Shown: one piece after another, positions 1 through 64,000 of the stretch
How the letters are laid out: each line of letters opens with the position of its first letter
Position numbering within the stretch: the stretch's first letter is position 1
Origin: Candidatus Poribacteria bacterium
GTDB lineage: Bacteria > Poribacteria > WGA-4E > WGA-3G
Reading direction: 5' to 3'
Assembly: GCA_965197475.1 (NCBI GenBank)
Contig: CBDANF010000003.1
Coordinates: 32,001-96,000 of the forward strand
Length of the DNA: 64,000 nucleotides
Notes under the pieces: generated by a model
The model's input: the letters and a program-made list of their open reading frames with translations, nothing else
Told to the model about the DNA's origin: nothing
Database searches by the model: none
Position numbers and translations under genes: made by a program

Positions 1-71
1 CTAAATCGGGAGAATGTGGATGGTAGTATTGATACCACCTTTAATCTATCAAGTCTAAATTGCACAAATTT

Positions 72-575
72 CTAATGCATACCTATAGAAAATTTATAGC
101 TAAGAATTGTCACCAAAATATACGTTCCGACCAACACTATCCCAAACGGACGTTTCAATTGACTCCCCGATACGAAAATTCCACACCGGAAAACGATCAA
201 AATAAACACCATCGCAGGAAACAAGAATTGGAAAAATTTTCCAGATGCTTGTAAACCTGATGGCGTTGCAGCTGCTGAGACTCCAGCAACAAAGAGGACA
301 TTCAGAATATCCGCACCAATGATGTTTCCGACTGCCAACTCATCATGTCCACGTCGTACTGCTGTTATCGCTGTTACAAGTTCTGGGAGTGATGTGCCAA
401 AAGCGACAAGTGTTGCTGCAATGATTTCCTCTGGCACATTAAACCTAATTGCAAGGATCTTCACAGTTGGGATGAGGATTTGTGCAGCAATAACAACAAT
501 TGCAATTGACCCAATGAGTTTAAAAAGTGTAACAAACGTACTAGATCCATCCGGCTCTGGTTCTTCATCGTGCCC
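72..575 (-). pseudogene. C-terminal half of a Ca2+/Na+ antiporter (YrbG/CaCA family), 5' truncated
   Basis: One alpha-repeat (GTSLPEL...GNIIGADILN) and hydrophobic helices. The N-terminal half is absent, and the ORF start lies in a tmRNA-like fragment. Confidence 0.75.
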
Positions 576-579
576 GGAA

Positions 580-604
580 GTGGGTTCAATTCCCACCACC
601 TCCA
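580..604 (+). other. isolated 3' end of tmRNA (or tRNA-Ala-like), probable att-site remnant
   Basis: GTGGG-TTCAATT-CCCAC T-arm followed by CACCTCCA, the acceptor 3' strand that would pair with GGGGGTG giving G3.U70. No 5' half nearby. Confidence 0.65.
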
Positions 605-626
605 TTGAAGTGTATATTGCAACACT

Positions 627-2258
627 TCAACCAATCGCTTCCCTCGCTTCCAAAACCTTTTCAACGACCATTTTTACATCTTCTTCATCAACAAACGGGG
701 ATAGAATAAACGATTTTAAAGCAACAATTGGCTCTCCATAAGTGGTTTTACGGTAGCAATCGGTCGTCGAGATAAAAACACCTCGTCCCTCCATCGCCTC
801 AGAATTCACGTATTGGAAGATTTCGCGATTGTAAACGTTGTGGGCAATTAAAATGTCCCGATTAGTAGCATCTTCAAATTCCTGCCGTTTGATTTCAAAT
901 GTATCTACACCGACTGGATAAGCACGGAAAAGTGTAACAGTCCCGAAATTTCCCCGATTCAGGACGGTTGTGCCTTCGTGTCCTCCCAGATGTTCTCGTA
1001 GAAGTTGCGTCATTTCAACGATGTGTCCAAGAATAGCGCGCAACCCTTCTTCCCCGAACAATCGTAGATTAGCAAGGGCAGCAAGAGTTCCTGTACCAGC
1101 TCTTGAGGTTTCAAGCGTAAACATTCCAGGGCGATACTGCCCAAATTGGAATAGAAAAGGCATCTGTTCAGGAGACCTTTTCAACATATCCAGATCAGCT
1201 TGATTTTTGACTAGTATGAGGCTGGAAATATAAGGCGCGAAGCCAGTTTTGTGGAAGTCAATGCCGACAGAATCTGCAAGGGAAAGGTGTCGTATCCTCC
1301 TGCAAGCACCTGCTAAAGCACGGATAGTACGCGGACGAAATCCTAATGGGTTCTCCTCCCAATCGTAGTTGTTGAAAACAGACCATGCCCATCCGATGAC
1401 AGCGTCAGCGTGGATATGCGGTTGATAGTCAAGTCCAAATTCCTCAACAAGGGTTTCACGCAATGCAACGATTTGCAGTAAATTGTCCAAACCGAATGCA
1501 TCGGTAGTACCCAATGTAGCAATAATACAGGCAATCTTTTTTCCGTTCGTGAGTGCTTTTCGCAACTCTTGCTCAAGTAATTCAAGGTCAATTTCGTTTT
1601 CAACAGTTGTCGGAATAGTAATCAGATTGTTTGTGCCTATTCCGAGCCAACCAGCAATAGTCGCAGCACAGTAATGTGCCGCATCTGACACAAAAATGAC
1701 GGCATCTTCAGGTGTTCCTTTTTGAATTGTCTCTGGATATGCTTTTTCTAACCCGATTTTCACCCCATAGAGAGTGGTTCCAGTTCCACCAAAGGTAAAC
1801 ACACCACTTGACTGTTCTGGATCATATCCGATCAATTTTGATGTCATGGCAACGACTTCAACTTCAGCTAATGCCACTAATCGGCTGGATTCATCCCAAA
1901 CAAGGTTCGGATTATGCAAAGAAGCAAGGAGTACCCCTATTAGACTCGGAATTGTCGTGGGTCCAATAACATTTTGTTGCGTGCGCGGGTGCCCAAAGAT
2001 CGTCATGCCTCGGAGATAACTGACAAGGTTAGTTGTCACTTCTTCAACTGAGGAAATTGTTTCCGGTAACTCTGTCTTCTTTGCTGCTTCAAAATCTGCG
2101 GTAACGATACTGTCAAGCATCGGCAGATGTGTTTTTAGTGCGTCTACCTGGTCCAAGGCACGCATCATGGAATGCACAAAGTATGAGTCATGTATAGTAT
2201 TAGATACAGGTTGAGGAAATGCAAGTTTTATTTTTTCTAAAATGTTTCGGTATGTCAT
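627..2258 (-). CDS. group II PLP-dependent amino-acid decarboxylase
   Basis: Motifs FTFGGT, AAHY, ATLGTT, HADAVIG and DFHK (PLP lysine). Confidence 0.9.
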   Translation of the reverse strand: MTYRNILEKIKLAFPQPVSNTIHDSYFVHSMMRALDQVDALKTHLPMLDSIVTADFEAAKKTELPETISSVEEVTTNLVSYLRGMTIFGHPRTQQNVIGPTTIPSLIGVLLASLHNPNLVWDESSRLVALAEVEVVAMTSKLIGYDPEQSSGVFTFGGTGTTLYGVKIGLEKAYPETIQKGTPEDAVIFVSDAAHYCAATIAGWLGIGTNNLITIPTTVENEIDLELLEQELRKALTNGKKIACIIATLGTTDAFGLDNLLQIVALRETLVEEFGLDYQPHIHADAVIGWAWSVFNNYDWEENPLGFRPRTIRALAGACRRIRHLSLADSVGIDFHKTGFAPYISSLILVKNQADLDMLKRSPEQMPFLFQFGQYRPGMFTLETSRAGTGTLAALANLRLFGEEGLRAILGHIVEMTQLLREHLGGHEGTTVLNRGNFGTVTLFRAYPVGVDTFEIKRQEFEDATNRDILIAHNVYNREIFQYVNSEAMEGRGVFISTTDCYRKTTYGEPIVALKSFILSPFVDEEDVKMVVEKVLEAREAIG

Positions 2259-2487
2259 TTTTGCTCCTAAAGTGAAGTATATTTCTACTTGGATTTTCCA
2301 CAGATACTTAGCTCAAGAAAGTGCGTTTTTGTGGGTAGGATTGGGGTTTAGATATGAATAGACGTATCTGTGTTTACATTAAATATGATAACATTTCACT
2401 TTACGGATTTCAATGTGATTTGAGTATAGGAGTTCGGGATTAAGCGAAAGGTTGTCTGCGACTTTTTAATGTAAAACGGTTGAGTCT

Positions 2488-4881
2488 TTAAGAGAGTTTT
2501 GCACGGATAGCCTCAAAATCAGTTCCTTTCGGCATGACGAAGAGACACTTCCCGTTACTACGCGCTTCCCACAATTTGCCGATTTCGCGTTTTTCTTTTG
2601 AATCATCATTTGACCATAGATGACTGCCTTTGGATTCAATAACTAAATAGCGTCCATTGGTTAAGAGACAAACAAAATCGGGGTAAAACCTATCGGTTGA
2701 AGTCTGTAACCAAAAAGAAAGTGCTGGCTGGCGTTCAATATTACGTACCCAATACTTAACTTGGGGCAATGTGTCAATAAAATGGGCACACTTGAATTCT
2801 TCACCCTCTGCTTTCAGATCACCAACGTGAGGGTAATAGTGTTTTTGAAATTGATATGGTCCTTCATAACGAGTGTTGTAAGGGTAACGGTGTGAGTCAA
2901 AGGAAAAGCAATGATCCGGTGAAACAACAACTGGCGTTGCGCATTCAGGCAAAAGAAGATTATGGTATGCGCCAAGGTGTACGTTTTGGCGATGGCTGTC
3001 AATTTTCGCTGCAGCGGCATCTTTGAGAGCGTACTTGTTCCGGATAAGGACATCTATTGTCATCTCTCGATCTTCAATAAGATGCTTAACTAACCGCTGA
3101 AGGTAGGGAAGTGACTCGCGGCGTAGAATATCCAGATGCAAAATAGCTCTGTCAAGCCAGTCAGCGAGACGTGCAGCATCCCAGTTTTTGTCAGGTGCAA
3201 GGAGAGTCATCTGTTGATGTAGGACACCTAAATATTGCATCTCAACTCTTCCTTCTTCAGAAATACCGATTTCACCATGTTCTCCTGTATTGAATTCGGC
3301 TGGAAATTCTTCTTCAGTAAGTTCAGCATCACATTCGGATAACTGCCATACAGTTTCTAAAAAACGGGATGCCTCAAAATCAAGGAATGTCTGATTCTGC
3401 TGGACCATTAACTTCGGCACTTTAAAGGTTTCCCCTTGTTCAGCAGGGGCAGGCTCAGGATCAGGTGGTGTTAAACCTTCAAAAATGGGAAGAACGGGTT
3501 GTTCCTCGTCTATAGGGCGAATAAGTTCAGCAGCTGCTTGCTTCTGAAATCCGTTCTGAACGAGACCATCGGCTAAGGCGGAAGCAGCATCGTAGAAGTT
3601 CCGAGAGGCAACAAAAGCGTAGGCATTATTAAGGGCTGCCTGTTTCTTACGTTGTGCTTTCGGCAGGCGCATGACTCTGCCCAATATCTGTTCAACAGCA
3701 GTTGAGGATTTCATTTCGGCGACAGAGCAAAGAACATAGGCGAACGGACAATCCCACCCTTCCCGCAATGCTTGCACTGTGATAACGTAACGGATTTGAC
3801 ACTCCGGATCATTGATGTCTACGTCGTCAAGTTCCTTGTCCTCACCTGTGGCGCGAGCGATTTGTTCCTTGGGGATGTTGTGCTCTTCAAGTAGACACTT
3901 CTCAACGACTTCAACAGTCAAAGTTTCTTTGTCTTTGTGTCTTGGTTGTGCCTGAAGCAGCATAATAGGACGGATGTATTCACCTGTTTCCTCCCGTTCT
4001 CTCTCTGCTTCTAATTCAAGTGTGTTGCGTTGTGCTATAGCTGCAGAGAGCAGCTGTTTCCAATCCAGTTTGGTTTCTAACAGGATAGGCATTTTGATCA
4101 TGTCTTCCGCCTGCAGTTCCGCTGCGGAAACTGTATAGAGAACATTGGAAGGGTTTTGGGTTGTATCGGGTGTTGCGGTAAATTCAATGATTGCCGATGG
4201 ATTGAATCGGGCAAGTGTATCAAAAGAGAGTTCAGTCCGTGCATTGTGCGCTTCATCAACGATCACGAGCGGACGTTTGACGCATAGAAGGTTCGCGAGC
4301 GAATAGATAGGTTTACCACTTTCATCACGCTCAATTTCGGAGAGCGTTTCGTCAGACAGGTGTGTGAAATGTCCCATCAACGTACCCGACTGCTCGTAAA
4401 CTTTGCGCCCATCCGTGTCTTCAACGCGAAATGCTTGCATCGTCGAAACAATAATTGTGGTTTTGGTGTTCAGAATATGTAGCGGCAGGGAGAGTGCTTC
4501 ACCTATCGTGAAAACTTCTACTTTGCGCCTCGCGGATTCGAAAGCATCTCTGTAAGGATGTAGCGGATTTTTAAGTGCACTTAGTGTCTGATCGCGGATG
4601 GCATTTGAAGGCGTAAGCCAAAGCACAAGCGGCGTATCGGTCTTTAAAAGTTCAGATGCAGTGATGCTAACAGCATGGCACGCGACTAACGTTTTTCCAC
4701 CACCTGTAGGCAAACGCAGACAGACATAAGGCATGCCGGACAAGGACTCAATAGGCGCGTAGGGACGTTTGGTAAGATCGTAGAATGCGGTGTTAGCACT
4801 CTTGAAATGAAGGAATTTTTGATAGTATTCTGTCAACGTTTCAAGGGTGCGTTCTTGATATTCTTTGAGGGGGAGGTGCAT
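2488..4881 (-). CDS. res: type III restriction endonuclease Res subunit (SF2 helicase + PD-(D/E)xK nuclease)
   Basis: LPTGGGKT, DEAH, LREGWDCP, EQILGRVMR, and C-terminal YPDF...IESKG. Lies downstream of mod. Confidence 0.88.
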   Translation of the reverse strand: MHLPLKEYQERTLETLTEYYQKFLHFKSANTAFYDLTKRPYAPIESLSGMPYVCLRLPTGGGKTLVACHAVSITASELLKTDTPLVLWLTPSNAIRDQTLSALKNPLHPYRDAFESARRKVEVFTIGEALSLPLHILNTKTTIIVSTMQAFRVEDTDGRKVYEQSGTLMGHFTHLSDETLSEIERDESGKPIYSLANLLCVKRPLVIVDEAHNARTELSFDTLARFNPSAIIEFTATPDTTQNPSNVLYTVSAAELQAEDMIKMPILLETKLDWKQLLSAAIAQRNTLELEAEREREETGEYIRPIMLLQAQPRHKDKETLTVEVVEKCLLEEHNIPKEQIARATGEDKELDDVDINDPECQIRYVITVQALREGWDCPFAYVLCSVAEMKSSTAVEQILGRVMRLPKAQRKKQAALNNAYAFVASRNFYDAASALADGLVQNGFQKQAAAELIRPIDEEQPVLPIFEGLTPPDPEPAPAEQGETFKVPKLMVQQNQTFLDFEASRFLETVWQLSECDAELTEEEFPAEFNTGEHGEIGISEEGRVEMQYLGVLHQQMTLLAPDKNWDAARLADWLDRAILHLDILRRESLPYLQRLVKHLIEDREMTIDVLIRNKYALKDAAAAKIDSHRQNVHLGAYHNLLLPECATPVVVSPDHCFSFDSHRYPYNTRYEGPYQFQKHYYPHVGDLKAEGEEFKCAHFIDTLPQVKYWVRNIERQPALSFWLQTSTDRFYPDFVCLLTNGRYLVIESKGSHLWSNDDSKEKREIGKLWEARSNGKCLFVMPKGTDFEAIRAKLS

Positions 4882-4979
4882 CTTTTGGTTTTCGGAAATT
4901 ATAGATATTTTGTTTTAGTCAAGGATTTATACAGATTGCCCAGAGCCGTTTCGGTCCTTGAATTATTGATGTCTAACAC

Positions 4980-5297
4980 TTAGAGTTCTGCCAGTTTTGG
5001 AATGTGTTCACTTTCATAATCTTTAATGAGTGTACCAACGAAATGCATCAAGGGTGCCAAGGGGTGATTTTCTGATCCATCAACGAGATCCAGTAAATCA
5101 TCTAGTCGGGAAGCAAGCTGCTGATATTCGATTTCCTGCAATGGAACTGGTATGTGATTTTCGTTTTGGGTCATGAGGTCAATTAAATCGCATAACACTT
5201 TGACAAGTAGTTGCAATTCGCTTTTACCGCGTGGGCGAAAGGCGATTGATGTTTCCATTGGAGATATATTTGGTGTAATTTGTGTTTTAGGGACCAT
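4980..5297 (-). CDS. HigA-like antitoxin, N-terminal part only (no C-terminal HTH)
   Basis: EYQ..LDDLLDLV...HPLAPL...GTLIKDYESEH pattern; directly follows HigB. Confidence 0.65.
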   Translation of the reverse strand: MVPKTQITPNISPMETSIAFRPRGKSELQLLVKVLCDLIDLMTQNENHIPVPLQEIEYQQLASRLDDLLDLVDGSENHPLAPLMHFVGTLIKDYESEHIPKLAEL

Positions 5298-5300
5298 CGT

Positions 5301-5588
5301 TTACTCCTTCCATCTTCCTCTATCATACTCGGCATGTGTTAGGACATCCCGAATGTAGATCCTCTGTTCGCCATAGAAGATATAAGTGATAAGACGTGCC
5401 TTGTTACCAGCAATGTTGAAAACCGTCAAATTTCCTACCCGATCTGCGTGGGGGAACACTGAACGTAACTCTTCAAACGAACTAAAATCTCTTTCCTGCA
5501 TTAAACGATACCAACGGTTGAGCGATGGTTTTGTATTTGGATGTTTCTGTGCAAATTCAATGAGTCGGTCTTGCCTGATAATGTCCAT
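5301..5588 (-). CDS. higB: HigB family toxin (mRNA interferase)
   Basis: FPHADRVGNLTVFNIAGNKARLI...THAEYD signature. Confidence 0.9.
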   Translation of the reverse strand: MDIIRQDRLIEFAQKHPNTKPSLNRWYRLMQERDFSSFEELRSVFPHADRVGNLTVFNIAGNKARLITYIFYGEQRIYIRDVLTHAEYDRGRWKE

Positions 5589-5758
5589 CGGAAATCCGTA
5601 TGACGTGCCGCTTTCTCAAGTGTTGCACTACTTTCCTTAGTCTGCCTGCTCTGTTAGGTGAGAAGCCGCATATAGGATTCTACCAAACTTAATTTATTAT
5701 ACAGTGACGGAGGATCGTTAGCAACTAAAATTGTGCCGTGGCACAGGATACACGCCTG

Positions 5759-5864
5759 GATATGTATAGTTTTTGCCAATTTCTATACATATCATGGACA
5801 ATATGTATACTTTCTATACATATCATAACCGATATGTATAGTTTTTGCCAATTTCTATACATAT
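5759..5864. repeat. array of three palindromic units built from ATATGTATAG/CTATACATAT half-sites
   Basis: GATATGTATAG-TTTTTGCCAATTT-CTATACATAT at 5759 and 5831 (identical), with a short-loop variant at 5801-5824. Confidence 0.9.
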
Positions 5865-5905
5865 TAAGTTTAGACATGTTCTCTTTTCAACTAGCTGCTG
5901 GATTG

Positions 5906-7543
5906 CTACACCAAATTATACGGCATTTGGCGGAAGGTTATCCCGCGTTCCTTTAACAACCCTATGCTGAGTTGCGTGCCGCCGCAATGGATAATCTTTC
6001 TGTCATCATGACACGGCAAACGGTTTATGAGCTCGTCGTTAAGGACATCTTCATTGTTGAGCAGGTAGACAGCGGCACCGTCCACGCTCCCTAAAAAGGC
6101 GCGTTGGTGTCTTTCAAGAGTTGTGCAGGAGGCATACGACGGTCTGTCCCCTTCCATAAGATTTAGCACTGTGTCAGCTGCAATCGGAGTACCTGTCTCC
6201 TTGAAAAAGAGGTACTGCGCCATTTCATGAAATGGAATTTCCGATCTTTCCAAGAAGGTCTCACCAACGTGATAATAAGCAAAGGTGTCTTTAGTGCCAA
6301 AACCTTGCAATAGTGTGTTCTCCCGATCAAAGGTGTAGCCTTCACTGACGCGTTTGAGACGTTCCGCTGTAATTTCACGGGCTATCTTCGGCTCCAATTC
6401 AACTAAAATGAATTGGCGATTGCCATTGTCGTCTCGGTTTTGTGCGAGGACAGCGTGACCTGTTGTGCCGCTGCCTGCAAAGGAATCTAAGACAATTGAG
6501 TCAGGACCAGTGGACAAAAAAATCAAACGCTTAATTAGGTCTACAGGCTTACTATTATCAAAAACTTTTTTTTCAAAAATTGCTTTTTGCTCATTTGTGG
6601 CATCAGTTGTTGTTGCAATATCGTAATAAATGCTACGCTCTTTAAGAATTTTCGCTTTGTCTCGTTTCTCATCGAAATAGATAATTTCGTACGGTGTCCA
6701 ACGCCCACTTCTTTTTTCCCAATGAATATGATCTTGATCCAAAGCAGTAGGGCGAGTTCGCCAATTTCCATCATTTCCATCGGGGGCTTGCGGATAAAAG
6801 GGATTCCCATCTGGATCTTCAATTGAGTAAAACATTGTCGGTCTGTCCTCTCTATATGCGTTAGAACCCCATTTTTCAAGTTTCACGAATTTACACTTTC
6901 GTCCGTTTTTGACTTTAGGAAATTCGGCTTGAGTCCTTTCCGCTGTTCTGAATTTCATAGTAAAGGCATCACTTTTTCGGTAACAGAGAATGTATTCATG
7001 TTCTCGTGCGTAGTATTCGGAGTCTTGACCGCCTCCCGATTTTTTTCTCCAGATCAGATTGGCTACAAAGTTGGTTTCACCAAAAATTTCGTTCATTAGT
7101 AAACGTAGGTTCGGTTGTTCGTTATCGTCAAGCGTGATGAAGATCACACCATCTTTTCGGAGGAATTGATGAAGTAAGCAGAGGCGTGGATACATCATGC
7201 AGAGCCATTTGTCGTGCCGAGAAAGATCTGCTGCCAACGAACCGACAGTTTTTCCAAGCCATTTCTGGATGGTTGGGTTGTTAACGTTATCGTTGTAAAC
7301 CCAACTTTCGTTGCCAGTATTATAGGGAGGATCAATAAAGATACATTTGACTTTGCCAGCGTAGTAGGGTAGGAGTGCCTTGAGCGCGGTAAGGTTGTCA
7401 CCTTCAACGAGGAGATTGCCAATGCCAAGCGGTTCATTATCGTATCCGAAGGATCGGTCACGGTCGAGCGTGAGGGTGTGTATCGGCACCTCATCGTGGT
7501 GATTGATAACTGCTTCTTTTCCTATCCAGTTCAAGGTAGGCAT
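5906..7543 (-). CDS. mod: type III R-M Mod subunit (N6-adenine DNA methyltransferase, beta class)
   Basis: MPTLNWIGK start at 7543; IDPPYNTG; HDKWLCMMYPRL; LDSFAGSGTTGHA. Confidence 0.92.
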   Translation of the reverse strand: MPTLNWIGKEAVINHHDEVPIHTLTLDRDRSFGYDNEPLGIGNLLVEGDNLTALKALLPYYAGKVKCIFIDPPYNTGNESWVYNDNVNNPTIQKWLGKTVGSLAADLSRHDKWLCMMYPRLCLLHQFLRKDGVIFITLDDNEQPNLRLLMNEIFGETNFVANLIWRKKSGGGQDSEYYAREHEYILCYRKSDAFTMKFRTAERTQAEFPKVKNGRKCKFVKLEKWGSNAYREDRPTMFYSIEDPDGNPFYPQAPDGNDGNWRTRPTALDQDHIHWEKRSGRWTPYEIIYFDEKRDKAKILKERSIYYDIATTTDATNEQKAIFEKKVFDNSKPVDLIKRLIFLSTGPDSIVLDSFAGSGTTGHAVLAQNRDDNGNRQFILVELEPKIAREITAERLKRVSEGYTFDRENTLLQGFGTKDTFAYYHVGETFLERSEIPFHEMAQYLFFKETGTPIAADTVLNLMEGDRPSYASCTTLERHQRAFLGSVDGAAVYLLNNEDVLNDELINRLPCHDDRKIIHCGGTQLSIGLLKERGITFRQMPYNLV

Positions 7544-7689
7544 GTATGCGGTTTCCTTGTTATCCCTACGGGCACGGGGACATATTCTGCTCACAAGGTC
7601 GGGAACGGTGACTAAATAGATGTGGGACAATCCATGCCGATATGTCTTACAATGACGGTTTTTGTTGAGGTCTTCTGTCTACGGTTTCG

Positions 7690-8394
7690 TTATCGTTTGA
7701 TTCTTCTGTTTTTTTTACGATCGGATGGTGGCACATAATACGACACCACTTTCATGCCTTTCCGTTTGCACTCTTCTTGAACCTTTCTCAAATACGCTGA
7801 GAGTTCTTCAACAGAATTGAATTGGGCATTGAATTCTTCTTTCATTCGGTAGCACTCTTCAAGAATCGGATCAGTGTAATTTTCAAGGTTTTCTTTCATC
7901 TGATACCTCTCAATTAATTCTGCAGGCGTACAGATAATTATTGGTTCAAAACCTGCATCTAGACAAACTTGGTTGATATTTTCTTGTTTGTTTTCATTAA
8001 CAATATGCTTCTGGTTCCATGATACAAGGTATTCAACACCGTGTACCGTGGCAATAGCGATATGTTCCGCATCTGACCGAAAACTGTGTGGTACTGCTCC
8101 GGAATCCAACAATTTCTGGGTGAGTATATCAGTTTCAGGTAAAACTTCCAATACCGTTAGATGTGATAAAACTTCACGTCGCCGCTTTGCTGCGTCTGCG
8201 TCCCCCTCATTTGCCTCGGTGAGAACTACAGGCGAAATTACAAATGTGAATTTATCCTTATAGTCTTCCCAGAATTGCCGTGTTATCTGTTGCCAAGACG
8301 CTAACGCTGAATGTTTACTAGGCCTAGCCGCCAAATAACTAATAACCGTTGTCTCAAGGTAGACCCTTGATTTTCTCTCTGTATAGTATACCAT
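7690..8394 (-). CDS. PIN-domain (VapC-like) protein fused to a short DPILEE-type partner domain
   Basis: VYLETTVISY, DAEHIAIAT and LVSWNQKHI PIN motifs. After ICTPAEL the frame continues into MKEN..DPILEECYRMKEE. Confidence 0.8.
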   Translation of the reverse strand: MVYYTERKSRVYLETTVISYLAARPSKHSALASWQQITRQFWEDYKDKFTFVISPVVLTEANEGDADAAKRRREVLSHLTVLEVLPETDILTQKLLDSGAVPHSFRSDAEHIAIATVHGVEYLVSWNQKHIVNENKQENINQVCLDAGFEPIIICTPAELIERYQMKENLENYTDPILEECYRMKEEFNAQFNSVEELSAYLRKVQEECKRKGMKVVSYYVPPSDRKKNRRIKR

Positions 8395-8722
8395 GAAATG
8401 TTGTTGTTTTGAAGAATAAAAATAATAATACTGATATTTCTCAGAATGGTCTTGAACCTAATAATAATCAATAGAAACAAGGTATAGCACCATGGAAATG
8501 CGTTTTTGCTGTGTCCATTTTCCTTGACTTTTATAGCATGAGATAGCATCCTAATTACAGATTTGAATATAAACAAACATTAGGAGGATATCTCATGCTA
8601 ACTCAGCTTATCAAATCTACCACTTTTTTTCAAGAACTTCTATTGTACTGCCACCGGAAATTCGGGCCGCTCTCTAAGACAAGATTATGGTATAATATCC
8701 ATCTCCTTGAAAGGAGTATCCG

Positions 8723-9013
8723 ATGGCGAAACGAAAACGAAGAAACTTCACCCCCGAGTTTAAAGCCGAAGTTGTTCTTGAGGCTCTCAGCGTTGAAAGT
8801 TCCCAAGCAGAAGTGTGTCGGCGACATAACCTCATCGATGAACAACTTTCAAAGTGGAAGCGACAGCTTCTTGAAAAAGCGGCGACCCTCTTTGAACCCG
8901 CTGATAAACAGTCTGATGCCTCTGCGGAGCGGATCGCCCAACTTGAGCAACTCGTTGGGCGGTTGACCTTGGCACTTGACATCCAAAAAAAAGCCTCAAC
9001 TTACTTGAGTTAG
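8723..9013 (+). CDS. IS3 transposase OrfA (HTH)
   Basis: RRNFTPEFKAEVVLE...LSKWKRQ. Confidence 0.92.
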   Translation: MAKRKRRNFTPEFKAEVVLEALSVESSQAEVCRRHNLIDEQLSKWKRQLLEKAATLFEPADKQSDASAERIAQLEQLVGRLTLALDIQKKASTYLS

Positions 9014-9018
9014 CCTCG

Positions 9019-9849
9019 ATGGAGCAGCGAGAAATGGTTACGGCATTACGGACAGACTTTTCGGTTCGGCAGATATGTGAGACACTCGGTTTCAACCGAA
9101 GCAACCTCTATTATCACCCCAAGCAGGCCCCGTATGAAGCGGGTCTCCAGGATGAAATAGAGACGTTATCTTTGCTATATCCAACATACGGATATAGGCG
9201 TCCCACACAGTTGTTGGTGCGTAACGGATACACCATCGGGTATAAACGTGTTGCCCGATTGATGAAGTCCGCCAACCTCTCGGTTTCTGTCAAGCGTGTC
9301 TGTCAAACCACGACATCCGTTGCGGGTGTGCGTCCCTGGAGCAATCGCCTTGAAAACCTTGATGTCTCCCGATGTAATCAGGCCTGGGTGGGCGATATTA
9401 CCTACGTCCGCCTCAAAGGACACTTTATCTATGTTTGTCTGCTCATGGATGTCTTCACTCGCATGATCAGAGGGTGGCATATCAGTCAACACTTGACGCA
9501 ATCTCTGACGTTGAAACCCTTGGAGACAGCATTATGTCAAAGTGTCCCAGAGATCCATCATTCTGATCAAGGCGTTCAATATCTTTCAAATGCGTCCATC
9601 TCACTGCTTAGGCATCATGGGATTGAGATTTCAGTCGCCCGGAGAGGGTGTCCTTGGGAGAACGGATATGCTGAAAGACTTATCCGCACGCTCAAGGAAG
9701 AAGAAGTTCATCTCAATGACTATGAGGACATCCACGAAGCAAGAACCCGCATTGGGCATTTTATTACACAAGTGTATAATCACAAACGCCCTCACTCTGC
9801 GTTAGGGTATTTGACACCTGTGGAATTTGAGCAAAAAAACTTGTCTTAA
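9019..9849 (+). CDS. IS3 transposase OrfB (DDE/rve)
   Basis: WVGDITY, HHSDQGVQY, ENGYAER..RTLKEE, YNHKRPHSALGY. Confidence 0.93.
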   Translation: MEQREMVTALRTDFSVRQICETLGFNRSNLYYHPKQAPYEAGLQDEIETLSLLYPTYGYRRPTQLLVRNGYTIGYKRVARLMKSANLSVSVKRVCQTTTSVAGVRPWSNRLENLDVSRCNQAWVGDITYVRLKGHFIYVCLLMDVFTRMIRGWHISQHLTQSLTLKPLETALCQSVPEIHHSDQGVQYLSNASISLLRHHGIEISVARRGCPWENGYAERLIRTLKEEEVHLNDYEDIHEARTRIGHFITQVYNHKRPHSALGYLTPVEFEQKNLS

Positions 9850-10100
9850 CTTTGCTAAATTTTGGTCTGAATAAACGGTAGCACTTCAAATGGTTAATGC
9901 CGAAAACTTTACACACCCCATAACTTAAAACGGATTGCAAAATAGAAACAAATATGCTAAACTGAAAACCATAGAAAATATCTGTATCTTATAAGCTGTT
10001 ATACCAAATTAACGGGATTAGTCTTATTTTTCTAGGCAGACAGCGCGCTTACCGAGTGGGATCAAGTTAATTTGGTATTATATCTTCGATTAGATTTCCA

Positions 10101-10952
10101 ATGAATTTGAAACGTGCTGTATTATTTTTCCTTATGCTAACCCATCCATTTTTCTGCGATTTCACTGCAATTGCAGAAAAGAATCCGCTTGTGCTGGGTG
10201 CCCATTTTTTTAAGTTGGAAAATTATGATGCTGCTATTACAGAATACAAACGTTTTCTGTTCTTCCATCCGGATGATACGCGTGCAGCAGAAACCTACCA
10301 CAAAATCGGACTCGGCTATAGAACACAAGGGTTATGGCAACACGCAATTTCAGCCATGCGAAACGCTGTGCAACACGCCGCCGCGAAAGAAGAGAAATCG
10401 GAATACCAACTTGAACTCGCGGTAACACTTATCGCTACGCAGAACTACGATCTTGCACGCCTTGAATTGATAAAAGTAACAATTCGTAACCCCTCTGGAC
10501 CTCTATATCAACGCGCGCTTTTCTTGCAAGCCGTTGCACATATTTATCAGTTTCAATGGGAGCAAACGCGTGAGGTGTTGCGAAATTATACCACAGATGA
10601 AATGCTTGATAAACTTTTAGAAGATGCAGTCAATCTCCCACGTAAATCTACCAGAGTCGCAAAAGTGTTATCAGCGATTCTTCCGGGGGCAGGGCAAATC
10701 TACGCTGGCAATTGGCGAAGTGGGTTAAACGCGCTTGCGTTAAATGGTGCTCTTGGATTCGTCGCGGTTGATACGGCATTAGACAGGCATTACGTAGATG
10801 CAGCCTTATGGACGCACTTTATTTTCCTGCGATATTATCAAGGCAATTTTTACCGCGCCGGAAAGGCAGTAGATGAATTCAATGAGAACGCATCCCGCCG
10901 TGCAGCTGATAACATATTGAAACGACTTCAAGAGATTGTTGAGACACCGTGA
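10101..10952 (+). CDS. secreted/membrane TPR protein
   Basis: Signal peptide, TPR helices, and an LSAILPGAGQIY membrane motif. Confidence 0.75.
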   Translation: MNLKRAVLFFLMLTHPFFCDFTAIAEKNPLVLGAHFFKLENYDAAITEYKRFLFFHPDDTRAAETYHKIGLGYRTQGLWQHAISAMRNAVQHAAAKEEKSEYQLELAVTLIATQNYDLARLELIKVTIRNPSGPLYQRALFLQAVAHIYQFQWEQTREVLRNYTTDEMLDKLLEDAVNLPRKSTRVAKVLSAILPGAGQIYAGNWRSGLNALALNGALGFVAVDTALDRHYVDAALWTHFIFLRYYQGNFYRAGKAVDEFNENASRRAADNILKRLQEIVETP

Positions 10953-10957
10953 AAGGT

Positions 10958-12850
10958 TTATGATTCTGATCGCTTTTGAACTATAAACACGGCGGCGACA
11001 AGGACTATCGCAACAATGAACGTCCAAAGCGTGTTAGTATATGCAAGAAACGCTGCGATCGCCAGCAGAATTGATTGATACCAGCGCGTTTTCCGCATAA
11101 AGTACCCCATTGTTACAATTGAAAAGATGATAGTACCGACCAATGCTGTTGCGACAGACATTGTATTTTGAAGTAGTGTGCCTGAAAACAGGATATGCGT
11201 ATACGCGAACAGCAGCGGCATGATATATAACAGTTTGGCGAACTTAAAGCATGCCCACCCTGTTTTCCACGGGTCGGCACGGGCGATCGCAGCTCCCGCA
11301 TAAGCCCCTAACGCAACTGGTGGTGTGATATTAGAATCTTGGCTAAGCCAGAAGATAATCAGGTGCGCAGCAATAATTGAAATACCCATCTCAGGTGTTG
11401 TTAGAATTGGTACAGCGAGTTCTGAGGTAATCAGATAGGCGGCAGTGACGGGAATTCCCATTCCAAGGATTAAAGATGCAGCTGCAAGGAGTAACACCGC
11501 AATAGCCCGATTATCACCCGCTACAGATAACACCAAATCTGGAAATATCCTACCTAAGTCTGTGAGGTCTATGACACCGACAATGATTCCGATGGTGCCA
11601 ACTGCGCCACCGATAGCGAGAGAATTTTTAGCACCGGTGACCATCGCTTCCCAAACCCGTTTCGGTGTCAGTCGTGTTTCTGGGCGGAAGTAACTCACCC
11701 CAAGCGTAACAAGAATTGAGAAGAAAGCCGCTTTGTAAGCAGAATAACCTACCATAAGTGAACCGATTAGGGTTACCAACGGTAACAGGTAATACCATCC
11801 AGTTTTTAGAAGTGTAGAGAGTTTCGGAATCTCTGAGGAGGGTATCCGTTCAAGCCCTTGTTTCTTTGCCTCAAAATGGACCATCACCCATACAGACAAA
11901 AAGTAGAGGACCGCAGGCACTATTGAGATAAGCGCGATTTTGCTATATGCTACACCTGTCCGTTCCGCTATCAGGAATGCTCCTGCCCCCATGACCGGTG
12001 GTAGGAATTGACCGCCAACAGAGGCTGATGCTTCAACGGCACCTGCGATGTGTGGACGAAAACCGGTCCGCTTCATCAGCGGAATCGTAAACGCCCCAGT
12101 CGTAACCGTGTTTGCGATGGCACTCCCCGCGACAGAACCGAAGAAGCCAGATGTAACAACAGATACTTTCGCAGCACCGCCAATTGACCGGCCCGTAAGC
12201 GACATTGGTAAGTCAATAAAGAACTGTCCTACCCCGGATTTCTCTAAAAACGCACCGAAGAAAATAAAAAGAATTACATAAGTCGCCATCACGTTTGCCA
12301 TGATGCCGAAGACACCTGCTTGACTAAAAAAGCCATGTTCGATAATCCGTCGAAACGAGAAGCCTTGGTGTGAGATAGTTTCTGGCATTACACGACCAAA
12401 AAGTGCGTATAGGATGCCGACAGCAGCGATAATAGGCAACCCCCATCCAACCGTGCGCCGACTCATCTCAAAACTGATGATAAGTCCGATAGCACCCATC
12501 ACAATATCTAAATGTGTATATGCGCCTGCTCGGTTTGCGATATTGGGATAATCTATTATCCAATAACCGATTGAACAGACGCTCAGGCATACGAGTAAAA
12601 TATCGAAAATGGATGGACGCGAGGCAGGAGAACCTTGAAAGACTTTATAAAGGATGGCAATTAGAGAGAATGTGAAAAGCAAATATAAACCGAGATGGTA
12701 TTGTTCCGAAGCTGTGCCGAAACCTGCGCTATAGATGTAGAAACCAACGAAAAAGACGGCACTAATTTCAAAAATCCACTTTGAATTGCCTTTTAATTCA
12801 GTGCGTTGCGTTGTAAATGTTGTGACATCTTTTTCTTCTGTTTGTTCCAT
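10958..12850 (-). CDS. TRAP transporter fused 4TM/12TM permease
   Basis: GSAIANTVTTG, EASASVGGQFLPPVMGAGAF, ITPPVAL. Confidence 0.92.
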   Translation of the reverse strand: MEQTEEKDVTTFTTQRTELKGNSKWIFEISAVFFVGFYIYSAGFGTASEQYHLGLYLLFTFSLIAILYKVFQGSPASRPSIFDILLVCLSVCSIGYWIIDYPNIANRAGAYTHLDIVMGAIGLIISFEMSRRTVGWGLPIIAAVGILYALFGRVMPETISHQGFSFRRIIEHGFFSQAGVFGIMANVMATYVILFIFFGAFLEKSGVGQFFIDLPMSLTGRSIGGAAKVSVVTSGFFGSVAGSAIANTVTTGAFTIPLMKRTGFRPHIAGAVEASASVGGQFLPPVMGAGAFLIAERTGVAYSKIALISIVPAVLYFLSVWVMVHFEAKKQGLERIPSSEIPKLSTLLKTGWYYLLPLVTLIGSLMVGYSAYKAAFFSILVTLGVSYFRPETRLTPKRVWEAMVTGAKNSLAIGGAVGTIGIIVGVIDLTDLGRIFPDLVLSVAGDNRAIAVLLLAAASLILGMGIPVTAAYLITSELAVPILTTPEMGISIIAAHLIIFWLSQDSNITPPVALGAYAGAAIARADPWKTGWACFKFAKLLYIMPLLFAYTHILFSGTLLQNTMSVATALVGTIIFSIVTMGYFMRKTRWYQSILLAIAAFLAYTNTLWTFIVAIVLVAAVFIVQKRSES

Positions 12851-12882
12851 TAGTTTCCAGCTATCGGTATACGTCCACGTTT

Positions 12883-14271
12883 TTAAAAATCGCTACTAAT
12901 GCCAACCATGATCGAAGTTTTATGGATAGGTTCAAATTGTGAAATTCCCTCATCCGTTTGAACGCGCCTGAATCGGTACTCGTTAATAACGATTGTTTGA
13001 ACAGGTGGAAAGACTACATAACGGATTTCGAGGTTGAGTGCTGATTTATCATCCAGATCAAAGAGGTCAGAGAAGAAGTTAGATTCACCATCTTCCCCAA
13101 TGTTGCGTTTTGTATAAAATGCCCGAAACGTGAGACGTGGCACTAATCCTGATTCTTTAATCCCAAGATAGATTTTGGATGTATTATTGTTGTAGTTTTC
13201 AAAAGCACCTAAGAAATGAAGTTGCGGCATTGGTTGCCAGATGATTTGTGTGAAAAATCCGCGTCTTGCCTCACTGCTTTCCTCGTATCCCCAAAATTCA
13301 GGCATGCCAGCTTCGTAAGTATAATCAAACACAGTGGGAATGTAGCCATCACTAAAGATGCGGCACTCGAATTTGAAAATGGCTTTGGTAGAAGCTAAGC
13401 CAATACCAACGGCGTTTCCCCATCCCAATTCTGTTACAGAGTTTTCTGAATGTGATTTAGATTTTTCTTTAGCGGCTATAGGCTCTAACGTAATATCTTC
13501 CGGATTAGGGGGTGGATTAATCATAACGAAATCGTTATATAGATCAAGCCGAAAAGAATTTCGTTCAATAATAGGAAATCCCACATCAAAACCGACCGCG
13601 TCCAAAGGTTCTTCGCCTTCTTCCAGCGAATTTGGGTCAATATCGGTGAGATAGGTGGCACCGAGTTCAAATCGTGTTAGAAGGTTATTGTTTTCGGGAC
13701 GTTGAAGAGGTCGGTAAAAACCACGTCCCCCGAAGATTGTTGGGTTTCCGAGGTCATTGACCATGGTTTCAATACCGTATTTATTATCGGATTTTCTGAG
13801 GTTCAGGTGCAGCCCACGTCGGTCATGATTAGAATAGCCAGACATAATTGATCCATGTCCGATGGTAAGATAGTCAAATTCACCAAGTCTGAAATAAAAC
13901 GGGTCATAAGGTTTTCCATAACTGATGTAACGAATCAATCTCAACCATGTGCTTGCGCTGTCCCATGCTTCGCCATCTTCTGCAAGAAACTGATCTGCAG
14001 AATTTTCCGCGTAAGGATTGTAGAGTAAAACAAGGTCTAAACCCAAGCCGACTTTGCCAATAGGAAGCTCCGGTTGAAGTTGAAGCCGGACGTAGGCATC
14101 ACCGTTGATGAATGTTAAACCGCCACCGTACAACCCGCTTGTAAGGAAGTTGCTTTCTACCATTGGGGTTAAATGTTCTTGCGCGGAAATTGGGGTAACC
14201 ATTGCCAGAATCAAAATTATAGAAGCAAAAATGCCGCTACTAAAAAAAATAATAATTTTTTTATCTTTCAA
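12883..14271 (-). CDS. secreted hypothetical protein, probable outer-membrane beta-barrel
   Basis: Signal peptide, amphipathic beta-strand pattern, C-terminal Phe. Confidence 0.6.
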   Translation of the reverse strand: MKDKKIIIFFSSGIFASIILILAMVTPISAQEHLTPMVESNFLTSGLYGGGLTFINGDAYVRLQLQPELPIGKVGLGLDLVLLYNPYAENSADQFLAEDGEAWDSASTWLRLIRYISYGKPYDPFYFRLGEFDYLTIGHGSIMSGYSNHDRRGLHLNLRKSDNKYGIETMVNDLGNPTIFGGRGFYRPLQRPENNNLLTRFELGATYLTDIDPNSLEEGEEPLDAVGFDVGFPIIERNSFRLDLYNDFVMINPPPNPEDITLEPIAAKEKSKSHSENSVTELGWGNAVGIGLASTKAIFKFECRIFSDGYIPTVFDYTYEAGMPEFWGYEESSEARRGFFTQIIWQPMPQLHFLGAFENYNNNTSKIYLGIKESGLVPRLTFRAFYTKRNIGEDGESNFFSDLFDLDDKSALNLEIRYVVFPPVQTIVINEYRFRRVQTDEGISQFEPIHKTSIMVGISSDF

Positions 14272-14942
14272 GATGTAATTATCCTCCCATCTTTCATGTG
14301 AATAACGCGATCAGCGTTTTCTTTTAACCCCTCATGATGGGTTACAATTGCTATCGTGGTTTGATGTTCCTGTCGGAGTTCTTGAATCAGGTTCATCAAG
14401 TTGTCGCTTTGTCGACTATCTAAGTTCGCAGTTGGTTCATCGGCGAAGATGATTTTGGGTTGGTTCGCAAGTGCTCTGGCAAAAGAGACGCGTTGTTTTT
14501 CACCTCCGGACATTTGCGCAGGGCGATGGTGAAAACGTTCACTTAAGCCGACTCGTGTTAGCAGTTCTATTGCTCGTTGTTCTGCTTCAGTAGCGTTTGT
14601 TTTAGCGATGTCCATGGCAATCATGACATTTTCAAGCGCGGTGAGGTATGGTAACAGGTGGAACAACTGAAAAACAAACCCGATTTTTTCTCGGCGAATC
14701 ACACTTAGGTCTTGGTTTACCAGATCAATTACGTCACCGTCAATTCGGAGTTCCCCAGCATCAGGTGTTAAAATACATCCGAGCAGACTAATCAGGGTCG
14801 TTTTTCCGCATCCGCTGTCTCCCATAATCATCACCAATTCGCGTTCTTCGATTCGGATATCAACCGAATCAATTGCGATGACAGCGGCATCACCGATACC
14901 AAAACGTTTGGTCAAACCGATTCCTTCTATGATTGTTGCCAT
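14268..14942 (-). CDS. ABC transporter ATP-binding protein (LolD/MacB-like)
   Basis: GDSGCGKTT, MSGGEKQRV, ADEPTANLD. Likely start MATII at 14942. Confidence 0.93.
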   Translation of the reverse strand: MATIIEGIGLTKRFGIGDAAVIAIDSVDIRIEERELVMIMGDSGCGKTTLISLLGCILTPDAGELRIDGDVIDLVNQDLSVIRREKIGFVFQLFHLLPYLTALENVMIAMDIAKTNATEAEQRAIELLTRVGLSERFHHRPAQMSGGEKQRVSFARALANQPKIIFADEPTANLDSRQSDNLMNLIQELRQEHQTTIAIVTHHEGLKENADRVIHMKDGRIITS

Positions 14943-15030
14943 GATAATACCTTTTAGCGTTTTGTATCGGGCGGACAAAGCCCTCCCACAGTTTTATGAA
15001 ATATACTGGTATAGTCTGATGTGATGCTTT

Positions 15031-16251
15031 TCAAACTTCCGCGTCTGAGTAAGCAAAATTTTGATTTTGCTGTGTATGCCCACTATCAATTTCGCCACGA
15101 AACGCTATCATCGGATCAACCCTAATCACTTTTCGTGCTGCAAGATAACCGCTTCCACAACAGACAACGAAACTGATGCACGCCACGATGATCGATTCAA
15201 CAAGATGAATCGCTACAAAAATAGGTGCTGCAGCCGCAAATATAAAGGACAAGCAAAACCCTACGACCACCCCCGCTATTGAGATGATGGCGACCTGTTT
15301 TAGTAAAAGTGACATCACATAGTTGTTTGAAGCACCGATGGCTTTTAACACGCCAATCTCCTGTGTCTTTTCAAGCATCGTCACATAAGTAATCATCCCA
15401 ACGAGCAACCCCGCAGCTAACCATAGCATGACTCGCAGAAATTGCACCGCTTTCATCGGTTCGTCAACATAATATTCAATAATGTCTTTCAGTGTCTGAT
15501 TTAAGGTGCGTGCTTCAATAGCTGCTGAAGCATCTAAGTTAGCTGCGACCATTTCTGGTTGTTCAATCTCTTCTGGTTGTCTGTTCTTATCTATTTGTTT
15601 AATTGGTTTTGATTTAGCAATCATCATATTGACACGTGGGTAGTTGCCAAGTAGTACATTTTGCGCAACACGGATATCCATAAAGAGCAGCGGCGTATCC
15701 AAGACAAACATAAGGCTTTTTGTCTTTCCAACAACCCTCACTGTGTCGGTGCCGATCGTAATCTGTTCGCCGATTTCAAGCCCCATCTTTTCATCAACAA
15801 TTACTTCGTGGGGAACAGGGTCTTCAGGACGATAACCCTCAAATTCACTTGACTTGAACATTCTGCCATCAACGACGTGCTTGGGACCGCCAAGTTTGTC
15901 CATCATATAACCGACAACAATTGCCTTCGTAGATTTTCCACGTATTGTGGGTCGAGCTTGTGCGAAAATAAGGGGAGACACAGTGCCAGCTTTCAGGTCT
16001 TGCGATGCATTCAATGGTGCCATATTTTCCTCAATAAGGAGGGAAAACCCGATGAAAGCACCGCCGGAACCTTCGGCTGAAATCCAAATGTCTGCACCCG
16101 TGGATTTTACGTATTGTTGCGCTTGTATACGCATGCCGTTCATAATACCACCTAACAGCAGAATAAGTGAAATCAGCACAGTGATTCCGAGTGCTGTTAG
16201 CACAACTCTAGCTCGACGATATCGCATGTCTTTGAGGAATAGATTTTTCAT
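15031..16251 (-). CDS. ABC transporter permease (MacB/FtsX-like)
   Basis: N-terminal TM, periplasmic domain, EIGVLKAIGAS, VDPMIAFR. Confidence 0.9.
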   Translation of the reverse strand: MKNLFLKDMRYRRARVVLTALGITVLISLILLLGGIMNGMRIQAQQYVKSTGADIWISAEGSGGAFIGFSLLIEENMAPLNASQDLKAGTVSPLIFAQARPTIRGKSTKAIVVGYMMDKLGGPKHVVDGRMFKSSEFEGYRPEDPVPHEVIVDEKMGLEIGEQITIGTDTVRVVGKTKSLMFVLDTPLLFMDIRVAQNVLLGNYPRVNMMIAKSKPIKQIDKNRQPEEIEQPEMVAANLDASAAIEARTLNQTLKDIIEYYVDEPMKAVQFLRVMLWLAAGLLVGMITYVTMLEKTQEIGVLKAIGASNNYVMSLLLKQVAIISIAGVVVGFCLSFIFAAAAPIFVAIHLVESIIVACISFVVCCGSGYLAARKVIRVDPMIAFRGEIDSGHTQQNQNFAYSDAEV

Positions 16252-16263
16252 TTTAGATCAACC

Positions 16264-17160
16264 TTACATATTGGCAATTCGTTCAGGCATTATCTGCCGT
16301 TTTCGTCTGTGTAGTTGGACGTGATCCAAATATGTCCCAGTGTCTGCATCGGTGCCTGTTTCACGGTCTAAAAAGAGCGGAAAATCGGATGCGGGCGGTT
16401 TCGCGTTGTGATAGGCGTGGTTATAACTCCGCATTATGATACGTTGTTCACGGTTGAGCGTCTTTAACCACTCTGGTGAGGAATGGAATCGATCCGCTGG
16501 TGTAACCCAAGATGGACAATACGCAACGAAGATATTGTAGCGTACCACATCGCTTTCGTTCGTCTCCACACGATGCCAGATACTGGAGTGCATTACCGTC
16601 ATTGTGCCTTTGCGAGGACAGACAACCAACTCTCCTGGGAGGCTCTTGTGTGTATCGTATCCATCCATATACTGGTGCCGGTGACTTCCCGGAAACACAA
16701 CGAGGTTACCCATCTTCTCACGCGGGAGGTCTGTTAGCCAATACCCGATTTTGATTTGCAACGGCAATTTCGGTGAAAACACACCGTAGGGAAGCGCGCG
16801 TGCCCCATCCGGATGCCACTGATTGTACTGTTTACCACCAGGCGGTCGCAGGAAAAATTGGCTCTGATGCAGTTTGAGAAGTTCTCCGAAAAGATCGTAA
16901 GCAAACCCGACATGCCGTTGGTGATCGATTAAACTTGTAAAGATAGGGTCGCGTTCGACAATGTTCTCCATGCCGAGGTAGCCGCCTGGCGTGTATTTCG
17001 GATTGCTGACTGCAACGCGATCTATTGCATCAATATAAGTATCAATGTCTTCATCGGAGATAGCGTCTTCAATGAAGATAATACCGTCTTCGTTGAAAGT
17101 TTTCCACTGTTCCGATGTAAATCCGGGTGGTGCAGGACGATATTTTTGTTCGGTTTCCAT
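16264..17160 (-). CDS. phytanoyl-CoA dioxygenase (PhyH) family 2OG-Fe(II) oxygenase
   Basis: WHPD (HxD), GNLVVFPGSH, IWH. AAGGAG RBS before METEQ. Confidence 0.88.
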   Translation of the reverse strand: METEQKYRPAPPGFTSEQWKTFNEDGIIFIEDAISDEDIDTYIDAIDRVAVSNPKYTPGGYLGMENIVERDPIFTSLIDHQRHVGFAYDLFGELLKLHQSQFFLRPPGGKQYNQWHPDGARALPYGVFSPKLPLQIKIGYWLTDLPREKMGNLVVFPGSHRHQYMDGYDTHKSLPGELVVCPRKGTMTVMHSSIWHRVETNESDVVRYNIFVAYCPSWVTPADRFHSSPEWLKTLNREQRIIMRSYNHAYHNAKPPASDFPLFLDRETGTDADTGTYLDHVQLHRRKRQIMPERIANM

Positions 17161-17252
17161 TGGACGACTCCTTTCGTTTAATAATAGCAATAGCAAATTC
17201 TGTGCCAATCTGAGATATATTCTGTTTTTTGGTGGCTAAGGAGCGTGCTTTC

Positions 17253-17750
17253 TCAATTTGTATCTGTTGATTTATCCTTTTTTGGATTGGCGATCTCGAA
17301 CTGATGGATGGCGTGTCTATAGATAAGTACCATCTGGTTATTTACATTCATTGTAAAGTTATATTCATTGTATTCTACCGGTATGCCGTAAAGGATATGT
17401 CCGTTTCGGAGTGTCACCTTGACGTTTTTCTGTGCCAACTTGCGCATGGGGCGTTTCCCAATGATTTTCGGTCGCTTATGTGGGTCTTTATCGGTTCGGA
17501 GTTTTTCAGCTTCAACTTCTTTGTTTATCCGCAAAGCGTTTCCTAATTCATCCGCGGATTCTGGCATCAGGCAGAAGAGAATATCTACTTTGGGGAACGA
17601 GCCTGTAGATGTCCGGATCTCATATTTCTCTATTTCTGTGATATTTACCTTTTTGATACCGTCATAAGTTACGAGCAGCACGGGACCTTGAAACCTATTG
17701 AGCAAGGTTGTGGTTTCAAGGTTTTGTGTTGGACCGTTCTGTTGCGTCAT
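17253..17750 (-). CDS. protein with C-terminal Hfq/Sm-like domain
   Basis: VKVTLRNGHILYG...QMVLIYRHAI resembles the Hfq Sm1/Sm2 motifs (YKHAI); about 105-aa N-terminal extension. Confidence 0.55.
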   Translation of the reverse strand: MTQQNGPTQNLETTTLLNRFQGPVLLVTYDGIKKVNITEIEKYEIRTSTGSFPKVDILFCLMPESADELGNALRINKEVEAEKLRTDKDPHKRPKIIGKRPMRKLAQKNVKVTLRNGHILYGIPVEYNEYNFTMNVNNQMVLIYRHAIHQFEIANPKKDKSTDTN

Positions 17751-17947
17751 AGGATGGACCTCCAAAATAATAATTTTTGATATTTTACCGTAAATATAAC
17801 TTGATTTGTTAATCTTTGTTTAGACAGTCTACATAACTGATGGACTGCTTTGTGAAATGTCTGAGAGAACTGCACAAAAAGGTGCAAATTTTATACCCGA
17901 TTGCACGGAATTGGGCAGTGAGTTAGACTCACGTTATTACTTATAGT

Positions 17948-17976
17948 TTGTATCAAATGACCCCATGAGTTATACT
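17948..17976 (+). promoter_or_regulatory. sigma70 promoter of the DUF1670 operon overlapping the left IR
   Basis: TTGTAT-17 bp-TATACT; GGAGG RBS before ATG 18044. Confidence 0.6.
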
Positions 17977-18043
17977 ATTAGTATTCGTTAAACTAACGAG
18001 TAGATGTCCTCGGATCCCCGATAATCTATTCATGGAGGTCAAT

Positions 18044-18844
18044 ATGAACCGCAAGAAGGATACCGCTTACGGTATCACTCGGCTCGAATCCAAGAATGCC
18101 AGAGCCGCGATTATTCAGAAGATTTCAGCAGACTTTAATCTCATGCCTCTCGTTGCTGAAGCCTACTATAAACAGATTTCTACCTACTTTGAACAACATG
18201 CCGATGTGCAACTCACATCAGGGCAAATCTGCTACGAGGCAGTCGCCGCTGAGGAACCCGCAGGCAAACACATCGCTTTAGCGAAAAAAGTCTCCTGTCG
18301 ACTCAAACTCAACGATGTTGAAGCCGACCTTGAAGTTTTAGCGACTTATGGGCTCGCAGGACTCAGACGGCATCGGATCCTCCGATTGACCCAAGAAGCT
18401 TATGACCAAGAAGCCTTGCTGAGTTATGAGGATTTGGCGGTGTTATTAACCACCAGTCCTGCCACCGTCAAACGCGACATCCGAGCGTTGAAGCAGTCCG
18501 GCTATTTCGTGATGACGCGCGGGGCGAAACACGACATGGGCCCGGGACTGTCTCATAAGACGCAGATTCTCGAGCTGTACTTCAAAGCATACACCTTCAC
18601 CGAGATTGAGCAAAAGACGAACCACTCCGAACGGGCTGTCTACCGCTACTTGAGGGACTTCACACAAGTTGCCACGCTCCATCATCAAGGGTTCCCTAAC
18701 GCTCAGATACGCCTGATTTCTCATCTCTCTGACCGGTTGATACGCGAGTATCTCTCGCTGTTCAAGGAATATCAACACACCGATCGCATGACCCAACTCC
18801 TTCACCCAGAACCAGAGGACACAAAAAAGGAGGATCTCTCATGA
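18044..18844 (+). CDS. DUF1670-like protein A (multi-HTH)
   Basis: EAYDQEALLSYEDLAVLL..S.ATVKRDI, TRGAKHDMG..SHK, HSERAVYRY. Family recognised from memory of the motif. Confidence 0.8.
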   Translation: MNRKKDTAYGITRLESKNARAAIIQKISADFNLMPLVAEAYYKQISTYFEQHADVQLTSGQICYEAVAAEEPAGKHIALAKKVSCRLKLNDVEADLEVLATYGLAGLRRHRILRLTQEAYDQEALLSYEDLAVLLTTSPATVKRDIRALKQSGYFVMTRGAKHDMGPGLSHKTQILELYFKAYTFTEIEQKTNHSERAVYRYLRDFTQVATLHHQGFPNAQIRLISHLSDRLIREYLSLFKEYQHTDRMTQLLHPEPEDTKKEDLS

Positions 18845-19725
18845 GCAAACCTCTAACACGCACGCAAATCAACGAGAAGAAATTCAGACGCATCAACGAT
18901 AAATCCCTACGACAGTTGCTTATCCATCGCTTTCTCAATGACTACGGGTATGACAAAGGCGAAGTCACTGCCACCGCCATTGTTGATGATATTCTCAAGA
19001 CCGTTGAAGACTATTTCGTAATTACCCTCCCCTTGGAAAAACTCGCCACCGGTGATCAACTCCCAGATGAGCGTTTCCTAAGTTATGGACAACTCGTTTG
19101 GATGGCCGTCCCTATTGATGAACATCCAGAAAGAGGAAAGTCCATCGTCAAAACTCGGATGAAACCCATCATCCTGACCTACCTCGCCGCAGAGGATATT
19201 GAATCTTTTAGAAACGGTTTCACCTCCCGGCAATTGCGGATCAATCGCTTGGTCCGCTGGTGTCATCAAGCTTATGACCAAGGGGCATTATTGACACAAC
19301 TCGACTTGGCAGTTTTGCTCAATGTCTGCGATGCCGTTGTCTGTGATTATGTTAATGAATGGCAAAAAACCACTGGAGAACTCTTGCCCACCCGTGGCAA
19401 TATCCATGACTTATCGGGGGCTATTACCCATAAGAAAGAGATCATAACCCTCTATCTTCAAGGACATCTCACCCCCAGGATTGCCGCAAAGACCAAACAC
19501 TCTAAGGAGGCAGTTGATAGATACATTCGCGATTATGAGAGCGTCAAAGTCGTTCGCACCGCTACCACAGATATTGATAAAATCTCACAGATCACCCGAC
19601 TTTCTAAACGCGTTATCACTCAATATCTGGACCTGATTCCGCAGCCCCAACTCCAAGCCATAGATGCAAACCTTGCCAATTCAGACTCAAACGATGAAGC
19701 CACTCACCAAGGAGAAGCCCAATGA
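18841..19725 (+). CDS. DUF1670-like protein B (paralog of A, ATGA-coupled)
   Basis: QAYDQGALLTQLDLAVLL, PTRGNIHDLSG..THKKEII.LYLQG, HSKEAVDRYI. Confidence 0.8.
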   Translation: MSKPLTRTQINEKKFRRINDKSLRQLLIHRFLNDYGYDKGEVTATAIVDDILKTVEDYFVITLPLEKLATGDQLPDERFLSYGQLVWMAVPIDEHPERGKSIVKTRMKPIILTYLAAEDIESFRNGFTSRQLRINRLVRWCHQAYDQGALLTQLDLAVLLNVCDAVVCDYVNEWQKTTGELLPTRGNIHDLSGAITHKKEIITLYLQGHLTPRIAAKTKHSKEAVDRYIRDYESVKVVRTATTDIDKISQITRLSKRVITQYLDLIPQPQLQAIDANLANSDSNDEATHQGEAQ

Positions 19726-19792
19726 GACCCTAATCCTATGTTCCCGACGAACTTTACTTCGCAAAACCGGGGCAGGTGCCTTGAAAATATGG

Positions 19793-19821
19793 TTGACAAC
19801 CGCTACCGGTTTTGCTATACT
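19793..19821 (+). promoter_or_regulatory. strong outward-facing sigma70 promoter in the element right end
   Basis: TTGACA-17 bp-TATACT with extended -10 TGn. The -35 is flanked by IR GCAAAACCGG (19761) / CCGGTTTTGC (19806). Confidence 0.75.
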
Positions 19822-19827
19822 TTAGAC

Positions 19828-19954
19828 ACGTTTATCGCTAAACGCATCATTTCTCAAAGAGGATGCTCGCGATCCCAACGCAACCCACTCATCAACGATC
19901 GCTGGGAAGCCAATGAACATCAGCCTTCCAGCTATCCTATGGTCATTTGATACT
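19828..19954 (+). ncRNA. putative structured right-end RNA of the DUF1670 element
   Basis: Four consecutive potential stem-loops downstream of a near-consensus promoter; 147/151 nt identical in the mini copy. Confidence 0.5.
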
Positions 19955-22049
19955 ATTTTCTTATTAGCATTTTTCTGGTAGCAGTGAACTTGCCTACGGT
20001 TAACGTATAGAAATAGATTCCACTTGCCACAGGTTCACCCACATCATTTCTACCATTCCAATACGCCGCACGGCTGCGACTTTTATAGATACCAGCATCC
20101 TGATGTCCCAATACTAAGGTCTTAACTATTTTACCATTTGCAGCATAGATTGTCAAACTCACCTCAGCAGGTTTAGCAAGATGATAGGGTATCCACGTTT
20201 CTGGATTAAACGGATTCGGATAGTTTGCAAGCAGCTTTGTTTTTTCAGGAGTCAACGATGTTAGAAGCCTCTGGAGATTCGCTATGCCCTTTCGAAAAAC
20301 AATAGAACCGTCGTTTTCTATCTGCGCCTGCGTTATCCATGCTCGTATCATTGCGGGCATTAATTCTTCACTATTTATCACAACAAGATTCATATCAATG
20401 CCACGGTTGGTAATTAATGTCGGAGCAGATGCGGTTGTCTCACCTATATGCTGTGCAACAGCGATGAGGTCTAAGATGCCGATCGTCCCATCGCTGTCCA
20501 CGTCAGCTTGTGGCGTGACGGATGCATCTTTTCCCAAGTATTGTGCCACCTGCATTAGATCTAAAATGCTCACTTGCTCATCCTGATTTACATCCCAAGG
20601 CAAGAACACACGCTCTTCCACAGTGATAACAAAATCAGGAATGCTCAGAGAAATTGTTACCAAGTCACTTGAACCTGCATATAAGTTGGTAAGTGTTACT
20701 TGCGCTTCGCCAATCGCCTTTGCCATAAACGTTACCGACAGCAGCTTGCCTGTGCCGCTTACGCCGTCTCTGCTCAGACTTATCGCGCCGAGTCCGGTGA
20801 TTTTCCCTGCTGTGTTATCAATCGTGCTTTCAAGAAAGAATGTCGTTCTATCATCTTTCTTCAAGAAATCACCTTCGCTCACCTCAACTGCTTCAAGGGC
20901 AGCAGGGTCAAATACAATATTACATAACCATCCCGCTAAATCAGTGGTGTTTTCTACGTTGAGATGTAGTGTAAACGTATCATCAACGCGAACAGGGAGT
21001 TCATCTATAGAAAAAGAGAGATTGGCACTATTCACATCCGATACGGTGATCACAATCTCTGGAATACTCAGAGGAATTGCTACCGACTCGCTTGAATCTG
21101 CATATAGGTTGTTAAGCGTGACTTGTGCTTCGCCAATCGCCTTTGCTACAAATGTCACCGACAACAATCTGCCTGTGCCGCTTCCCCCGTCTCTGCTCCG
21201 GCTTACCGAGCCGAGTCCGGTGATTTTCCCTGCTGTGTTATCAATCGTGCTTTTGAGAAAGATGGTTGTTGCATCGCCTTCTTTCAAGAAATCGCCTTCG
21301 ACCACTTCAACAGCTTCAAACACATTCGGGTCAAACACAATATCACATTGCCAACTGGCTAAGTTGGTGATTTCATCTGCATTTAGATAAAGCGTAAATG
21401 TATCTCCGATGACAACAGATGTCGTATCAATGGAAAAGGAAAATCTGGGATCGCTCTCATCCAATTCGGGTTGCTCTTCCACAGTGATGACAATCTCTGG
21501 AATACTCAGAGTCAGAGGAATTATCTCTAAAACACCCGCCTCTGAGACATTACTCGAACCTGCCTTTAAGTTAGCAAGAGTGACCTGCGCTTCGCCAATC
21601 GCCTTTGCCACAAATGCTACCGACAACAATTTGCCTGTGCCACTAACACCACCTTTGGAAGTTCGTGCCGCGCCGAGATCAGTGATTTTCCCTGCTGTGT
21701 TATCAATTGCGCTTACAAGAAAGTGGGTTTTTCCACTACCTCCTTTCAAGAAGTCGCCTTCAACCACTTCAACTGCTTCAAGCACATTGGGGTCAAATAC
21801 TATATTACATTGCCATCCTGCTAAATCGGTGACGTTTTCTACATTCAGATGCAACGTAAACGTATTGTCAACGTGTACGGGTGTTTCATCTATAGAAAAG
21901 GAGAGTAGTGCTTCTTCAACAGCGGTAGGTTGATTATCGTCAGGGATGTTAACATTTTGTGCCACTATTGTAAGTGGAAACATCAAAAACAACATTGCAC
22001 AAATCCCAAAAGTGTAAACAAAATTATATTTTTCATTAACTATATCCAT
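19953..22049 (-). CDS. secreted protein: 3 cohesin-like repeats + dockerin/EF-hand + FlgD-Ig/T9SS-like C-terminal domain
   Basis: Three LAGWQ.NIVFDP..LEAVEV.EGDFL repeats; DVNQD/DVDSDG; NYPNPFNPETWIPY...TRKMLIRK. Confidence 0.85.
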   Translation of the reverse strand: MDIVNEKYNFVYTFGICAMLFLMFPLTIVAQNVNIPDDNQPTAVEEALLSFSIDETPVHVDNTFTLHLNVENVTDLAGWQCNIVFDPNVLEAVEVVEGDFLKGGSGKTHFLVSAIDNTAGKITDLGAARTSKGGVSGTGKLLSVAFVAKAIGEAQVTLANLKAGSSNVSEAGVLEIIPLTLSIPEIVITVEEQPELDESDPRFSFSIDTTSVVIGDTFTLYLNADEITNLASWQCDIVFDPNVFEAVEVVEGDFLKEGDATTIFLKSTIDNTAGKITGLGSVSRSRDGGSGTGRLLSVTFVAKAIGEAQVTLNNLYADSSESVAIPLSIPEIVITVSDVNSANLSFSIDELPVRVDDTFTLHLNVENTTDLAGWLCNIVFDPAALEAVEVSEGDFLKKDDRTTFFLESTIDNTAGKITGLGAISLSRDGVSGTGKLLSVTFMAKAIGEAQVTLTNLYAGSSDLVTISLSIPDFVITVEERVFLPWDVNQDEQVSILDLMQVAQYLGKDASVTPQADVDSDGTIGILDLIAVAQHIGETTASAPTLITNRGIDMNLVVINSEELMPAMIRAWITQAQIENDGSIVFRKGIANLQRLLTSLTPEKTKLLANYPNPFNPETWIPYHLAKPAEVSLTIYAANGKIVKTLVLGHQDAGIYKSRSRAAYWNGRNDVGEPVASGIYFYTLTVGKFTATRKMLIRK

Positions 22050-22231
22050 TCAGCTATATCTCCTTCTATCAAAACTTTAGGAAAGTCTTATTTTATCACG
22101 CTTCCAATACCAAATTCCAATGCTACATTTTCGCTTGAATCTATAGAATCAAACCGAAAATCACCTGCCATTTTTCTCATGATGCCATTATAACATGAAC
22201 CGCTATAAATGGCAAGAATTTGACGATTAAT

Positions 22232-22260
22232 TTGCAATTGTCAAGAAAATGTATTATAAT
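22232..22260 (+). promoter_or_regulatory. sigma70 promoter of the tRNA operon
   Basis: TTGCAA-17 bp-TATAAT. Confidence 0.7.
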
Positions 22261-22295
22261 ATAAGCACCTAATTTTAAGAGATGTCTTACACTAT

Positions 22296-22371
<76 letters not shown>

Positions 22372-22378
22372 TCCGCAT

Positions 22379-22452
<74 letters not shown>

Positions 22453-22462
22453 TATTGAACAC

Positions 22463-22535
22463 GGTGGATGTAGCTCAGGGGTAGAGTGCCTGACTGTGGA
22501 TCAGGAGGCCGTGGGTTCAATCCCCATCATCCACC
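22463..22535 (+). tRNA. tRNA-His(GTG)
   Basis: CCTGA-CTGTGGA-TCAGG anticodon arm; G-1:C73. Confidence 0.95.
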
Positions 22536-22545
22536 TTTTTAGGAT

Positions 22546-22618
22546 GCGTCCGTAGTTCAATGGATAGAGCAATAGCCTTCGGAGCTATAAGTTGGGGGTT
22601 CGAATCCCTCCGGACGCG
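22546..22618 (+). tRNA. tRNA-Arg(TCG)
   Basis: ATAGC-CTTCGGA-GCTAT anticodon arm. Confidence 0.92.
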
Positions 22619-22619
22619 G

Positions 22620-22692
22620 GTGCCGTTAGCTCAATTGGCAGAGCATCTGACTCTTAATCAGAGGGTTGAAGGTTCGATTCCTTCACGGCGCA
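22620..22692 (+). tRNA. tRNA-Lys(CTT)
   Basis: TCTGA-CTCTTAA-TCAGA anticodon arm. Confidence 0.95.
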
Positions 22693-22707
22693 TCGGTTCT
22701 GCAAAAA

Positions 22708-22792
22708 GGGCGGGTGCTGGAATTGGTAGACAGGATAGACTTAGGATCTATTGGGGTTATGCCTCGTGAGGGTTCAAGTCCCTCCTCGCCCA
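22708..22792 (+). tRNA. tRNA-Leu(TAG)
   Basis: ATAGA-CTTAGGA-TCTAT anticodon arm, long variable arm. Confidence 0.93.
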
Positions 22793-22949
22793 TCCCACAG
22801 TACTGCCGAGGTGTCGTAAGAAAATTGAAGCAAGTCTTTATCCTTGAAACGTGAGATGCTTTGCCGCAGTCCTATTAGAGAATAGAGACTTGACAAGACA
22901 GTACTGCACCAGATAGACCTTTTTGTCCGCTGACAAGGGAGATTCTAAC

Positions 22950-24257
22950 TTGAGAGTTGAAGTCGAAACGCTGGATAGCACGCAAGTCAAAATAGAAATT
23001 GAGGTACCTGCGGAGGAAGTAAACGAAGCATTACAAGAAGCGTACCAAGTCTTGCGTAGTTATGTATCGTTGCCGGGTTTCAGAAAAGGACGAGTGCCTT
23101 TAGCCATACTTAAGTCCCGATTCCCAGAACATATCAATAACGAAGTCGTAAGGCAGCTTGTTTTTCCTGCTTACGAAGATGCACTGATTACTAAACACCT
23201 CATTCCCCTTGCACAACCGACTTTCGACCCATCCTTGGATCAGCTGAAAGTCGCAGAAAATCATCCTCTCGTTTTCACTGCCACCGTTAATATAAAACCG
23301 ACTTTTGAACTTCCAAATTATGAGGAGATCGAAACAGACAAGACACCGATCAACGTGCCGCGTGAAGACGTGGAGGCTTTTATTGCAGAGTTACAACAGA
23401 AATCGGCAACTTTTGATCCGATTGAGGAAGACCGACCTATCCAAGCATCAGATTGTGTAAGGATAGATTGGACATGCTCCGTAGACAGCGAAGAACTTGA
23501 AAGCGAATCAGGACAGGATGTAGATATTGACCTAACAAAGAAAGATTTTCACAACGACCTAATAAACGGTCTAATTGGAATGCGTATTGGTGAAACAAAG
23601 TCAATTAAGGTCAGTTTTGATACCACACACCGCGCACCTGAACTGGCTGGAAAACAGGCGATATACAATGTAACACTGCACGCAATCACACAAAAACACC
23701 TACCGCAACTTGATGATGAGTTCGCGAAAGACCTCGGTTATGAGACCTATAACCAGTTGCATGGTGTTATCTGGAACAATTTAGTTGAAGAGGAACGAAT
23801 TCAGCATATTGATAAGCAAAAAGTTGAAATACTGGAGCAGCTTATTGAAAAGACAAACATAACAATCCCCGATGAATTGGTTGACCAATACGTGCAGCAA
23901 TCTTTACAAAATGTGCATAAGCAGCTAAAAGCACAGCACCAAACACCCGAAGAAGCAGGCGTTGATTTGGAGGCGTTGCCTTCAGAATTAAGACGAGACG
24001 TAATTCAGCAGACAAAACAGAATTGGATTTTTGATGAAATAGCCGATTTTGAAGGTATTTACGTGAGTGATGATGAATTGGAGTGGGAGATTCGCCGCGC
24101 TGCGGAACAACAGAATCGAGATGCCCAAAAATATGCCGATTTGTTGAAGGCGAGCAATCGTTTAGAAGATTTCAGGGTGCAATTACAGCATGAGAAAATT
24201 TATCAGTTTTTAATTCAACAAGCATCAGCGAAAAAATCATTGATTATTACCAGATAG
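22950..24257 (+). CDS. tig: trigger factor
   Basis: LPGFRKGRVP, ELAGK, LDDEFAKDLG; upstream of clpP. Likely TTG start after a GGGAG RBS. Confidence 0.93.
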   Translation: MRVEVETLDSTQVKIEIEVPAEEVNEALQEAYQVLRSYVSLPGFRKGRVPLAILKSRFPEHINNEVVRQLVFPAYEDALITKHLIPLAQPTFDPSLDQLKVAENHPLVFTATVNIKPTFELPNYEEIETDKTPINVPREDVEAFIAELQQKSATFDPIEEDRPIQASDCVRIDWTCSVDSEELESESGQDVDIDLTKKDFHNDLINGLIGMRIGETKSIKVSFDTTHRAPELAGKQAIYNVTLHAITQKHLPQLDDEFAKDLGYETYNQLHGVIWNNLVEEERIQHIDKQKVEILEQLIEKTNITIPDELVDQYVQQSLQNVHKQLKAQHQTPEEAGVDLEALPSELRRDVIQQTKQNWIFDEIADFEGIYVSDDELEWEIRRAAEQQNRDAQKYADLLKASNRLEDFRVQLQHEKIYQFLIQQASAKKSLIITR

Positions 24258-24401
24258 TTTCAAAGTATCTGAGTTACAAGCACATATTGGTCCCGCATTC
24301 GCTATCTTTACCACCTTATTTGATAAAATAAAAATCGTTAGCTGCTTCATAAATTTTTAATATAACAAGAATATAATATACATCACCCTACGGACACGAA
24401 A

Positions 24402-24992
24402 ATGAATCTTGTACCCTTTGTTGTTGAACAGACAAACCGAGGCGAACGGTCCTATGACATCTATTCTCGGTTGCTTGAAGACCGAATTATCATGGTTGGT
24501 ACTACGATTGCGGATGATACTGTAGCAAATCTGGTTACTGCGCAAATGCTTTTCCTTGAAGGAAAAGACCCGGATGCGGATATTATCCTTTATCTGAATA
24601 CACCAGGAGGTTCGGTTTCAGCGGGTTTAGCAATTTACGACACCATGCAGTATATCAAGGCGGATGTGCAAACGTGGTGTTTAGGACGGGCCTACAGCAT
24701 GGGGGCTGTCCTATTGGCTGCCGGAACCCCCGGCAAACGATACGCATTGCCACATGCAAAAGCACTGATTCATCAACCTATGGCAGGTGGAATTGGTGGG
24801 CAAGCAACGGATATCAGCATCTACGCCAACGAAATTTTGAGGGAACGGGAACGGCTTTACACTATTTTAGCGCGACATACTGGGCAAAACTTCGCAAAAA
24901 TCGAAACAGATGCCGATAGGGATTTTTATATGACAGCAGAAGAAGCACTTGAATACGGCATCATTGATACAGTTGTCGCCCATCGTCAATAG
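24402..24992 (+). CDS. clpP: ATP-dependent Clp protease proteolytic subunit
   Basis: [28 protein letters not shown]. Confidence 0.97.
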
Positions 24993-25064
24993 AATAAATT
25001 AAGGGTATGCCTCCACACGATACATCAAAACGACATACCCACGTTATTGAAAGTCAGAGGAAAA

Positions 25065-26354
25065 ATGTCAGAATCCATTGATGGTAGAGTGTTTTGTTCA
25101 TTCTGTAATAGAGAACGCAGCCAAGTAGGTCAACTTCTCCAGGGAGTTGAGGCGAAGATATGCGACGTATGCATTGATCAATGTAATAGAATACTCGCCA
25201 ATGGAAATCCCGCCGTAGATTTACCAGAACCACTCCCCGACGTTGAGGATCCGAGCGAGGAAGATATTGAGCCTCCCGTGTTACTTCTTGAACCATCTGA
25301 GATTAAAGCGAAACTTGATGAATATGTAATCGGACAAGAACACGCCAAAAAAATCCTTTCCGTCGCTGTTTACACACACTATAAACGCTTGCAGCATGAT
25401 AACACAAGTGATATTGAATTGGATAAAAGCAACATTCTGTTGATAGGTCCCACTGGGACAGGTAAAACGCTGCTCGCGCAGACCCTCGCTAAGGTATTAA
25501 ACGTTCCCTTTGCTATCGCCGATGCAACTACCGTCACTGAAGCCGGTTACGTTGGTGAAGACGTAGAAAACATAATCCTAAAACTGGTTCAAGCTGCAGA
25601 TGGCAACATCAAACGTGCCCAAAATGGCATTATTTACATAGATGAAATAGACAAAATCACCCGAAAATCCGAAAATCCATCTATTACTCGCGATGTTTCT
25701 GGTGAAGGCGTGCAGCAAGCACTCCTCAAAATCTTAGAAGGCACCGTGGCTAACGTTCCTCCCCGTGGTGGGCGGAAACACCCACATCAAGAGATGTTAG
25801 AAGTTGATACAAAAAACGTTCTTTTTATCTGCGGTGGCACTTTCATCGGATTAGAGAACCTTATTAATGATCGACTCGGAAAACGGAGTATCGGCTTTGG
25901 GTCAGTGATTCAATCCAAACAGAAACAAAAAATTCACGAAATTCTTGAACATGCTACCGCTAAAGACCTGAGCAAGTATGGATTTATTCCTGAACTCATT
26001 GGGAGATTACCTATTGTTGCGATTCTCCATGAATTGGATGAACCCGCACTCATTAGAATTCTGACCGAACCCAAAAACGCACTTGTTAAACAATATAGGC
26101 AACTTTTAGCGTACGAAGGTGTGCAATTTGATGTAACCGATGATGCGCTCTCTGCAATTGCGCATCAAGTAATAGAACGTGAAACAGGCGCGCGCGGCTT
26201 ACGGGCAGTCATGGAAAAGATCATGCTTGATACAATGTATCAGATACCCTCACTTTCCGAAGTACACGCTTGTCAGATAACCGAAGATAGCGTCTTAGGA
26301 AAAAGTCCTCCTGAATTAATTAACACTGCATCTGAAGTTCTTAAAACCGCGTAA
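25065..26354 (+). CDS. clpX: ClpX ATPase
   Basis: CSFC..CDVC zinc finger, [25 protein letters not shown] loop. Confidence 0.97.
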
Positions 26355-26365
26355 AGGAGCAAACC

Positions 26366-28858
26366 ATGAACCCAGAATCTGAAAGACTCGCCAGCGATTC
26401 GGATGTCTTTTTGCCTGTTATCGCTTTACCAGCAGATTTTGAGACCTTTTTTCCAAAAACTAAAACTATCGTTGACCAAAGATTAAGGGATTGGACACCG
26501 TTGCGTATTGCAAGAAAAACGAATATCCTTGCCGCGCGGACAGCACTCAACACAAATTTGAAGGTCTTGCTCATCCATCAAAAAAAGGAACTTGAGGAAA
26601 ATGTTGAACCGCAGCTAGAGGACCTCCATACCATCGGGATTGTAGCGACCATTGTCCATGACTATGACCCAGGAGATGGAACACTACATATCGCAATTGA
26701 GACATCCTATCGTGCTATAGCCGCCCACTGTACACTGGTTGATGGTTACTTGAGGGCATCAGTCAAAATCGTTTCTGAACTCACAGGTGTAGCAGATGCC
26801 GCTGTATCATTCATAAAAGAAGCGAGAACTGCTTTTCAAAGTTATGCTAAGGCAAATCCAAAGCTTATTCTACCCGATGCAGAAAGACACATTCGTGACT
26901 TAACGGAGCCCGGTATCCTTGCAGACAACATAGCACGTTTTGCTGACATTCCTTCCCCGAAACGGCAAGAAATCCTTGAAGAATTGAACCCTATCAAACG
27001 GCTCAATTTTGTCACCGCACTCCTTGAAGCTGACCTTGACCTAATTGATCTGGAGGAAGAAATTCTCAGCGAGGTTAGCGAGTCCGTTAAGAAAACCAAT
27101 CGTGAATTCTATCTACAAGAGCAGCTAAAAGTCATCCAACGGAAACTCGGCCGCGGGGATGAAATTGATGAGATTGATGACTTGCGCGAACAGGTGAAAA
27201 ATGCTGGCATGACTGAAGAAGCGGAGAAGAAGGCACTGAAGGAGCTTGACCGTCTGGCACAAATACCGCCTATGTCCGCAGAGTCCGGCGTTATTCGCAA
27301 CTACGTCGATTGGCTCCTTGCTGTCCCGTGGAAAGATCGCACAGAAAATACCGTTGAACTTGATCAAGCAGAAAAGATTCTCGACGAAGACCACTATGGA
27401 TTAGATAAACCTAAAACTAATGTTTTAGAATACCTTGCTGTCCTGAAATTGGTTGAGCAGTTGAAAGGACCCATTCTCTGTTTAGTGGGTCCCCCAGGCG
27501 TTGGCAAAACATCGTTGGGCAAATCAATAGCGCGCGCAACCGGTAGAAAATTTGTCCGTATGTCCCTTGGTGGTGTGCGTGATGAAGCCGAAATCCGTGG
27601 GCACCGCCGCACCTATATCGGGGCGATCCCAGGACGTATTATTCAAGGATTGCGTGATGTCAAAACGAAAAACCCGCTCTTCCTGCTTGATGAAATTGAT
27701 AAACTGAGTTCTGACTGGCGCGGTGACCCCGCCTCAGCACTCCTTGAAGTGCTTGACCCAGAACAGAATGAAACCTTCCGAGACCACTACTTGGACGTTG
27801 AGTTTGACCTCTCGGATGTTATGTTCGTTACCACTGCTAATACGCGTATCACGATACCAGCCGCGCTTGAGGATCGGATGGAAGTTATTGAACTAGCTGG
27901 TTATACCGATTTTGAGAAACATAAAATAGCAACGTTTCATCCAAACGGGCTAATTCCAAAGCAGTTGAATAGCCATGGTCTGAAGGAAGAAAATGTTGCG
28001 TTTGCGGATTCTGCCATTTTTGACATAGTCCACAAATACACCCGTGAAGCAGGTGTGCGAAGTCTTGAACGCAGTATTACCAGTATCTGCCGAAAAATAG
28101 CAAAGCAGATTGTTACTGACGATTCACCGGACCTAAAGGTTAAGGTTACCAATCTCAATTTAAGTGACTACCTCGGACCGCCAAAATGGACTCGTACCAA
28201 GGCACAAGAACATGATGAAGTCGGTGTCTCAACAGGAATGGTCTGGACACAGGTCGGCGGCGATATTGTCTCGGTTGAAGCGACCCTTATGCCTGGTAAG
28301 GGCAAGTTAAATATGACAGGACAACTCCAAGATGTCATGCAGGAATCTGTCCAAACAGCTGTAGCCTATTTCCGATCACGCGCTGCACATTTTGACATCC
28401 CTAAAGAGACCTTTGAGAAAAATGATATTCATATTCATATTCCGGAAGGGGCAGTACCTAAAGACGGACCTTCTGCAGGTATCACTGTCGCTACCGCGAT
28501 TCTCAGTGCCATAACCCAGAGAAAGGTGCGAAAAGATGTCGCGATGACAGGTGAAATAACCCTCCGTGGGCATGTCCTCCCAATCGGCGGACTCAAAGAA
28601 AAGGCACTCGCAGCCTATCGTAACGGCATCGTTGACATCATAATGCCGGACGAAAATGAGAAAGACCTTGCTGATATCCCAAGTGAAATTCGGGAAAATA
28701 TCCGATGGCATCAGGTTAACGACATAAAACAGGTACTTGAGTTAGCACTGAAAAGCGAAACTGAGGACGAACCTGAAAACGAGCATGAAGGAATCGCTCC
28801 TGCTACTGAAGACGCAACGTTACAGAATCCAGATGTAATCGGTCAGACTGGAAACTGA
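26366..28858 (+). CDS. lon: Lon protease
   Basis: [23 protein letters not shown]. Confidence 0.97.
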
Positions 28859-28899
28859 TATGCGATTGAGACAAGATAAGCCTGGGCGTACATAGGAAA

Positions 28900-29163
28900 A
28901 TGCGAGTAGACAAATTTCTGCAAATTTCACGACTCGTCAAAAGGCGAACTGCTGCGAATACATTATGTAACCGAGGTAATGTTTTAGTCAACATGAACCC
29001 AACAAAAGCGGGAAAAATGCTTAAGGTCGGTGATAGAATTACAATTATTGCAGATCGACTTCCTACAGAGGATGCAGAACAGTTGACGTACGAGGTGTTA
29101 AAGATTCCGACAGGGAATGTGCCGAAAACCCATGCGGCAACACTGTATCGTCGTGTTGAGTAG
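28900..29163 (+). CDS. S4-domain RNA-binding protein (HslR/RqcP-like)
   Basis: MRVDKFL...VKRRTAA...LKVGDRI. Confidence 0.88.
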   Translation: MRVDKFLQISRLVKRRTAANTLCNRGNVLVNMNPTKAGKMLKVGDRITIIADRLPTEDAEQLTYEVLKIPTGNVPKTHAATLYRRVE

Positions 29164-29208
29164 GTTATAGTAGAACAATTGATCGTTCATATTCCATATT
29201 AATCAAAT

Positions 29209-30318
29209 ATGTTGCCACGTATCGGGATAACTATGGGCGATGCTGCTGGCATCGGTCCCGAAATTATCATTAAAGCTCTCTCCAACAAAAACGTCTACCA
29301 GATGTGTCAACCGATTGTCATCGGGAGTTCGGCAATAATTCAGGACGCGCTCAGATTCGTTTCCTCAAAAGACATTCTATCCAAAGCTCAAGAGAACCTT
29401 CCCAAAGTTTCACGTATCCATTCACTAAAACACGTTACCGCAATCCACGGTAGGATTGATGTGCTTGATGCAAGTTCATTAAAACCTGAAGATATTTCGC
29501 ATGGAACAATAGATTCTTGCTGTGGTACTGCTGCAGTTCAGGCGATTGAGACTGCGGTGAAACTGACATTGGATGGTATGCTTGACGGTATAACAACCGC
29601 CCCAATTTGTAAGGCATCAATTCAGCGCGCAGGTTCACCATTTCCCGGTCACACTGAGATGCTCACAAGTTTGACACAATCCGAAAAATCTGTTATGATG
29701 CTCAAAACGTGGGACACTTCCCTTCAATTTAAGTCAGAATTCAGTGTGGATTTAAAAAAAGAGAAGAAAAATTCTTGTAACTCAACTAATCTAACAAAAG
29801 ATCTTACTGTCTCTTTTGTCACCAACCATATTCCGATTGCAGAAATTTCGCAGCAACTATCAGTGGAAAGAATTAACGATGTCATTCAAATAACATATGA
29901 CGCATTAGTTCGATTTGGGATTGAAAATCCACGTTTAGTTGTAGCAGGATTAAATCCACATGCCGGGGAAGAGTGTATGTTCGGTAAAGAGGAAGAGACT
30001 TACATCGGACCAGCAATTCGGCAGGCACACGCGGCAGGTTTGCAAGTTGACGGTCCCCTACCTGCAGATACGTTATTCAAAAAAGCAATCCGTGGTGATT
30101 GGGATGCTGTCATCGCAATGTACCATGACCAAGGAAATATCCCGATAAAACTGATTGGATTTGGACAGGTTGTAAACATCACATTAGGGTTGCCCATTGT
30201 ACGCACCAGTGTTGACCACGGCACGGCGTTTGACATTGCTGGACAAGGTATTGCGAGTGAAACCAGTCTCATTGCTGCTTTAGCAGCTGCATCACAATTA
30301 GCGAGTTCTCAATTATGA
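29209..30318 (+). CDS. pdxA: 4-hydroxythreonine-4-phosphate dehydrogenase family
   Basis: GDAAGIGPE, GHTE, LNPHAGE, MYHDQG, RTSVDHGTA. Confidence 0.95.
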   Translation: MLPRIGITMGDAAGIGPEIIIKALSNKNVYQMCQPIVIGSSAIIQDALRFVSSKDILSKAQENLPKVSRIHSLKHVTAIHGRIDVLDASSLKPEDISHGTIDSCCGTAAVQAIETAVKLTLDGMLDGITTAPICKASIQRAGSPFPGHTEMLTSLTQSEKSVMMLKTWDTSLQFKSEFSVDLKKEKKNSCNSTNLTKDLTVSFVTNHIPIAEISQQLSVERINDVIQITYDALVRFGIENPRLVVAGLNPHAGEECMFGKEEETYIGPAIRQAHAAGLQVDGPLPADTLFKKAIRGDWDAVIAMYHDQGNIPIKLIGFGQVVNITLGLPIVRTSVDHGTAFDIAGQGIASETSLIAALAAASQLASSQL

Positions 30319-33300
30319 TAAAACGTTTCCGATTCTTTCTAATTTTTTTCTGTTTTTTTATAGGTGTTCTACAAGTTGAGTTTAATATGGGAGGGTTTTG
30401 CAACCCTAATAATGTTCCAGCACAATACCAAGGGCTGATTGGCAGTTCTTACACAAACCACAATAGTCCGATAGAGGTACTAAAAACAGAACCACATTTT
30501 CTTATTCTACGATTCCGCCTTCCTGTACTTGAAATACAAAAACATCTACAGAATGGAAAATCCGCTACACATATCCAATTTGATGGTGCATATTGGACAA
30601 CCGAAATAGGAAAACCGAAACTTCCTGTCTATACCGCCCAAATTGGGCTGCCTTCGTCAAGTAGTGTTAGCGCAACGGTGCTACAAAAACAGAGTTCCTT
30701 CAAAAAAGTGGAACTTCCGCTAACCACAAATCTGGCATCAGATCCTTTTTTCTCGGATGCACAGGAAAGAGACGACTCCACTATATCTAATGCATTTAAA
30801 ACATCTACGCTCTATCCCGCTGAGTTGGTAGAGGTCATACCGGTTGGGTTTGTGCGATCACAACGGATCGGTTCTCTACACATCCATCCGGTACAATACA
30901 ACAGTACAACACAGCAGATAAAAATCACCAATGACATCACGTTTCGTATTGATTTTTATGGTGCTTCAACAGCTGTTCCTACCCCTCCTTCATCTCATCT
31001 TCTTGATAGTGCTGCCTATGAAAATCTGTTTCAGACAATGTTGATTAACAATACTCAAGCATCTGTTTGGCGTCAAAGACGAAATGCAATAGGACGAATG
31101 CCGATTCAAGGTGCCCCTAATGTCCCAGTCGCTACGCGGAGACGTTTTAAAATTTCCATTACACAAAACGATATGTATCGTATCAGCTACAATAACCTCA
31201 GCGTAGCTGGTGTTACACCTGAAACTATTGACTTAGACAGCATCCAAGTGGAAACAAGCAGACAAAAAAAGGGATTTTATATTTTTGATGAAAACCAGAA
31301 TGAAACCCTTGATCCAGGAGATATGATTGTTTTCTATGCGCGCGGCTTGATTAATAAATTTACGGATACCAATGTCTATTGGTTTAGTTTTGCCGAAAAA
31401 GGTGCTGAGAGTGCAGTAGGTGAAACTGTTGCAGATGACACATTACGTATTGGCACTCGGTCAGCTGCACCGATTGCTCGTAATATCCAACCTCCAAATG
31501 CTTTTTTCACGAAATTACGGTTTGAAGAAAATGTCTTTCACGATACACTTGATGGAGATAATGTCAGAGACGACTTGGCGGATCACTACTTCTGGACCGG
31601 TCTCAGAGGGGACGGTTCTGATATAAGTAAGAAACCTTTTAGGGTTGAGCTGCCTGGTGCTGTCTCACGCCATAATATTGAACGGGATGCTACTATTCGT
31701 ATAAGATTCCAAGGTGCTTCACGCAAAAGCGCAGCAAAACATCAAGCGTTAATTCATTTTAACGGAAGGCAACTCGGCAAGATCAAAGAATGGAACCTAC
31801 AGAACGCCGTGACTGCTACACGCGATATTCCACAAAAATTTATACATCATAATGCCATCAATGATTTGCGGATTGATGCACTTGACAAAAACGAAACACC
31901 AGAAGGGTCTTTCGACTTTTACTTGGATTGGTACGAGTTTGAATACTGGCACAATTTTCGCGCAGAATCCAAACGGCTTGCGTTTAACTCAAAAACGGAC
32001 CCTGTTGTCAAGGGAACAACGCATTTTAACGTAACAAATCTCCCCACTGAAGCAATAGATATCTACGTGTTGAATCAGGATAGTTTAACGGCAAAACTTG
32101 TTGATGGGAAGGTAACGCGTAGCGGGAGCACTTACCAAATTCTGTTTGAGGATGAGGTGATGGGGTATACCAATTACTTCATCATTGCCAACAATGCCTA
32201 TGGAAGTATTGGAACCCTTACTGAAGTGCCCCCAAGTAATTTACGTAACCCCACAACACAAGCGGATTACATTGTAATTACGCATAAGACTTTTTTAGAA
32301 AGTATTAAACCCCTCGTTGAGTTTCGTCGCTCACAAGGCTTGACGGTCAAAGTCGTAGATATAGATGAAATCTACAATGAATTTAAAGCAGGACTTTTCA
32401 ATCCAATTGCAATCCAGGATTTCTTGCGTTATGCTTATGAGGCATGGCAACCGCCAGCACCTACTTACGTTTTGCTCGTTGGTGATGCACATTTCGACTA
32501 TAAAAGGGTTTTCAAACAACTCTACACAACATACAACCTCTACCCGATTTTTGTTCCCACGTACCACGGATGGGCACCAGCAAGCGGAGAAACCGCCATG
32601 GACCAAAGGTTTGTCAATATCAGTGGTGCGGACGCTCTCCCAGATATGTTCATCGGTCGTTTACCAGTACAAACACCTGACGAACTTTCTGCAATAATAA
32701 AAAAAATAAAAGACTATGAAGAAAACCCTAAAATTGGTCCGTGGCAAGGAACACTCGTCCAAGTAGCAGATAATCATACAGATAATCCCAACGATGTGAT
32801 TTTTGAAGAGAGTCGTGACGAAATCATCAGTGAAATTATCCCTTTAGCCTATCACACAAAACAGATTTATTTGCGAAAGACCCGTAATTTAACTCGCTCA
32901 CTTATCCGCAAGGCATTTAACGATGGCGCACTTGTGATTGAATATACTGGACACGGTGGCAGCCAAACCTGGGCAGATGAGTCCATCTTTCGGATCGAGG
33001 ATGTTACCGCTCTTCGGAACCGCGAACTACCGCTTGTTGTGACAACGACATGCTTGAATGGAAAATTTGATCAACCGCAACAATTTGGAGACCGCTGTCT
33101 CAGCGAAGAATTTTTGATCAGTCCGTATGGTGCGATTGCAAATCTTGCTGCAACACGGTTGACATACGCATCAGCAAACGTTGAATTTGATCGGGATCTG
33201 TTCACAGCAATGTTTGAAAGACCACCTGTCCAAACAGAAGGCGGACAACAGGCGCATACACCTCCTAACCCTACCATCGGTAAAATTATCACTGATGCTA

Positions 33301-36300
33301 AAATTAGTAACATCGCCCGCACCGTTAATATACGATGGATTCCAGGGACAGAACAGTACACACTTTTTGGGGATCCAGCAACACGACTCGCACTCCCCAC
33401 CCTTGATATACAGGTTAAATTGGAGGATATCGCGCTGAATTCCAACAAGCAGATTGTGATTCTGAACAATGAGGTAGGGACGTACGACGCAAACAATGTA
33501 TGGTGGAAAGCAGAAAATTTCAGCACAGAGAAACTCATCGCCTCAGCCATCTTCCACAATCATTTCGACGATGAACATGGAAATGAGATTCCCCAGCGCA
33601 CCCCACCACATAGAGTCTGGCAAGGTGAATATGGAACGATTCGGTTGGAGATTCCAAATGCGGCAGTACCCGGACGCGGTGTCGTTCAATTGCAGGCTTA
33701 TGATGATAAACGCGTAGCCATCGGGGGTGCTCCATTCTGGATAAAAACACCAATTATTGATCAAATTCTTGAACAAGTGGATGTTAAAACCGCACATACC
33801 TTTGACATTAAGGTTCTTATTTTAGACGATATCAACGGAGCACAAGGCATCAAGGAGATTTATGTGGAATGGATTAACACTTTTGAATATGATGACCATG
33901 AAACCCCGATGGTCAAAACTTCACCGCCTCCCGGTACTGCTGCCTCTCCTTATGGTGGTCAGTGGTACGAACTCCAAACACCCATCCCTTTGCCGAAAGG
34001 CGGACGCCAAATTCGGTACCGTATACACGTAACCGATAGCAGCGGTTTAGAAGTTCTGCACCCATCCGCAACAGAGCGGAGTATTTTTAAGGTGCCGGAG
34101 GGTCCCAACATAAAAATCGGCACTGATGGAAGCAGCCTCGCTCCAATCCGATACACTTTTAATGAGGAGACTGATAATTATTATCTCGTTGCAGAACTCG
34201 TTAATATCGGTGGACGAACGGTCAAAACCGATATAGAAGTCGTTTTTTCTGAAGGCAACCCAGATATTAATGGTGATTTGCAAATAGACGATGACGTTGC
34301 CATTTTAGTTAGAACAACTGTGCGTCCCTCAGAATGGGAGGAAGGCACCAACGTCTTACAACGTGTGACCTTAAGTGTTCCTTTAAAAGAAGCACTCTCC
34401 ACCGGTGCACATAAAATTTATGTTCTTGCTAATCCAGAAGTGGATACCACTGATGACATTACCGGTAGTGTCCAAGAACCACGTGTCTCTGATAACAAAA
34501 AATTTGTTTCATTCGTCGTTAATGAATTCTATTATGATCCATCGCAACCCTTAACAGCTTATAGTCTGGACAGAGTCTTTGACGTTGACATTCCCGATTC
34601 GGTGGCAGCACTTGAAGGTAAAAACATCCCACTCTCCATATCTTCAAGCGCACCGTTCACCTTAACTCAACCATCTCTCAGCTTCGCACCGATTCCACGT
34701 GTAGCCGCGCTGCGGCGAGGTCTGCTTCGCACAGGTGACGAACGTGCCCAACACTATGAAATGTCTTTTCGCACACCAAATGTCGCATTGAAAAAACCTG
34801 TCACCTTGAAGTTTCGGTTTGATGTCAGTGGCTTGGAGGACGCAGTTAGAGAGAACACCCCGTGGACTGAAGGCAGTAAGGACTTCAAGGCAGCGTTAAT
34901 TGAAGAAGCGGAAAAACTTAGCATTTATGCGTGGCAATCCGATTACAAAAAATGGAGACGACTTCCATCACAAGTGAGTTATGCCACTGGAAATGACAAA
35001 CCTCAACCTGATGAAGATGGACCAATATTCCAGCTCGAAAACTATGTTACACCTATCCAAACTGAAAACGCGAACAAACAACCTATCCCGATTGAAAACA
35101 TCAAAATTGATCAGTACGGGACACCTGCGGGGACATGGGTAATCGTTTTTTTCGATTCGACACAGTACGAGGTATACTTAAAACGGAATAATGAAGTCAC
35201 TGTTTATAAACTGAATCAACTCGGACAACTTGACATCCCCTATCGTGAAGAAAACTACGGACTTGAATTCATCATACATCAAGAATGGGATGTGCCACCA
35301 GAACTTGATGACGGAACACCTATTCTTCCCTTCGAATTTGGAGATATTCTCATCTTTGAAACTGATCGTTCTGAGGGCACTAACGCGGTCGTAGGAGTCC
35401 GTAATCAAAATATCGGGAACGGTACAGCTGTAATAACTGCAAAGCTCGGTCCCAAGCAAGAGTTTGTAGTAGGCGACTGGTTTCTCTTTTTCACATCTCC
35501 AATACAGTATGAAATTCGTGATAAAACAGGTGCCCCCATCTACCTACCGAATGATGCTCTCGTGCGCGGGACGGTCAATGAAGGCATGTTTGTCAGCCAT
35601 CTTGGTTTGGAAATATTCGTTAATAGTAGCACAGAATCTTTTCGATTTGGGGATAAGATTAAATTCAGCACCGCACAAGTTGCAAGTGTCACCGCACAAA
35701 CAACCGAACTTTCGCCGTTCACCCTTATTAGTGGTGATGACACAGAACCTCCCACTTTTAATCTATGGGTAGACGGTGTCCAGCCCCAAGTCGGTAGTGT
35801 TGTGGCACCGCGCCCACTTATCTCCATCTTGCTTGAGGATGTGAATGGCGTAGATTTGGATACGCTGATTATTCGGAGAGGAGATAACGGCAACCCGCTT
35901 AAACCTATCTCTGATTATATCTTCCGAAATCCCAAAAACGTTAACACAGTGCCGATTGACTACAAACCTATACTCTTTCCCGGTGAATATGCTTTTGAGA
36001 TTGAAGCGCGCGATTTTAATGGAAATGCAATTGGTGGGAAAACGAAAAAAAACCAGACGCGATTCATCGTGACCGACATGCCTGACATCACCCCGCCTGT
36101 CATCGAAATTTTTGTAAACGATGAAATTCTTATAGGAGAAGATTCAAACGTTAATACTCTTGGGGAAGTGAAGAATATTGGCAAAAACCGCATCACCCAA
36201 CAACCTCAATGTGAAATTCGGGTTACGGATGAAACAGCACTTGACGGTTCTCTCTTCAACATTACATTTAACCAAATATCTGATAGTGATCCTACACGAC

Positions 36301-36770
36301 GCTATCGCGAATTTGATGCGGCAAAATGGGAATTTGATGCTGATGATCCCGAAACTGCCAATTTTAGTTTTGCACCTGACCTCCCAAACGGCACCTATCG
36401 GCTACAAATAACAGCGACAGATACAAGTGAAAACACCGCCGAACTGGAAGCAACCTTCACCCTTGACGAGGAAGTCACCCTCAGCGAAGTTTTCAACGTA
36501 CCCAATCCCGTAGAAAATGGCAAAACCTTTTTCACCTATCAGTTGGCACAATCACCAGATAAGGTCACCATCAAAATTTACACGGTTAGCGGAAGGCTGA
36601 TTCGAACGATTGTAGATGAAAGTGCAAATCGAGGGAACAATGAGACCTATTGGGATGGAAAAGATGAGACAGGAGTGCGTTGTGCCAACGGTGTATACCT
36701 CTATCGTGTGATTGCCTACTCTGAGGGTGACAAGGCGGAAAAGATAGGAAAACTTGCTATCTTACGTTAA
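30315..36770 (+). CDS. C25 (gingipain/PorU-like) cysteine peptidase with propeptide, Ig-like domains and FlgD-like C-terminus
   Basis: DYIVITH, YVLLVGD, IGRLP, YTGHGG..W, TTCLNG, LFGDP; NVPNP...WDGKD...NGVYLYR. Confidence 0.85.
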   Translation: MIKRFRFFLIFFCFFIGVLQVEFNMGGFCNPNNVPAQYQGLIGSSYTNHNSPIEVLKTEPHFLILRFRLPVLEIQKHLQNGKSATHIQFDGAYWTTEIGKPKLPVYTAQIGLPSSSSVSATVLQKQSSFKKVELPLTTNLASDPFFSDAQERDDSTISNAFKTSTLYPAELVEVIPVGFVRSQRIGSLHIHPVQYNSTTQQIKITNDITFRIDFYGASTAVPTPPSSHLLDSAAYENLFQTMLINNTQASVWRQRRNAIGRMPIQGAPNVPVATRRRFKISITQNDMYRISYNNLSVAGVTPETIDLDSIQVETSRQKKGFYIFDENQNETLDPGDMIVFYARGLINKFTDTNVYWFSFAEKGAESAVGETVADDTLRIGTRSAAPIARNIQPPNAFFTKLRFEENVFHDTLDGDNVRDDLADHYFWTGLRGDGSDISKKPFRVELPGAVSRHNIERDATIRIRFQGASRKSAAKHQALIHFNGRQLGKIKEWNLQNAVTATRDIPQKFIHHNAINDLRIDALDKNETPEGSFDFYLDWYEFEYWHNFRAESKRLAFNSKTDPVVKGTTHFNVTNLPTEAIDIYVLNQDSLTAKLVDGKVTRSGSTYQILFEDEVMGYTNYFIIANNAYGSIGTLTEVPPSNLRNPTTQADYIVITHKTFLESIKPLVEFRRSQGLTVKVVDIDEIYNEFKAGLFNPIAIQDFLRYAYEAWQPPAPTYVLLVGDAHFDYKRVFKQLYTTYNLYPIFVPTYHGWAPASGETAMDQRFVNISGADALPDMFIGRLPVQTPDELSAIIKKIKDYEENPKIGPWQGTLVQVADNHTDNPNDVIFEESRDEIISEIIPLAYHTKQIYLRKTRNLTRSLIRKAFNDGALVIEYTGHGGSQTWADESIFRIEDVTALRNRELPLVVTTTCLNGKFDQPQQFGDRCLSEEFLISPYGAIANLAATRLTYASANVEFDRDLFTAMFERPPVQTEGGQQAHTPPNPTIGKIITDAKISNIARTVNIRWIPGTEQYTLFGDPATRLALPTLDIQVKLEDIALNSNKQIVILNNEVGTYDANNVWWKAENFSTEKLIASAIFHNHFDDEHGNEIPQRTPPHRVWQGEYGTIRLEIPNAAVPGRGVVQLQAYDDKRVAIGGAPFWIKTPIIDQILEQVDVKTAHTFDIKVLILDDINGAQGIKEIYVEWINTFEYDDHETPMVKTSPPPGTAASPYGGQWYELQTPIPLPKGGRQIRYRIHVTDSSGLEVLHPSATERSIFKVPEGPNIKIGTDGSSLAPIRYTFNEETDNYYLVAELVNIGGRTVKTDIEVVFSEGNPDINGDLQIDDDVAILVRTTVRPSEWEEGTNVLQRVTLSVPLKEALSTGAHKIYVLANPEVDTTDDITGSVQEPRVSDNKKFVSFVVNEFYYDPSQPLTAYSLDRVFDVDIPDSVAALEGKNIPLSISSSAPFTLTQPSLSFAPIPRVAALRRGLLRTGDERAQHYEMSFRTPNVALKKPVTLKFRFDVSGLEDAVRENTPWTEGSKDFKAALIEEAEKLSIYAWQSDYKKWRRLPSQVSYATGNDKPQPDEDGPIFQLENYVTPIQTENANKQPIPIENIKIDQYGTPAGTWVIVFFDSTQYEVYLKRNNEVTVYKLNQLGQLDIPYREENYGLEFIIHQEWDVPPELDDGTPILPFEFGDILIFETDRSEGTNAVVGVRNQNIGNGTAVITAKLGPKQEFVVGDWFLFFTSPIQYEIRDKTGAPIYLPNDALVRGTVNEGMFVSHLGLEIFVNSSTESFRFGDKIKFSTAQVASVTAQTTELSPFTLISGDDTEPPTFNLWVDGVQPQVGSVVAPRPLISILLEDVNGVDLDTLIIRRGDNGNPLKPISDYIFRNPKNVNTVPIDYKPILFPGEYAFEIEARDFNGNAIGGKTKKNQTRFIVTDMPDITPPVIEIFVNDEILIGEDSNVNTLGEVKNIGKNRITQQPQCEIRVTDETALDGSLFNITFNQISDSDPTRRYREFDAAKWEFDADDPETANFSFAPDLPNGTYRLQITATDTSENTAELEATFTLDEEVTLSEVFNVPNPVENGKTFFTYQLAQSPDKVTIKIYTVSGRLIRTIVDESANRGNNETYWDGKDETGVRCANGVYLYRVIAYSEGDKAEKIGKLAILR

Positions 36771-37072
36771 ACTGAAAAGAATCCCACACAAATTCGAATC
36801 CTTAAGTGTTCCAAATATTCCATATCTAACGTTATATGTTGAAGTTAAGAAATAAAAAACGGTGCTGACTGCGTTTCCGTGCATAATCTTTTGCCTATCG
36901 TATTGTGAGTGTATGGTATAATATTTTTATAGAAATTGTACGGTTTAAGATTAAGTTTCACATGGGTGCCTCAGCTGATTCTTTGATGAAAAATTAAAGT
37001 TCAATGATTCCATTTTTTCTTGCCAAACTTTAATATTTTTGTTACAATGGAAACTAAACAGGAGGAATAATT

Positions 37073-40000
37073 ATGGCTGCTAACAATATCAAAGAAATTG
37101 GTGATACAGCACAAAATCCGATGGAAGGGGATGGAACGGGACTTACTTTCGCGCGTCATTTTACGAAATCGGCGGTTCACCCGTTTGATGAAATTGAGTG
37201 GGAACGCCGTGATGCCGCTATCTACAACGAGAAAGGTAATGTCATTTTTAAACAGGAGCAGGTAGAAGTACCTACTTTCTGGACCCAACTCGCAACGGAT
37301 ATTGCTGCCTCAAAATATTTCCGAAAAGCCGGTGTTCCTGATGTAGAATCAGAGAGCAGTGCTCGCCAATTAGTTACCCGCGTCGCACGTACACTTCGCC
37401 GAGCTGGTGAAGAAATCGGTGGTTATTTTGCTACCCCCGACGACGCGGAAACGTTTGAAATGGAATTGACACATATCCTTGTTACACAGCGTGGTGCCTT
37501 TAATTCTCCCGTCTGGTTTAACTGCGGTTTATGGCATGAGTACGGGATCAAAGGCGGTGGTGGTAACTACCATTGGGATAGAGATGCACAGAAAGTTAAC
37601 GTCACCCAAAACGCGTATCAGTACCCACAAAACTCAGCATGTTTTATCCAAAGCGTTGATGATTCGTTAGACTCCATGCTTGATCTGCAAAAATCAGAGG
37701 TGCGGCTCTTTAAATATGGAAGCGGAACCGGTTCCAATTTCAGTAAGGTTCGCGCAAAAGGTGAACACCTCTCCAGTGGCGGTGAAAGTTCGGGTGTCCT
37801 ATCTTTTCTTGAAGGATTCGACCGGTGGGCAGGTAGTATTAAGTCTGGCGGCACAACACGACGCGCCGCAAAGATGGTCATTTTAGACATGGACCATCCG
37901 GAAATTGTTGACTACATCGACTGGAAGATGAAAGAGGAAAAGAAGGCGAAGACGCTCATCGCAGCTGGTTATCCCGCTGACTTTAATGGCGAAGCGTACG
38001 GGACTATCAGTGGGCAGAACAGTAACAATTCGGTCAGGATTTCAGACATCTTCATGGATGCCTATCTAAAGGCAGATTCCTGGAAAACAACCTATCGTAC
38101 CTCAGGTGAAGTTGCTGGCGAGTATGAAGCGAAGATGCTGATGGATAAAATCGCTGAAGCAGCATGGGCTTGTGCTGATCCAGGGGTTCAATTTGATGAT
38201 ACGATCCAGAAATGGCATACTTGTAAACAGAGTGATCGTATTTATGCAAGTAACCCATGCAGCGAATACCTTTTTTTAGACGACTCTGCATGTAACCTCG
38301 CGAGTATCAATCTCGTCAAATTTCTCAATGATGATGACACTTTTGATATTGACGGCTTCAGAGCAACTGTCCGTGTCTTTATCACGGCAATGGAAATTAT
38401 TGTTGATCTGTCTTCCTACCCGACCCCCAAGATTGCCAGACGATCTCACGAATATCGTCCGCTCGGACTTGGATTTGCTAACTTAGGCGCACTCTTGATG
38501 CGATTAGGCATCCCTTATGATAGTGCAGAAGCTTGCAGTTATGCTGGTGCTATTTCTGCTATCCTGAGTGGACATGGCTACCGAACAAGTGCAGAAATCG
38601 CGAAGAGTATCGGACCTTTTGCTGGATACGCTAAGAATAGCGATTCGATGTTAGGGGTTATCAACATGCACCGTGACGCTGCATACAAAATTGATGCGAC
38701 AACCTGTCCATCTAATCTATTGGAAGCAGCGCGCGAAGATTGGGATATCTGCCAACAAAAGGGAGAAAACTGGGGATATCGAAATTCGCAAATCAGTGTC
38801 ATTGCCCCAACTGGAACCATAGCACTCCTAATGGATTGCGATACAACAGGAATTGAACCCGAGTTTGCACTTGTCAAATTCAAAAAGTTAGCAGGTGGTG
38901 GTTATATCAAGATTGTGAACCAGAGTGTTCGCGATGCTTTGGAAAAACTCGGCTACATACCACAACACATTGAAGCGATTGTCACGCATATTGTCGGAAC
39001 AGGAACACTTGAAGGAACGCCATATGTCAATCCAGAATCCCTTAAATACAAAGGTTTCACTGAAGAAGATATCGCAAAAGTTGCGGAAATGTTGCCGAGC
39101 GCGTTTGACCTGAATCTCGCTTTCGCACCCGGATTCCTTGGAGAAGAATGTCTCGAAAGATTAGGGATAACTGCCGAAAAAGCTGCGTCTCCAGATTTTG
39201 ACCTACTCACTTATATGGGATTCAATCCGAGTGAAATTGCAACCGCTGAGGAAATCATCTGCGGCACAGGAACTGTTGAAGGTGCGCTACATCTGTCGTC
39301 TAAACATTATCCTGTTTTCGATTGTGCGGTTCAGTCAAGTAAGCACGGTACTCGCTTTATTCATCACATGGGACCACTGAAATTAATGGCGGCTGTGCAG
39401 CCCTTTATATCAGGTGCCATTTCAAAAACAGTCAACATCCCGCGCGAAGCAACTGTTGACGATATTAAAGAACTTTATGTTGAAGCGTGGCGTCTCGGTG
39501 TGAAATGTCTCGCTATTTATCGGGATGGGAGCAAAGGGAGTCAACCGCTTTCAACCAGCAGCCAACAGGATGTGCAGAATGAGGCAAGCGAACAACCTGT
39601 TAGAAGACGACTCTTAGACACACGGAAAGGTATTATACATAAATTCAGTGTCGGAGGTCACGAAGGTTACATGCATGTCGGGTTCTTTGAAGATGGCACT
39701 CCTGGTGAGGTTTTCCTTACCATGAGTAAACAGGGGTCTACCATCTCAGGACTCATGGATTCTATCGCCATCCTCATCTCTATGGCACTGCAGTACGGTG
39801 TGCCGTTAGAGTCACTCGTCAATAAATTCAGCCATGTTCGGTTTGAACCATCGGGATTCACCCAGGACCGTGATATTCCGATGGCAAGATCAATTGTTGA
39901 TTATGTTTTCCGTTGGCTCGGAAAAGAGTTCCTTCCGAAATATGCACAGGAAGATACTACAGATGTTCTTGAATTAGATGACCAACTGGCATTATCCGAT

Positions 40001-40180
40001 GAAACCGAGTTACATGGGCACGGAAATAACGGGGACACAAATCCATGGGCGGATCAAGAGCGGCTGATTACACTCCGATACGGAGACGCACCGCCTTGTC
40101 ACGAATGTGGCGCAATTATGATACGAAGCGGCATCTGCTACCGATGCACTAATTGCGGTGCAACCAGTGGATGTTCATAG
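37073..40180 (+). CDS. nrdJ: class II (B12-dependent) ribonucleotide reductase
   Basis: FNSPVWFN, SACFI, NPCSEY, APTGT, ISKTVN, YRDGSK, C-terminal zinc ribbon. Confidence 0.95.
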   Translation: MAANNIKEIGDTAQNPMEGDGTGLTFARHFTKSAVHPFDEIEWERRDAAIYNEKGNVIFKQEQVEVPTFWTQLATDIAASKYFRKAGVPDVESESSARQLVTRVARTLRRAGEEIGGYFATPDDAETFEMELTHILVTQRGAFNSPVWFNCGLWHEYGIKGGGGNYHWDRDAQKVNVTQNAYQYPQNSACFIQSVDDSLDSMLDLQKSEVRLFKYGSGTGSNFSKVRAKGEHLSSGGESSGVLSFLEGFDRWAGSIKSGGTTRRAAKMVILDMDHPEIVDYIDWKMKEEKKAKTLIAAGYPADFNGEAYGTISGQNSNNSVRISDIFMDAYLKADSWKTTYRTSGEVAGEYEAKMLMDKIAEAAWACADPGVQFDDTIQKWHTCKQSDRIYASNPCSEYLFLDDSACNLASINLVKFLNDDDTFDIDGFRATVRVFITAMEIIVDLSSYPTPKIARRSHEYRPLGLGFANLGALLMRLGIPYDSAEACSYAGAISAILSGHGYRTSAEIAKSIGPFAGYAKNSDSMLGVINMHRDAAYKIDATTCPSNLLEAAREDWDICQQKGENWGYRNSQISVIAPTGTIALLMDCDTTGIEPEFALVKFKKLAGGGYIKIVNQSVRDALEKLGYIPQHIEAIVTHIVGTGTLEGTPYVNPESLKYKGFTEEDIAKVAEMLPSAFDLNLAFAPGFLGEECLERLGITAEKAASPDFDLLTYMGFNPSEIATAEEIICGTGTVEGALHLSSKHYPVFDCAVQSSKHGTRFIHHMGPLKLMAAVQPFISGAISKTVNIPREATVDDIKELYVEAWRLGVKCLAIYRDGSKGSQPLSTSSQQDVQNEASEQPVRRRLLDTRKGIIHKFSVGGHEGYMHVGFFEDGTPGEVFLTMSKQGSTISGLMDSIAILISMALQYGVPLESLVNKFSHVRFEPSGFTQDRDIPMARSIVDYVFRWLGKEFLPKYAQEDTTDVLELDDQLALSDETELHGHGNNGDTNPWADQERLITLRYGDAPPCHECGAIMIRSGICYRCTNCGATSGCS

Positions 40181-40202
40181 ACTCGCCACTATAAATACGA
40201 AT

Positions 40203-40242
40203 AGGACTTACACAACCTAATACAAGGATTCGCGTAAGTCCT
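40203..40242. repeat. 40-bp palindromic relic with IS701-like ends just after nrdJ
   Basis: AGGACTTACAC...GCGTAAGTCCT matches the TIR of the IS at 42118-43209; a further half copy lies at about 55147. Confidence 0.6.
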
Positions 40243-41217
40243 AATTACATAAAAAGGACCAACTAGCACAAGTCGTTACTATAGCATTTTTTGCGGAATT
40301 GTCCTGCTGATTTACGCATTTTTGGCGTTGAGTTATGCTAAATATGCTGATTCGGAGCCTAATTTATTTTTTTATTGCACAAATTTTGTATAAATGCTAC
40401 AATATATGTGACGTTAGAAATTCACGAAGAAAGCGTGGGTTACGTCAGGGCTGCTTCCTAATCTATTTAGGTGCGCCGCCGGTGCTGACACACCAAGCGA
40501 CGCTTAGCACTGCCATAGAGAAAGTATGACAGCGCTGGTTTCTATTATAGCAGAAAGTCACGCTTTCTGTTAGTTTAAAGTAGAAACCAGCTCCCTATAG
40601 GGACGAGTTGCCTGAAAAATTCTTCTCTTTCGTTGACAGATATGTCTGTCAATCCTCCCTGTAGACTGTCAAGTATACACAACCCTGGTGTTATTTTAAT
40701 TAACAGTCTAAATTTGAAATACACCCATAAATTATTTTATATCACAACGAGTAGTAACTTATGCGTTTACATAAGTTAACAGAACTTGTTGTTGCTGCAG
40801 ACAAAGCGATGTTCAATAAGTTTATAATACCTATGTAAACGACATATTTATCAATACAGATGTTGATCCGCTAGAAATATACCATCCAGATATTGATAAT
40901 CCTGACAGAGTCGTCTTCATGCTCTGGGTTTACGACTATTATTATGAAATAAATGAACAAGAACAAACTTTGGAGTTAGTAAGCACAACCCGGACATCGT
41001 ATTGGGTTGACAACCAAGGCGGATCAGGATCACATTTCGTTACCCATTAGAAGGAACTAACAAAATTATGTAAAAACCATCTTGTACGTGAGTTAAGAGG
41101 TATAAACGATATTAGCATTACGCGTTGTGCTAAAGAACTAATAGTATGTTTATATTTTACATGTGTCTCTTATTTGGGTTGAATTCCAACGTTTCTGATA
41201 CCTGACAACCTTGAAAG

Positions 41218-41275
41218 GTAGGAGGGATCTCCGATTCCCGACAATATAAGGTCGCGATTCGGAGATCGCTCCTAC
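41218..41275. repeat. inverted pair of GTAG-type REP sequences (REPIN)
   Basis: GTAGGAGGGATCTCCGATTCCCGAC ... GTCGCGATTCGGAGATCGCTCCTAC. Confidence 0.75.
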
Positions 41276-41367
41276 AAAGTATAAACAAATGTGAAGGACA
41301 ACCAAACTATAACTTAACTAGTACAAGTCGTTAGTATTGTTAAATAGGCAGATGGAGGTATAACCCC

Positions 41368-41910
41368 ATGGCAAATAAGTCTAAAATTATTTTCGCTGTT
41401 TTAATCGTAAGTATTCTGATTCTGAATGTTGTGCTAATTGCTATGAGTATCCCAACCGGTCAAAAAGCGGAAAAACCACGTCAACTTAAGGTTCTTCTTC
41501 AGATTATGGCTGAAGAAGACATCAAATTTGCGTTACAAAAAAATCTGGTTGATGCATTCAAGAAGATTGAGAAAATAGATCTTATATTAGTGCCAGAAAA
41601 AAAGATGGATCATGCAATATTAATTGGATGCTTAGAACCACATGTAGGTAACCCACCACAAAAAATAGGTAACCCACCACAAAAAATAGGTAATGTAGCC
41701 GCTGGGGTTCAATATATCGATTATTTCAATGACACTGTGCTTAAAGAACATGTCTATAAGGAAAAGTGGGAAGAAGTGCAGAAACTTACGCGATACATGA
41801 TTAAACGTACTTATATGAGTATACATCTATTTTCGCGGAGGGAACAGGAAAAACCAATAAAGTCTATAGTAGATAAGGCATTGAGACTTTTCTTAGAGAA
41901 GGATAAATAA
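41368..41910 (+). CDS. membrane-anchored hypothetical protein with a 21-bp in-frame tandem repeat (GNPPQKI x2)
   Basis: GGAGG RBS, N-terminal TM helix, repeat at 41645-41693. Confidence 0.65.
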   Translation: MANKSKIIFAVLIVSILILNVVLIAMSIPTGQKAEKPRQLKVLLQIMAEEDIKFALQKNLVDAFKKIEKIDLILVPEKKMDHAILIGCLEPHVGNPPQKIGNPPQKIGNVAAGVQYIDYFNDTVLKEHVYKEKWEEVQKLTRYMIKRTYMSIHLFSRREQEKPIKSIVDKALRLFLEKDK

Positions 41911-42117
41911 CTGAGGCGTGTTCATAATTGAATTCAGTTCGGATACTCCTTTCAATTAGATTGTGATTATATCACAATCTTGGTTTAGACAGTGGTCTAA
42001 ATTTCCGATGACACTACACTTCACAATCTGGAACTTACCGAGTAGAGAAGTTTCAAGAATGATTGCCTTATTTCGCTAAGAACAATATCTGAAAATATAC
42101 TATTTTGTTATCAATAA

Positions 42118-43209
42118 CAGGACTTACGCAGTTTTGAAGATTATTGAAGGATTAGAGAGTTGATGTCGTCCGTAATCATCCAATAAACTTTGTTTGAGTT
42201 CGTAAATCGTTTGAGTGATTTTCCGGGCAGCACGCTTCAAGCAGACCCAGACCTGGAAACAACACGCAATATGGTTTCGTTGGGCACGCAGTTTGCGGCA
42301 TTGACATTTGTCAATACCGGTTAATTGTTTGATTTCACGATGAAGTTGCTCAATCTTCCAGCGAACCCGACACTGTTGTTTTGTCGCTTTCGCATCCGAT
42401 TGAGATAAATCGTTTGTCACAATATATTCCGTGCGTCCTGTATCAGACACAATCCGGAACAACTTCACTTGATACCCTTTTGGAAACCTTTTGATATGCA
42501 CGCGTTTGCCTTGTGTCGTTTCTGATGGAGACCAAGATAAATCTTTTTACTTGCTGGTGCGGTTCAACACCATCCGTATCATTTACAAGCCTGTTTCGTT
42601 TCAGGGGCGCATAGTAGACCTTGGAAAGTGCCGCAATCGCTTTCATTACTTTCATGGATACATACCAAGCATCCATTAGCACTGTCCGAAACGAGAGTTG
42701 TTTCTTGAAGTAAGCATCGTGCAACATATCAAGTAAATGATCAATTTTGGATTTACCATCAGGGTCTTTGTCAAAAATGCGGTAATCAATGATCCAATAC
42801 TCGTGTGTCTTTGGGTTAACATAGACACACGTGACAATACCGATGCCTTCAATGACCTTTTTGTCGCTACCACTCCATTGAGGGTAGGCAGCTTCAATCA
42901 GTTTTGAATATATTTTTGACAGCACAACATCGTCAAAGATAAGGTATCCATCTTTATCAAACGCAATGTCGTCTTTGACAGATTCCCAGAGTTCGCTTGA
43001 AGGAATGTTTTCGTTTCTCAGGAAACGATTGAGTTGATCATGGCTCCACTTCTCCGTATGGTTTGCAAAATAGGTTTGTGTAAAATTAGTGAAACTCGCT
43101 AACAAAAATTGACAATAATCAGAAAATAAGTGGTGCTTCTTTTTAGAAAGTGTAAATGTAGTCATAATAGAACAGTATAACATAATTGTAGATTATTGCG
43201 TAAGTCCTG
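42118..43209 (-). mobile_element. IS701-family element
   Basis: TIR CAGGACTTACGCA / TGCGTAAGTCCTG; 5-bp TSD AATAA. Confidence 0.9.
42124..43165 (-). pseudogene. IS701 DDE transposase, frameshifted near 42540
   Basis: LIFDD, VLMDAWY and RWKIEQLHREIKQ are split across two frames. Confidence 0.85.
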
Positions 43210-43325
43210 AATAATTATGAACACGCCTGATTTACATTTAAAAACTTAGTGATTCACCCACTAATATCCCTAATAGCTGAATTTGATATTGCCGACTCGG
43301 CATAAATATGGTATCCTTAAGAAAC

Positions 43326-43824
43326 GCTTGAGTTGAGTAGATGGTCGCGTCCCATATTGGGATGAGGAAAGTCCGGACTCCGCAGGGCAGGGTGCTGGGT
43401 AATCCCCAGGAGCGGCAACGTTATGGAAAGTGCAACAGAAAGCAGACTACAACGTATTATAGTAGATTTTAGAATTACTTGGACATTGTTATCGGTCCAG
43501 TTGGGAAACAGTTCCTACCGCATATTTTGTAGCACAAACTTTTAGTTTGTGTCGTCCTTGCGCAAACTGAAAGTGGACGCTACAGCAGTGTCCAGATAAT
43601 TACAGATTTTACTATAAACGTTGTACAGGTGAAACGGTGCGGTAAAAGCGCACCAGTCCATAAGGCGACTTATGGAGCTTGTAAACCCCATCTGGAGCAA
43701 GGTAAAATTGGGGACATTTAAGGGTGCCCGCCTCGTCCCCGGGTAACCGCTTGAGGTTAATGGCAACATTGATCCCAGATGAATGATCATCATATACAGA
43801 ATCCGGCTTATTCTCAACTCAAGC
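43326..43824 (+). ncRNA. rnpB: RNase P RNA (type A) with greatly extended P12
   Basis: GAGGAAAGTCCGGACT, GAAAGTGCAACAGAAA, GGTGAAACGG, ACAGAATCCGGCTTA; P1 GCTTGAGTTGAG/CTCAACTCAAGC. Upstream TTGCCG-17-TATCCT. Confidence 0.96.
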
Positions 43825-43908
43825 TTATCTATGGATACGTAAATATAAGGTATTAGTGGATGATACGGTGCGGTTTCCTAACCACACCTAATAAAGAATT
43901 ATTCAATA

Positions 43909-46362
43909 TTGTTTATGATTCAACAAAAATTGAAATATGCCATTTTGCGTAAGAAATCAGTCATTTTTTACGGATATGCATCATTATTCCTTTTTCTGAT
44001 TTTGTTATTAGTGTTTGTTTCGTTGACACCCAGTATCGGTGAAAACGGTACTCCGGACTTTGCAAAAGAAGGTGTCCCATTCTTAGAACAGTACTGCTTC
44101 GGCTGCCATGCTGGTGATCAACCCAATGCGAACCTTGCCCTTGACGCATTTAAAGACAACTTATCGTTGATCAAAAATCATGATGTCTGGGAGAGAGTCT
44201 TAGACATGCTAACAACAAACCAAATGCCGCCAGTGGATAGTGATCAACCACCGCTTAAAGAATTAGAAGCTTTTATCCAGCACGTTGAAGCAATTTTTGA
44301 GGACGCAAGTCGAACGACTAAACCAGACCCAGGTCGCATAACTGTCCGCAGACTCAACAGAGTTGAATATAGAAACAGCGTTCGAGATTTACTGGATGTT
44401 GATTTTGATCCCACTGAAAATTTTCCCGCAGACGATGTCGGTCACGGGTTTGATAATATCGGTGATGTGTTAACGATGTCACCATTGCTGATGGAACGGT
44501 ATCTTGAAGCAGCTGAGGCGATCGCAACCCGTGTCATTATAGTGAATCCACCGTTCCCATCCAAGCACTACCAAAACGTTACACGACTTGATCCACGGCA
44601 CAAAAATGTCCCTGATAAACGTTTTCGTTTACTTGATCCAACCGCAACAGAAGCGTGGGTGTCTGGTCCCTTTACGACAGACGCATCGTCTCTCAAATTC
44701 CTTGCAGATGCGGAAACATATTTCCGTGCCACGCTTTATGCCGAAACTGAAAGTGAAACTCCTGTTCAGGTCGCACTATTCATTCAAGGCAAGAATCTGG
44801 AACATGTGTCACCGCAAGAAGAACTTGCAAGGTTAGTCGGTTATGATCCTACTACAAAGAACAGAATCCAGATTCTCCAGATCTTTGAAATTACTGCCCG
44901 TGATCCGAAGAAGTTTCAAACAATTAGACATCTCGTTAGTCGTGTAGCAAATATTGATAATGCAGGAATTGCAATGGTAAAACCTGAAGATGGCGAACTA
45001 CAAGCAAGACTTCAAATTCGTTCCATCACGTCGGTAGGACCGTTGGAGACCAGACCAAAATCGCAACTCAAAATATTAGCCTGCACACCGGACATCCCCC
45101 AAGCAGAACAGACTCGTGAAGTCTTGACGCGTCTGCTGCGCAAAGCGTATCGCCGGACACCAACTGTAGAAGAAATTGAACAACTTGCCCAGTTTGTTGA
45201 ATCTGTTCAAGCGGATGGTGCTAAATGGGAAGCAGGTATTCAGCAGGCAATTAAAGTTATCCTTTGCTCACCCAAATTCCTATTTCGACTGGAGTTAGAT
45301 GACCGCCCACAAACCGAAGATGTTCGTCCAATAGATGAGTTTCAACTCGCGTCAAGGCTTTCCTACTTCTTGTGGAGCAGCATCCCAGACGACGAACTCC
45401 TTGAGCTGGCAGAGAAAAACCAGTTGACCGCATCGCTTGAGGCACAAGTGCAGCGGATGCTCGCGCATCCAAAAGCAACGGAATTGGCAAGTAACTTTGG
45501 TGTGCAATGGTTGCAAATCCAACGGTTAGAAACCGTTACACCTGATCCAGAACGTTTCCCAACTTTCAATCCCAAACTGCGCGCTGCGATGTTGAAGGAA
45601 ACTGAAATGTTTCTGGAATCAATTTTTCGTGAAGATCGGAGCATCTTTGATTTACTGGATGCGGACTACACCTTTCTCAATCAACGTTTGGCAGGACATT
45701 ACGGTATTTGGAAAAATGCGCAAGGAAAGCCGATTAAAGGGGATGCTTTTCAGCGCGTCGCGTTGCAAAATCCCACACGCGGCGGTATCCTAACCCACGC
45801 GAGTGTGCTGACGGTAACTTCAAATCCTACCCGCACCTCACCTGTCAAAAGAGGACGTTGGGTTTTAGAGCAGATACTCGGTTCACCTCCTCCGCCACCT
45901 CCGCCAGATGTTCCTGAATTGGAAGAAGATCACGATGCAATTACCGGAACCACCCTGCGAGAACGGCTTGAACAACACCGAGAAGACCCTGCTTGTGCCA
46001 ACTGCCACGCCAAAATGGACCCTATCGGATTTGCACTTGAAAACTATAATGCAATCGGTGCGTTTCGGAAGAAAGATGGTGAGTTAGAGATTGATGCTAC
46101 AGGACAACTACCAGATGGAACTTCATTTAAGGGTATAGCGGATCTAAAACAGATCCTCAAGAACAGAAAAGAACAGTTTGCACGATGTATAGCAGAGAAA
46201 ATGCTGACCTTTGCTTTAGGTAGGGGGTTAGAATATTACGACAAATCAACCGTTGATCGAATTGTTTCTCAACTTGAAACTAATGATTACAGAAGTTCTG
46301 TGCTGATTACAGAAATTGTCAAAAGTGACCCTTTCCGATTACGACGCGGTAAAAAGGAGTAA
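43909..46362 (+). CDS. planctomycete-type cytochrome c / DUF1587-1592-1595-1588-1585 protein
   Basis: CFGCH, RRLNRVEY, LASRLSYFLWSS, TSPVKRG, CANCH, ALGRGL. Confidence 0.88.
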   Translation: MFMIQQKLKYAILRKKSVIFYGYASLFLFLILLLVFVSLTPSIGENGTPDFAKEGVPFLEQYCFGCHAGDQPNANLALDAFKDNLSLIKNHDVWERVLDMLTTNQMPPVDSDQPPLKELEAFIQHVEAIFEDASRTTKPDPGRITVRRLNRVEYRNSVRDLLDVDFDPTENFPADDVGHGFDNIGDVLTMSPLLMERYLEAAEAIATRVIIVNPPFPSKHYQNVTRLDPRHKNVPDKRFRLLDPTATEAWVSGPFTTDASSLKFLADAETYFRATLYAETESETPVQVALFIQGKNLEHVSPQEELARLVGYDPTTKNRIQILQIFEITARDPKKFQTIRHLVSRVANIDNAGIAMVKPEDGELQARLQIRSITSVGPLETRPKSQLKILACTPDIPQAEQTREVLTRLLRKAYRRTPTVEEIEQLAQFVESVQADGAKWEAGIQQAIKVILCSPKFLFRLELDDRPQTEDVRPIDEFQLASRLSYFLWSSIPDDELLELAEKNQLTASLEAQVQRMLAHPKATELASNFGVQWLQIQRLETVTPDPERFPTFNPKLRAAMLKETEMFLESIFREDRSIFDLLDADYTFLNQRLAGHYGIWKNAQGKPIKGDAFQRVALQNPTRGGILTHASVLTVTSNPTRTSPVKRGRWVLEQILGSPPPPPPPDVPELEEDHDAITGTTLRERLEQHREDPACANCHAKMDPIGFALENYNAIGAFRKKDGELEIDATGQLPDGTSFKGIADLKQILKNRKEQFARCIAEKMLTFALGRGLEYYDKSTVDRIVSQLETNDYRSSVLITEIVKSDPFRLRRGKKE

Positions 46363-46365
46363 CTC

Positions 46366-47418
46366 ATGAAAAGAATTATTAAAATCGTTCTTTTTACCAT
46401 CACTGTTTTTCAAATAGGTTGTTATACACAATATTTTCAAACACATTTTAAAGCGCGAAAAGATGACCCTATTTTTCAACTTGAACAACAATATTCTATC
46501 AGTTTAGATTCTACGTGGACGACAAAATACACAAAGAAACTTCTAAAAATCCTTGAATCCATATCGCCAGAACTCAATGGGCAACCTTCTGTATGGAAAA
46601 TAAGTAATGAAGAGTTACAAAATGATATTAAGATTGAAACTCGAAATAGTTTGAGGTTTGTTACTATTAGTAGAGATGTATTTCCGATTGAGGGAGCTAA
46701 AGATATATCAGCACCAGACAAACGGTTTTTTCTTGCTGTTGTTCAATTTATCACAGAAGATGGAACAAATAGAGAGACAATAAAACAGATATTGCAAGAA
46801 AGGTATGGTATCAGTATAGATATAACTTCTGATGTATTAAATCATATTTTAAAACCCGCCTATGCTGCATACAAAAGAACACCAGTGAACCTATCTGATA
46901 TTGAAAACAAAAACCTAATGATTTTTATAGCAATACTTGAGGAATTCCCCCAAGCACTACATAAAATACCCCAATTAAAGTATATGGTTTGTAGATCCGA
47001 GATAGGAGACGGAGCAGCAGCGAAAGCATGGACCAGCTCTTCTTTTATTGAGTTTGAGGGGTCTTTTCTTGATGGTAATGGTTTCAAGAATATTTGTAAA
47101 ACGCTGGCACATGAAAAGTCACATTTTTTGTGGGCACATCTTTTTCCCGACCAACTTAAACAGGATTGGATAAAACTTGGAGGTTGGTATAAAAATCCAG
47201 AGAGTGAGTCAGGATGGTCAACAAATAAAAAGCGAAAAGAATTTGTAACAGATTACGCTTACAAAAAGAATCCGAATGAAGATATGGCGGAAAGTCTCGC
47301 ACATTATCTTGTGAAACCAGATAGACTTCGCGCCTGTTGCCTTGCTAAATACGACTTTATCCATGAGCGGATTATGCTTACGTACGGTGCACGCTATATG
47401 TCGCCAGATCGTATGTGA
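46366..47418 (+). CDS. putative lipoprotein zinc metallopeptidase (copy 1)
   Basis: QIGC lipobox-like, LAHEKSH (HExxH), DYAYKKNPNEDMAES. Confidence 0.7.
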   Translation: MKRIIKIVLFTITVFQIGCYTQYFQTHFKARKDDPIFQLEQQYSISLDSTWTTKYTKKLLKILESISPELNGQPSVWKISNEELQNDIKIETRNSLRFVTISRDVFPIEGAKDISAPDKRFFLAVVQFITEDGTNRETIKQILQERYGISIDITSDVLNHILKPAYAAYKRTPVNLSDIENKNLMIFIAILEEFPQALHKIPQLKYMVCRSEIGDGAAAKAWTSSSFIEFEGSFLDGNGFKNICKTLAHEKSHFLWAHLFPDQLKQDWIKLGGWYKNPESESGWSTNKKRKEFVTDYAYKKNPNEDMAESLAHYLVKPDRLRACCLAKYDFIHERIMLTYGARYMSPDRM

Positions 47419-47654
47419 ATTAACTTGACAAACACCGGCGTATTCTCAAGAACAAAAAAGAACAGTTTGCACGATGCATAACAGAGAAAATGCTGACCTT
47501 TGCTTTAGGTAGGGGGTTAGAATATTACGACAAATCAACCGTTAATCGGATTGTTTCTCAACTTGAAGCGAATGATTATAGAAGTTCTGTGCTGATTACA
47601 GAAATTGTCAAAAGTGACCCCTTCAGGTTACGACGCGGTAAAAAGGAGTAACTC

Positions 47655-48692
47655 ATGAAAAGAATTATTAAAATCGTTCTTTTTACCATCACTGTTTTTC
47701 AAATAGGTTGTTATACACAATATTTTCAAACACATTTTAAAGCGCGAAAAGATGACCCTATTTTTCAACTTGAACAACAATATTCTATCAGTTTAGATTC
47801 TACGTGGACGACAAAACACACAAAGAAACTTCTAAAAATCCTTGGGTCCATATCTCAAGAACTCAATGGACAAGCCTCTGTATGGAAAATAAGTAATGAA
47901 GAGTTACAAAATGATATTAAGATTGAATCTCGAAATAGTTTGAAGTTTGTTACTATCAGTAGAGATGTTTTTCCAATTGAGGGAGCTAAAGGGATAGCTG
48001 CACCGGACAAACGTCTATATTATGCGATTGTTGAATTTATAACTGAGAACGGCACGAATAGATCGGTAATAAAACTGATATTGCAAGAACGGTACGGCAT
48101 TAGCGTAGATATACCGTCTTATGGTACACTAACCCAAAATACCGCAAAAGAATCAGCATCCCACTATTCGGATTTTGAAAACGAAGATCTGATGATTTTT
48201 ATATCAATATTTGAGGAATTCCCGCAAGCACTACATAAAGTCCCCCACTTAAAATATATCATACGTAGAATTGATGATAAGATTAGGGCACCGGGCGTAG
48301 CATGGACGACCAACGGTTATATTGAGTTCGCTGAATTTCTTTTTGGTCGTAAGAATGTAGATGATACGCGTCGTTTAATTGCGCACGAAAAAGCACATTT
48401 TTTATGGTCTCATCTTTTTCCCAATCAGCTTAAACAGGATTGGATGGCACTTGGCGGATGGTATGAGGATCCGAAGAATGCGGAGGGATGGTCAACAAAA
48501 AAAGACCGAAAAGAATTTATAACAGATTACGCATACCAAAAGAATCCAAACGAGGATATGGCGGAAAGTCTCGCATATTATCTTGTGTATCCAGATAAAC
48601 TTCGTTCCCAGTGTCCTGCCAAATACGACTTTATTCATGAGCGGATTATGCTTACGTACGGTGCACGCTATATGTCGCCAGATCGTATGTGA
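47655..48692 (+). CDS. putative lipoprotein zinc metallopeptidase (copy 2)
   Basis: IAHEKAH, DYAYQKNPNEDMAES; N- and C-termini identical to copy 1. Confidence 0.7.
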   Translation: MKRIIKIVLFTITVFQIGCYTQYFQTHFKARKDDPIFQLEQQYSISLDSTWTTKHTKKLLKILGSISQELNGQASVWKISNEELQNDIKIESRNSLKFVTISRDVFPIEGAKGIAAPDKRLYYAIVEFITENGTNRSVIKLILQERYGISVDIPSYGTLTQNTAKESASHYSDFENEDLMIFISIFEEFPQALHKVPHLKYIIRRIDDKIRAPGVAWTTNGYIEFAEFLFGRKNVDDTRRLIAHEKAHFLWSHLFPNQLKQDWMALGGWYEDPKNAEGWSTKKDRKEFITDYAYQKNPNEDMAESLAYYLVYPDKLRSQCPAKYDFIHERIMLTYGARYMSPDRM

Positions 48693-48751
48693 ATTAACTT
48701 GACAAAAACACTGAGGTGCGGTATACTAAACATCAACAATGGGAGATGGTC

Positions 48752-49774
48752 ATGAGTACTTCAAAACAACTTTCACGTCGAACGTTTTACGTAGTCTGAG
48801 TCTTCGTGCTGCCCTGCCATAGTTAGGTGCTATGGGTTCTTTGACAAGTTGGGCAGACACATCCGCAGACGACAAAACCATTAAACGTTACCCTGATCCA
48901 GCGATTGAAGTCGTTGACCCGCGTTTCGCAAAATACAAAATTGGAAATGCTGTTGTGGAACGGTTGTGGATAGGCGCGCGTTGGTCAGAGGGACCTGTTT
49001 GGTTCGACGATGGTGGTTATCTCCTCTGGAGTGATATTCCGAACAACCGTATGCTGAAATGGCAGGAAGCCACCGTCTAACTATACCAACGGTCATACCC
49101 GTGACAGGCAAGGTAGGCTTATCAGTTGCGAACACGGCACACGGCGCGTCACACGAACCGAATATGACGGAACGATTACTGTGTTGATAGATAACTTTGA
49201 GGGAAAACGGTTCAACGCCCCGAACGATGTAGTAGTTCATCCCGATGGACATATTTGGTTTACCGATCCTGGATACGGTATCATGTTCAATTACGAAGGA
49301 CATAAAGCTGAATTTGAATTGCCTACTTCCGTCTATCGTCTCAATCCAGATACAGGGAAAGCCACAGTCGTAACGAGTGAACCGGAAAAACCGAACGGGC
49401 TATGCTTTTCGCCTAACTACGATAAACTTTATGTTGCTGACACAGGAACACCAAAAAACATCGTTGTCTTTGATGTCGTAGACGGTGAGCGGTTAGGCAA
49501 AAAACAGGTGTTCCATAAGACAGCACCCGGCAACGCTGATGGACTTCGGTGTGATATTGATGGGAATCTGTGGGCTGGTGCAGGTTGGGTCGGTGAAGGC
49601 TACGATGGCGTGCATATCTTCGCACCGGACGGCACGCTTATCGGGAAGATTCATCTCCCAGAAATTTGTGCCAATATCTGCTTCGGCGGCGTTAAAAGAA
49701 ATAGGCTCTTTATGACAGCGAGCCAATCTCTCTACTCGGTTTATGTTGAAGCACAAGGGGCACTGCTTTTTTAA
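48752..49774 (+). pseudogene. SMP-30/gluconolactonase pseudogene with a Tat leader
   Basis: WSEGPVW, SDIPNNR, NAPND, PNGLCFSP and DGLRCD are spread over several frames. The leader has a frameshift and a stop, and there is a deletion at about 49075. Confidence 0.85.
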
Positions 49775-49906
49775 ATCAAAGTAAGTTCTGTATTAAATTA
49801 CTATAATTTTATTATGTAGTACCAAAAATTGGGTAATTCCTTAAGAAAGAGAATTCCTCTAAAGCACAACCGATGGTTTAGGGGGATATCTCTATCAATA
49901 TAATAT

Positions 49907-50905
49907 ATGCAAATGGACAAAAAACGTGCTAATGGATGCTACTACACCCGTGGCAATCCTTTTCTTTTAGAACCCTTCCTGAGATGGGCAAAAGAATTAA
50001 ATTTAGAACAACAGATCATATTAGAACCTTTTGCGGGGGCCAAAGACATTCCCCAATTGATTGACTCAACGCATTTGAAGTGTCAAGATTGGGCATTTTG
50101 CGACATTGAGCCAGGAGCAAAAGGAATTGTGCAGCGCGACACGCTCGCGGACTTTCCAAAAGGATATGATGTTTGCATTACCAATCCGCCGTGGTTAGCC
50201 CGAAACTCCGCAACGCGCCGAGGTTTGCCATTTCCAGAAGCGACTCACTACGATGATCTTTACAAATATGCACTTGAGCAATGCTTGACAAATTGTAAAT
50301 GGGTCGCAGCAATCATCCCTGAGGCGTTTATTCGGAGTGGATTATTTCTGCAACGGTTATGTGATTTTATCTCTTTAGTTCCGCAAACACAAAATGAGAC
50401 AACAAAGCAAGATAATAAAACTATGAACACAAGTTATATGTTTGAAGACACTGAACATCCAGTAGGTCTTGCCCTGTTTGCTCCGAACGCGACATCAGAT
50501 GTTAAAGTGTGGCGTAACAACCAATCCCTCGGTAAATTTAGTGAACTACAGAGACATCTGCCGCCCCTGTCTCGTAATCGTAGTATTGTTTTTAATGACC
50601 CGAAAGGGAATTTAGGACTTATCGCTATTGATAACACCGTTTCTGCCTCTATCCGTTTCTGTCCACCAACAGAATTAGGTGAGTATAGCGTGCATAATCA
50701 ATGCCGTTCGATTACGAAAATCGGAGTACCATGGGATGTGGATATAGATACACTCAATGCAAATCTAATGGATATTCGTAAGAATACACATGATGTTTTT
50801 TTGACTGCGTTCAAGGGATTACGCCGCGATGGATACTATCGACGCCGATTGGATTGGGCATTGGCAAGATCAATCGTTGATGTAGAAAATTTACTATTCA
50901 AATGA
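49907..50905 (+). CDS. amino-DNA methyltransferase (motif I before IV; NPPW)
   Basis: YYT, LEPFAG, ITNPPW, DDLYK. Confidence 0.75.
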   Translation: MQMDKKRANGCYYTRGNPFLLEPFLRWAKELNLEQQIILEPFAGAKDIPQLIDSTHLKCQDWAFCDIEPGAKGIVQRDTLADFPKGYDVCITNPPWLARNSATRRGLPFPEATHYDDLYKYALEQCLTNCKWVAAIIPEAFIRSGLFLQRLCDFISLVPQTQNETTKQDNKTMNTSYMFEDTEHPVGLALFAPNATSDVKVWRNNQSLGKFSELQRHLPPLSRNRSIVFNDPKGNLGLIAIDNTVSASIRFCPPTELGEYSVHNQCRSITKIGVPWDVDIDTLNANLMDIRKNTHDVFLTAFKGLRRDGYYRRRLDWALARSIVDVENLLFK

Positions 50906-50919
50906 AAATGGAGTAGAAG

Positions 50920-51597
50920 ATGGACATTCCTCCGCCAGACTATGACAGAGTAGAAAGAGAATTATGGAAGAAACACGGAACTGAAGTTAGAGATCTATTG
51001 AAAAATAAAGACTCTGGTCTATTACGTCGTATTCGCACATTCTGCAAGCGATTCGACTTTGATGAAATAGAAGTTTGCGATAAAATAATAGATGATTTTA
51101 TGTTTGCTTGTTGTTTTGCAAAAGACGCGAAAAAAACTGGTTTTGAAGAGAAAGAAGCAGAAAAATACTTGCGAATGTTCCCTGATTTAATTCGATTTTT
51201 CAAAACGTTGCCAAAAAGTGGAAAGAATGCTAAATATATTGACGAAAAAGGCAACATAATTACTGGGAAAAAACCGACAGGAATTAAGTCACTAGACTTT
51301 ACGTGGATGGTAGGTAATACTCACATTAAGTGCTTTGCTGCTCACAAGGTTACACGTGAGCCAGGAGGGGCTCAAGACCATCAACGCGACGAACTTATCA
51401 GACTCTTACAAAGGTTTCAACACTGCAATAACAAAAAAATAGTTTTCTTTGCAATATGTGATGGGCCGTATTATGATGAGCGGACTTTATCAATGTTGCG
51501 AGTGCATGTACGAAATGAACATCCGTACAGTTTTGCTTGTTCTATTGGTGATGTTACTAAAAATGTTGAGAAACTTCTAAAGGATTCGGAAAAGTGA
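50920..51597 (+). CDS. putative cognate restriction endonuclease (PD-(D/E)xK-like)
   Basis: KSLDF...HKVT..GGAQDHQ...ICDGPYY; AT-rich and directly downstream of the MTase. Confidence 0.6.
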   Translation: MDIPPPDYDRVERELWKKHGTEVRDLLKNKDSGLLRRIRTFCKRFDFDEIEVCDKIIDDFMFACCFAKDAKKTGFEEKEAEKYLRMFPDLIRFFKTLPKSGKNAKYIDEKGNIITGKKPTGIKSLDFTWMVGNTHIKCFAAHKVTREPGGAQDHQRDELIRLLQRFQHCNNKKIVFFAICDGPYYDERTLSMLRVHVRNEHPYSFACSIGDVTKNVEKLLKDSEK

Positions 51598-51718
51598 GAA
51601 ACAGAATTTAAAGTCTTTGTGGTTAGACAGTCAAATCATCAGGAAAAAGAGGCGGTTAGTGGACAAGAAAGTCCACATAGTCTGTTTCCATGATTCAAAG
51701 GAGTAATAAAAAACAGTT

Positions 51719-53068
51719 ATGAAAATATCAAAACAACTTTCACGTCGAACATTTTTACGTGGCTTAGGTGTAACAATTTCCCTGCCGTGGTTAGAAGCGA
51801 TGGGGCCGCTAACAAGTTGGGCAACCGCAGCCACAAAAGGGGTAACAGGACAAATAACACCGAATCGGATGGCATTCCTTTATGCGCCCAACGGGAAAAT
51901 TATGGAGGATTGGACACCGAAACAGGTGGGAGCAAGCTTTGAGCTGACGGGCCTCTTAAAACCGCTTGAAAACGTAAAAGAGAAAATGTTGGTTCTCAGT
52001 GGGCTAACAGCTGATAAAGCACGTGCAAATGGTGATGGCGGTGGTGATCACGCAAGGGCAATGGCAGCCTTCCTTACAGGTGCGCAACCTCGGAAGACAA
52101 GCGGCACAGATATTCATGCAGGAATTTCTGTTGACCAGGCAGCAGCTTCACATATCGGCAATCAAACACGGTTGCCTTCTCTTGAACTTGGCATTGAACC
52201 CGGTTGGAGAGCAGGAAATTGCGACTCCGGTTATAGTTGTGTGTATTCATCAACGCTGTCATGGAAGTCTGCAACGCAACCACTCCCGAAAGAGGTTAAT
52301 CCGAAACTTGCTTTTGAACGCCTATTCACCACCGCACCTAACGCGCAAAAATTACAGCGCGATGAAGATCGAAAAAGCATTCTCGATTTTGTGAGACAGG
52401 ATTCAAAAGACCTAATCCGCCAAGTCAGTGGAAACGATGCTCGGAAACTTGATGAATACTTCTCTGCTATCCGAGAAATTGAAGTGAGAATTGAATCGGC
52501 TGAAAAGTTTCCGCCAATCGAAAACCTTGATTATGCTGCTCCGGAGAAAATTCCGGTGAATTTCCAAGAACATGTTCGTCTCATGTTAGATCTGATCACT
52601 CTTGCATTCCAGACAGATTCGACCCGAATTGTGACCTTTGTCCTATCAAATGAGGGTAGCAACAAGACATATCCGTCTATCAAAATTTCTGAAGGACACC
52701 ATAATCTGTCACATCATGGTGGTGATGAAACGAAAAAGGCAAAAATTCGCAAGATTAACGTTTTCCATACGCAGCAGCTCGCATACCTGCTGGAGAAACT
52801 TGATGCTATACCTGAAGGGGACGGTACGCTGCTTGACCATTCTATGATTTTATACGGTAGTGGAAACTCAGACGGTAATAGACACAGTCACCACGACCTT
52901 CCAATTCTATTAGCAGGCAACGGTTGTGGGACAATTAAAAGTGGACGACATATCCAGTATCCGAAGGAAACGCCGCTCAATAACCTTTGGCTTTCCATGC
53001 TCAACCGAATGGATGTTAATTTGGGACAAATAGGGGATAGCACAGGCAGTTTAGAAGGATTATCTTAA
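51719..53068 (+). CDS. DUF1552 (HXXSHH) Tat-exported protein
   Basis: LSRRTFLRG, CDSGYSCVY, HHNLSHH, DGTLLD, GNRHSH. Confidence 0.9.
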   Translation: MKISKQLSRRTFLRGLGVTISLPWLEAMGPLTSWATAATKGVTGQITPNRMAFLYAPNGKIMEDWTPKQVGASFELTGLLKPLENVKEKMLVLSGLTADKARANGDGGGDHARAMAAFLTGAQPRKTSGTDIHAGISVDQAAASHIGNQTRLPSLELGIEPGWRAGNCDSGYSCVYSSTLSWKSATQPLPKEVNPKLAFERLFTTAPNAQKLQRDEDRKSILDFVRQDSKDLIRQVSGNDARKLDEYFSAIREIEVRIESAEKFPPIENLDYAAPEKIPVNFQEHVRLMLDLITLAFQTDSTRIVTFVLSNEGSNKTYPSIKISEGHHNLSHHGGDETKKAKIRKINVFHTQQLAYLLEKLDAIPEGDGTLLDHSMILYGSGNSDGNRHSHHDLPILLAGNGCGTIKSGRHIQYPKETPLNNLWLSMLNRMDVNLGQIGDSTGSLEGLS

Positions 53069-53122
53069 ATCCCAAGCATGTGTGTCAATTAAGAACAGAT
53101 TTACACGCTCAATCCCAGATCG

Positions 53123-53146
53123 GTAGGTGCGGTTTCTAACCGCACC
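53123..53146 (+). repeat. GTAG-type REP
   Basis: GTAGGTGCGGTTTCTAACCGCACC; related inverted copy at 43867-43890. Confidence 0.7.
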
Positions 53147-53216
53147 GATCATTCCAAAATCCGAAGCATACACACCTATTAACAAAGCAAATAAATTTTA
53201 TCTGAAGTCTTACAAG

Positions 53217-54812
53217 TTAATGGTCGCTCGTTTTTGCTTTGCCGTAACCTCCACCGCCTGGGGTTTCAATCTGAATAATATCGCCTTCGCGCGCAGGAAC
53301 GGTGGCTTTGCCAGCAAGGGAATGTTCCTCCCCATCACGGATGAGGACGTTACGTCCACACTGTCCACCTTCACCGCCTTGTAAGCCGTAAGGACTAAAC
53401 ACTCGGCGTTCCGATAGAATTGTAACCTCTGCATCTGTCAGGATACGTAACGCACGTACAACCCCAGCCCCACCTCGGAATTCACCTGCCCCACCAGTCC
53501 CATGACGGATCGCATACTGTTCCACTTGCATCGGGTAATTCGTCTCAATTGCTTCTATAGGTGTATTCATTGTGTTGGTCATGTGGGTATGGATAGCATC
53601 AATCCCGTCACAAGTAGGACGCGCGCCCATACCGCCAGCGATGGTTTCATAATAGGTAAAATCTTTTCCCCGCGAAACATCATGTCCACCTATTGTGATG
53701 TTACTCATTGACCCGCAACTTGCAGCAGGAATTCGGTCCGAGCAAGCTTCCGCTAATGCACCGAAAAGCACATCAACGATTCGCTGTGAGGTTTCAACGT
53801 TTCCACCGGCGACCGCAGCAGGGAATTTCGCGTTGATAACGGTTCCTTCAGGCGCGATAATTTGGATCGGTTCTAAACACCCCGCATTGGAAGGCACATC
53901 AACACCTGCAACACATCGGAAAGTGTAAAAAACTGCAGACACCGTGATGGCGTAAATGGCATTAACAGAGCCTTTCACCTGCTTGGAAGTGCCGGTAAAA
54001 TCAACGATAGCCGTATCGTCTTTTATTTCAATGGCAACCTTGATTTCAATCGGTTCATCCGTAATTCCATCATTGTCTAAAAAATCTAAATATGTATAGA
54101 TACCATCAGGAATCTCGCGAAGTAGCGCACGCACCATTCGACTGGAATAGGTACAAAGTTCCTGCATATACAACTCAATTTCCGAAATACCGTATTTGGC
54201 TACTATCTCCTGTAATCGGCGTTCGCCGATGCGGTTTGCGGCAAGTTGTGCTTCCAGGTCACCACGACGTTCAGTTGGCGTGCGTACGTTTGCAAGGATA
54301 AGCTCCCACAGATCGGTGTCTAATTGTCCGCCTCGGATAAGTTTAACAGGTGGAATGCGGATACCTTCCTGAATTACACTCGTAGCTAAAGGCATGGAGC
54401 CGGGGGTCATCCCGCCGACATCAGCATGATGTGCACGGTTCGCAACAAAAAAGTTAGGGTTACTTGCAGACGCTTCTCCGAATACGGGGGCAACCAAAGT
54501 GATATCAGGAAGATGTGTTCCTCCACGATACGGATCATTAAGCACGATCACATCACCCTGTTTCATTTTGGTATGTTCAATTGCTGCTAACACAGAAAGC
54601 GGCATGGAACCGAGATGGACTGGAATATGTGCAGCTTGTGCTACCATCTGCCCGGCTGCATCAAATACTGCGCATGAAAAATCAAGTCGTTCTTTGATGT
54701 TCGGTGAAAAGGCAGTACGTTGTAGCGTAACACCCATCTCTTCTGCCACTGAGGTGAGTATATTCTTGTAAAGTTCTAATTTGATAGGATCAAAGTTCAT
54801 TGGATGTGGCAT
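53217..54812 (-). CDS. hydantoinase B / 5-oxoprolinase family
   Basis: SPNIKERLDFSCA, NDPYRGGTHLPD, HHADVGG, ETPGGGGYG. Confidence 0.93.
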   Translation of the reverse strand: MPHPMNFDPIKLELYKNILTSVAEEMGVTLQRTAFSPNIKERLDFSCAVFDAAGQMVAQAAHIPVHLGSMPLSVLAAIEHTKMKQGDVIVLNDPYRGGTHLPDITLVAPVFGEASASNPNFFVANRAHHADVGGMTPGSMPLATSVIQEGIRIPPVKLIRGGQLDTDLWELILANVRTPTERRGDLEAQLAANRIGERRLQEIVAKYGISEIELYMQELCTYSSRMVRALLREIPDGIYTYLDFLDNDGITDEPIEIKVAIEIKDDTAIVDFTGTSKQVKGSVNAIYAITVSAVFYTFRCVAGVDVPSNAGCLEPIQIIAPEGTVINAKFPAAVAGGNVETSQRIVDVLFGALAEACSDRIPAASCGSMSNITIGGHDVSRGKDFTYYETIAGGMGARPTCDGIDAIHTHMTNTMNTPIEAIETNYPMQVEQYAIRHGTGGAGEFRGGAGVVRALRILTDAEVTILSERRVFSPYGLQGGEGGQCGRNVLIRDGEEHSLAGKATVPAREGDIIQIETPGGGGYGKAKTSDH

Positions 54813-55662
54813 TGCACCTTCGGTGTTCAATTTTCTGAATTTTCTATCTTCTGACAGATGTTTGACATCAAAGACCAATTGTTCTTCATAAGTTCTACCA
54901 TTTCTGAATGATCGTTTTTCATTAATAAAAACGCGTTTGTAGTCGCGCAATTCACGCGCCTCTTACACTCACCTTCGTCCGAGTTTCAAAATCTCATAAT
55001 ATCTCATAGATGCGATTTTATTTTCAGAATTGGTATTAGTTGCATTTTAACATTTTTTTTTGTAACATACAAGAAAAATCAATATAATGTCTATTGAATT
55101 TCTATATGTGATATGGTATACTTCTCTTGGGACAATTTCATTCTGTCAGGACTTACGACCATGTGTTAAATATGGTTTGTCCGCCCTCTTGCATTTCTAA
55201 ATTCTGTTGGAAATCACTTTATTTTAGAAATTATTTTAAAATAATCGTAAAAAAGATGTAAATTTGATCAGTTTCAGGTAGAGTCTTCAAGTATTTTCCG
55301 ATTTTTCTTTGAGTATTGTCTCGGATCGTAACTTGCAGAAAAATATTCTTGAAAGTGCGAAAAGGTTGAAATTGTTATGCTTGAAGAGAGATTTAAAATC
55401 TGATAACATATCTTCTAAGTGGAAAAGAAGATCCATTTCTAAATATCCTTTCATAGGTTATAGTTTCTGAAAGGAGAACCTCTTTTCTACTTTTTGTCTC
55501 TAAAAAAATGAAAATTGTCCAAACTATAGTATAGTCACGTTATAAGGGAATAAGTTTAAAGTCTGCAAAAATTATGAGGTTTTGGTTAGGGGATTACTTC
55601 TACCGAATGTTTTTAGAAAAAACTATTTTGAGATAGGTTTTATTAAAAGGGGAGTAAAAAAA

Positions 55663-58600
55663 GTGAAAGTATTGAAAAGTTTTATAACAATCAGTTTTCT
55701 ATTAATATTGATTTTGGGTTTTCAAAATGTTAATGCACAAGAGGATATCGCGCAACAGGCATACACGTTATTTGAGCAATACTGCTCGGGCTGTCATGGA
55801 GAATCTGGTGATTATAAGGATAGTCTCCTGCTTGATCGCACCGCGCTTGTTGATACTATGGTCGTTATTCCGGATGATCCAGAAAACTCAGAATTCTATA
55901 AGCGTCTACTTGGATCTACCGACAATGGTGCGCAAATGCCGTTCAATGCAGACCCGCTGTCACCTGATGCAATTGCCACAATTCGAAGCTGGATTGAAGC
56001 GGGGGCACCGGATTGGGTGTCCCAAGATGAGCCTGACCTCAACTTCATTACAACCGATACGATATTTGATACAATCAATACACATCTGGAAACGCTTGCA
56101 CTGTCTCAACGTCCCTATGCGCGATATTTTACATTGACACATCTTTACAATGCGGGTGAAAATCCAGAGACACTCAGGGACTATCGGATTGCGCTCTCAA
56201 AACTGGTAAATAGTCTCTCCTGGGGAGGTTTAGTTACCAATCCGAAACCGATTGACATGGAAGAGACAATCTTTTACATTGATCTGCAGCATTATAATTG
56301 GGATGTCGGAACTGACCGGTGGACGCAAATTGAGCAGGTATATCCGTATAATATTGAGTTTAATCCCGATACACAAGCAAGTTTGCTTGAAAAACTGACA
56401 AGTTTACGTACAAAAATGGAATGTCAAGTGCCGTTTGTCCATGTGGATTGGTTCCTTGCGACTGCGTCCTTACCACCACTTTACAACGACATCCTTGATC
56501 TTCCTGAGACAGCCCGTGAGTTGGAGGACAAACTTGGTGTAGATGTTGCCGGAAATATCCAAAATGCGGCAGGGACTCGTGTCTGGCGTGCGGGGTTCAA
56601 CGACTCTGGCGTGTCAAACCACAATCGGGTTGTTGAACGGCACACATCAAATAATGGTGCGTATTGGAAAAGCTACGACTTTGCAGGAAGTGCAGGAACA
56701 AAGAATATCTTTACATATCCGCTTTCATTCACACACGATGGTGGGGAGATTATCTTCAACCTACCGAACGGATTGCAGGCATATTATCTTGTAGATGCCG
56801 CAGGCAACAGGCTTGATGTGGCACCGACAGATATTGTTTCCAATCCTGCTGCGAATGATCCCGCTGTGTACAATGGTCTTTCATGCATCGGGTGCCATAC
56901 AAAAGGGATGAGGACATTTGAAGATCAGGTGCGTGCTGTTATTGAAAAGACTGAAAACCCGCCTTTTGACAAAGTGAAGGCGTTACGTCTCTATCCGGAA
57001 CAATCGATACTTGATGCACTGCTGCAAAAAGATACCGACAAATTCCAGCAGGCACTTGTAGAAATAGGCGGTCCGTTTGAAGATGATGAATCAAGAGATC
57101 AATTTCTTGAGGAATTTGAATATGAACCGGTCCAGCGGTTCCATGAAGCGTTTCATGGTACGGTTGACGCAGCACACGCTGCAGCCGCTGTTGGCTTAGA
57201 AACAGAGGAATTCCTTGACAAGATACTTGATAATACGCGTTTACAGGACTTAGGCTTATTAGTGCTGATAGGTGAAGACGGGAGCATAAAACGGGATGCG
57301 TGGACTTCTAACTTTGACGAAGTGATTTCTGTGCTATATCCCGATAAAGACGATCCTGAAATAGACCGTCCTCTGGATCCTCTCACCGGGGATGTTTATA
57401 TCCCTGATGTTAGTCTTCGAGCTGCAATTGAAGAGATACTCAATAAAGCACCCGGTGACACAATTACAGCAGCGGATATGGAGAAGGTGACGCGTATTGA
57501 AGCGGACAACAGAGGGATTAGCGACTTGACCGGACTTCAGTATGCAACAAAGCTGGAACGGATAGAATTTCGCCACAACTCAATATCAGACTTATCCCCG
57601 TTGGCGGGTTTAACCCAACTGAATAACATCAAGCTGCGCGGTAACCAGATAACAGACATTACCCCATTGGAAAACTTAAACCGAGTGGATTGGCTCGGGC
57701 TTGAAGGGAATCAGATAATCGATCTATCCCCACTGAAGAGCTTGACAAGATTGGAGGGCATAGGTATTTCTGGCAATCCGGTGGAGGACGTGTCACCTCT
57801 TTCGGAATTAAAGAGCTTAGAGCGGATAGACGCTTGGCGCACCCCCACAAAGGATTTCTCCGCGTTACATTCTTTACGGAGACTGTCCTGGATAGAATAT
57901 GGCAACGATAAATTGATAACTGAGCTACCATCTCTGGAAGGATTAGAATCTTTGACGCGGTTGGTAATTCACGGCTGTAGTATTTCAGATCTTTCCGCAC
58001 TGTCGGAATTAATGCAGTTGGAATGGTTAGAATTAGTAAACAACTCTATAGAAGGTGAAGCTCTCTCAGATCTGAAAAATCTAAAGAATTTGACAACGCT
58101 GAATCTCGATGCCAATCTCATATCGGATGTATCAGGGCTCTCAGAGTTAACCAATTTGGAGGTGTTGTATCTTGAAAACAATCTTATACAAGACGTATCC
58201 GCGCTCAGCAAGTTAAGCAACTTGGAACGGTTGGACCTTCGCAACAATGCGATATCCGACTTTTCACCTTTAGACAGTTTATCCGAGAATACTTTTGTGC
58301 GAATGGTCGGAAATCCGGGTTTTCCCGCTGGTGGTCCGAAAATAACGGGACCGTGGTTATGGGTGATCGTTCCAGGGGATAAATTGGCGGATGGCACAGA
58401 TTTTCTGGCTAAAGCAACTTCAGGTGCAGCTACAGAAATTAAGGTTGCTACCAACGGTGCCGCAGCCGGAAAAGCTGTTGGAGACAACACATGGACATGG
58501 CACACCCTTTCCGCTTTCGGTGGGAACAACATCAATGAAATGACAGAATCACTCGGTTGGGGAACAGGTCGAGAAATATATGATCATATCGTCTACGGCT

Positions 58601-59913
58601 CAGTCGTCCTGGATTCTCCGAGCGAACAGCAGACAAGGATGCTCGTCGGGAGCGATGATGCTGTCAAGGTTTGGCTCAACGGTGAGTTGGTTCATGAAGC
58701 CTACGGTACACGTGGAGCAGCTGACTACGCATATTTCTTTGATGTTACACTGAAACAAGGAAAAAATGTCTTGTTAGTTGCTGTTGACAACCATGGACAT
58801 GGGGGTTTTGCTGGTCATTTTGGTTTTGCAAGTGACGCGAAATATACGGTATTTCGTCCAGGTACCAGATTCTTATTTGCCACAGAGGCTACAAGTTTTG
58901 AGATTGATGATACGTTTACGCTGCATCTAAATACAGAAAATGTGAAAAATTTAGCTGGGTGGCAAGCCGACCTTGTGTTTAATCCTGATGTACTTGAGGC
59001 TATTGAGGTGAGCGAGGGTGATTTCCTGATGTCAGAGGACGAGGAAACCCGCTTTAATGGTGGCACAATTGATAACGAAACCGGTAGAATCACTGGTATA
59101 AATGCCTTACGATTCGACAGTGGGGTCAGTGGAAAAGGCACATTGTGTTCAGTGAGTTTCACTGTTAAGGGACCTGGCGAGTGCCGATTGACACTGGAAA
59201 ATTTTGAGGCAGGTTCCCGCGGCAGTCAGCCAATTCCTGCTACTCCACCAGAGTATGTCATCATTGTGGAAGGAGAGGAACCTACCAGACCGGCATGGGA
59301 TGTAGATCAGGATGGAGAAGTGGACATTTTTGATCTGCTTCAAGTGGCACAGTCCTTAGACACCGATGTATCTGTTAACCCGCAAGCTGACGTAAACGGC
59401 GATGGGTCTATTGATATCTTTGACCTCATCACTGTAGCACAGAATTTCGGTGAATCAACCGCATCCGCTCCTATCTCTGTCGCAATGGACACCGAAGAAC
59501 TCACGCCTGCGATGATACGGGCATGGATAAAACAGGCACAGGTTGAAGATGACGGTTCTATCGCTTTCCGACAAGGTATAGCAAATCTCCAGAAACTTTT
59601 GGAGAGTGTGACGGTGCCAAAGAAAACGGTGTTGCTTGCCAACTATCCGAATCCGTTCAATCCGGAGACGTGGATACCGTATCACCTTGCGAAACCTACG
59701 GCGGTCAATTTGACTATCTACGCTGCCAACGGAACAGTGATTAGGACATTGGTGTTAGGACATCAGGCTGCTGGCATTTATCAGAGTCGTGGTCGTGCAG
59801 CATATTGGGATGGGAAAAATGAGGTAGGCGAATCTGTCGCGAGCGGTGTCTATTTTTATACGTTCACTACAGGAGATTTCGCTGCTACCCGCAAAATGTT
59901 GTTGATGAAATAA
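55663..59913 (+). CDS. secreted multidomain protein: two CxxCH heme sites, internalin-like LRRs, beta-sandwich, cohesin, dockerin, FlgD/T9SS-like tail
   Basis: CSGCH, CIGCH, LxxLxLxxNxIxDLxPL repeats, GSDDAVKVWLNG, LAGWQADLVFNP, DVNGDG, NYPNPFNPETW. Ends AAA TAA. Confidence 0.85.
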   Translation: MKVLKSFITISFLLILILGFQNVNAQEDIAQQAYTLFEQYCSGCHGESGDYKDSLLLDRTALVDTMVVIPDDPENSEFYKRLLGSTDNGAQMPFNADPLSPDAIATIRSWIEAGAPDWVSQDEPDLNFITTDTIFDTINTHLETLALSQRPYARYFTLTHLYNAGENPETLRDYRIALSKLVNSLSWGGLVTNPKPIDMEETIFYIDLQHYNWDVGTDRWTQIEQVYPYNIEFNPDTQASLLEKLTSLRTKMECQVPFVHVDWFLATASLPPLYNDILDLPETARELEDKLGVDVAGNIQNAAGTRVWRAGFNDSGVSNHNRVVERHTSNNGAYWKSYDFAGSAGTKNIFTYPLSFTHDGGEIIFNLPNGLQAYYLVDAAGNRLDVAPTDIVSNPAANDPAVYNGLSCIGCHTKGMRTFEDQVRAVIEKTENPPFDKVKALRLYPEQSILDALLQKDTDKFQQALVEIGGPFEDDESRDQFLEEFEYEPVQRFHEAFHGTVDAAHAAAAVGLETEEFLDKILDNTRLQDLGLLVLIGEDGSIKRDAWTSNFDEVISVLYPDKDDPEIDRPLDPLTGDVYIPDVSLRAAIEEILNKAPGDTITAADMEKVTRIEADNRGISDLTGLQYATKLERIEFRHNSISDLSPLAGLTQLNNIKLRGNQITDITPLENLNRVDWLGLEGNQIIDLSPLKSLTRLEGIGISGNPVEDVSPLSELKSLERIDAWRTPTKDFSALHSLRRLSWIEYGNDKLITELPSLEGLESLTRLVIHGCSISDLSALSELMQLEWLELVNNSIEGEALSDLKNLKNLTTLNLDANLISDVSGLSELTNLEVLYLENNLIQDVSALSKLSNLERLDLRNNAISDFSPLDSLSENTFVRMVGNPGFPAGGPKITGPWLWVIVPGDKLADGTDFLAKATSGAATEIKVATNGAAAGKAVGDNTWTWHTLSAFGGNNINEMTESLGWGTGREIYDHIVYGSVVLDSPSEQQTRMLVGSDDAVKVWLNGELVHEAYGTRGAADYAYFFDVTLKQGKNVLLVAVDNHGHGGFAGHFGFASDAKYTVFRPGTRFLFATEATSFEIDDTFTLHLNTENVKNLAGWQADLVFNPDVLEAIEVSEGDFLMSEDEETRFNGGTIDNETGRITGINALRFDSGVSGKGTLCSVSFTVKGPGECRLTLENFEAGSRGSQPIPATPPEYVIIVEGEEPTRPAWDVDQDGEVDIFDLLQVAQSLDTDVSVNPQADVNGDGSIDIFDLITVAQNFGESTASAPISVAMDTEELTPAMIRAWIKQAQVEDDGSIAFRQGIANLQKLLESVTVPKKTVLLANYPNPFNPETWIPYHLAKPTAVNLTIYAANGTVIRTLVLGHQAAGIYQSRGRAAYWDGKNEVGESVASGVYFYTFTTGDFAATRKMLLMK

Positions 59914-59967
59914 TTTTATGGCGCGCTGACAAAGCGCGCCTAATCTTAAGATCAGGAGATAGAACGA

Positions 59968-62120
59968 ATGCTACGAACGAAATTATTCATATCTATATTT
60001 ACGCTTTTAACACTACTTTTCATCATTCCGTTGGGGCATTGGCACAAGGTGTTAACATTCCCGACCCGAACCTGCGGGCTACTATTGAAGAAGCACTCGG
60101 TAAAACACCGGGTGTCCTGATTACAGAAAATGAGATGGCAACGCTGGTAGACCTTGCAGCGCGTGACAAAGAGATTAAAGATTTAACAGGACTCGCGTTG
60201 GCAATAAATCTACAAGACCTCAACCTTCGCAACAACCTGATAGATGACATATCCGAACTGACAGGATTGGAGCGACTCAATAGTGTTGACTTGGGTGCAA
60301 ACGTTATAGAGGATATTTCACCGCTCAAGGGTAAAATCATCATGAGATCTCTAGTAATTGACAATACTTTCGTATCCAATCTTGAATCTTTGGAAGGATT
60401 AATCAACTTGGCATATCTAGATATTTCGCATAATGACTTGATTGAAGACCTATCCCCCCTTGGGAATTTAAAAAGGCTGAGGGAATTAGTGATGCATAAC
60501 CTGAAGGGATTGGCGATATCTAATAATAAAGCAGCTGACCTATCCCCCCTTGCAGGATTAATTAGTCTGATAAATTTTCACTCATTTGGCACCTCTATAT
60601 CAGACCTCACCCCCTTGGCAAGCCTACCTAAACTCAGGTTGATTAATATCCATAGCGCGGGAATAAGCGATCTTTCTCCGCTGGAGGGATTAACAGGTTT
60701 GAGAGAGCTATATCTCTTCAACAACAAAATAGAGAACATATCTCCGCTGGCAAGTTTAACAGGCTTGACCCGTTTGAGTCTAAGACATAACAAGGTCTCG
60801 GATGTATCTGCCCTTGCCGCGCTGCGTAATTTGAGATTTATAGATCTTGAAGACAATAAGATATCGGATTTTTCCAAATTGAATGTATTGCGTCTCGGCG
60901 GTACAACTATCCTTGGGAACAACAATCCTGGATTCATAATTGATGCCCCGAAAATCAAGGGTCCGTGGTTGTGGGTAATAGTACCAACTGAAGGAATGTC
61001 CGGGTCGGAAGCGGCAAAATCAAGCACAGATTTTTTGGCACAGGCAAGCGGTGGTACTATTACAGAAGAGATAGTTGCGACTCAAGGTGCTGTTGAAGGT
61101 GCTTCCGTTGGGAATAAGAAGTGGAAAGTTGGTGAACTTTCTCGAAGAGGTGGCAATAACATCAATGAACTTGTAAACGAGGTAGGACTCGGAATAGATG
61201 ATATAAATCATCATGTAGCATACGGTTCAATTATCTTGTCTTCTCCGCAGGAACAGCAGTCAAAGATGTTTGTCGGTAGTGGTGACGCTGTAAAGGTATG
61301 GCTCAACGGTGAATTAGTGCATAATAAAGCCGTAGATCGGGATGCCGACGATTATCAAGATACTGTTGGTGTTGTGCTGAAAAAGGGTGAAAATTTCTTG
61401 TTAGTTGCTGTCTATGAGGGCAAAGGGTGGTGGTCAGGTTTTTTTGGTCTTGACCCTGCCACGCAATTTACAGTCTCTCTACCGAATCCCAGGCTTCCGG
61501 TAGACCATCCAGCGGATGTGAATGGAGACGGAAAAGTGAGTATTCTTGATATGATTCAGGTAGCAAGGTCTTTTGGATTACTCAAACCTGGCGGTTCAAC
61601 TGCAGATGTAAACGGTGATGAAGTTGTTGACATCGACGACCTCATCTTTGTAGCACAACATATAGGCGATCTAACGGATAGTGATGCATCTGCCGCGTTC
61701 TCTCCCGCAATGATACAAGGTTGGATATCACTCGCCTGGGAGAGATACGATGGTTCAATCGAATTCCAGAAAGGAATAACGAACTTAGAAAATATCTTAA
61801 TATCTTTGAAGTCAAAGAAAACAGCAAAGAAAACAGTCCTATTTGCGAATTACCCTAACCCGTTTAATCCGGAGACATGGATACCTTACCAATTGGCAGC
61901 ACCTACTAAAGTAGTTTTGACTATCCATTCTGCAACGGGGTCAGTCGTGCGAACCTTGGCATTAGGATATCAGGCTGCGGGGGTATATAAAACTCGGAAC
62001 CGCGCTGCACACTGGGATGGGAAAAATGAGACCGGTGAATCTGTGGCGAGTGGAATCTATTTTTATACGCTAACAGCAGGAGATTTCACAGCAACGCGGA
62101 AGATGCTAATTCTTAAATAG
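59968..62120 (+). CDS. secreted LRR + dockerin + FlgD/T9SS-like tail protein; signal peptide out of frame
   Basis: AGGAG + ATG at 59968 encodes a signal peptide one base out of frame at a G4 run (60033-60036). The body has LRRs, DVNGDG and NYPNPFNPETW..TRKMLILK. Confidence 0.8.
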
Positions 62121-62556
62121 TATCAAATGACCATAGGATAGCTGGAAGGTTGATGTTTATTGGCTTCCCAGCGATCATTAATGAGTGGGTTGCGTTGGGA
62201 TCGCGAGCATCCTCTTTGAGAAATGATGCGTTTAGCGATAAACGTGTCTAAAGTATAGCAAAACCGGTAGTAGCAGATTTGTCCTGATGTCAGTCGCACA
62301 TCGGCGTGTTGATCAAAATAACTCGAAATCTGTTGATAGTAGGCTTCGGCAACGAGAGGCATCAGATTAAAGTCTGATGAAATCTTCTGAATAATAGCGG
62401 CTCTTGGATTCGGGTTCTCCGTTTGATACCGTAGGCGGTATCCATCTTGCGGTTCATATTGACCTCCATGAATAGAGTATCAGGGATCCGAGGACATCTA
62501 CTCGTTAGTTTAACCCATACTATTAGTTTGACTCATGGGGTCATTTGATACAAACT
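62119..62556 (-). mobile_element. 438-bp internally deleted (non-autonomous) copy of the DUF1670 element
   Basis: Same IRs (62120-62132, 62539-62551) and AT direct repeat (62117-18, 62557-58). Left end plus degraded orfA 5' part joined at about 62270 to the right end. Confidence 0.9.
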
Positions 62557-62730
62557 ATGAAGTCATATTGAGTAAAACATAAGGATGTGTTAAAATAGGG
62601 AAAGAGAAGGGTGGACTTTATGTCCCATTCTTTCTACTTCAGACACCTATTTGCTTTGAGTTCTTAGCTCTTACTCGCTATAAGTTCAATATTAAACAGC
62701 AGCGATGAATGGAGGTTGAAGAGAATTCCG

Positions 62731-64000
62731 ATGACTGATACGAAACAGAACGCAACATCAGAAAAAGCTAATCGGTTCAACGGGCTGAGTATGAAAATCA
62801 GAGCCATTTTTTTTATACTTGTAGTGTGTTATTGCTTTACGATAAACAAAACACATGCACACAAAACACCGCAACTTGTGAAAAATGCATTTGCCGCGAC
62901 TGTTTACTTGGAGTTGCGTGATGCACAGGGGCATCCAGTTTCTTACGGGAACGGTTTCTTTGTTTCTCCGACACTTGTCGTAACGACATTCCAGGTTGTG
63001 ACAGGGGCATCTCAAGGCACAGCGCGATTAGTTGGTAACCCAAAAACTTATCCGATAGAAGGCGTTATTCTAACAGATGAGAAAGATAATCTCGCACTTT
63101 TGCAAGTCAAGATTCCGAATATTAGACCGCTTGATCTCGGTGGTGTCAATGACACGTTTTTGCATGATGTAGATAGTAACAACCACCAGGTTTATGTGGT
63201 TGGCAACTATCAGGGCACTGAAAACACTTTCTCTGAGGGAGAAGCAAGAGGTATTAGTATCGGTAAATGGATAAGCGAAGGTGATACGTTTGAGAGAGTG
63301 TGGGAAAGAGATAGGTTTTCCCTCACTACAACGATTTCACCTGGCTGTAATGGCGGCCCTGTGTTGAACATCAGAGGTGCTGTCATCGGTGTGGCATCTA
63401 TGGTGATCAGAGAGGGTAAAACCTATAATTATGCGATACCGATGAAATATATCAAAGCATTTACTGCGGTTTTCTACAATAATCGTGGTCTGGCAAAGCT
63501 TGAAATTGGTCGTAAAAATGCTGCGGATCGGCTTGCGCGCGACCCTGATTCGATAAACATAGTCAACGAGAAGGGCATTTACATTTTTGAGATTGGACTA
63601 CAAGCAGCAGCAACCGATGCGATTGCTGATTTTGATACGGCTATCCGTTTGGACCCAAATGCTGCGGTTTTCTACAATAATCGTGGATTGGCGAAAATGG
63701 AACTCAAATTTTATGGCACGCCGACTCAGAGAGATGCTGCGATTTCAGATTTTGATACGGCTATCCGTCTGGACCCGGATTACGCCCAAGCGTTCTTGAA
63801 TCGCGGGAATGTAAAAGTCTCATCTAACATGATTTCTTCAATAAATGATTATGACGTTGCAATACGCCTCGACCCTAATTATGTAGAGGCATACTTCAAA
63901 CGGGCAGCAGCAAAGCGAAAAAGCAACTTCGGTTTTGATCCGATGCCAGATTATAATACCATCATAAAACGAGACCCCGGTAATGTGTCAGTTTACTACT
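62731..64000 (+). CDS. trypsin-like domain (catalytic triad lost) + TPR repeats; runs off the window
   Basis: Open frame missing from the ORF track. Contains GNGFFVSPTLVVTTFQV, DNLALL and ISPGCNGGPVLN, then FYNNRG..AIADFDTAIRLDP repeats. Confidence 0.85.
   Translation, partial: MTDTKQNATSEKANRFNGLSMKIRAIFFILVVCYCFTINKTHAHKTPQLVKNAFAATVYLELRDAQGHPVSYGNGFFVSPTLVVTTFQVVTGASQGTARLVGNPKTYPIEGVILTDEKDNLALLQVKIPNIRPLDLGGVNDTFLHDVDSNNHQVYVVGNYQGTENTFSEGEARGISIGKWISEGDTFERVWERDRFSLTTTISPGCNGGPVLNIRGAVIGVASMVIREGKTYNYAIPMKYIKAFTAVFYNNRGLAKLEIGRKNAADRLARDPDSINIVNEKGIYIFEIGLQAAATDAIADFDTAIRLDPNAAVFYNNRGLAKMELKFYGTPTQRDAAISDFDTAIRLDPDYAQAFLNRGNVKVSSNMISSINDYDVAIRLDPNYVEAYFKRAAAKRKSNFGFDPMPDYNTIIKRDPGNVSVYY

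What the first reader, a model, noticed from the sequence alone, without database searches (positions are those of the whole stretch)
17945..19954. Candidate new mobile-element family encoding only a tandem DUF1670 pair
Seen: two translationally coupled paralogous DUF1670-like ORFs lie between perfect 13-bp IRs (GTATCAAATGACC) set asymmetrically inside AGT...ACT termini, flanked by an AT direct repeat. A second copy with the same termini sits at a different locus. No DDE, HUH, serine- or classic tyrosine-recombinase motif is evident. Known: DUF1670 is a domain of unknown function. Inference: the A/B pair is the transposase/recombinase, perhaps a heteromer. The conserved RG..HD, (S/T)HK and HS..AV.RY residues are catalytic candidates.
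Basis: partly seen in the sequence, partly recalled or inferred. Interest (0 to 1): 0.93.

Follow-up and report, generated by a model that had tools for sequence, protein, structure and literature searches.

The report
New insertion element with only HTH proteins
This is a real, recently active jumping gene that lands precisely in the last codon of secreted-protein genes without changing them, yet it codes only for two DNA-binding-type proteins that resemble no known DNA-cutting enzyme, so how it moves is an open and testable question.

Summary
The element is 2,014 bp (window 17943-19956), ends ATAGT...ACTAT, and duplicates TT, not AT. This is shown by two orthologous empty sites and one filled allele in related genomes. 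The only genes are two overlapping DUF1670 paralogues, both under strong purifying selection (dN/dS 0.03-0.10). Eighteen of 20 copies sit, in one orientation, inside the last Lys codon of T9SS C-terminal-domain genes, and the element end restores Lys plus a stop codon. The same A-then-B pair, the same end motif, TT flanks and T9SS-tail targets recur in MAGs labelled Ignavibacteria, Bacteroidetes, Bacillota and Neomarinimicrobiota. Pfam, NCBIfam, PDB sequence search and Foldseek find only HTH modules and no DDE, serine, tyrosine, HUH or DEDD domain. Best reading: an autonomous site-specific insertion sequence of a new family, with the DUF1670 pair as its recombination machinery. Whether the pair does the chemistry itself or recruits a host enzyme is unresolved. 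No open full-text paper mentions DUF1670.

The parts
17943..19956 (+). Whole element, 2,014 bp, ATAGT...ACTAT
   Evidence: Boundaries come from 18 full-length copies, from empty sites in G065 and G035 and from the filled allele in G045.
17941..17942 (.). Left copy of the TT target duplication
19957..19958 (.). Right copy of the TT target duplication
17943..17962 (+). Left end: terminal ATAGT, a 3-nt offset, then the 13-bp repeat GTATCAAATGACC (17950-17962)
   Evidence: It is conserved in 6 Poribacteria-type elements and, as ATAGTTAGTATCAAATGATACC, in other phyla.
19941..19956 (+). Right end: 13-bp repeat GGTCATTTGATAC overlapping the terminal ACTAT
18044..18844 (+). orfA, DUF1670, 266 aa, starting at the ATG behind GGAGG (an upstream ATG lies at 18032)
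   Evidence: The AlphaFold2 model has pLDDT 88.7. dN/dS is 0.09-0.10.
18841..19725 (+). orfB, DUF1670 paralogue, 294 aa; its start overlaps the orfA stop (ATGA)
   Evidence: dN/dS is 0.03-0.08.
19726..19940 (+). Conserved non-coding right arm, specific to the Poribacteria-type elements
   Evidence: Diversity among copies is 0-0.03 here, against up to 0.15 in coding parts. The compact elements of other phyla lack it.
19793..19821 (+). Outward-facing promoter-like site, TTGACA-17-TATACT with TG
   Evidence: It matches 11 of 12 consensus positions. Both hexamers are conserved in all 6 aligned Poribacteria-type elements while neighbouring bases diverge. Function is not shown.
19953..22049 (-). Target gene: cohesin/dockerin protein with a T9SS-type tail. 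Its stop codon TAG (19953-19955) is made of element bases.
62119..62556 (-). 438-bp MITE-like derivative (left 291 nt plus right 152 nt of the element), next to another T9SS-tail gene (tail at window 61851-62111)

Best explanation
An autonomous, site-specific insertion sequence of a previously unclassified family. Its only two products, the paralogous multi-HTH proteins DUF1670-A and -B, are its recombination machinery.

Shown: the element is mobile. It duplicates TT. It inserts in one orientation after the second base of the last Lys codon of T9SS C-terminal-domain genes. Its end (..A|TAG) rebuilds Lys plus a stop codon, so the host protein is unchanged. Both genes are under purifying selection. 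The gene pair, the end motif and the type of target travel together across phyla.

Inferred: A and B act together as a multi-module assembly that binds the near-palindromic subterminal site (GTATCA-AA-TGAyC) at each end, pairs the ends, recognises the T9SS-tail DNA and exchanges strands at the TT. The element probably passes through an excised circle. In that form the ends would meet as the dyad ACTAT-TT-ATAGT, and the conserved outward promoter of the right arm would read into orfA-orfB.

The chemistry, carried out by A/B through an active site of unknown type, is the weakest inferred step.
For: Mobility. There are 18 full-length copies that are 92-100% identical to one another, with identical boundaries, plus 2 deletion derivatives. 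Two precise orthologous empty sites and one filled allele were found. PF07900 is present in 41 of 151 genomes of the phylum, with between 1 and 18 or more matches, always as adjacent pairs. In sponge metagenome contigs the summed contig depth over the element is in the thousands, against about 10 for the left flank in run X1.

A/B are needed. dN/dS between subfamilies is 0.09-0.10 for A and 0.03-0.08 for B. Fourteen of the 18 full-length copies keep both frames open. The element has no other gene. All 40 matches to the 13-mer that lie in element copies are the two ends of the 20 copies; the other 110 of the 150 matches at up to 2 mismatches show no element context. A MITE that keeps only the ends exists, and a second deletion form is seen in public contigs. 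This implies factors acting in trans on the ends.

Co-inheritance across phyla. In 8 loci from MAGs labelled Ignavibacteria, Neomarinimicrobiota, Bacteroidetes and Bacillota, both genes are present in A-then-B order; a ninth (L051) has a broken A followed by B. The ends of 9 loci were printed. Most carry ATAGT(TAG)TATCAAATGATACC-type ends, three left ends differ slightly, and five of their right flanks were read as ...KKMILLK-type tails.

Several modules act together. Fused two-fold (about 500-545 aa) and three-fold (about 930-950 aa) DUF1670 proteins exist, and this genome holds one natural A-B fusion.

Target. Eighteen of 20 right flanks encode a canonical tail ...ATRKMLILK*. Thirteen of the 40 Por_Secre_tail matches in the genome are occupied.

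Circle-type regulation. The outward promoter-like site is conserved in all 6 aligned elements.
Against: No catalytic domain is detectable. Pfam and NCBIfam give only DUF1670 and weak HTH families. A profile search of PDB sequences gives only HTH proteins. Foldseek of a confident A model (pLDDT 88.7) finds nothing at E<0.1 in the PDB and only HTH arrays with TM below 0.2 in BFVD. The ESM Atlas gives only HTH_23-type clusters at 0.80, and nothing for residues 1-122. None of 10 longer family members carries a fused enzyme domain.

Several conserved motifs are explained by HTH consensus. No circle junction was observed, but only contigs were available. The similarity between the target and the element ends is not above shuffles in this genome.

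The window copy's own two flanks are not an original pair. Its left flank pairs with the right flank of copy C2:1160547, so some copies have recombined or the assembly is chimeric there.
Confidence: 0.55

Rival explanations
1. A and B are only the DNA-recognition and synapsis (specificity) factors. They recruit a widespread host enzyme, such as a Xer-type tyrosine recombinase, a topoisomerase or a repair nuclease, that cuts and joins the DNA. This would resemble the way IMEX elements exploit XerCD.
For: Every recognisable part of A and B is HTH or winged-HTH. No nuclease or recombinase fold or motif was found. The joined ends would form a lox- or dif-like dyad, with 13-bp arms around a short spacer.
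Against: The targets are at least 18 different gene ends, not a single dif site. Identity between the ends and the target at the crossover is only the TT, which is unlike the 6-8-bp overlap of tyrosine recombinases (recalled knowledge). The element works in at least four or five phyla, so the host factor would have to be universal. No candidate partner was identified.
Confidence: 0.3
2. The element is non-autonomous. Another transposase encoded elsewhere mobilises it, and A/B are passenger regulators, for example of the adjacent T9SS gene or of the element's own expression.
For: HTH-only proteins are typical regulators. The RBS region of orfA carries a half-site-like GGTCA in Poribacteria-type elements and GGTATCA in other phyla. 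This matches the outer half of the respective inverted repeat and suggests autoregulation.
Against: No other locus in the genome carries the inverted repeat. The pair and the ends stay together across phyla in elements as small as about 1.75 kb, with no room for another gene. Strong purifying selection in a multicopy element is what a transposition function would give.
Confidence: 0.08
3. RNA-guided recombination. The conserved 230-nt right arm with its promoter would encode a guide RNA (bridge or seeker-RNA-like) that selects the T9SS-tail target.
For: The right arm is more conserved than the coding sequence. The outward promoter-like site is conserved. Insertion is site-specific with a 2-bp core.
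Against: There is no DEDD or other RNA-guided enzyme and no Rfam match at E<=1. Complementarity or similarity between the ends and the target is not above shuffles. Covariation gives no support (covariation term +0.42). Elements of other phyla hit the same kind of target with little non-coding DNA beyond the end repeats, at most about 130 nt printed after orfB and less where the right repeat could be placed.
Confidence: 0.03
4. It is not a mobile element but a two-gene module that is part of T9SS gene cassettes and was copied together with that gene family.
For: It is always next to T9SS-tail genes.
Against: Empty sites are precise, and in one case the flanks are 100% identical. Identical element copies lie beside T9SS genes that are only about 79% identical to each other. 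A TT duplication is present. MITE derivatives exist. Some sites are not T9SS tails.
Confidence: 0.01

Closest known systems
IS630 / Tc1-mariner elements
   Same: They are small elements with a 2-bp target duplication and terminal inverted repeats bound by helix-turn-helix modules. B and some relatives give weak hits to HTH_23, HTH_28 and HTH_29. From recall, these models cover the DNA-binding parts of such transposases.
   Different: There is no DDE_3 or RNase-H-like domain. The duplication is TT, not TA. There are two paralogous proteins instead of one. Insertion is strictly at one kind of gene end.
Serine-recombinase elements (IS607 family, large serine integrases)
   Same: Insertion is site- and orientation-specific, with only a 2-bp non-palindromic core shared by element and target. 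The domain order, an N-terminal domain, a long helix and then HTH, is loosely reminiscent. The comparison rests on recalled knowledge of these enzymes.
   Different: There is no resolvase catalytic domain by Pfam or by fold, and no conserved N-terminal Ser-Arg motif.
IS110/IS1111 elements (DEDD recombinase plus bridge or seeker RNA; PMC11208160 and PMC11187229, seen only as search listing and abstract)
   Same: They show sequence-specific insertion, a dinucleotide core and a long conserved non-coding arm. A promoter pointing out of one end would act across a circle junction.
   Different: There is no DEDD domain, no RNA-family hit, no guide-target complementarity and no covariation. Relatives in other phyla lack the arm.
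IMEX elements that exploit host XerCD (recalled knowledge)
   Same: These are mobile DNA that encodes no recognisable recombinase of its own. The joined ends form a dyad-symmetric site.
   Different: The targets are many T9SS gene ends, not dif. The element encodes two conserved DNA-binding proteins. Only 2 bp are shared at the crossover.
Pfam DUF1670 (PF07900)
   Same: Both ORFs are clear members.
   Different: The family carries no functional annotation. Sources name members 'DUF1670 domain-containing', 'hypothetical', 'biotin operon repressor' or 'transcriptional regulator'. None calls them transposases.

Membership tests
Pfam PF07900 DUF1670 | Score above the curated cut-off (25 bits) | tested here: met
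   A scores 205 bits and B 208 bits.
Insertion sequence (generic) | Multiple copies with identical boundaries, terminal inverted repeats, a target duplication and empty sites | tested here: met
DDE transposases (including IS630/Tc1-mariner) | RNase-H-like DDE catalytic domain | tested here: not met
   No DDE family appears at E<=1 in Pfam. Foldseek finds no such fold.
IS630/Tc1-mariner | TA target duplication | tested here: not met
   The duplication is TT.
Serine recombinases / IS607 | Resolvase-type catalytic domain with a nucleophilic Ser | tested here: not met
   There is no Pfam hit and no fold match.
Serine recombinases / IS607 | Exchange at a 2-bp core without repair synthesis | not testable with these tools
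   A 2-bp TT at both junctions is compatible with this, but sequence alone cannot tell a crossover core from a repaired staggered cut.
Tyrosine recombinases | Integrase-type catalytic domain (R-K-H-R-H/W-Y) | tested here: not met
   There is no Pfam hit. Foldseek against the PDB lists no integrase, Cre or Xer chain among the matches shown.
HUH transposases (IS200/IS605, IS91) | HUH/Y1 or Y2 domain, and no target duplication | tested here: not met
   There is no Pfam hit, and a TT duplication is present.
IS110/IS1111 | DEDD recombinase plus a guide RNA complementary to the target and donor | tested here: not met
IMEX (Xer-dependent) | Integration at the chromosomal dif site | tested here: not met
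   The 20 copies lie at many different gene ends. dif itself was not located.
MITE (second copy, window 62119-62556) | Short, non-coding, with the ends of an autonomous partner | tested here: met
T9SS C-terminal sorting domain (target genes) | Por_Secre_tail match | tested here: inconclusive
   The window gene scores 20.1 bits, below the cut-off of 27. The genome has 40 matches at E<=0.01, some over the cut-off. The tails read ...YFY.L.AG.F.ATRKMLILK*.

The most novel reading that the evidence does not exclude
DUF1670 proteins are a new class of DNA transposase or site-specific recombinase. They are built from arrays of helix-turn-helix modules plus a small N-terminal domain with a conserved GQ...AV...E.P.GK hairpin. 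The catalytic centre is unrelated to the DDE, DEDD, HUH, serine or tyrosine enzymes. The enzyme acts as an A/B hetero-oligomer (or as a fused chain in other lineages) and inserts DNA at a protein-read address: the last codons of T9SS-tail genes, exchanging at TT.
Probability: 0.45. Interest if true: 0.93.

Novelty: categorically new. Interest (0 to 1): 0.86.

Why it matters
Known prokaryotic insertion sequences move with a handful of enzyme types: DDE, DEDD, HUH, serine and tyrosine. Here mobility is well documented: there are many recent copies, precise empty sites and spread across phyla. Yet the whole coding capacity is two paralogous proteins that look like DNA binders only.

Either outcome would be new. 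One is a new catalytic class of recombinase. The other is a new way for an element to hijack a host enzyme at sites other than dif.

The element also shows a neat 'safe-harbour' strategy. It uses a sequence repeated at the end of dozens of secreted-protein genes and rebuilds the interrupted codon and the stop. A compact, protein-addressed, orientation-specific integrase of about 560 aa in total could be of practical interest.

The result also gives a function to a Pfam DUF with more than 1,200 clusters at 50% identity. It explains many roughly 2-kb orphan contigs in metagenome assemblies.

Tried and rejected
RNA-guide idea. Rfam found nothing at E<=1. Folds of the right arm were only mildly better than shuffles (z -2.3 and -2.1). 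The ends show no complementarity or similarity to the target above shuffles. An alignment fold of 8 right ends gave no covariation support.

Target mimicry of the element end. I noticed AGTATCA-like words in some T9SS-tail flanks of other phyla and GAATCAA in this genome. The only test I ran was negative, so this is a lead, not a finding.

In my notebook I first wrote that all filled sites had a TAA stop. A recount shows TAA 11, TAG 6, TGA 2 and one odd. Empty sites show 15, 10 and 2 of 27. There is therefore no enrichment (corrected).

A+B complex prediction gave a score of 0.19, under the mark of 0.32. It gives no verdict and is not used as evidence either way.

The AlphaFold2 model of B reached only pLDDT 70 and was not used for a fold search.

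PHROGs gave only weak regulator hits, and PADLOC gave none. A tblastn of A against plasmids found no match.

Circle junction: only Logan contigs were available, and none bridges the right end to the left end. The RNA libraries X2 and X5 hold the element, but DNA carry-over cannot be excluded, so expression is not shown.

Literature. 'DUF1670', 'PF07900' and 'IPR012871' each gave 0 papers. Three broader searches gave nothing on such an element. My statement that no ISfinder family fits is from recall.

The copy at C3:3736913 has flanks that are not syntenic in 5 relatives. That copy and C3:845189 lack an intact T9SS tail. I did not resolve whether they are off-target insertions or rearrangements.
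Full report
WHAT IS THERE. Window 17700-20200 holds two + strand ORFs. orfA runs from 18044, the ATG five bases behind GGAGG (an upstream ATG lies at 18032), to 18844. orfB runs from 18841 to 19725. The orfA stop and the orfB start overlap as ATGA. Both are clear DUF1670 (PF07900) proteins, with E 1.1e-60 and 1.5e-61. All other Pfam hits are weak helix-turn-helix families: HTH_11, DeoR, Sigma70_r4_2, and HTH_23, 28 and 29. NCBIfam has no family for them. The perfect 13-bp inverted repeat GTATCAAATGACC lies at 17950-17962 and 19941-19953. The window has four matches, against 0.07 expected by chance.

IT IS A MULTICOPY MOBILE ELEMENT. A search of the window's own genome (5.7 Mb in 3 contigs, 92.7% complete, 7% contamination) found several kinds of copy.
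- There are 18 full-length copies, each aligned over query 1-2010 at 93-100% identity to the window copy.
- One copy has an internal deletion.
- The 438-bp copy arose by deletion between two GCTAC microhomologies.

The copies fall into subfamilies: three identical copies including the window's, nine nearly identical ones, and others that are 92-98% identical to these. Fourteen of the 18 keep both frames open, three have a frameshifted orfA, and one has a frameshift that fuses A and B into 585 aa. Between subfamilies dS is 0.18-0.45, but dN/dS is only 0.09-0.10 for A and 0.03-0.08 for B. Both proteins are therefore kept by selection. All 40 matches to the 13-mer that lie in element copies are the two ends of the 20 copies. 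The other 110 of the 150 matches at up to two mismatches show no element context. No other element or transposase shares these ends.

TRUE ENDS AND DUPLICATION. The flanks of all 20 copies are themselves conserved, so copy alignment alone cannot place the ends. Empty sites can.
- A related genome, G065, reads ...CATTACTT|CAAAATAACC... at the site orthologous to the window copy's left flank.
- Genome G045 has the same site filled...ATTACTT|ATAG...CTAT|TTCAAAATAACC.
- Genome G035 has flanks 100% identical to copy C3:1504096-1506105 and reads ...ACAATTTACTT|TCGTATTAAC, where this genome has ...TTTACTT-ATAGT...ACTAT-TT-TCGTATTAAC.

The element is therefore ATAGT...ACTAT, 2,014 bp, window 17943-19956, and it duplicates TT. 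Joined, the ends would read GGTCATTTGATACTAT-TT-ATAGTTTGTATCAAATGACC, a dyad around TT. The 13-bp arms are set 3 nt further in on the left than on the right.

One caveat applies. The window copy's present right flank is not the partner of its left flank. The partner lies beside copy C2:1160547, which in turn shares 2 kb of left flank at 99.95% with copy C3:845189. This points to recombination among the three identical copies, or to an assembly chimera. The count of independent insertions is therefore about 19 rather than 20.

TARGET. Eighteen of the 20 right flanks, read on the other strand, encode the end of a T9SS-type sorting tail...AAYWDG.N..GE.VASG.YFY.L.AG.F.ATRKMLILK*. The window's target gene carries three cohesin stretches, a dockerin, an FlgD_ig domain and a weak Por_Secre_tail match. 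The genome has 40 Por_Secre_tail matches at E<=0.01, and 13 of them abut an element copy. All insertions have the same orientation, with the right end next to the coding tail.

On the gene strand the empty site is ...AAR TAA/TAG/TGA. The TT that is duplicated is the AA of the last Lys codon. After insertion the gene reads ...AA|A TAG, with the third base of the codon and the stop codon supplied by the element end. The protein is unchanged.

The left-flank conservation (yyAyTT) is simply stop codon plus Lys codon. Filled sites have TAA 11, TAG 6, TGA 2 and one odd, and empty sites have 15, 10 and 2 of 27. Many good-looking sites remain empty. Two copies (C3:845189 and C3:3736913) and one element in another genome (L021, inside a T-run of a terminator-like hairpin) are not at intact tails.

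THE SAME DESIGN ELSEWHERE. PF07900 is found in 41 of 151 genomes sampled from the phylum, that is in 6 of 22 genera, with between 1 and 18 or more matches per genome. The matches always come as adjacent pairs. Five further elements from these genomes are 1,905-2,006 bp long and have TT flanks. Close relatives of orfB are named by NCBI only as 'DUF1670 domain-containing protein [Candidatus Poribacteria bacterium]'. Public runs that hold the element are sponge metagenomes and metatranscriptomes.

Using a 52%-identical relative as query, I fetched 15 loci from MAGs labelled Ignavibacteria, Neomarinimicrobiota, Bacteroidetes and Bacillota.
- Eight of these loci hold both genes in A-then-B order, and a ninth (L051) has a broken A followed by B. 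Cross-phylum identity is 43-48% for A and 44-50% for B.
- The ends of 9 loci were printed. Most left ends read ATAGTTAGTATCAAATGATACC or a close variant, three differ slightly, and right ends read ...GGTATCATTTGATACTAT or a close variant.
- Five right flanks that I read out encode ...KKMILLK...RKMILIK...KKMLFLK...KKMILIK and ...KKFIVVK, followed by the element's TAG.
- These elements are compact, about 1.75 kb, with little non-coding DNA beyond the end repeats.

Gene pair, end motif, TT and kind of target are thus inherited together across phyla. In those lineages the subterminal site is a palindrome, GTATCA-AA-TGATAC; here its outer half is TGACC. The region just before orfA varies in parallel, GGAGGTATCA there and GGAGGTCA here, which hints at a half-site used for autoregulation.

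At 50% clustering the family has 1,227 clusters at E<=1e-3. It includes fused two-fold proteins (about 500-545 aa) and three-fold proteins (about 930-950 aa). Many members sit on contigs of only about 1-3 kb, as expected for repeats that break assemblies. Methanosarcina acetivorans is the only one of 14 control genomes with the family. I could not examine its loci.

WHAT THE PROTEINS LOOK LIKE. The AlphaFold2 model of A (alignment of 74 sequences, pLDDT 88.7) has the following parts.
- Three N-terminal helices.
- A beta-hairpin (residues 61-68 and 82-88) whose loop carries the conserved E.P.GK.
- A long helix (92-121).
- A winged-HTH-like stretch matched by the HTH_11 and DeoR models (124-160).
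- A flexible conserved linker (D.G.G.[ST]HK).
- Two further helical HTH-like units (171-214 and 219-242).

B has the same layout at lower confidence (pLDDT 70). Foldseek finds no PDB chain at E<0.1, and the best matches are SelB winged helices, MntR and TFIIB-type factors. BFVD gives only HTH arrays with TM below 0.2. A profile search of PDB sequences gives only HTH proteins. The ESM Atlas gives HTH_23-type clusters at 0.80, and nothing for residues 1-122. Ten longer family members carry no additional enzyme domain.

Residues conserved in both paralogues are R13/17, K17/21, G60-Q61, E71/94, G74-K75, D95/119, R108/133, R114/139, Q122/147, D130/155, T158-R159-G160, [S/T]170-H171-K172, H194, R201-Y202, S229 and Y236. 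Reading them as the wing and the recognition helix is from my recall of those families. The HD is not conserved in B of other phyla. The motifs that HTH consensus does not explain are the N-terminal R...K, the GQ..x.AV...E.P.GK hairpin, D95 and the D.G.G.[ST]HK linker.

REGULATORY AND OTHER FEATURES. The 230-nt non-coding right arm is specific to the Poribacteria-type elements. It is more conserved among copies than the genes: diversity is 0-0.03, against up to 0.15 in coding parts. It holds a near-consensus promoter-like site, TTGACA-17-TGcTATACT (19793-19821), pointing out of the right end. Both hexamers are conserved in all six aligned elements while neighbouring positions vary.

In an excised circle or a head-to-tail dimer this promoter would read across the junction into orfA and orfB. 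In the chromosome it reads antisense into the 3' end of the T9SS gene. I found no evidence for a structured or guide RNA.

Public contigs show very high summed depth on the element relative to its flanks. They also show a second deletion form, 17977 joined to 19805 with ATA in between, in two runs. The element is present in two sponge metatranscriptome runs, which is not proof of transcription.

HOW IT MOST LIKELY WORKS. Several things are shown. Insertion is precise, orientation-specific and accompanied by a TT duplication. It occurs at a recurrent gene-end sequence. Amplification is recent. Both DUF1670 genes are under selection. Genes, ends and target are co-inherited. Derivatives that keep only the ends exist.

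The rest is inferred. A and B together (several DUF1670 modules, as in the natural fusions) bind the near-palindromic site at each end, pair the ends, recognise the T9SS-tail DNA and exchange strands at the TT. The element probably passes through a circular form.

Two chemistries fit a 2-bp core. One is conservative exchange at a dinucleotide, as serine recombinases and the IS110 and IS607 elements do. The other is a 2-bp staggered cut with repair, as in IS630/Tc1. Sequence alone cannot separate them. The non-palindromic TT and the single orientation fit the first well.

Who catalyses the reaction is open. I give 0.55 to A/B themselves through an unrecognised active site, 0.30 to recruitment of a host enzyme, and about 0.1 in total to the other readings.

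COMPARISON AND NOVELTY. It works like a site-specific insertion sequence. It is not a member of the DDE, serine, tyrosine, HUH or DEDD families, because their defining catalytic domains were tested and not found. It is a member of Pfam DUF1670, which has no assigned function.

Full-text searches for DUF1670, PF07900 and IPR012871 returned no paper, and broader searches returned nothing relevant. Supplements and ISfinder could not be checked. Public annotations call these proteins hypothetical or regulators. I therefore rate it categorically new in its machinery, whichever of the two leading mechanisms is right, and of high interest.

Noticed in passing
G000 genome, e.g. C2:1399720, C3:945735, C3:1419833 (outside the window): A different palindromic repeat, ...TGTGTATGTAGGGGATCAAAAGACCCCCTACATGTTT..., turned up 13 times with identical context among the 2-mismatch hits to the inverted repeat. 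It looks like an unrelated REP- or MITE-like family.
   Followed up: no
G000 C3:685914-687924 (outside the window): One copy has a 1-nt insertion that fuses orfA and orfB into a single 585-aa frame. This mirrors the naturally fused two-fold DUF1670 proteins of other lineages.
   Followed up: partly
window 17941-19958, versus G000 C2:1160547-1162556 and C3:845189-847198: The three 100% identical copies have swapped or duplicated flanks. The window's left flank pairs with the right flank of C2:1160547, by comparison with G065 and G045. C2:1160547 and C3:845189 share 2 kb of left flank at 99.95%. This is either recombination between copies or an assembly chimera.
   Followed up: partly
window 18033-18043, and L044-L051 just upstream of orfA: The ribosome-binding region of orfA reads GGAGGTCA here and GGAGGTATCA in other phyla. 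It changes in parallel with the outer half of the inverted repeat (GGTCA versus GGTATCA). This may be an operator half-site for autoregulation.
   Followed up: no
window 17963-18010: The left arm carries two direct repeats of the CATGAGTTAtACT / TATGAGTTAnCCT type. They are conserved in other Poribacteria-type elements, and L025 has an extra repeat. They may be accessory binding sites.
   Followed up: no
window 19900-19935: A hairpin, GCTGGGAAG...CTTCCAGC, lies 20 nt inside the right end and is kept in 7 of 8 elements, but without compensatory changes.
   Followed up: yes
L044:3986-7399: A Neomarinimicrobiota MAG contig carries two DUF1670 pairs tail to tail. The second pair, on the minus strand at 5628-7399, is much more divergent. 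It may be a second subfamily inserted beside the first.
   Followed up: no
L021:1334-3332: In another genome of the phylum an element sits in the T-run of a terminator-like hairpin (accgagtttttt | tttcttcaaaactcggt) rather than at a T9SS tail, still with TT on both sides.
   Followed up: no
protein P0174 (339 aa): A DUF1670 protein whose C-terminal part matches the EamA transporter family. This is probably a read-through chimera at an insertion site.
   Followed up: no
window 19953-22049 (-): The target gene encodes three cohesin stretches, a dockerin, an FlgD_ig domain and a T9SS-type tail. This cellulosome-like module set on a T9SS substrate is typical of the surface proteins whose ends the element uses.
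   Followed up: no

Follow-up and report, generated by a model that had tools for sequence, protein, structure and literature searches.

A promoter that points out of the element was found in the right end of a 2014-bp element of Candidatus Poribacteria, and its sequence conservation led us to take it as functional. It would drive the two genes of the element, orfA and orfB, across the junction of a circle or tandem, and when the element is integrated it would give an antisense transcript into the host gene; a probability of about 0.4 is assigned to this reading. The evidence is against target choice being made by the right-end RNA; target choice is a property of the whole family. In a preliminary description, the same region had been read as a promoter-driven, structured right-end RNA, possibly with a flank-derived guide. 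The window is the whole stretch of DNA that was analysed (64,000 nucleotides), and all positions refer to it.

Architecture, proteins and insertion sites of the element

The element occupies positions 17943-19956 on the + strand, and its right-end non-coding region extends from 19761 to 19954. The following features were assigned:

17941-17942 (no strand): left copy of the duplicated TT dinucleotide, preceding ATAG
17943-17962 (+): left terminal inverted repeat, ATAG[TTTG]TATCAAATGACC, conserved in all aligned homologs
17948-17976 (+): candidate inward promoter of orfA, TTGTAT-17-TATACT, with TTGTAT inside the left repeat
18032-18844 (+): orfA, 270 aa, DUF1670 (PF07900, E 1e-60) with HTH_11
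18841-19725 (+): orfB, 294 aa, DUF1670 (E 1.5e-61), helix-turn-helix protein without a recognisable catalytic fold
19793-19821 (+): outward promoter, TTGACA (19793-19798), 17-nt spacer, TATACT (19816-19821), assigned by scan and conservation
19927-19956 (+): right terminal repeat region, with the core GGTCATTTGATACTAT at 19941-19956
19957-19958 (no strand): right copy of the duplicated TT dinucleotide
19953-22049 (-): host gene with cohesin, dockerin and T9SS C-terminal sorting domain, convergent with the element
62117-62558 (-): mini copy, a 442-nt deletion derivative in a paralogous tail, with a GCTAC microhomology junction (18235/19803)

The terminal inverted repeats measure 13-20 bp, TT is present at both junctions, and the reading frames of orfA and orfB overlap. 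The genome of the window holds 19 full-length copies (93-100% identity, one with an internal deletion) and one mini copy; many contigs of ~2.0 kb are present in public assemblies. Terminal repeats, a short duplication and many near-identical copies are general traits of insertion sequences. A recognisable transposase or recombinase was not found in Pfam, NCBIfam, PDB, Foldseek and ESM Atlas searches.

Both proteins matched only PF07900 and helix-turn-helix families. The AlphaFold model of orfB (38-sequence alignment, pLDDT 85.3) has a small alpha/beta part at its N terminus, after which helix-turn-helix units follow. Comparison of this model with the PDB by Foldseek gave no match at E <= 0.001, the best rows being winged-helix repressors and Pax paired domains (E 0.3-0.6), and searches of NCBIfam, PDB sequences and the ESM Atlas yielded nothing beyond helix-turn-helix. 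A TnpB-like nuclease or DEDD-like enzyme fold was absent from both proteins in domain and structure searches. Conserved R/H/K/H/Y residues were considered as a recombinase active site and dismissed, since they lie in helix-turn-helix helices of the model. The family comprises ~1000 clusters at 50% identity, and PF07900 was detected in 43 of the 176 genomes of the phylum. Among 30 fetched loci, 25 carry an orfA-orfB pair, one carries orfA alone and four are truncated, split or broken. No paper naming DUF1670 or PF07900 was found in a full-text literature search.

The candidate inward promoter scored below the threshold of the promoter scan, and its -10 is kept as TAnACT in the aligned Poribacteria homologs. 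It may be the own promoter of orfA; it matches the consensus poorly and looks weak.

Right tips are followed by TT in 20/20 copies, and TT precedes ATAG in all 18 left flanks that were read. The orthologous empty site in a congener (G104) contains a single TT (...TTACTT, continuing with CAAAAT...), so that TT was either duplicated or represents a shared 2-bp crossover core. A short core common to donor junction and target is a trait of IS110/IS1111; in this element the core is TT. A 2-bp crossover or duplication via joined ends would be consistent with TT at both junctions and with its single occurrence in the empty site. The empty site also showed that flanks were swapped by recombination between copies. 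This weakens the 100% identity of copies L001-L003 with unlike flanks as proof of recent jumps; the targeting argument is based on flank comparison across all 20 sites and not on the identity of these three copies.

In the flanks lie the 3' ends of genes whose products have a T9SS C-terminal sorting domain and end in ...RKM(L/V)I(L/R)K. Such a tail occurs in only 39 ORFs of at least 150 aa in the genome; the element is present in 16 of these, and it is convergent with the host gene at 20/20 right ends. On the host strand, the last Lys codon (AAA) is interrupted by the insertion after its second base; the element supplies A and TAG, and the host protein therefore still ends with K and a stop. 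The 20 occupied sites share a degenerate pattern, in which T1, T2, A7 and T17 are invariant and T8, A10, C12, A13, T16 and C19 are near-invariant.

The outward promoter and the leader

TTGACA-17-TATACT with an extended -10, pointing out of the element, had been noted in the preliminary description and is present as claimed, with TG at 19813-19814 within the 17-nt spacer. Including TG, the site scored 11/12 in the promoter scan, measured against a consensus that may not be that of Poribacteria. Seven promoter-like sites were counted in 17700-20300, compared to 3.8 +/- 1.9 in shuffled sequences. No terminator-like site was found by the scan on the + strand after 19821, so that read-through past the tip is expected.

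Conservation of the promoter was followed in two overlapping sets of loci. In 27 loci (orfB identity 71-98%), TG, TATACT and the 17-nt spacing are kept in the aligned stretch after orfB; the -35 of these loci is TTGACA-, TTGGCA- or TTGATA-like and weaker in a few. In the second set, 50 loci of named Poribacteria assemblies, 45 right tips were found, and TGnTATACT is present in 45/45. The sequence of the spacer varies while -35, spacing, TG and -10 stay, which is the signature of a used promoter. Judged by this conservation, the promoter exceeds chance. Motif and conservation thus indicate a promoter within the end and directed outward, as is characteristic of insertion sequences with outward promoters. 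Outward promoter-like sites were also found elsewhere: at -131 from the tip in a class with a short leader, at -82 in locus L083 (TTGACA-17-TATCAT), and at -41 in loci L099 and L107 (TTTACA-16-TATAGT). At -41, a scaffold would not fit before the tip.

The element is covered over its full length, 19800-19958 included, by contigs from three RNA libraries; these contigs carry no starts or strand, and the depth profile of the RNA libraries parallels that of the DNA run. The proposal of a promoter-driven right-end RNA is supported indirectly by the promoters kept in 45/45 ends, a leader under selection and the lack of a terminator. A small ORF (19738-19950, 70 aa) was rejected as coding, because it starts upstream of the promoter and the indels of its homologs are not codon-like. 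A junction of right end to left end was not found in the contigs of four runs, and a head-to-tail junction pattern gave no match in 185,579 species genomes; neither search would pick up rare circles.

Four stems had been described in the leader, all on the + strand:

19829-19844 (+): stem 1, CGTTTA/TAAACG, 5'-proximal hairpin in which three of six pairs change on both sides
19844-19866 (+): stem 2, GCATC/GATGC with inner CTC/GAG, outer pairs invariant
19869-19902 (+): stem 3, GCGATC/GATCGC with a 22-nt loop, not conserved as a helix
19901-19932 (+): stem 4, GCTGGGAAGC/GCCTTCCAGC, imperfect inverted repeat around a conserved AATAAACATCAG block

These four inverted repeats were confirmed in the window copy at the positions first given, and so was the terminal repeat tip that comes after them. 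As written, the stems overlap (stems 1 and 2 share 19844, stems 3 and 4 share 19901-19902), and stem 4 includes one A.C mismatch and one G.U pair. The fold of 19826-19954 has a free energy of -28.4 kcal/mol (z -2.07), a modest gain over shuffled sequences, 8/200 of which were as good. The minimum-energy fold pairs ATCGC with GCGAT instead of forming stems 1 and 3.

Covariation was analysed in 21 main-class leaders. The four-stem structure scored 0.140 versus 0.112 in shuffled alignments (1/500 as high), and this score stems almost wholly from stem 1, where C-G changes to U-A five times and U-A to G-C five times. The minimum-energy alternative (ATCGC/GCGAT plus CGTT/AACG) was discarded with a score of 0.068 versus 0.069 in shuffles, 293/500 of which were as high. 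Stem 2 has one inner pair with four compensated and eight unpaired cells. Compensatory changes were found in 0/6 pairs of stem 3, two pairs of which are unpaired in 10-11 of the 21 sequences. None of the seven stacked pairs of stem 4 changes on both sides and one position is never paired in the 21 leaders; an isolated innermost pair (19910-19923), counted as a separate helix by the tool, has two compensated cells. RNAalifold predicted only three pairs for 28 leaders, all within the inverted repeat, and no consensus structure. A wobble-pair strand test gave no clear preference for the transcript strand: the preference of stem 1 is weak (106 versus 99 of 126 cells paired), and stem 2 and its inner helix pair in 84 and 59 cells on the minus strand versus 79 and 53. 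The three Rfam hits (E 2.8-9.8) are far below the gathering scores and were treated as chance. Of the structured RNA for which covariation was to be expected, the 5'-proximal stem-loop is thus supported by the changes on both sides of stem 1; the four-stem scaffold is not supported, as stem 3 and the stacked pairs of stem 4 lack such changes.

Three classes of leader were distinguished, of 134-136 nt (main and X type) and of 102-103 nt (short class). The short class is devoid of ~33 nt corresponding to the 3' arm of stem 2 and the 5' arm of stem 3, and at the place of stem 1 it has an invariant ATGTGC/GCACAT hairpin with a variable loop. It is multi-copy and lies in T9SS tails in 8/8 cases. 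Leader identity to the window copy was calculated over the 105 nt that separate the -10 from the last 30 nt. Leaders of the 91-95% protein class are 76-88% identical, versus 55-78% at 4-fold sites, and those of the elements with X-type leaders 54-63%, versus 27-43% at 4-fold sites. Over the last 30 nt, identity is 80-100% in each of the 19 homologs compared. Being more conserved than 4-fold codon sites, the leader is judged to be under purifying selection.

Several short blocks stand out in this region. ATGAGT, present once or twice in the left end, has its reverse complement in the invariant CACTCAT of the right end, and the X class tends to have ATGAGC/GCTCAT at both ends. Distant relatives without the flanking stem again have a GCC(A/T)AATAAAAC block at ~40 nt from the tip. 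The conserved blocks of the leader look like sequence motifs more than helices.

The right-end block of the mini copy is identical to the window copy in 149/153 positions and to copy L006 in 153/153, whereas its orfA remnant reaches at most 181/201 and its left end at most 81/88 with any of the 19 full copies. The contrast between a conserved right block and a diverged orfA remnant, pointed out in the preliminary description, therefore holds. In a second deletion derivative, detected in the DNA run, 17977 is joined to 19805. Both derivatives retain the -10 and the whole leader and are without the -35. Solo right-end relics in genomes G021, G023 and G033 retain from ~20 to ~170 nt of the end, lengths that make them uninformative on cis requirements.

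Target choice

A guide derived from the flank had been put forward as the explanation of targeting. This was not supported by the comparison with relatives, the short leader class, the unlike flanks or the lack of a nuclease fold. A search of 29 loci from other phyla recovered the tip in 26, and ~21 of the 24 readable flanks are T9SS-like tails. In seven of the loci from other phyla, the stretch from orfB to the tip is at most 66 nt long (16-66 nt), with the same tip and target. Metagenome relatives (56-64% orfB identity) keep the tip GGTCATWTGAYACTAT, TT and T9SS-like tails. The same combination is kept in assemblies labelled Bacteroidetes, Ignavibacteria, KSB1, Cloacimonadota, Calditrichota, Zixibacteria, Gemmatimonadota and others. 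As the target is kept in other phyla without the leader, it is older than the leader.

Within the genome of the window, even the best other flank matches two of the 20 sites at only 12-13 of 24 nt, in runs of 4-5 nt. The longest words shared by the non-coding region and the target on either strand were 6-8 nt long in ten elements (shuffle p 0.13-0.98) and were not located at conserved positions. An internal, bridge-like guide, for which ATCAAC and AACATC in the two loops had matched the consensus flank by eye, was rejected, since shared words do not exceed the length found in shuffled sequences. The loop variants ATCAAC/ATTAAT seemed to track the flanks in this genome and were likewise set aside, as ATTAGG, AGAAAC and other variants do not track targets across genomes.

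The X clade, which is well supported in the orfB tree (100/96), switched its target to the loop of a REP-like palindrome, GAAACCGAGTTTT[TT]CTTCAAAACTCGGTTTC. In genome G023, every one of the ten copies with X-type leaders lies in the palindrome, and the two other right tips of this genome are truncated relics in T9SS tails. The sister element L038 has a near-identical leader, yet lies in a T9SS tail. From these comparisons the target switch is considered heritable with the element and independent of the leader. It maps to one orfB clade, so that an encoded determinant explains it equally well. By itself the switch would be compatible with a memory of the flank, against which four other observations weigh. 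Most simply, the target would be read out by the two helix-turn-helix DUF1670 proteins.

Proposed function of the right end and alternative readings

Outward or junction promoters are found in insertion sequences that form circles or tandem dimers, among them the IS3/IS911, IS30, IS21 and IS110/IS492 families. The right-end feature appears to work most like these promoters. Here as there, a strong outward promoter lies in the end at the 3' side of the transposase genes (in this element, orfA and orfB), a weak resident promoter overlaps the other terminal repeat, and a dinucleotide is present at both junctions. In classical junction promoters, -35 and -10 are split between the two ends, whereas here -35, TG and -10 are all located 135-164 nt inside one end and are followed by a conserved leader.

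In the favoured reading, the right-end region would be composed of three parts: a near-consensus extended -10 promoter, a leader of ~135 nt, which would open with a stem-loop and hold conserved sequence blocks, and a terminal repeat of ~30 nt. The promoter would fire out of the element. In an integrated copy, the transcript would enter the convergent T9SS-substrate gene in the antisense direction. If the element is excised as a circle or arranged head to tail, one of which forms we infer to exist, the transcript would pass over the TT junction, enter the left end and increase the expression of orfA and orfB, the candidate promoter of which overlaps the left repeat and looks weak. The recurrence of outward promoter-like sites, the weak candidate promoter of orfA and the TT junctions suggest together that outward transcription itself is selected. 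Junction-driving promoter and antisense transcript, named as alternatives in the preliminary description, have in this way become the preferred interpretation. Against the junction part of it, the whole promoter lies inside the right end and is not split between the ends; being complete there, it would also fire when integrated. A plain promoter would further leave unexplained the ~105 nt of conserved leader and the retention of the stretch from ~19803-19805 to the tip in two independent derivatives.

It is possible, though somewhat unlikely, that the promoter acts as an insulator or antisense device, opposing host transcription by collision or duplex RNA or lowering the expression of the host T9SS substrate, with no circle involved. 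By separating the host gene from its own terminator, the insertion would let host transcription enter the element antisense to orfB and orfA. The convergent orientation at 20/20 right ends and the lack of a terminator after the promoter agree with this, as does the pairing of stem 2 and its inner helix, which is at least as good on the minus strand; loci L085, L087, L092 and L093 have a strong hairpin and a T-run where Poribacteria have the promoter. However, X-clade elements keep the same promoter in intergenic palindromes, not gene tails, and the conservation of the leader sequence would be left unexplained. Conserved blocks that serve only as subterminal DNA binding sites of the DUF1670 proteins, with the promoter a by-product or unimportant, would be in line with the conservation of sequence and not of pairing, with CACTCAT/ATGAGT at the right and left ends and ATGAGC/GCTCAT at both ends of the X class, and with the recurrence of the GCC(A/T)AATAAAAC block in distant relatives without the flanking stem. 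Such a role at the DNA level alone is regarded as quite unlikely, because -35, spacing, TG and -10 are kept together in 45/45 ends and the motif matches comprise just 6-7 nt.

A leader RNA that ends in an RNA version of the right repeat and binds the DUF1670 proteins as a cofactor other than a guide, needed in cis or trans for synapsis or catalysis and loosely comparable to the seeker and bridge RNAs of IS110/IS1111, is unlikely as well. In the IS1111 layout, the gene of a site-specific element has the non-coding region on its downstream side (10.1101/2024.04.26.591405). The present element resembles it in being site-specific, in having a sizeable non-coding stretch after the last gene, with a conserved leader under its own promoter, and in the 2-bp repeat at its junctions. 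It differs in having no DEDD transposase and no segments that match either strand of the target more than by chance, and its leader is unchanged when the target changes. A cofactor would account for a leader more conserved than silent sites, for the covariation of stem 1 and for the retention of the block from the -10 on in the mini copy and the second deletion derivative, and proteins without a catalytic domain suggest that something is missing from the picture. Yet 28 leaders gave no consensus structure, stems 3 and 4 do not covary, an active class dispenses with 33 nt of the middle part, 16-66 nt of non-coding DNA suffice for the same task in relatives, and target-matching words do not exceed chance. 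In its stronger form, which is quite unlikely too, the leader RNA would be an obligatory cofactor of a new recombination machine, effecting the synapsis of the ends or performing or licensing the TT crossover. The RNA would then include the terminal repeat in RNA form and extend over the junction by read-through, and in lineages with a short non-coding end the 3' part of the orfB mRNA would take the same role. Most improbable of all is a guide in the manner of omega RNAs, in which read-through from the promoter would add the flank to a right-end scaffold and direct the DUF1670 proteins to paralogous tails. The outward promoter without a terminator before the flank, the paralogous nature of the targets and the near-identical leaders with different target families (L038 and the X clade) are what such a flank memory would allow. 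It is opposed by the target and tip kept across phyla without the leader, by the two of 20 sites sharing 12-13 of 24 nt in runs of 4-5 nt with the best other flank, by a target switch of one orfB clade that an encoded determinant explains equally well, by the lack of conservation of stems 3 and 4, and by the absence of a nuclease or guide-using fold and of an Rfam match.

The omega RNAs of TnpB/IscB in IS200/IS605 elements are right-end RNAs, and the RNA considered here would likewise overlap the right end and could continue into the flank. In contrast to TnpB/IscB, no RuvC nuclease gene is present, and the flanks are too dissimilar to serve as guides. IS200/IS605 elements have subterminal hairpins and no duplication, whereas terminal inverted repeats and a TT duplication were found here. 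In Tn7, insertion beside the conserved 3' end of a gene is directed by a protein (TnsD/attTn7). The present element resembles Tn7 in its conserved C-terminal coding target, in leaving the protein intact and in its fixed orientation; it differs in using a multi-copy paralogous tail with insertion inside the last codon, and in having only two small helix-turn-helix proteins and no TnsABC-like machinery. Of the features that define omega RNAs and the IS110/IS1111 seeker or bridge RNAs, a cognate enzyme and guide-like matches were not found, and the one sign of a conserved scaffold is the covariation of stem 1.

Outward promoters in insertion sequences are already known, and the feature as re-read is not of a new kind. 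More unusual is the element that carries it, a member of a DUF1670-only, T9SS-tail-specific family across FCB phyla. The family has no name in Pfam or NCBI beyond 'DUF1670', is widespread in T9SS-bearing phyla, and inserts with single-base precision in the last codon of secretion-signal tails with no recognisable transposase. With the right-end RNA not being the aiming device, the search narrows to the helix-turn-helix proteins and the conserved subterminal blocks, and the conserved promoter and leader retain a testable role.

Target sites in the genome and in the sister clade

The copies of the 2014-bp element in this genome (L001-L019; window 17943-19956) were inserted inside the last Lys codon of genes encoding a T9SS C-terminal sorting domain, and the K-stop of each host gene was rebuilt by the inserted element. 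Sixteen of the 39 T9SS C-terminal-sorting-domain tails of this genome were occupied. No known transposase domain was present in the element.

Elements of a sister clade (L054-L077, from genomes G023, G021, G033 and G036) used a different site, the loop within a REP-like palindrome, GAAACCGAGTTTT[TT]CTTCAAAACTCGGTTTC, which was often non-coding. Solo right-end relics that retained between about 20 and about 170 nt were found still at their targets (L073, L074, L064, L067 and L053).

Subterminal repeats and fused proteins

The following repeats were located near the ends of the element:

17965-18000, left end: one or two ATGAGTTATACT-like direct repeats, seen in homologs as well
19885-19891, right end: invariant CACTCAT, the reverse complement of the left-end ATGAGTTATACT-like repeat

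In the X class of the element, ATGAGC/GCTCAT tended to occur at both ends. All of these motifs may represent protein-binding sites. Fused forms of the DUF1670 proteins, 930-952 aa in length with three DUF1670 stretches each, were represented by P0134, P0135, P0140 and P0145.

Other features of the window and rearrangement of the chromosome

Further features of the window are listed by position:

5759-5864: exact 34-nt direct repeats in tandem, with internal palindromes (GATATGTATAG...CTATACATAT)
17253-17765 (-): 170-aa ORF directly left of the element, which matches the Hfq domain weakly (E 6e-5) and does not reach the Pfam cut-off
22400-22690: probable cluster of tRNA genes, marked by three 51-nt direct repeats that are tRNA-like (repeat-scan family D8)
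57566-62119: two more paralogs, each combining leucine-rich-repeat-like repeats with a T9SS tail

Within this paralog pair, the tail ending at 59912 was an empty target site, and the T9SS tail of the other gene held the 442-nt mini copy (62558-62117, minus strand).

At the empty site L175 of the congener G104, the sequence that flanks the window copy on its left (17900-17943) was contiguous with the gene tail that adjoins copy L003 in the window's own genome. This contiguity indicates that the chromosome has been rearranged by recombination between identical copies of the element.

Follow-up and report, generated by a model that had tools for sequence, protein, structure and literature searches.

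The window (the whole 64,000-nt stretch of Candidatus Poribacteria DNA that was analysed) contains two copies of a DNA element, each set against the 3' end of a gene of the FlgD-Ig/T9SS-tail type. The features in and around copy 1 are as follows.

17937..17942, minus strand: AAG TAA, the stranded native Lys codon and stop past the far end, orthologous to the empty site in genome L032
17943..19958, plus strand: element copy 1, full length, with 19 further matches in the genome at 88-100% identity
17950..17962, plus strand: far-side terminal inverted repeat GTATCAAATGACC, 13 bp, present at 20 far-side ends
18032..18844, plus strand: ORF1, 270 aa, DUF1670 with HTH modules (Pfam PF07900, 1.1e-60)
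18841..19725, plus strand: ORF2, 294 aa, DUF1670 (Pfam, 1.5e-61)
19793..19821, plus strand: outward promoter-like site TTGACA-17-TATACT; 11 of the 12 consensus bases agree, and a TG precedes the -10 box
19897..19936, plus strand: imperfect palindrome GATCGCTGGGAAG ... CCTTCCAGCTATC, in a subterminal position on the inner side of the gene-side repeat
19941..19953, plus strand: gene-side terminal inverted repeat GGTCATTTGATAC, present at 20 gene-side ends
19953..19958, minus strand: AAA TAG, the Lys codon and stop now serving the host gene, supplied wholly or partly by the element
19953..22049, minus strand: host gene 1, 698 aa, with three cohesin domains, a dockerin and a FlgD-Ig/T9SS-like tail

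The assembly that holds the window carries 20 copies of this 2.0-kb element, three of which are 100% identical across 2022 nt. The borders of copy 1 were set from empty orthologues and empty hairpins. They place its tips, ATAG...CTAT, at 17943-19956 and give an element of ~2014 bp. The TT at 19957-19958 (AA on the host strand) fills out the host Lys codon, and the same AA recurs at 17941-17942, within the stranded AAG beyond copy 1. On the minus strand, the gene-side end (19953-19970) reads ATG CTA ATA AGA AAA TAG TATCAAATGACC and the other end (17937-17962) reads ...GGTCATTTGATACAAACTAT|AAGTAA. As is generally expected of an insertion sequence, the element is short, multicopy (20 copies) and bounded by inverted repeats of 13 bp, its two DUF1670 ORFs are its sole genes, and its presence varies at orthologous sites. 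A transposase of the DDE, DEDD, HUH, Ser or Tyr class, also expected of insertion sequences, was not found. The genome is rich in other high-copy elements, namely a 1154-bp repeat and a 914-bp repeat, each in at least 20 copies. A partner element with the same ends was considered and rejected, the recurrent GGATCAAAAGACC being located within an unrelated repeat.

Copy 2 and its surroundings comprise the following features.

59905..59913, plus strand: end of an unoccupied paralogue, ATG AAA TAA
60039..62120, plus strand: host gene 2, 693 aa, ending ...TRKMLILK followed by AAA TAG
62115..62558, minus strand: element copy 2, 0.44 kb, ORF-less after an internal deletion, with both ends intact
62559..62690, plus strand: unrelated ~130-bp repeat adjoining the far end of copy 2 and beginning GAAGTCATATTGAG

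Copy 2 lacks the segment 18236-19802 of copy 1 and has the same orientation relative to its host gene. On the plus strand, 62103-62132 reads ATG CTA ATT CTT AAA TAG TATCAAATGACC, and the copy ends ...GATACAAACTAT at 62558. With a size of 432-444 bp, both ends retained at 88-95% identity and no ORF, it is a MITE-like, non-autonomous derivative. One more ORF-less deletion derivative, present in Logan contigs with the joint 17977->19805, likewise retains both element ends. No circle or tandem junction of abutted ends (such as ...GATACAAACTAT-(AA)-ATAGTATC...) was found in 101 genomes, the Logan contigs contain neither a circle junction nor an empty site, and no excision footprint was seen.

The C-terminus of host gene 1 scores 33.6 bits against FlgD_ig, above the cut-off of 27, and 20.1 bits against Por_Secre_tail, below its cut-off of 27; the other host genes were assigned by a tail regular expression alone. 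The copies in this genome adjoin the ...TRKM.I.K tail of FlgD-Ig/T9SS-type genes in 18 of 20 cases (fuller motif ...G.YFY...TRKM.I.K), always in the same orientation, with the ORF2-proximal end facing the gene. At the genus level, 42 of 46 element ends come directly after ATGNTNATNNNN. At the family level (101 genomes), 192 of 218 ends directly follow ATG-NTN-ATN-NNN, a prefix of 6 fixed bases with a chance expectation of ~1 in 4096, and all 5 loci examined in a sister genus lie at the tail motif. An earlier, sequence-only reading of this DNA had proposed site-specific, one-orientation insertion at the 3' end of such genes; the letters that it quoted for the ends of copy 1, copy 2 and the unoccupied paralogue are all present, and tabulation of the flanks across this genome and related genomes bears out the target pattern well beyond those two copies. 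The motif that it offered, ATGCTAAT, proved too narrow, and the consensus is AAR ATG NTN ATN NNN, followed by ^AAR-stop. The same reading pointed out that the empty paralogue is without the motif; this does not account for emptiness, as most of the ~25 unoccupied tails in the genome fit the consensus. Selection against harmful insertions may sharpen the target pattern. One off-target site with empty copies was identified inside a gene of another element (GGTCTTG^AAAAAC); it is motif-like and likewise begins with AA. The string TTGATAC is common to the end repeat and the M-L-I-R codons, as if the target mimicked the repeat, a likeness left as a lead because coding also fixes these target positions and unoccupied tails share them.

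The position of the insertion was refined with empty orthologues. A gene that carries the element in L025 lacks it in L032, where the gene reads TTG AAG TAA TAATGC... (TAATGCAAGTCTAATTCACTGCC after TAA). A second gene has an insertion in G000 but none in L026 (AGA AAG TAG AAGAAT...) or in L029 and L030 (AAG TAA AGGAAT...), and host gene 1 has an empty orthologue in L026 that is 92% identical. The far flanks of two further copies yielded nothing beyond repeat-rich matches and an orthologous site in G024 (L045), itself occupied. Since the empty orthologues read AAG-stop, the AAR TRR beyond ...CTAT is the native Lys codon and stop. The far side consists of AAR plus TAA, TAG or TGA in 19 of 20 copies of this genome and of AAR plus stop in 27 of 32 copies of five other genomes; TGG never occurs. 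The gene side, AAA TAG, is identical at 20 of 20 ends here and at the 218 ends of the family sample.

By these junctions, the element contributes either AAA-TAG or A-TAG with a 2-bp AA repeat, since the AA on both sides could equally belong to the element. The insertion point lies before or inside the last Lys codon, with the host protein end ...K-stop unchanged, and the claim that the host protein is left intact stands, because the element tip gives K-stop. The target duplication may be 0, 1 or 2 bp. A duplication of 3 bp or more is excluded by recent, identical copies with AAA on the gene side and AAG on the far side. Other details of the sequence-only reading need correction. By comparison with the empty orthologues, the borders that it drew ([AG...CTAT] plus a duplicated AT) miss by 3-4 nt, and its insertion inside the stop codon, restoring T+AA or T+GA, gives way to a native Lys codon and stop that both survive beyond ...CTAT. 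The TGA restored at copy 2 is a coincidence, because the GA after CTAT opens the unrelated ~130-bp repeat, which begins GAAGTCATATTGAG in 6 of 6 copies. Empty sites were expected to end AAA TAA or AAA TGA; AAG is in fact the commoner codon, by 17 to 8 among unoccupied tails and by 14 to 5 over AAA on the far side of the element.

Both proteins encoded by the element belong to PF07900, with 205.1 bits for ORF1 and 208.1 bits for ORF2 against a curated cut-off of 25 bits. They are paralogues (34% identity, BLASTP 1e-26), and the start of ORF2 overlaps the stop of ORF1 (ATGA). No sigma-70-like promoter was found upstream of ORF1. Among 14 copies, pN/pS is 0.14 for ORF1 and 0.07 for ORF2, and both genes are under purifying selection. 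A separate 294-aa ORF2 is retained in 18 of 19 long copies; in the remaining copy it is fused with ORF1. The non-coding ends diverge by 0.3% and, on the right, 1.0% among the copies in the genome, against a pS of 0.09-0.15.

No catalytic domain was detected in ORF1 or ORF2 with Pfam, NCBIfam or PHROGs, or in ORF2 by a PDB sequence search. PHROGs gave only weak regulator matches, HTH_23, HTH_28 and HTH_29 matched below the Pfam cut-off, and PADLOC and a tblastn search against plasmids gave no match. With a pLDDT of 86.5, the AF2 model of ORF2 consists of helices plus a single beta hairpin. Its helix-turn-helix modules form a chain in which no catalytic fold can be recognised, and a Foldseek search with this model returned no match at E <= 0.001; the weak matches are HTH regulators and paired domains, including Pax. 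In the DUF1670 family two His and one Tyr are invariant, and Arg, Asp and Lys are near-invariant. The invariant H220 and Y228 appear to lie within an HTH recognition helix of the model, so they need not be catalytic. A GHS...Y-like motif in ORF2 suggested a tyrosine recombinase, a candidate that was rejected, as the fold gives no support and the motif falls in a predicted HTH helix. A prediction of the ORF1-ORF2 complex scored 0.24 against a mark of 0.32, which bears neither way on binding.

The element was found in 12 of 40 genomes of the genus and 60 of 101 genomes of the family sample, and in the phylum sample PF07900 is present in 38 of 151 genomes, where it comes in pairs and in 1 to at least 9 copies. 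Elements with the same end repeats also occur in other families of this order, inserted within the loop of a REP-like hairpin. These hairpin-targeting relatives share the AAATAG tip, so the TAG of the element may not be an adaptation to the T9SS tail. DUF1670 itself is present in many bacterial phyla and in Methanosarcina, with 1004 representative clusters at E <= 0.001. Where DUF1670 relatives lie on metagenome contigs, these contigs typically have the size of an element, about 1.3-2.3 kb. Some DUF1670 proteins are double or triple fusions, and one ~3.5-kb metagenome contig has a single triple-DUF1670 ORF. An Actinomycetota MAG contains a relative with the same pair of overlapping genes, and its locus contains TCA[A/T]ATGACC 4 times (0.46 expected). 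The literature library searched contains no mention of DUF1670 or PF07900, and nothing relevant on Poribacteria insertion sequences or on stop-codon or T9SS insertion. The best reading is that this element family is undescribed; an unpublished name, or one confined to a database such as ISfinder, may exist.

Collectively, we interpret the sequence as an autonomous, site-specific, IS-like mobile element of ~2014 bp with two DUF1670 genes, a reading to which we assign a probability of roughly 0.6. In this bacterial family it inserts at the final Lys codon of FlgD-Ig/T9SS-tail genes, either directly before that codon or after its second base. Its tip then reads (AA)A TAG in the host frame, and the native Lys codon and stop are stranded 2 kb away. 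ORF1 and ORF2 are translationally coupled. The DUF1670 pair would bind the TCAAATGACC ends, select the target, and catalyse or recruit conservative or copy-out recombination at a 2-bp AA core. Since the conserved ends of a multicopy gene family serve as the target, one genome offers dozens of harmless landing sites. It is conceivable, at somewhat less than even odds, that DUF1670 represents a new HTH-only class of recombinase or transposase, which would act as hetero-oligomers of two to three paralogous modules, perhaps aided by RNA from the outward promoter, and whose target specificity would have been retuned within one order, a REP-like hairpin loop giving way to the final codon of a secreted-protein gene family.

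A rather unlikely alternative is that DUF1670 only binds DNA (ends, target or regulatory sites) and that cleavage and joining are performed by an enzyme encoded elsewhere, be it a recombinase or nuclease of the host or the transposase of another element. The HTH-chain model of ORF2, with its lack of a known catalytic fold, is what this explanation would predict, and the 1154-bp and 914-bp repeats could supply enzymes. Against it, the end repeats occur on no other element of the genome in a 13-mer search allowing up to 2 mismatches, whose 150 matches equal the 40 real ends plus about the chance expectation. The helper would also need to be universal, because distant phyla and one archaeal control genome also have DUF1670-only elements of equal size, and the invariant and near-invariant residues of the family count against this alternative as well.

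The gene-side non-coding end bears on a second alternative, in which targeting would be guided by an RNA of ~130 nt transcribed from the outward promoter, similar to a bridge or omega RNA, with the DUF1670 proteins as partners. The promoter-like site is directed through the gene-side end into the 3' end of the host gene, and it is conserved as TTGNCA-17-TATACT in diverse elements: among those listed, TATACT is present in 11 of 11, and a TTGNCA-like hexamer in 9 of them. Within the subfamily this right end, at the 1.0% divergence given above, is the most conserved part of the element, and it did not align between the T9SS- and hairpin-targeting subfamilies, whose targets differ (a 76% match stops at query position 3344, with the element end at 3656). 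The stem of the subterminal palindrome is kept, with 11 of 13 positions pairing in at least 8 of 10 T9SS-type sequences, and it includes G-U pairs on the promoter strand, but the G-U evidence applies to the opposite strand as well. RNAalifold across subfamilies yielded no shared fold (-0.59 kcal/mol), folding of single sequences gave unremarkable z-scores (-2.5 and -2.3), an Rfam search of the right end gave no match, and no clear complementarity of the region to the tail or hairpin target was found. Contigs from RNA libraries cannot show a transcript, and neither can the depth of those libraries, because the element-to-flank ratio is similar in DNA runs. Targeting by such an RNA seems improbable.

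Finally, the pattern could arise with no true specificity, if a gene-plus-element unit had been duplicated or had spread by gene conversion from one paralogue to another, or if insertions persisted only where they do no harm; host tails are indeed paralogous and selection must purge disruptive insertions, yet this explanation is already largely refuted and we give it very little credence, since the mean similarity across the terminal 240 nt of 15 host genes is 68.5%, against 95% for the adjoining 240 nt of the element, and the far flanks differ among copies and are unrelated, all of which indicates independent insertions. Orthologous empty sites also exist, insertions past the stop would be equally harmless and yet the same junction nucleotide is used at 192 of 218 ends, and the sister subfamily is as precise in a non-coding hairpin as the T9SS-targeting one is in its tails.

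The results tie DUF1670, an unstudied family, to mobile DNA. The element is a compact natural insertion system with nucleotide precision, an unchanged target protein and many safe landing sites, and the two related subfamilies with differing targets constitute a natural experiment on the determinant of specificity. If the DUF1670 proteins are catalytic, they would represent a new mechanism of DNA recombination, and if the HTH-recombinase interpretation is true, a family of ~1000 clusters at 50% identity in bacteria and archaea would consist of unrecognised site-specific mobile elements. Annotators of sponge-symbiont genomes should expect such elements, with broken assemblies and swapped flanks.

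Several known systems share individual properties with the element. SCCmec at rlmH/orfX, phage 21 at icd and many islands at tRNA 3' ends are integrative elements that bring a replacement gene end; they are large, use tyrosine or serine recombinases and have one attB per genome. As in these systems, the element supplies the last codon(s) and the stop, is orientation-specific and has a short shared core, but it differs from them in its 2-kb size, its inverted repeats, its dozens of targets and the absence of a recognisable recombinase, neither protein having a Pfam match to the tyrosine or serine type and ORF2 having no Foldseek match at E <= 0.001. Tn7 at attTn7 (glmS) is the classic safe-harbour element, inserting past the stop at a single site with TnsABC and TnsD and a 5-bp duplication. 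It also recognises a conserved 3' coding end and inserts harmlessly in one orientation; unlike Tn7, the DUF1670 element encodes no Tns proteins (TnsA/B/C or TnsD/TniQ). IS630/Tc1-mariner elements have a bipartite, paired-like HTH DNA-binding region, a DDE domain and a duplicated TA target. The Pax paired domains among the weak Foldseek matches and the sub-cut-off HTH_23, HTH_28 and HTH_29 recall this region, whereas the DUF1670 element is without a DDE domain and its target is not TA. IS200/IS605 elements have an HUH Y1 transposase, subterminal hairpins and no terminal inverted repeats, whereas here no HUH domain was found and terminal repeats are present. The transposase of IS110 elements is of the DEDD class, and most of these elements have no terminal inverted repeats, unlike the DUF1670 element with its 13-bp repeats and two HTH-only proteins, neither of which matches a DEDD (RuvC-like) transposase. 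In its mode of insertion, the element nevertheless resembles the IS110/IS1111-family insertion sequences that target REP hairpins, such as ISPpu9 (PMC12288879): in both, insertion is precise, keeps to one orientation and duplicates little or none of the target. In addition, the sister subfamily occupies a REP-like loop, and a 2-bp core on both sides is possible.

The repeat element that adjoins the cohesin gene is a site-specific insertion sequence. It is present in 20 copies in the genome of the window, a three-contig Candidatus Poribacteria assembly (completeness 92.7%, contamination 7%). Eighteen copies measure about 2004 bp between their repeats, one 1772 bp and one 432 bp. The window contains a full-length copy (copy 1) and a short copy (copy 2), with the features listed here; the gene-side end is the end next to the host gene, and the far end is the opposite one.

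17950-17962, 13-bp terminal inverted repeat of the far end, GTATCAAATGACC
18032-18844, plus strand, ORF1, 270 aa, DUF1670 (1e-60)
18841-19725, plus strand, ORF2, 294 aa, DUF1670 (1e-61)
19941-19953, 13-bp terminal inverted repeat of the gene-side end, GGTCATTTGATAC
19930-19990, junction of the minus-strand host gene and the repeat element
19953-22049, minus strand, host gene 1, 698 aa, three cohesin domains, a dockerin and an FlgD-Ig/T9SS-like tail
62115-62558, copy 2, retaining ~290 nt at the far end and ~150 nt at the gene-side end, the part matching 18236-19802 absent

Copy 2 is a non-autonomous derivative. The two ORFs overlap by ATGA, and their proteins share 34% identity. On the host-gene strand, the gene-side junction of copy 1 reads ...ACC AGA AAA ATG CTA ATA AGA AAA TAG, then TATCAAATGACC. 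Copy 1 extends leftwards as far as 17943; the plus-strand sequence across that border is ...cacgttattactt|ATAGTTTGTATCAAATGACC. Three tRNA-like direct repeats (family D8, resembling a tRNA gene cluster) lie at 22400-22690, immediately downstream of the region where the host gene starts, and an exact 34-nt direct repeat, GATATGTATAGTTTTTGCCAATTTCTATACATAT, is found twice at 5759-5864, the two copies being 72 nt apart and separated by related 31-nt units. Many further high-copy repeats populate the genome (G000:C3:839186-845190 and elsewhere), including a 1154-bp element in more than 25 copies with ~99-100% identity and a 914-bp element in about 20 copies.

The gene-side flanks of 18 of the 20 copies translate to ...G.YFY...TR[KR][ML].I.K, after which come AAA TAG and the repeat. 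One exception (C3:845190) is inside an IS630-like HTH gene belonging to another repeat, and the other (C3:3738921) is surrounded by non-coding-looking DNA. Within the genus, 46 such element ends were retrieved from 12 of 40 genomes, 42 of them preceded by ATG NTN ATN NNN. Across the family, the same prefix precedes 192 of 218 ends from 60 genomes (101 examined), and five of five loci from a sister genus show the tail-target pattern. The proposal of site-specific insertion at the ends of FlgD/T9SS-tail genes, made in the sequence-only reading, is thus borne out in genome, genus and family. For 15 host genes (693-3475 aa), similarity over the final 240 nt averages 68.5%, compared with 95% for the adjoining 240 nt of the element, and the far flanks are unrelated to one another; the insertions are therefore independent events. 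At G000:C2:1474045, G000:C3:3318634 and G000:C3:3440319, what is left of the occupied host is only a tail, of 144, 69 and 63 aa respectively. These elements may sit on truncated genes, and the truncations could reflect element-mediated deletions.

On the host strand, the far ends read ...GATACAAACTAT, then AAR, then TAA, TAG or TGA. AAR plus a stop follows 19 of the 20 copies in the window's genome (AAG 14, AAA 5; TAA 11, TAG 6, TGA 2) and 27 of 32 ends in five other genomes (TAA 14, TAG 10, TGA 3, TGG 0). Unoccupied tails in the window's genome show the same mix of Lys codons and stops (AAG 17, AAA 8; TAA 19, TAG 9, TGA 4). In the related genome G001 (L032), an empty orthologue ending DSISQLRKMVILK reads ATT TTG AAG TAA TAATGCAAGTCTAATTCACTGCC, and its counterpart, the far flank in the window, reads CTAT AAG TAA TAACGTGAGTCTAACTCACTGCC. 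The empty cohesin-gene orthologue in G006 (L026, 92% identical) ends AGA AAG TAG AAGAATAAGTT, and the gene in G012 and G002 ends AAG TAA AGGAATAAGT; the far flank AAG TAA AGAAATAAGTT at two other copies in the window's genome agrees with this. These two orthologous empty sites show that the native Lys codon, together with the native stop, stays outside the element on its far side. What was inserted is AAATAG...CTAT or, in an equally valid reading, ATAG...CTAT with a 2-bp AA repeat; the sequence fits both. A 3-bp target repeat is ruled out because the gene side has AAA and the far side AAG. Borders of AG...CTAT with an AT repeat, and native stops restored as T+AA or T+GA, had been suggested earlier; the empty orthologues place these borders wrong by 3-4 nt. 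The GA of the supposed TGA at copy 2 is the opening of an unrelated ~130-bp repeat adjoining the element, copies of which begin GAAGTCATATTGAG in six of six cases. This repeat (62559-62690), next to the far end of copy 2, has several copies in the window's genome and turns up elsewhere in the genus, in 13 or more other genomes.

Elements from other families of the same order (genomes G035, G026 and G126) share 76% identity over the two ORFs and have the same 13-bp repeats and tips as the tail-targeting element. The target of this sister subfamily lies inside a REP-like hairpin, occupied as AACCGAGTTTTGAAG AAATAG[...]CTAT AAAAAACTCGGTT. The empty hairpin AACCGAGTTTTGAAGAAAAAACTCGGTT occurs 72, 35 and 42 times in the three genomes, respectively; it is partly arranged in arrays with a spacing of ~190-490 bp (also loci L034-L038). 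In hairpin insertions, too, the far side retains the whole native sequence, and the element enters immediately before AA. The off-target copy in the window's genome behaves in the same way, with empty sites reading GGTCTTG AAAAACTC and the occupied one GGTCTTG AAATAG... Because the AAATAG tip is also present at sites without a reading frame that would need it, the replacement stop may have belonged to the tip beforehand and not be an adaptation.

The flanks of copy 1 are not an original pair. Its Hfq-like flank, with a 170-aa ORF (17253-17765, minus strand) showing a weak Hfq-like C-terminal match (23 bits, below cut-off), pairs with a DSISQ...K gene, as in G020 (L025), and the gene owning this flank is at G000 C2:1160548. 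The cohesin gene's own downstream flank is found at two other identical copies, within a 4.4-kb stretch that is 98.7% alike, and the off-target copy lacks its far flank. The exchange involves three copies with 100% identity over 2022 nt (window 17943-19958, G000:C2:1160543-1162564 and G000:C3:845185-847206). It is caused either by recombination between identical copies, by strain mixture (contamination 7%) or by assembly misjoins.

ORF1 is 269-270 aa long in 14 of 19 long copies, and a separate 294-aa ORF2 is present in 18; the remaining one has the two ORFs fused. In a set of 14 copies of equal length, ORF1 shows a pN/pS of 0.14 and ORF2 one of 0.07, and synonymous divergence is 0.09-0.15, compared with only 0.3% and 1.0% for the left (82 nt) and right (220 nt) non-coding ends. 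Both the proteins and the ends are under constraint, and ORF-less derivatives exist. The DUF1670 family comprises 1004 representative clusters (E <= 0.001), a few of them fusions of two or three modules, and spans many phyla and, among control genomes, Methanosarcina acetivorans. Contigs with relatives are mostly element-sized. In an Actinomycetota MAG, a relative shows this pair of overlapping genes as well, and its locus contains TCA[A/T]ATGACC four times (0.46 expected by chance). Pfam, NCBIfam and PHROGs revealed no recognisable catalytic domain in ORF1 or ORF2, nor did a PDB sequence search with ORF2. The AlphaFold2 model of ORF2 (67 sequences, pLDDT 86.5) is helical with one beta hairpin; Foldseek returned no match at E <= 0.001, and the weak ones were HTH regulators and paired domains. 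H197, H220 and Y228 are invariant, and R139, D155, D190 and K198 nearly so.

The element is mobile, site-specific and orientation-specific, and the host protein is left unchanged, as the sequence-only reading had held. The DUF1670 pair would bind the TCAAATGACC ends, choose the target and either perform or recruit recombination at an AA core. A conserved promoter-like site (TTGACA-17-TATACT, 19793-19821) is directed outward through the gene-side end. It would read into the ORFs only when the ends are joined, as in elements with circular intermediates, an idea we keep as a hypothesis because no joined-end junction was found in assemblies or contigs; with ends not joined, it would produce RNA antisense to the end of the host gene. 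The right non-coding end is a candidate specificity determinant, as it is the best conserved part within a subfamily and does not align across subfamilies whose targets differ. A search for a conserved RNA fold in it gave none.

Entry into the 3' end of a gene with a replacement end is already known from large integrative elements. IS110-family elements such as ISPpu9 (PMC12288879) are known to target REP hairpins. The library searched contains no paper mentioning "DUF1670" or "PF07900". It is possible, at slightly below even odds, that these proteins form a categorically new kind of recombinase. In contrast to the large integrative and IS110-family elements, the element described here is 2 kb long with inverted repeats, it carries no genes besides two HTH-only paralogues from an uncharacterised family, it targets the conserved final codons of a multicopy family of secreted proteins, and it has a sister subfamily with a retuned target.
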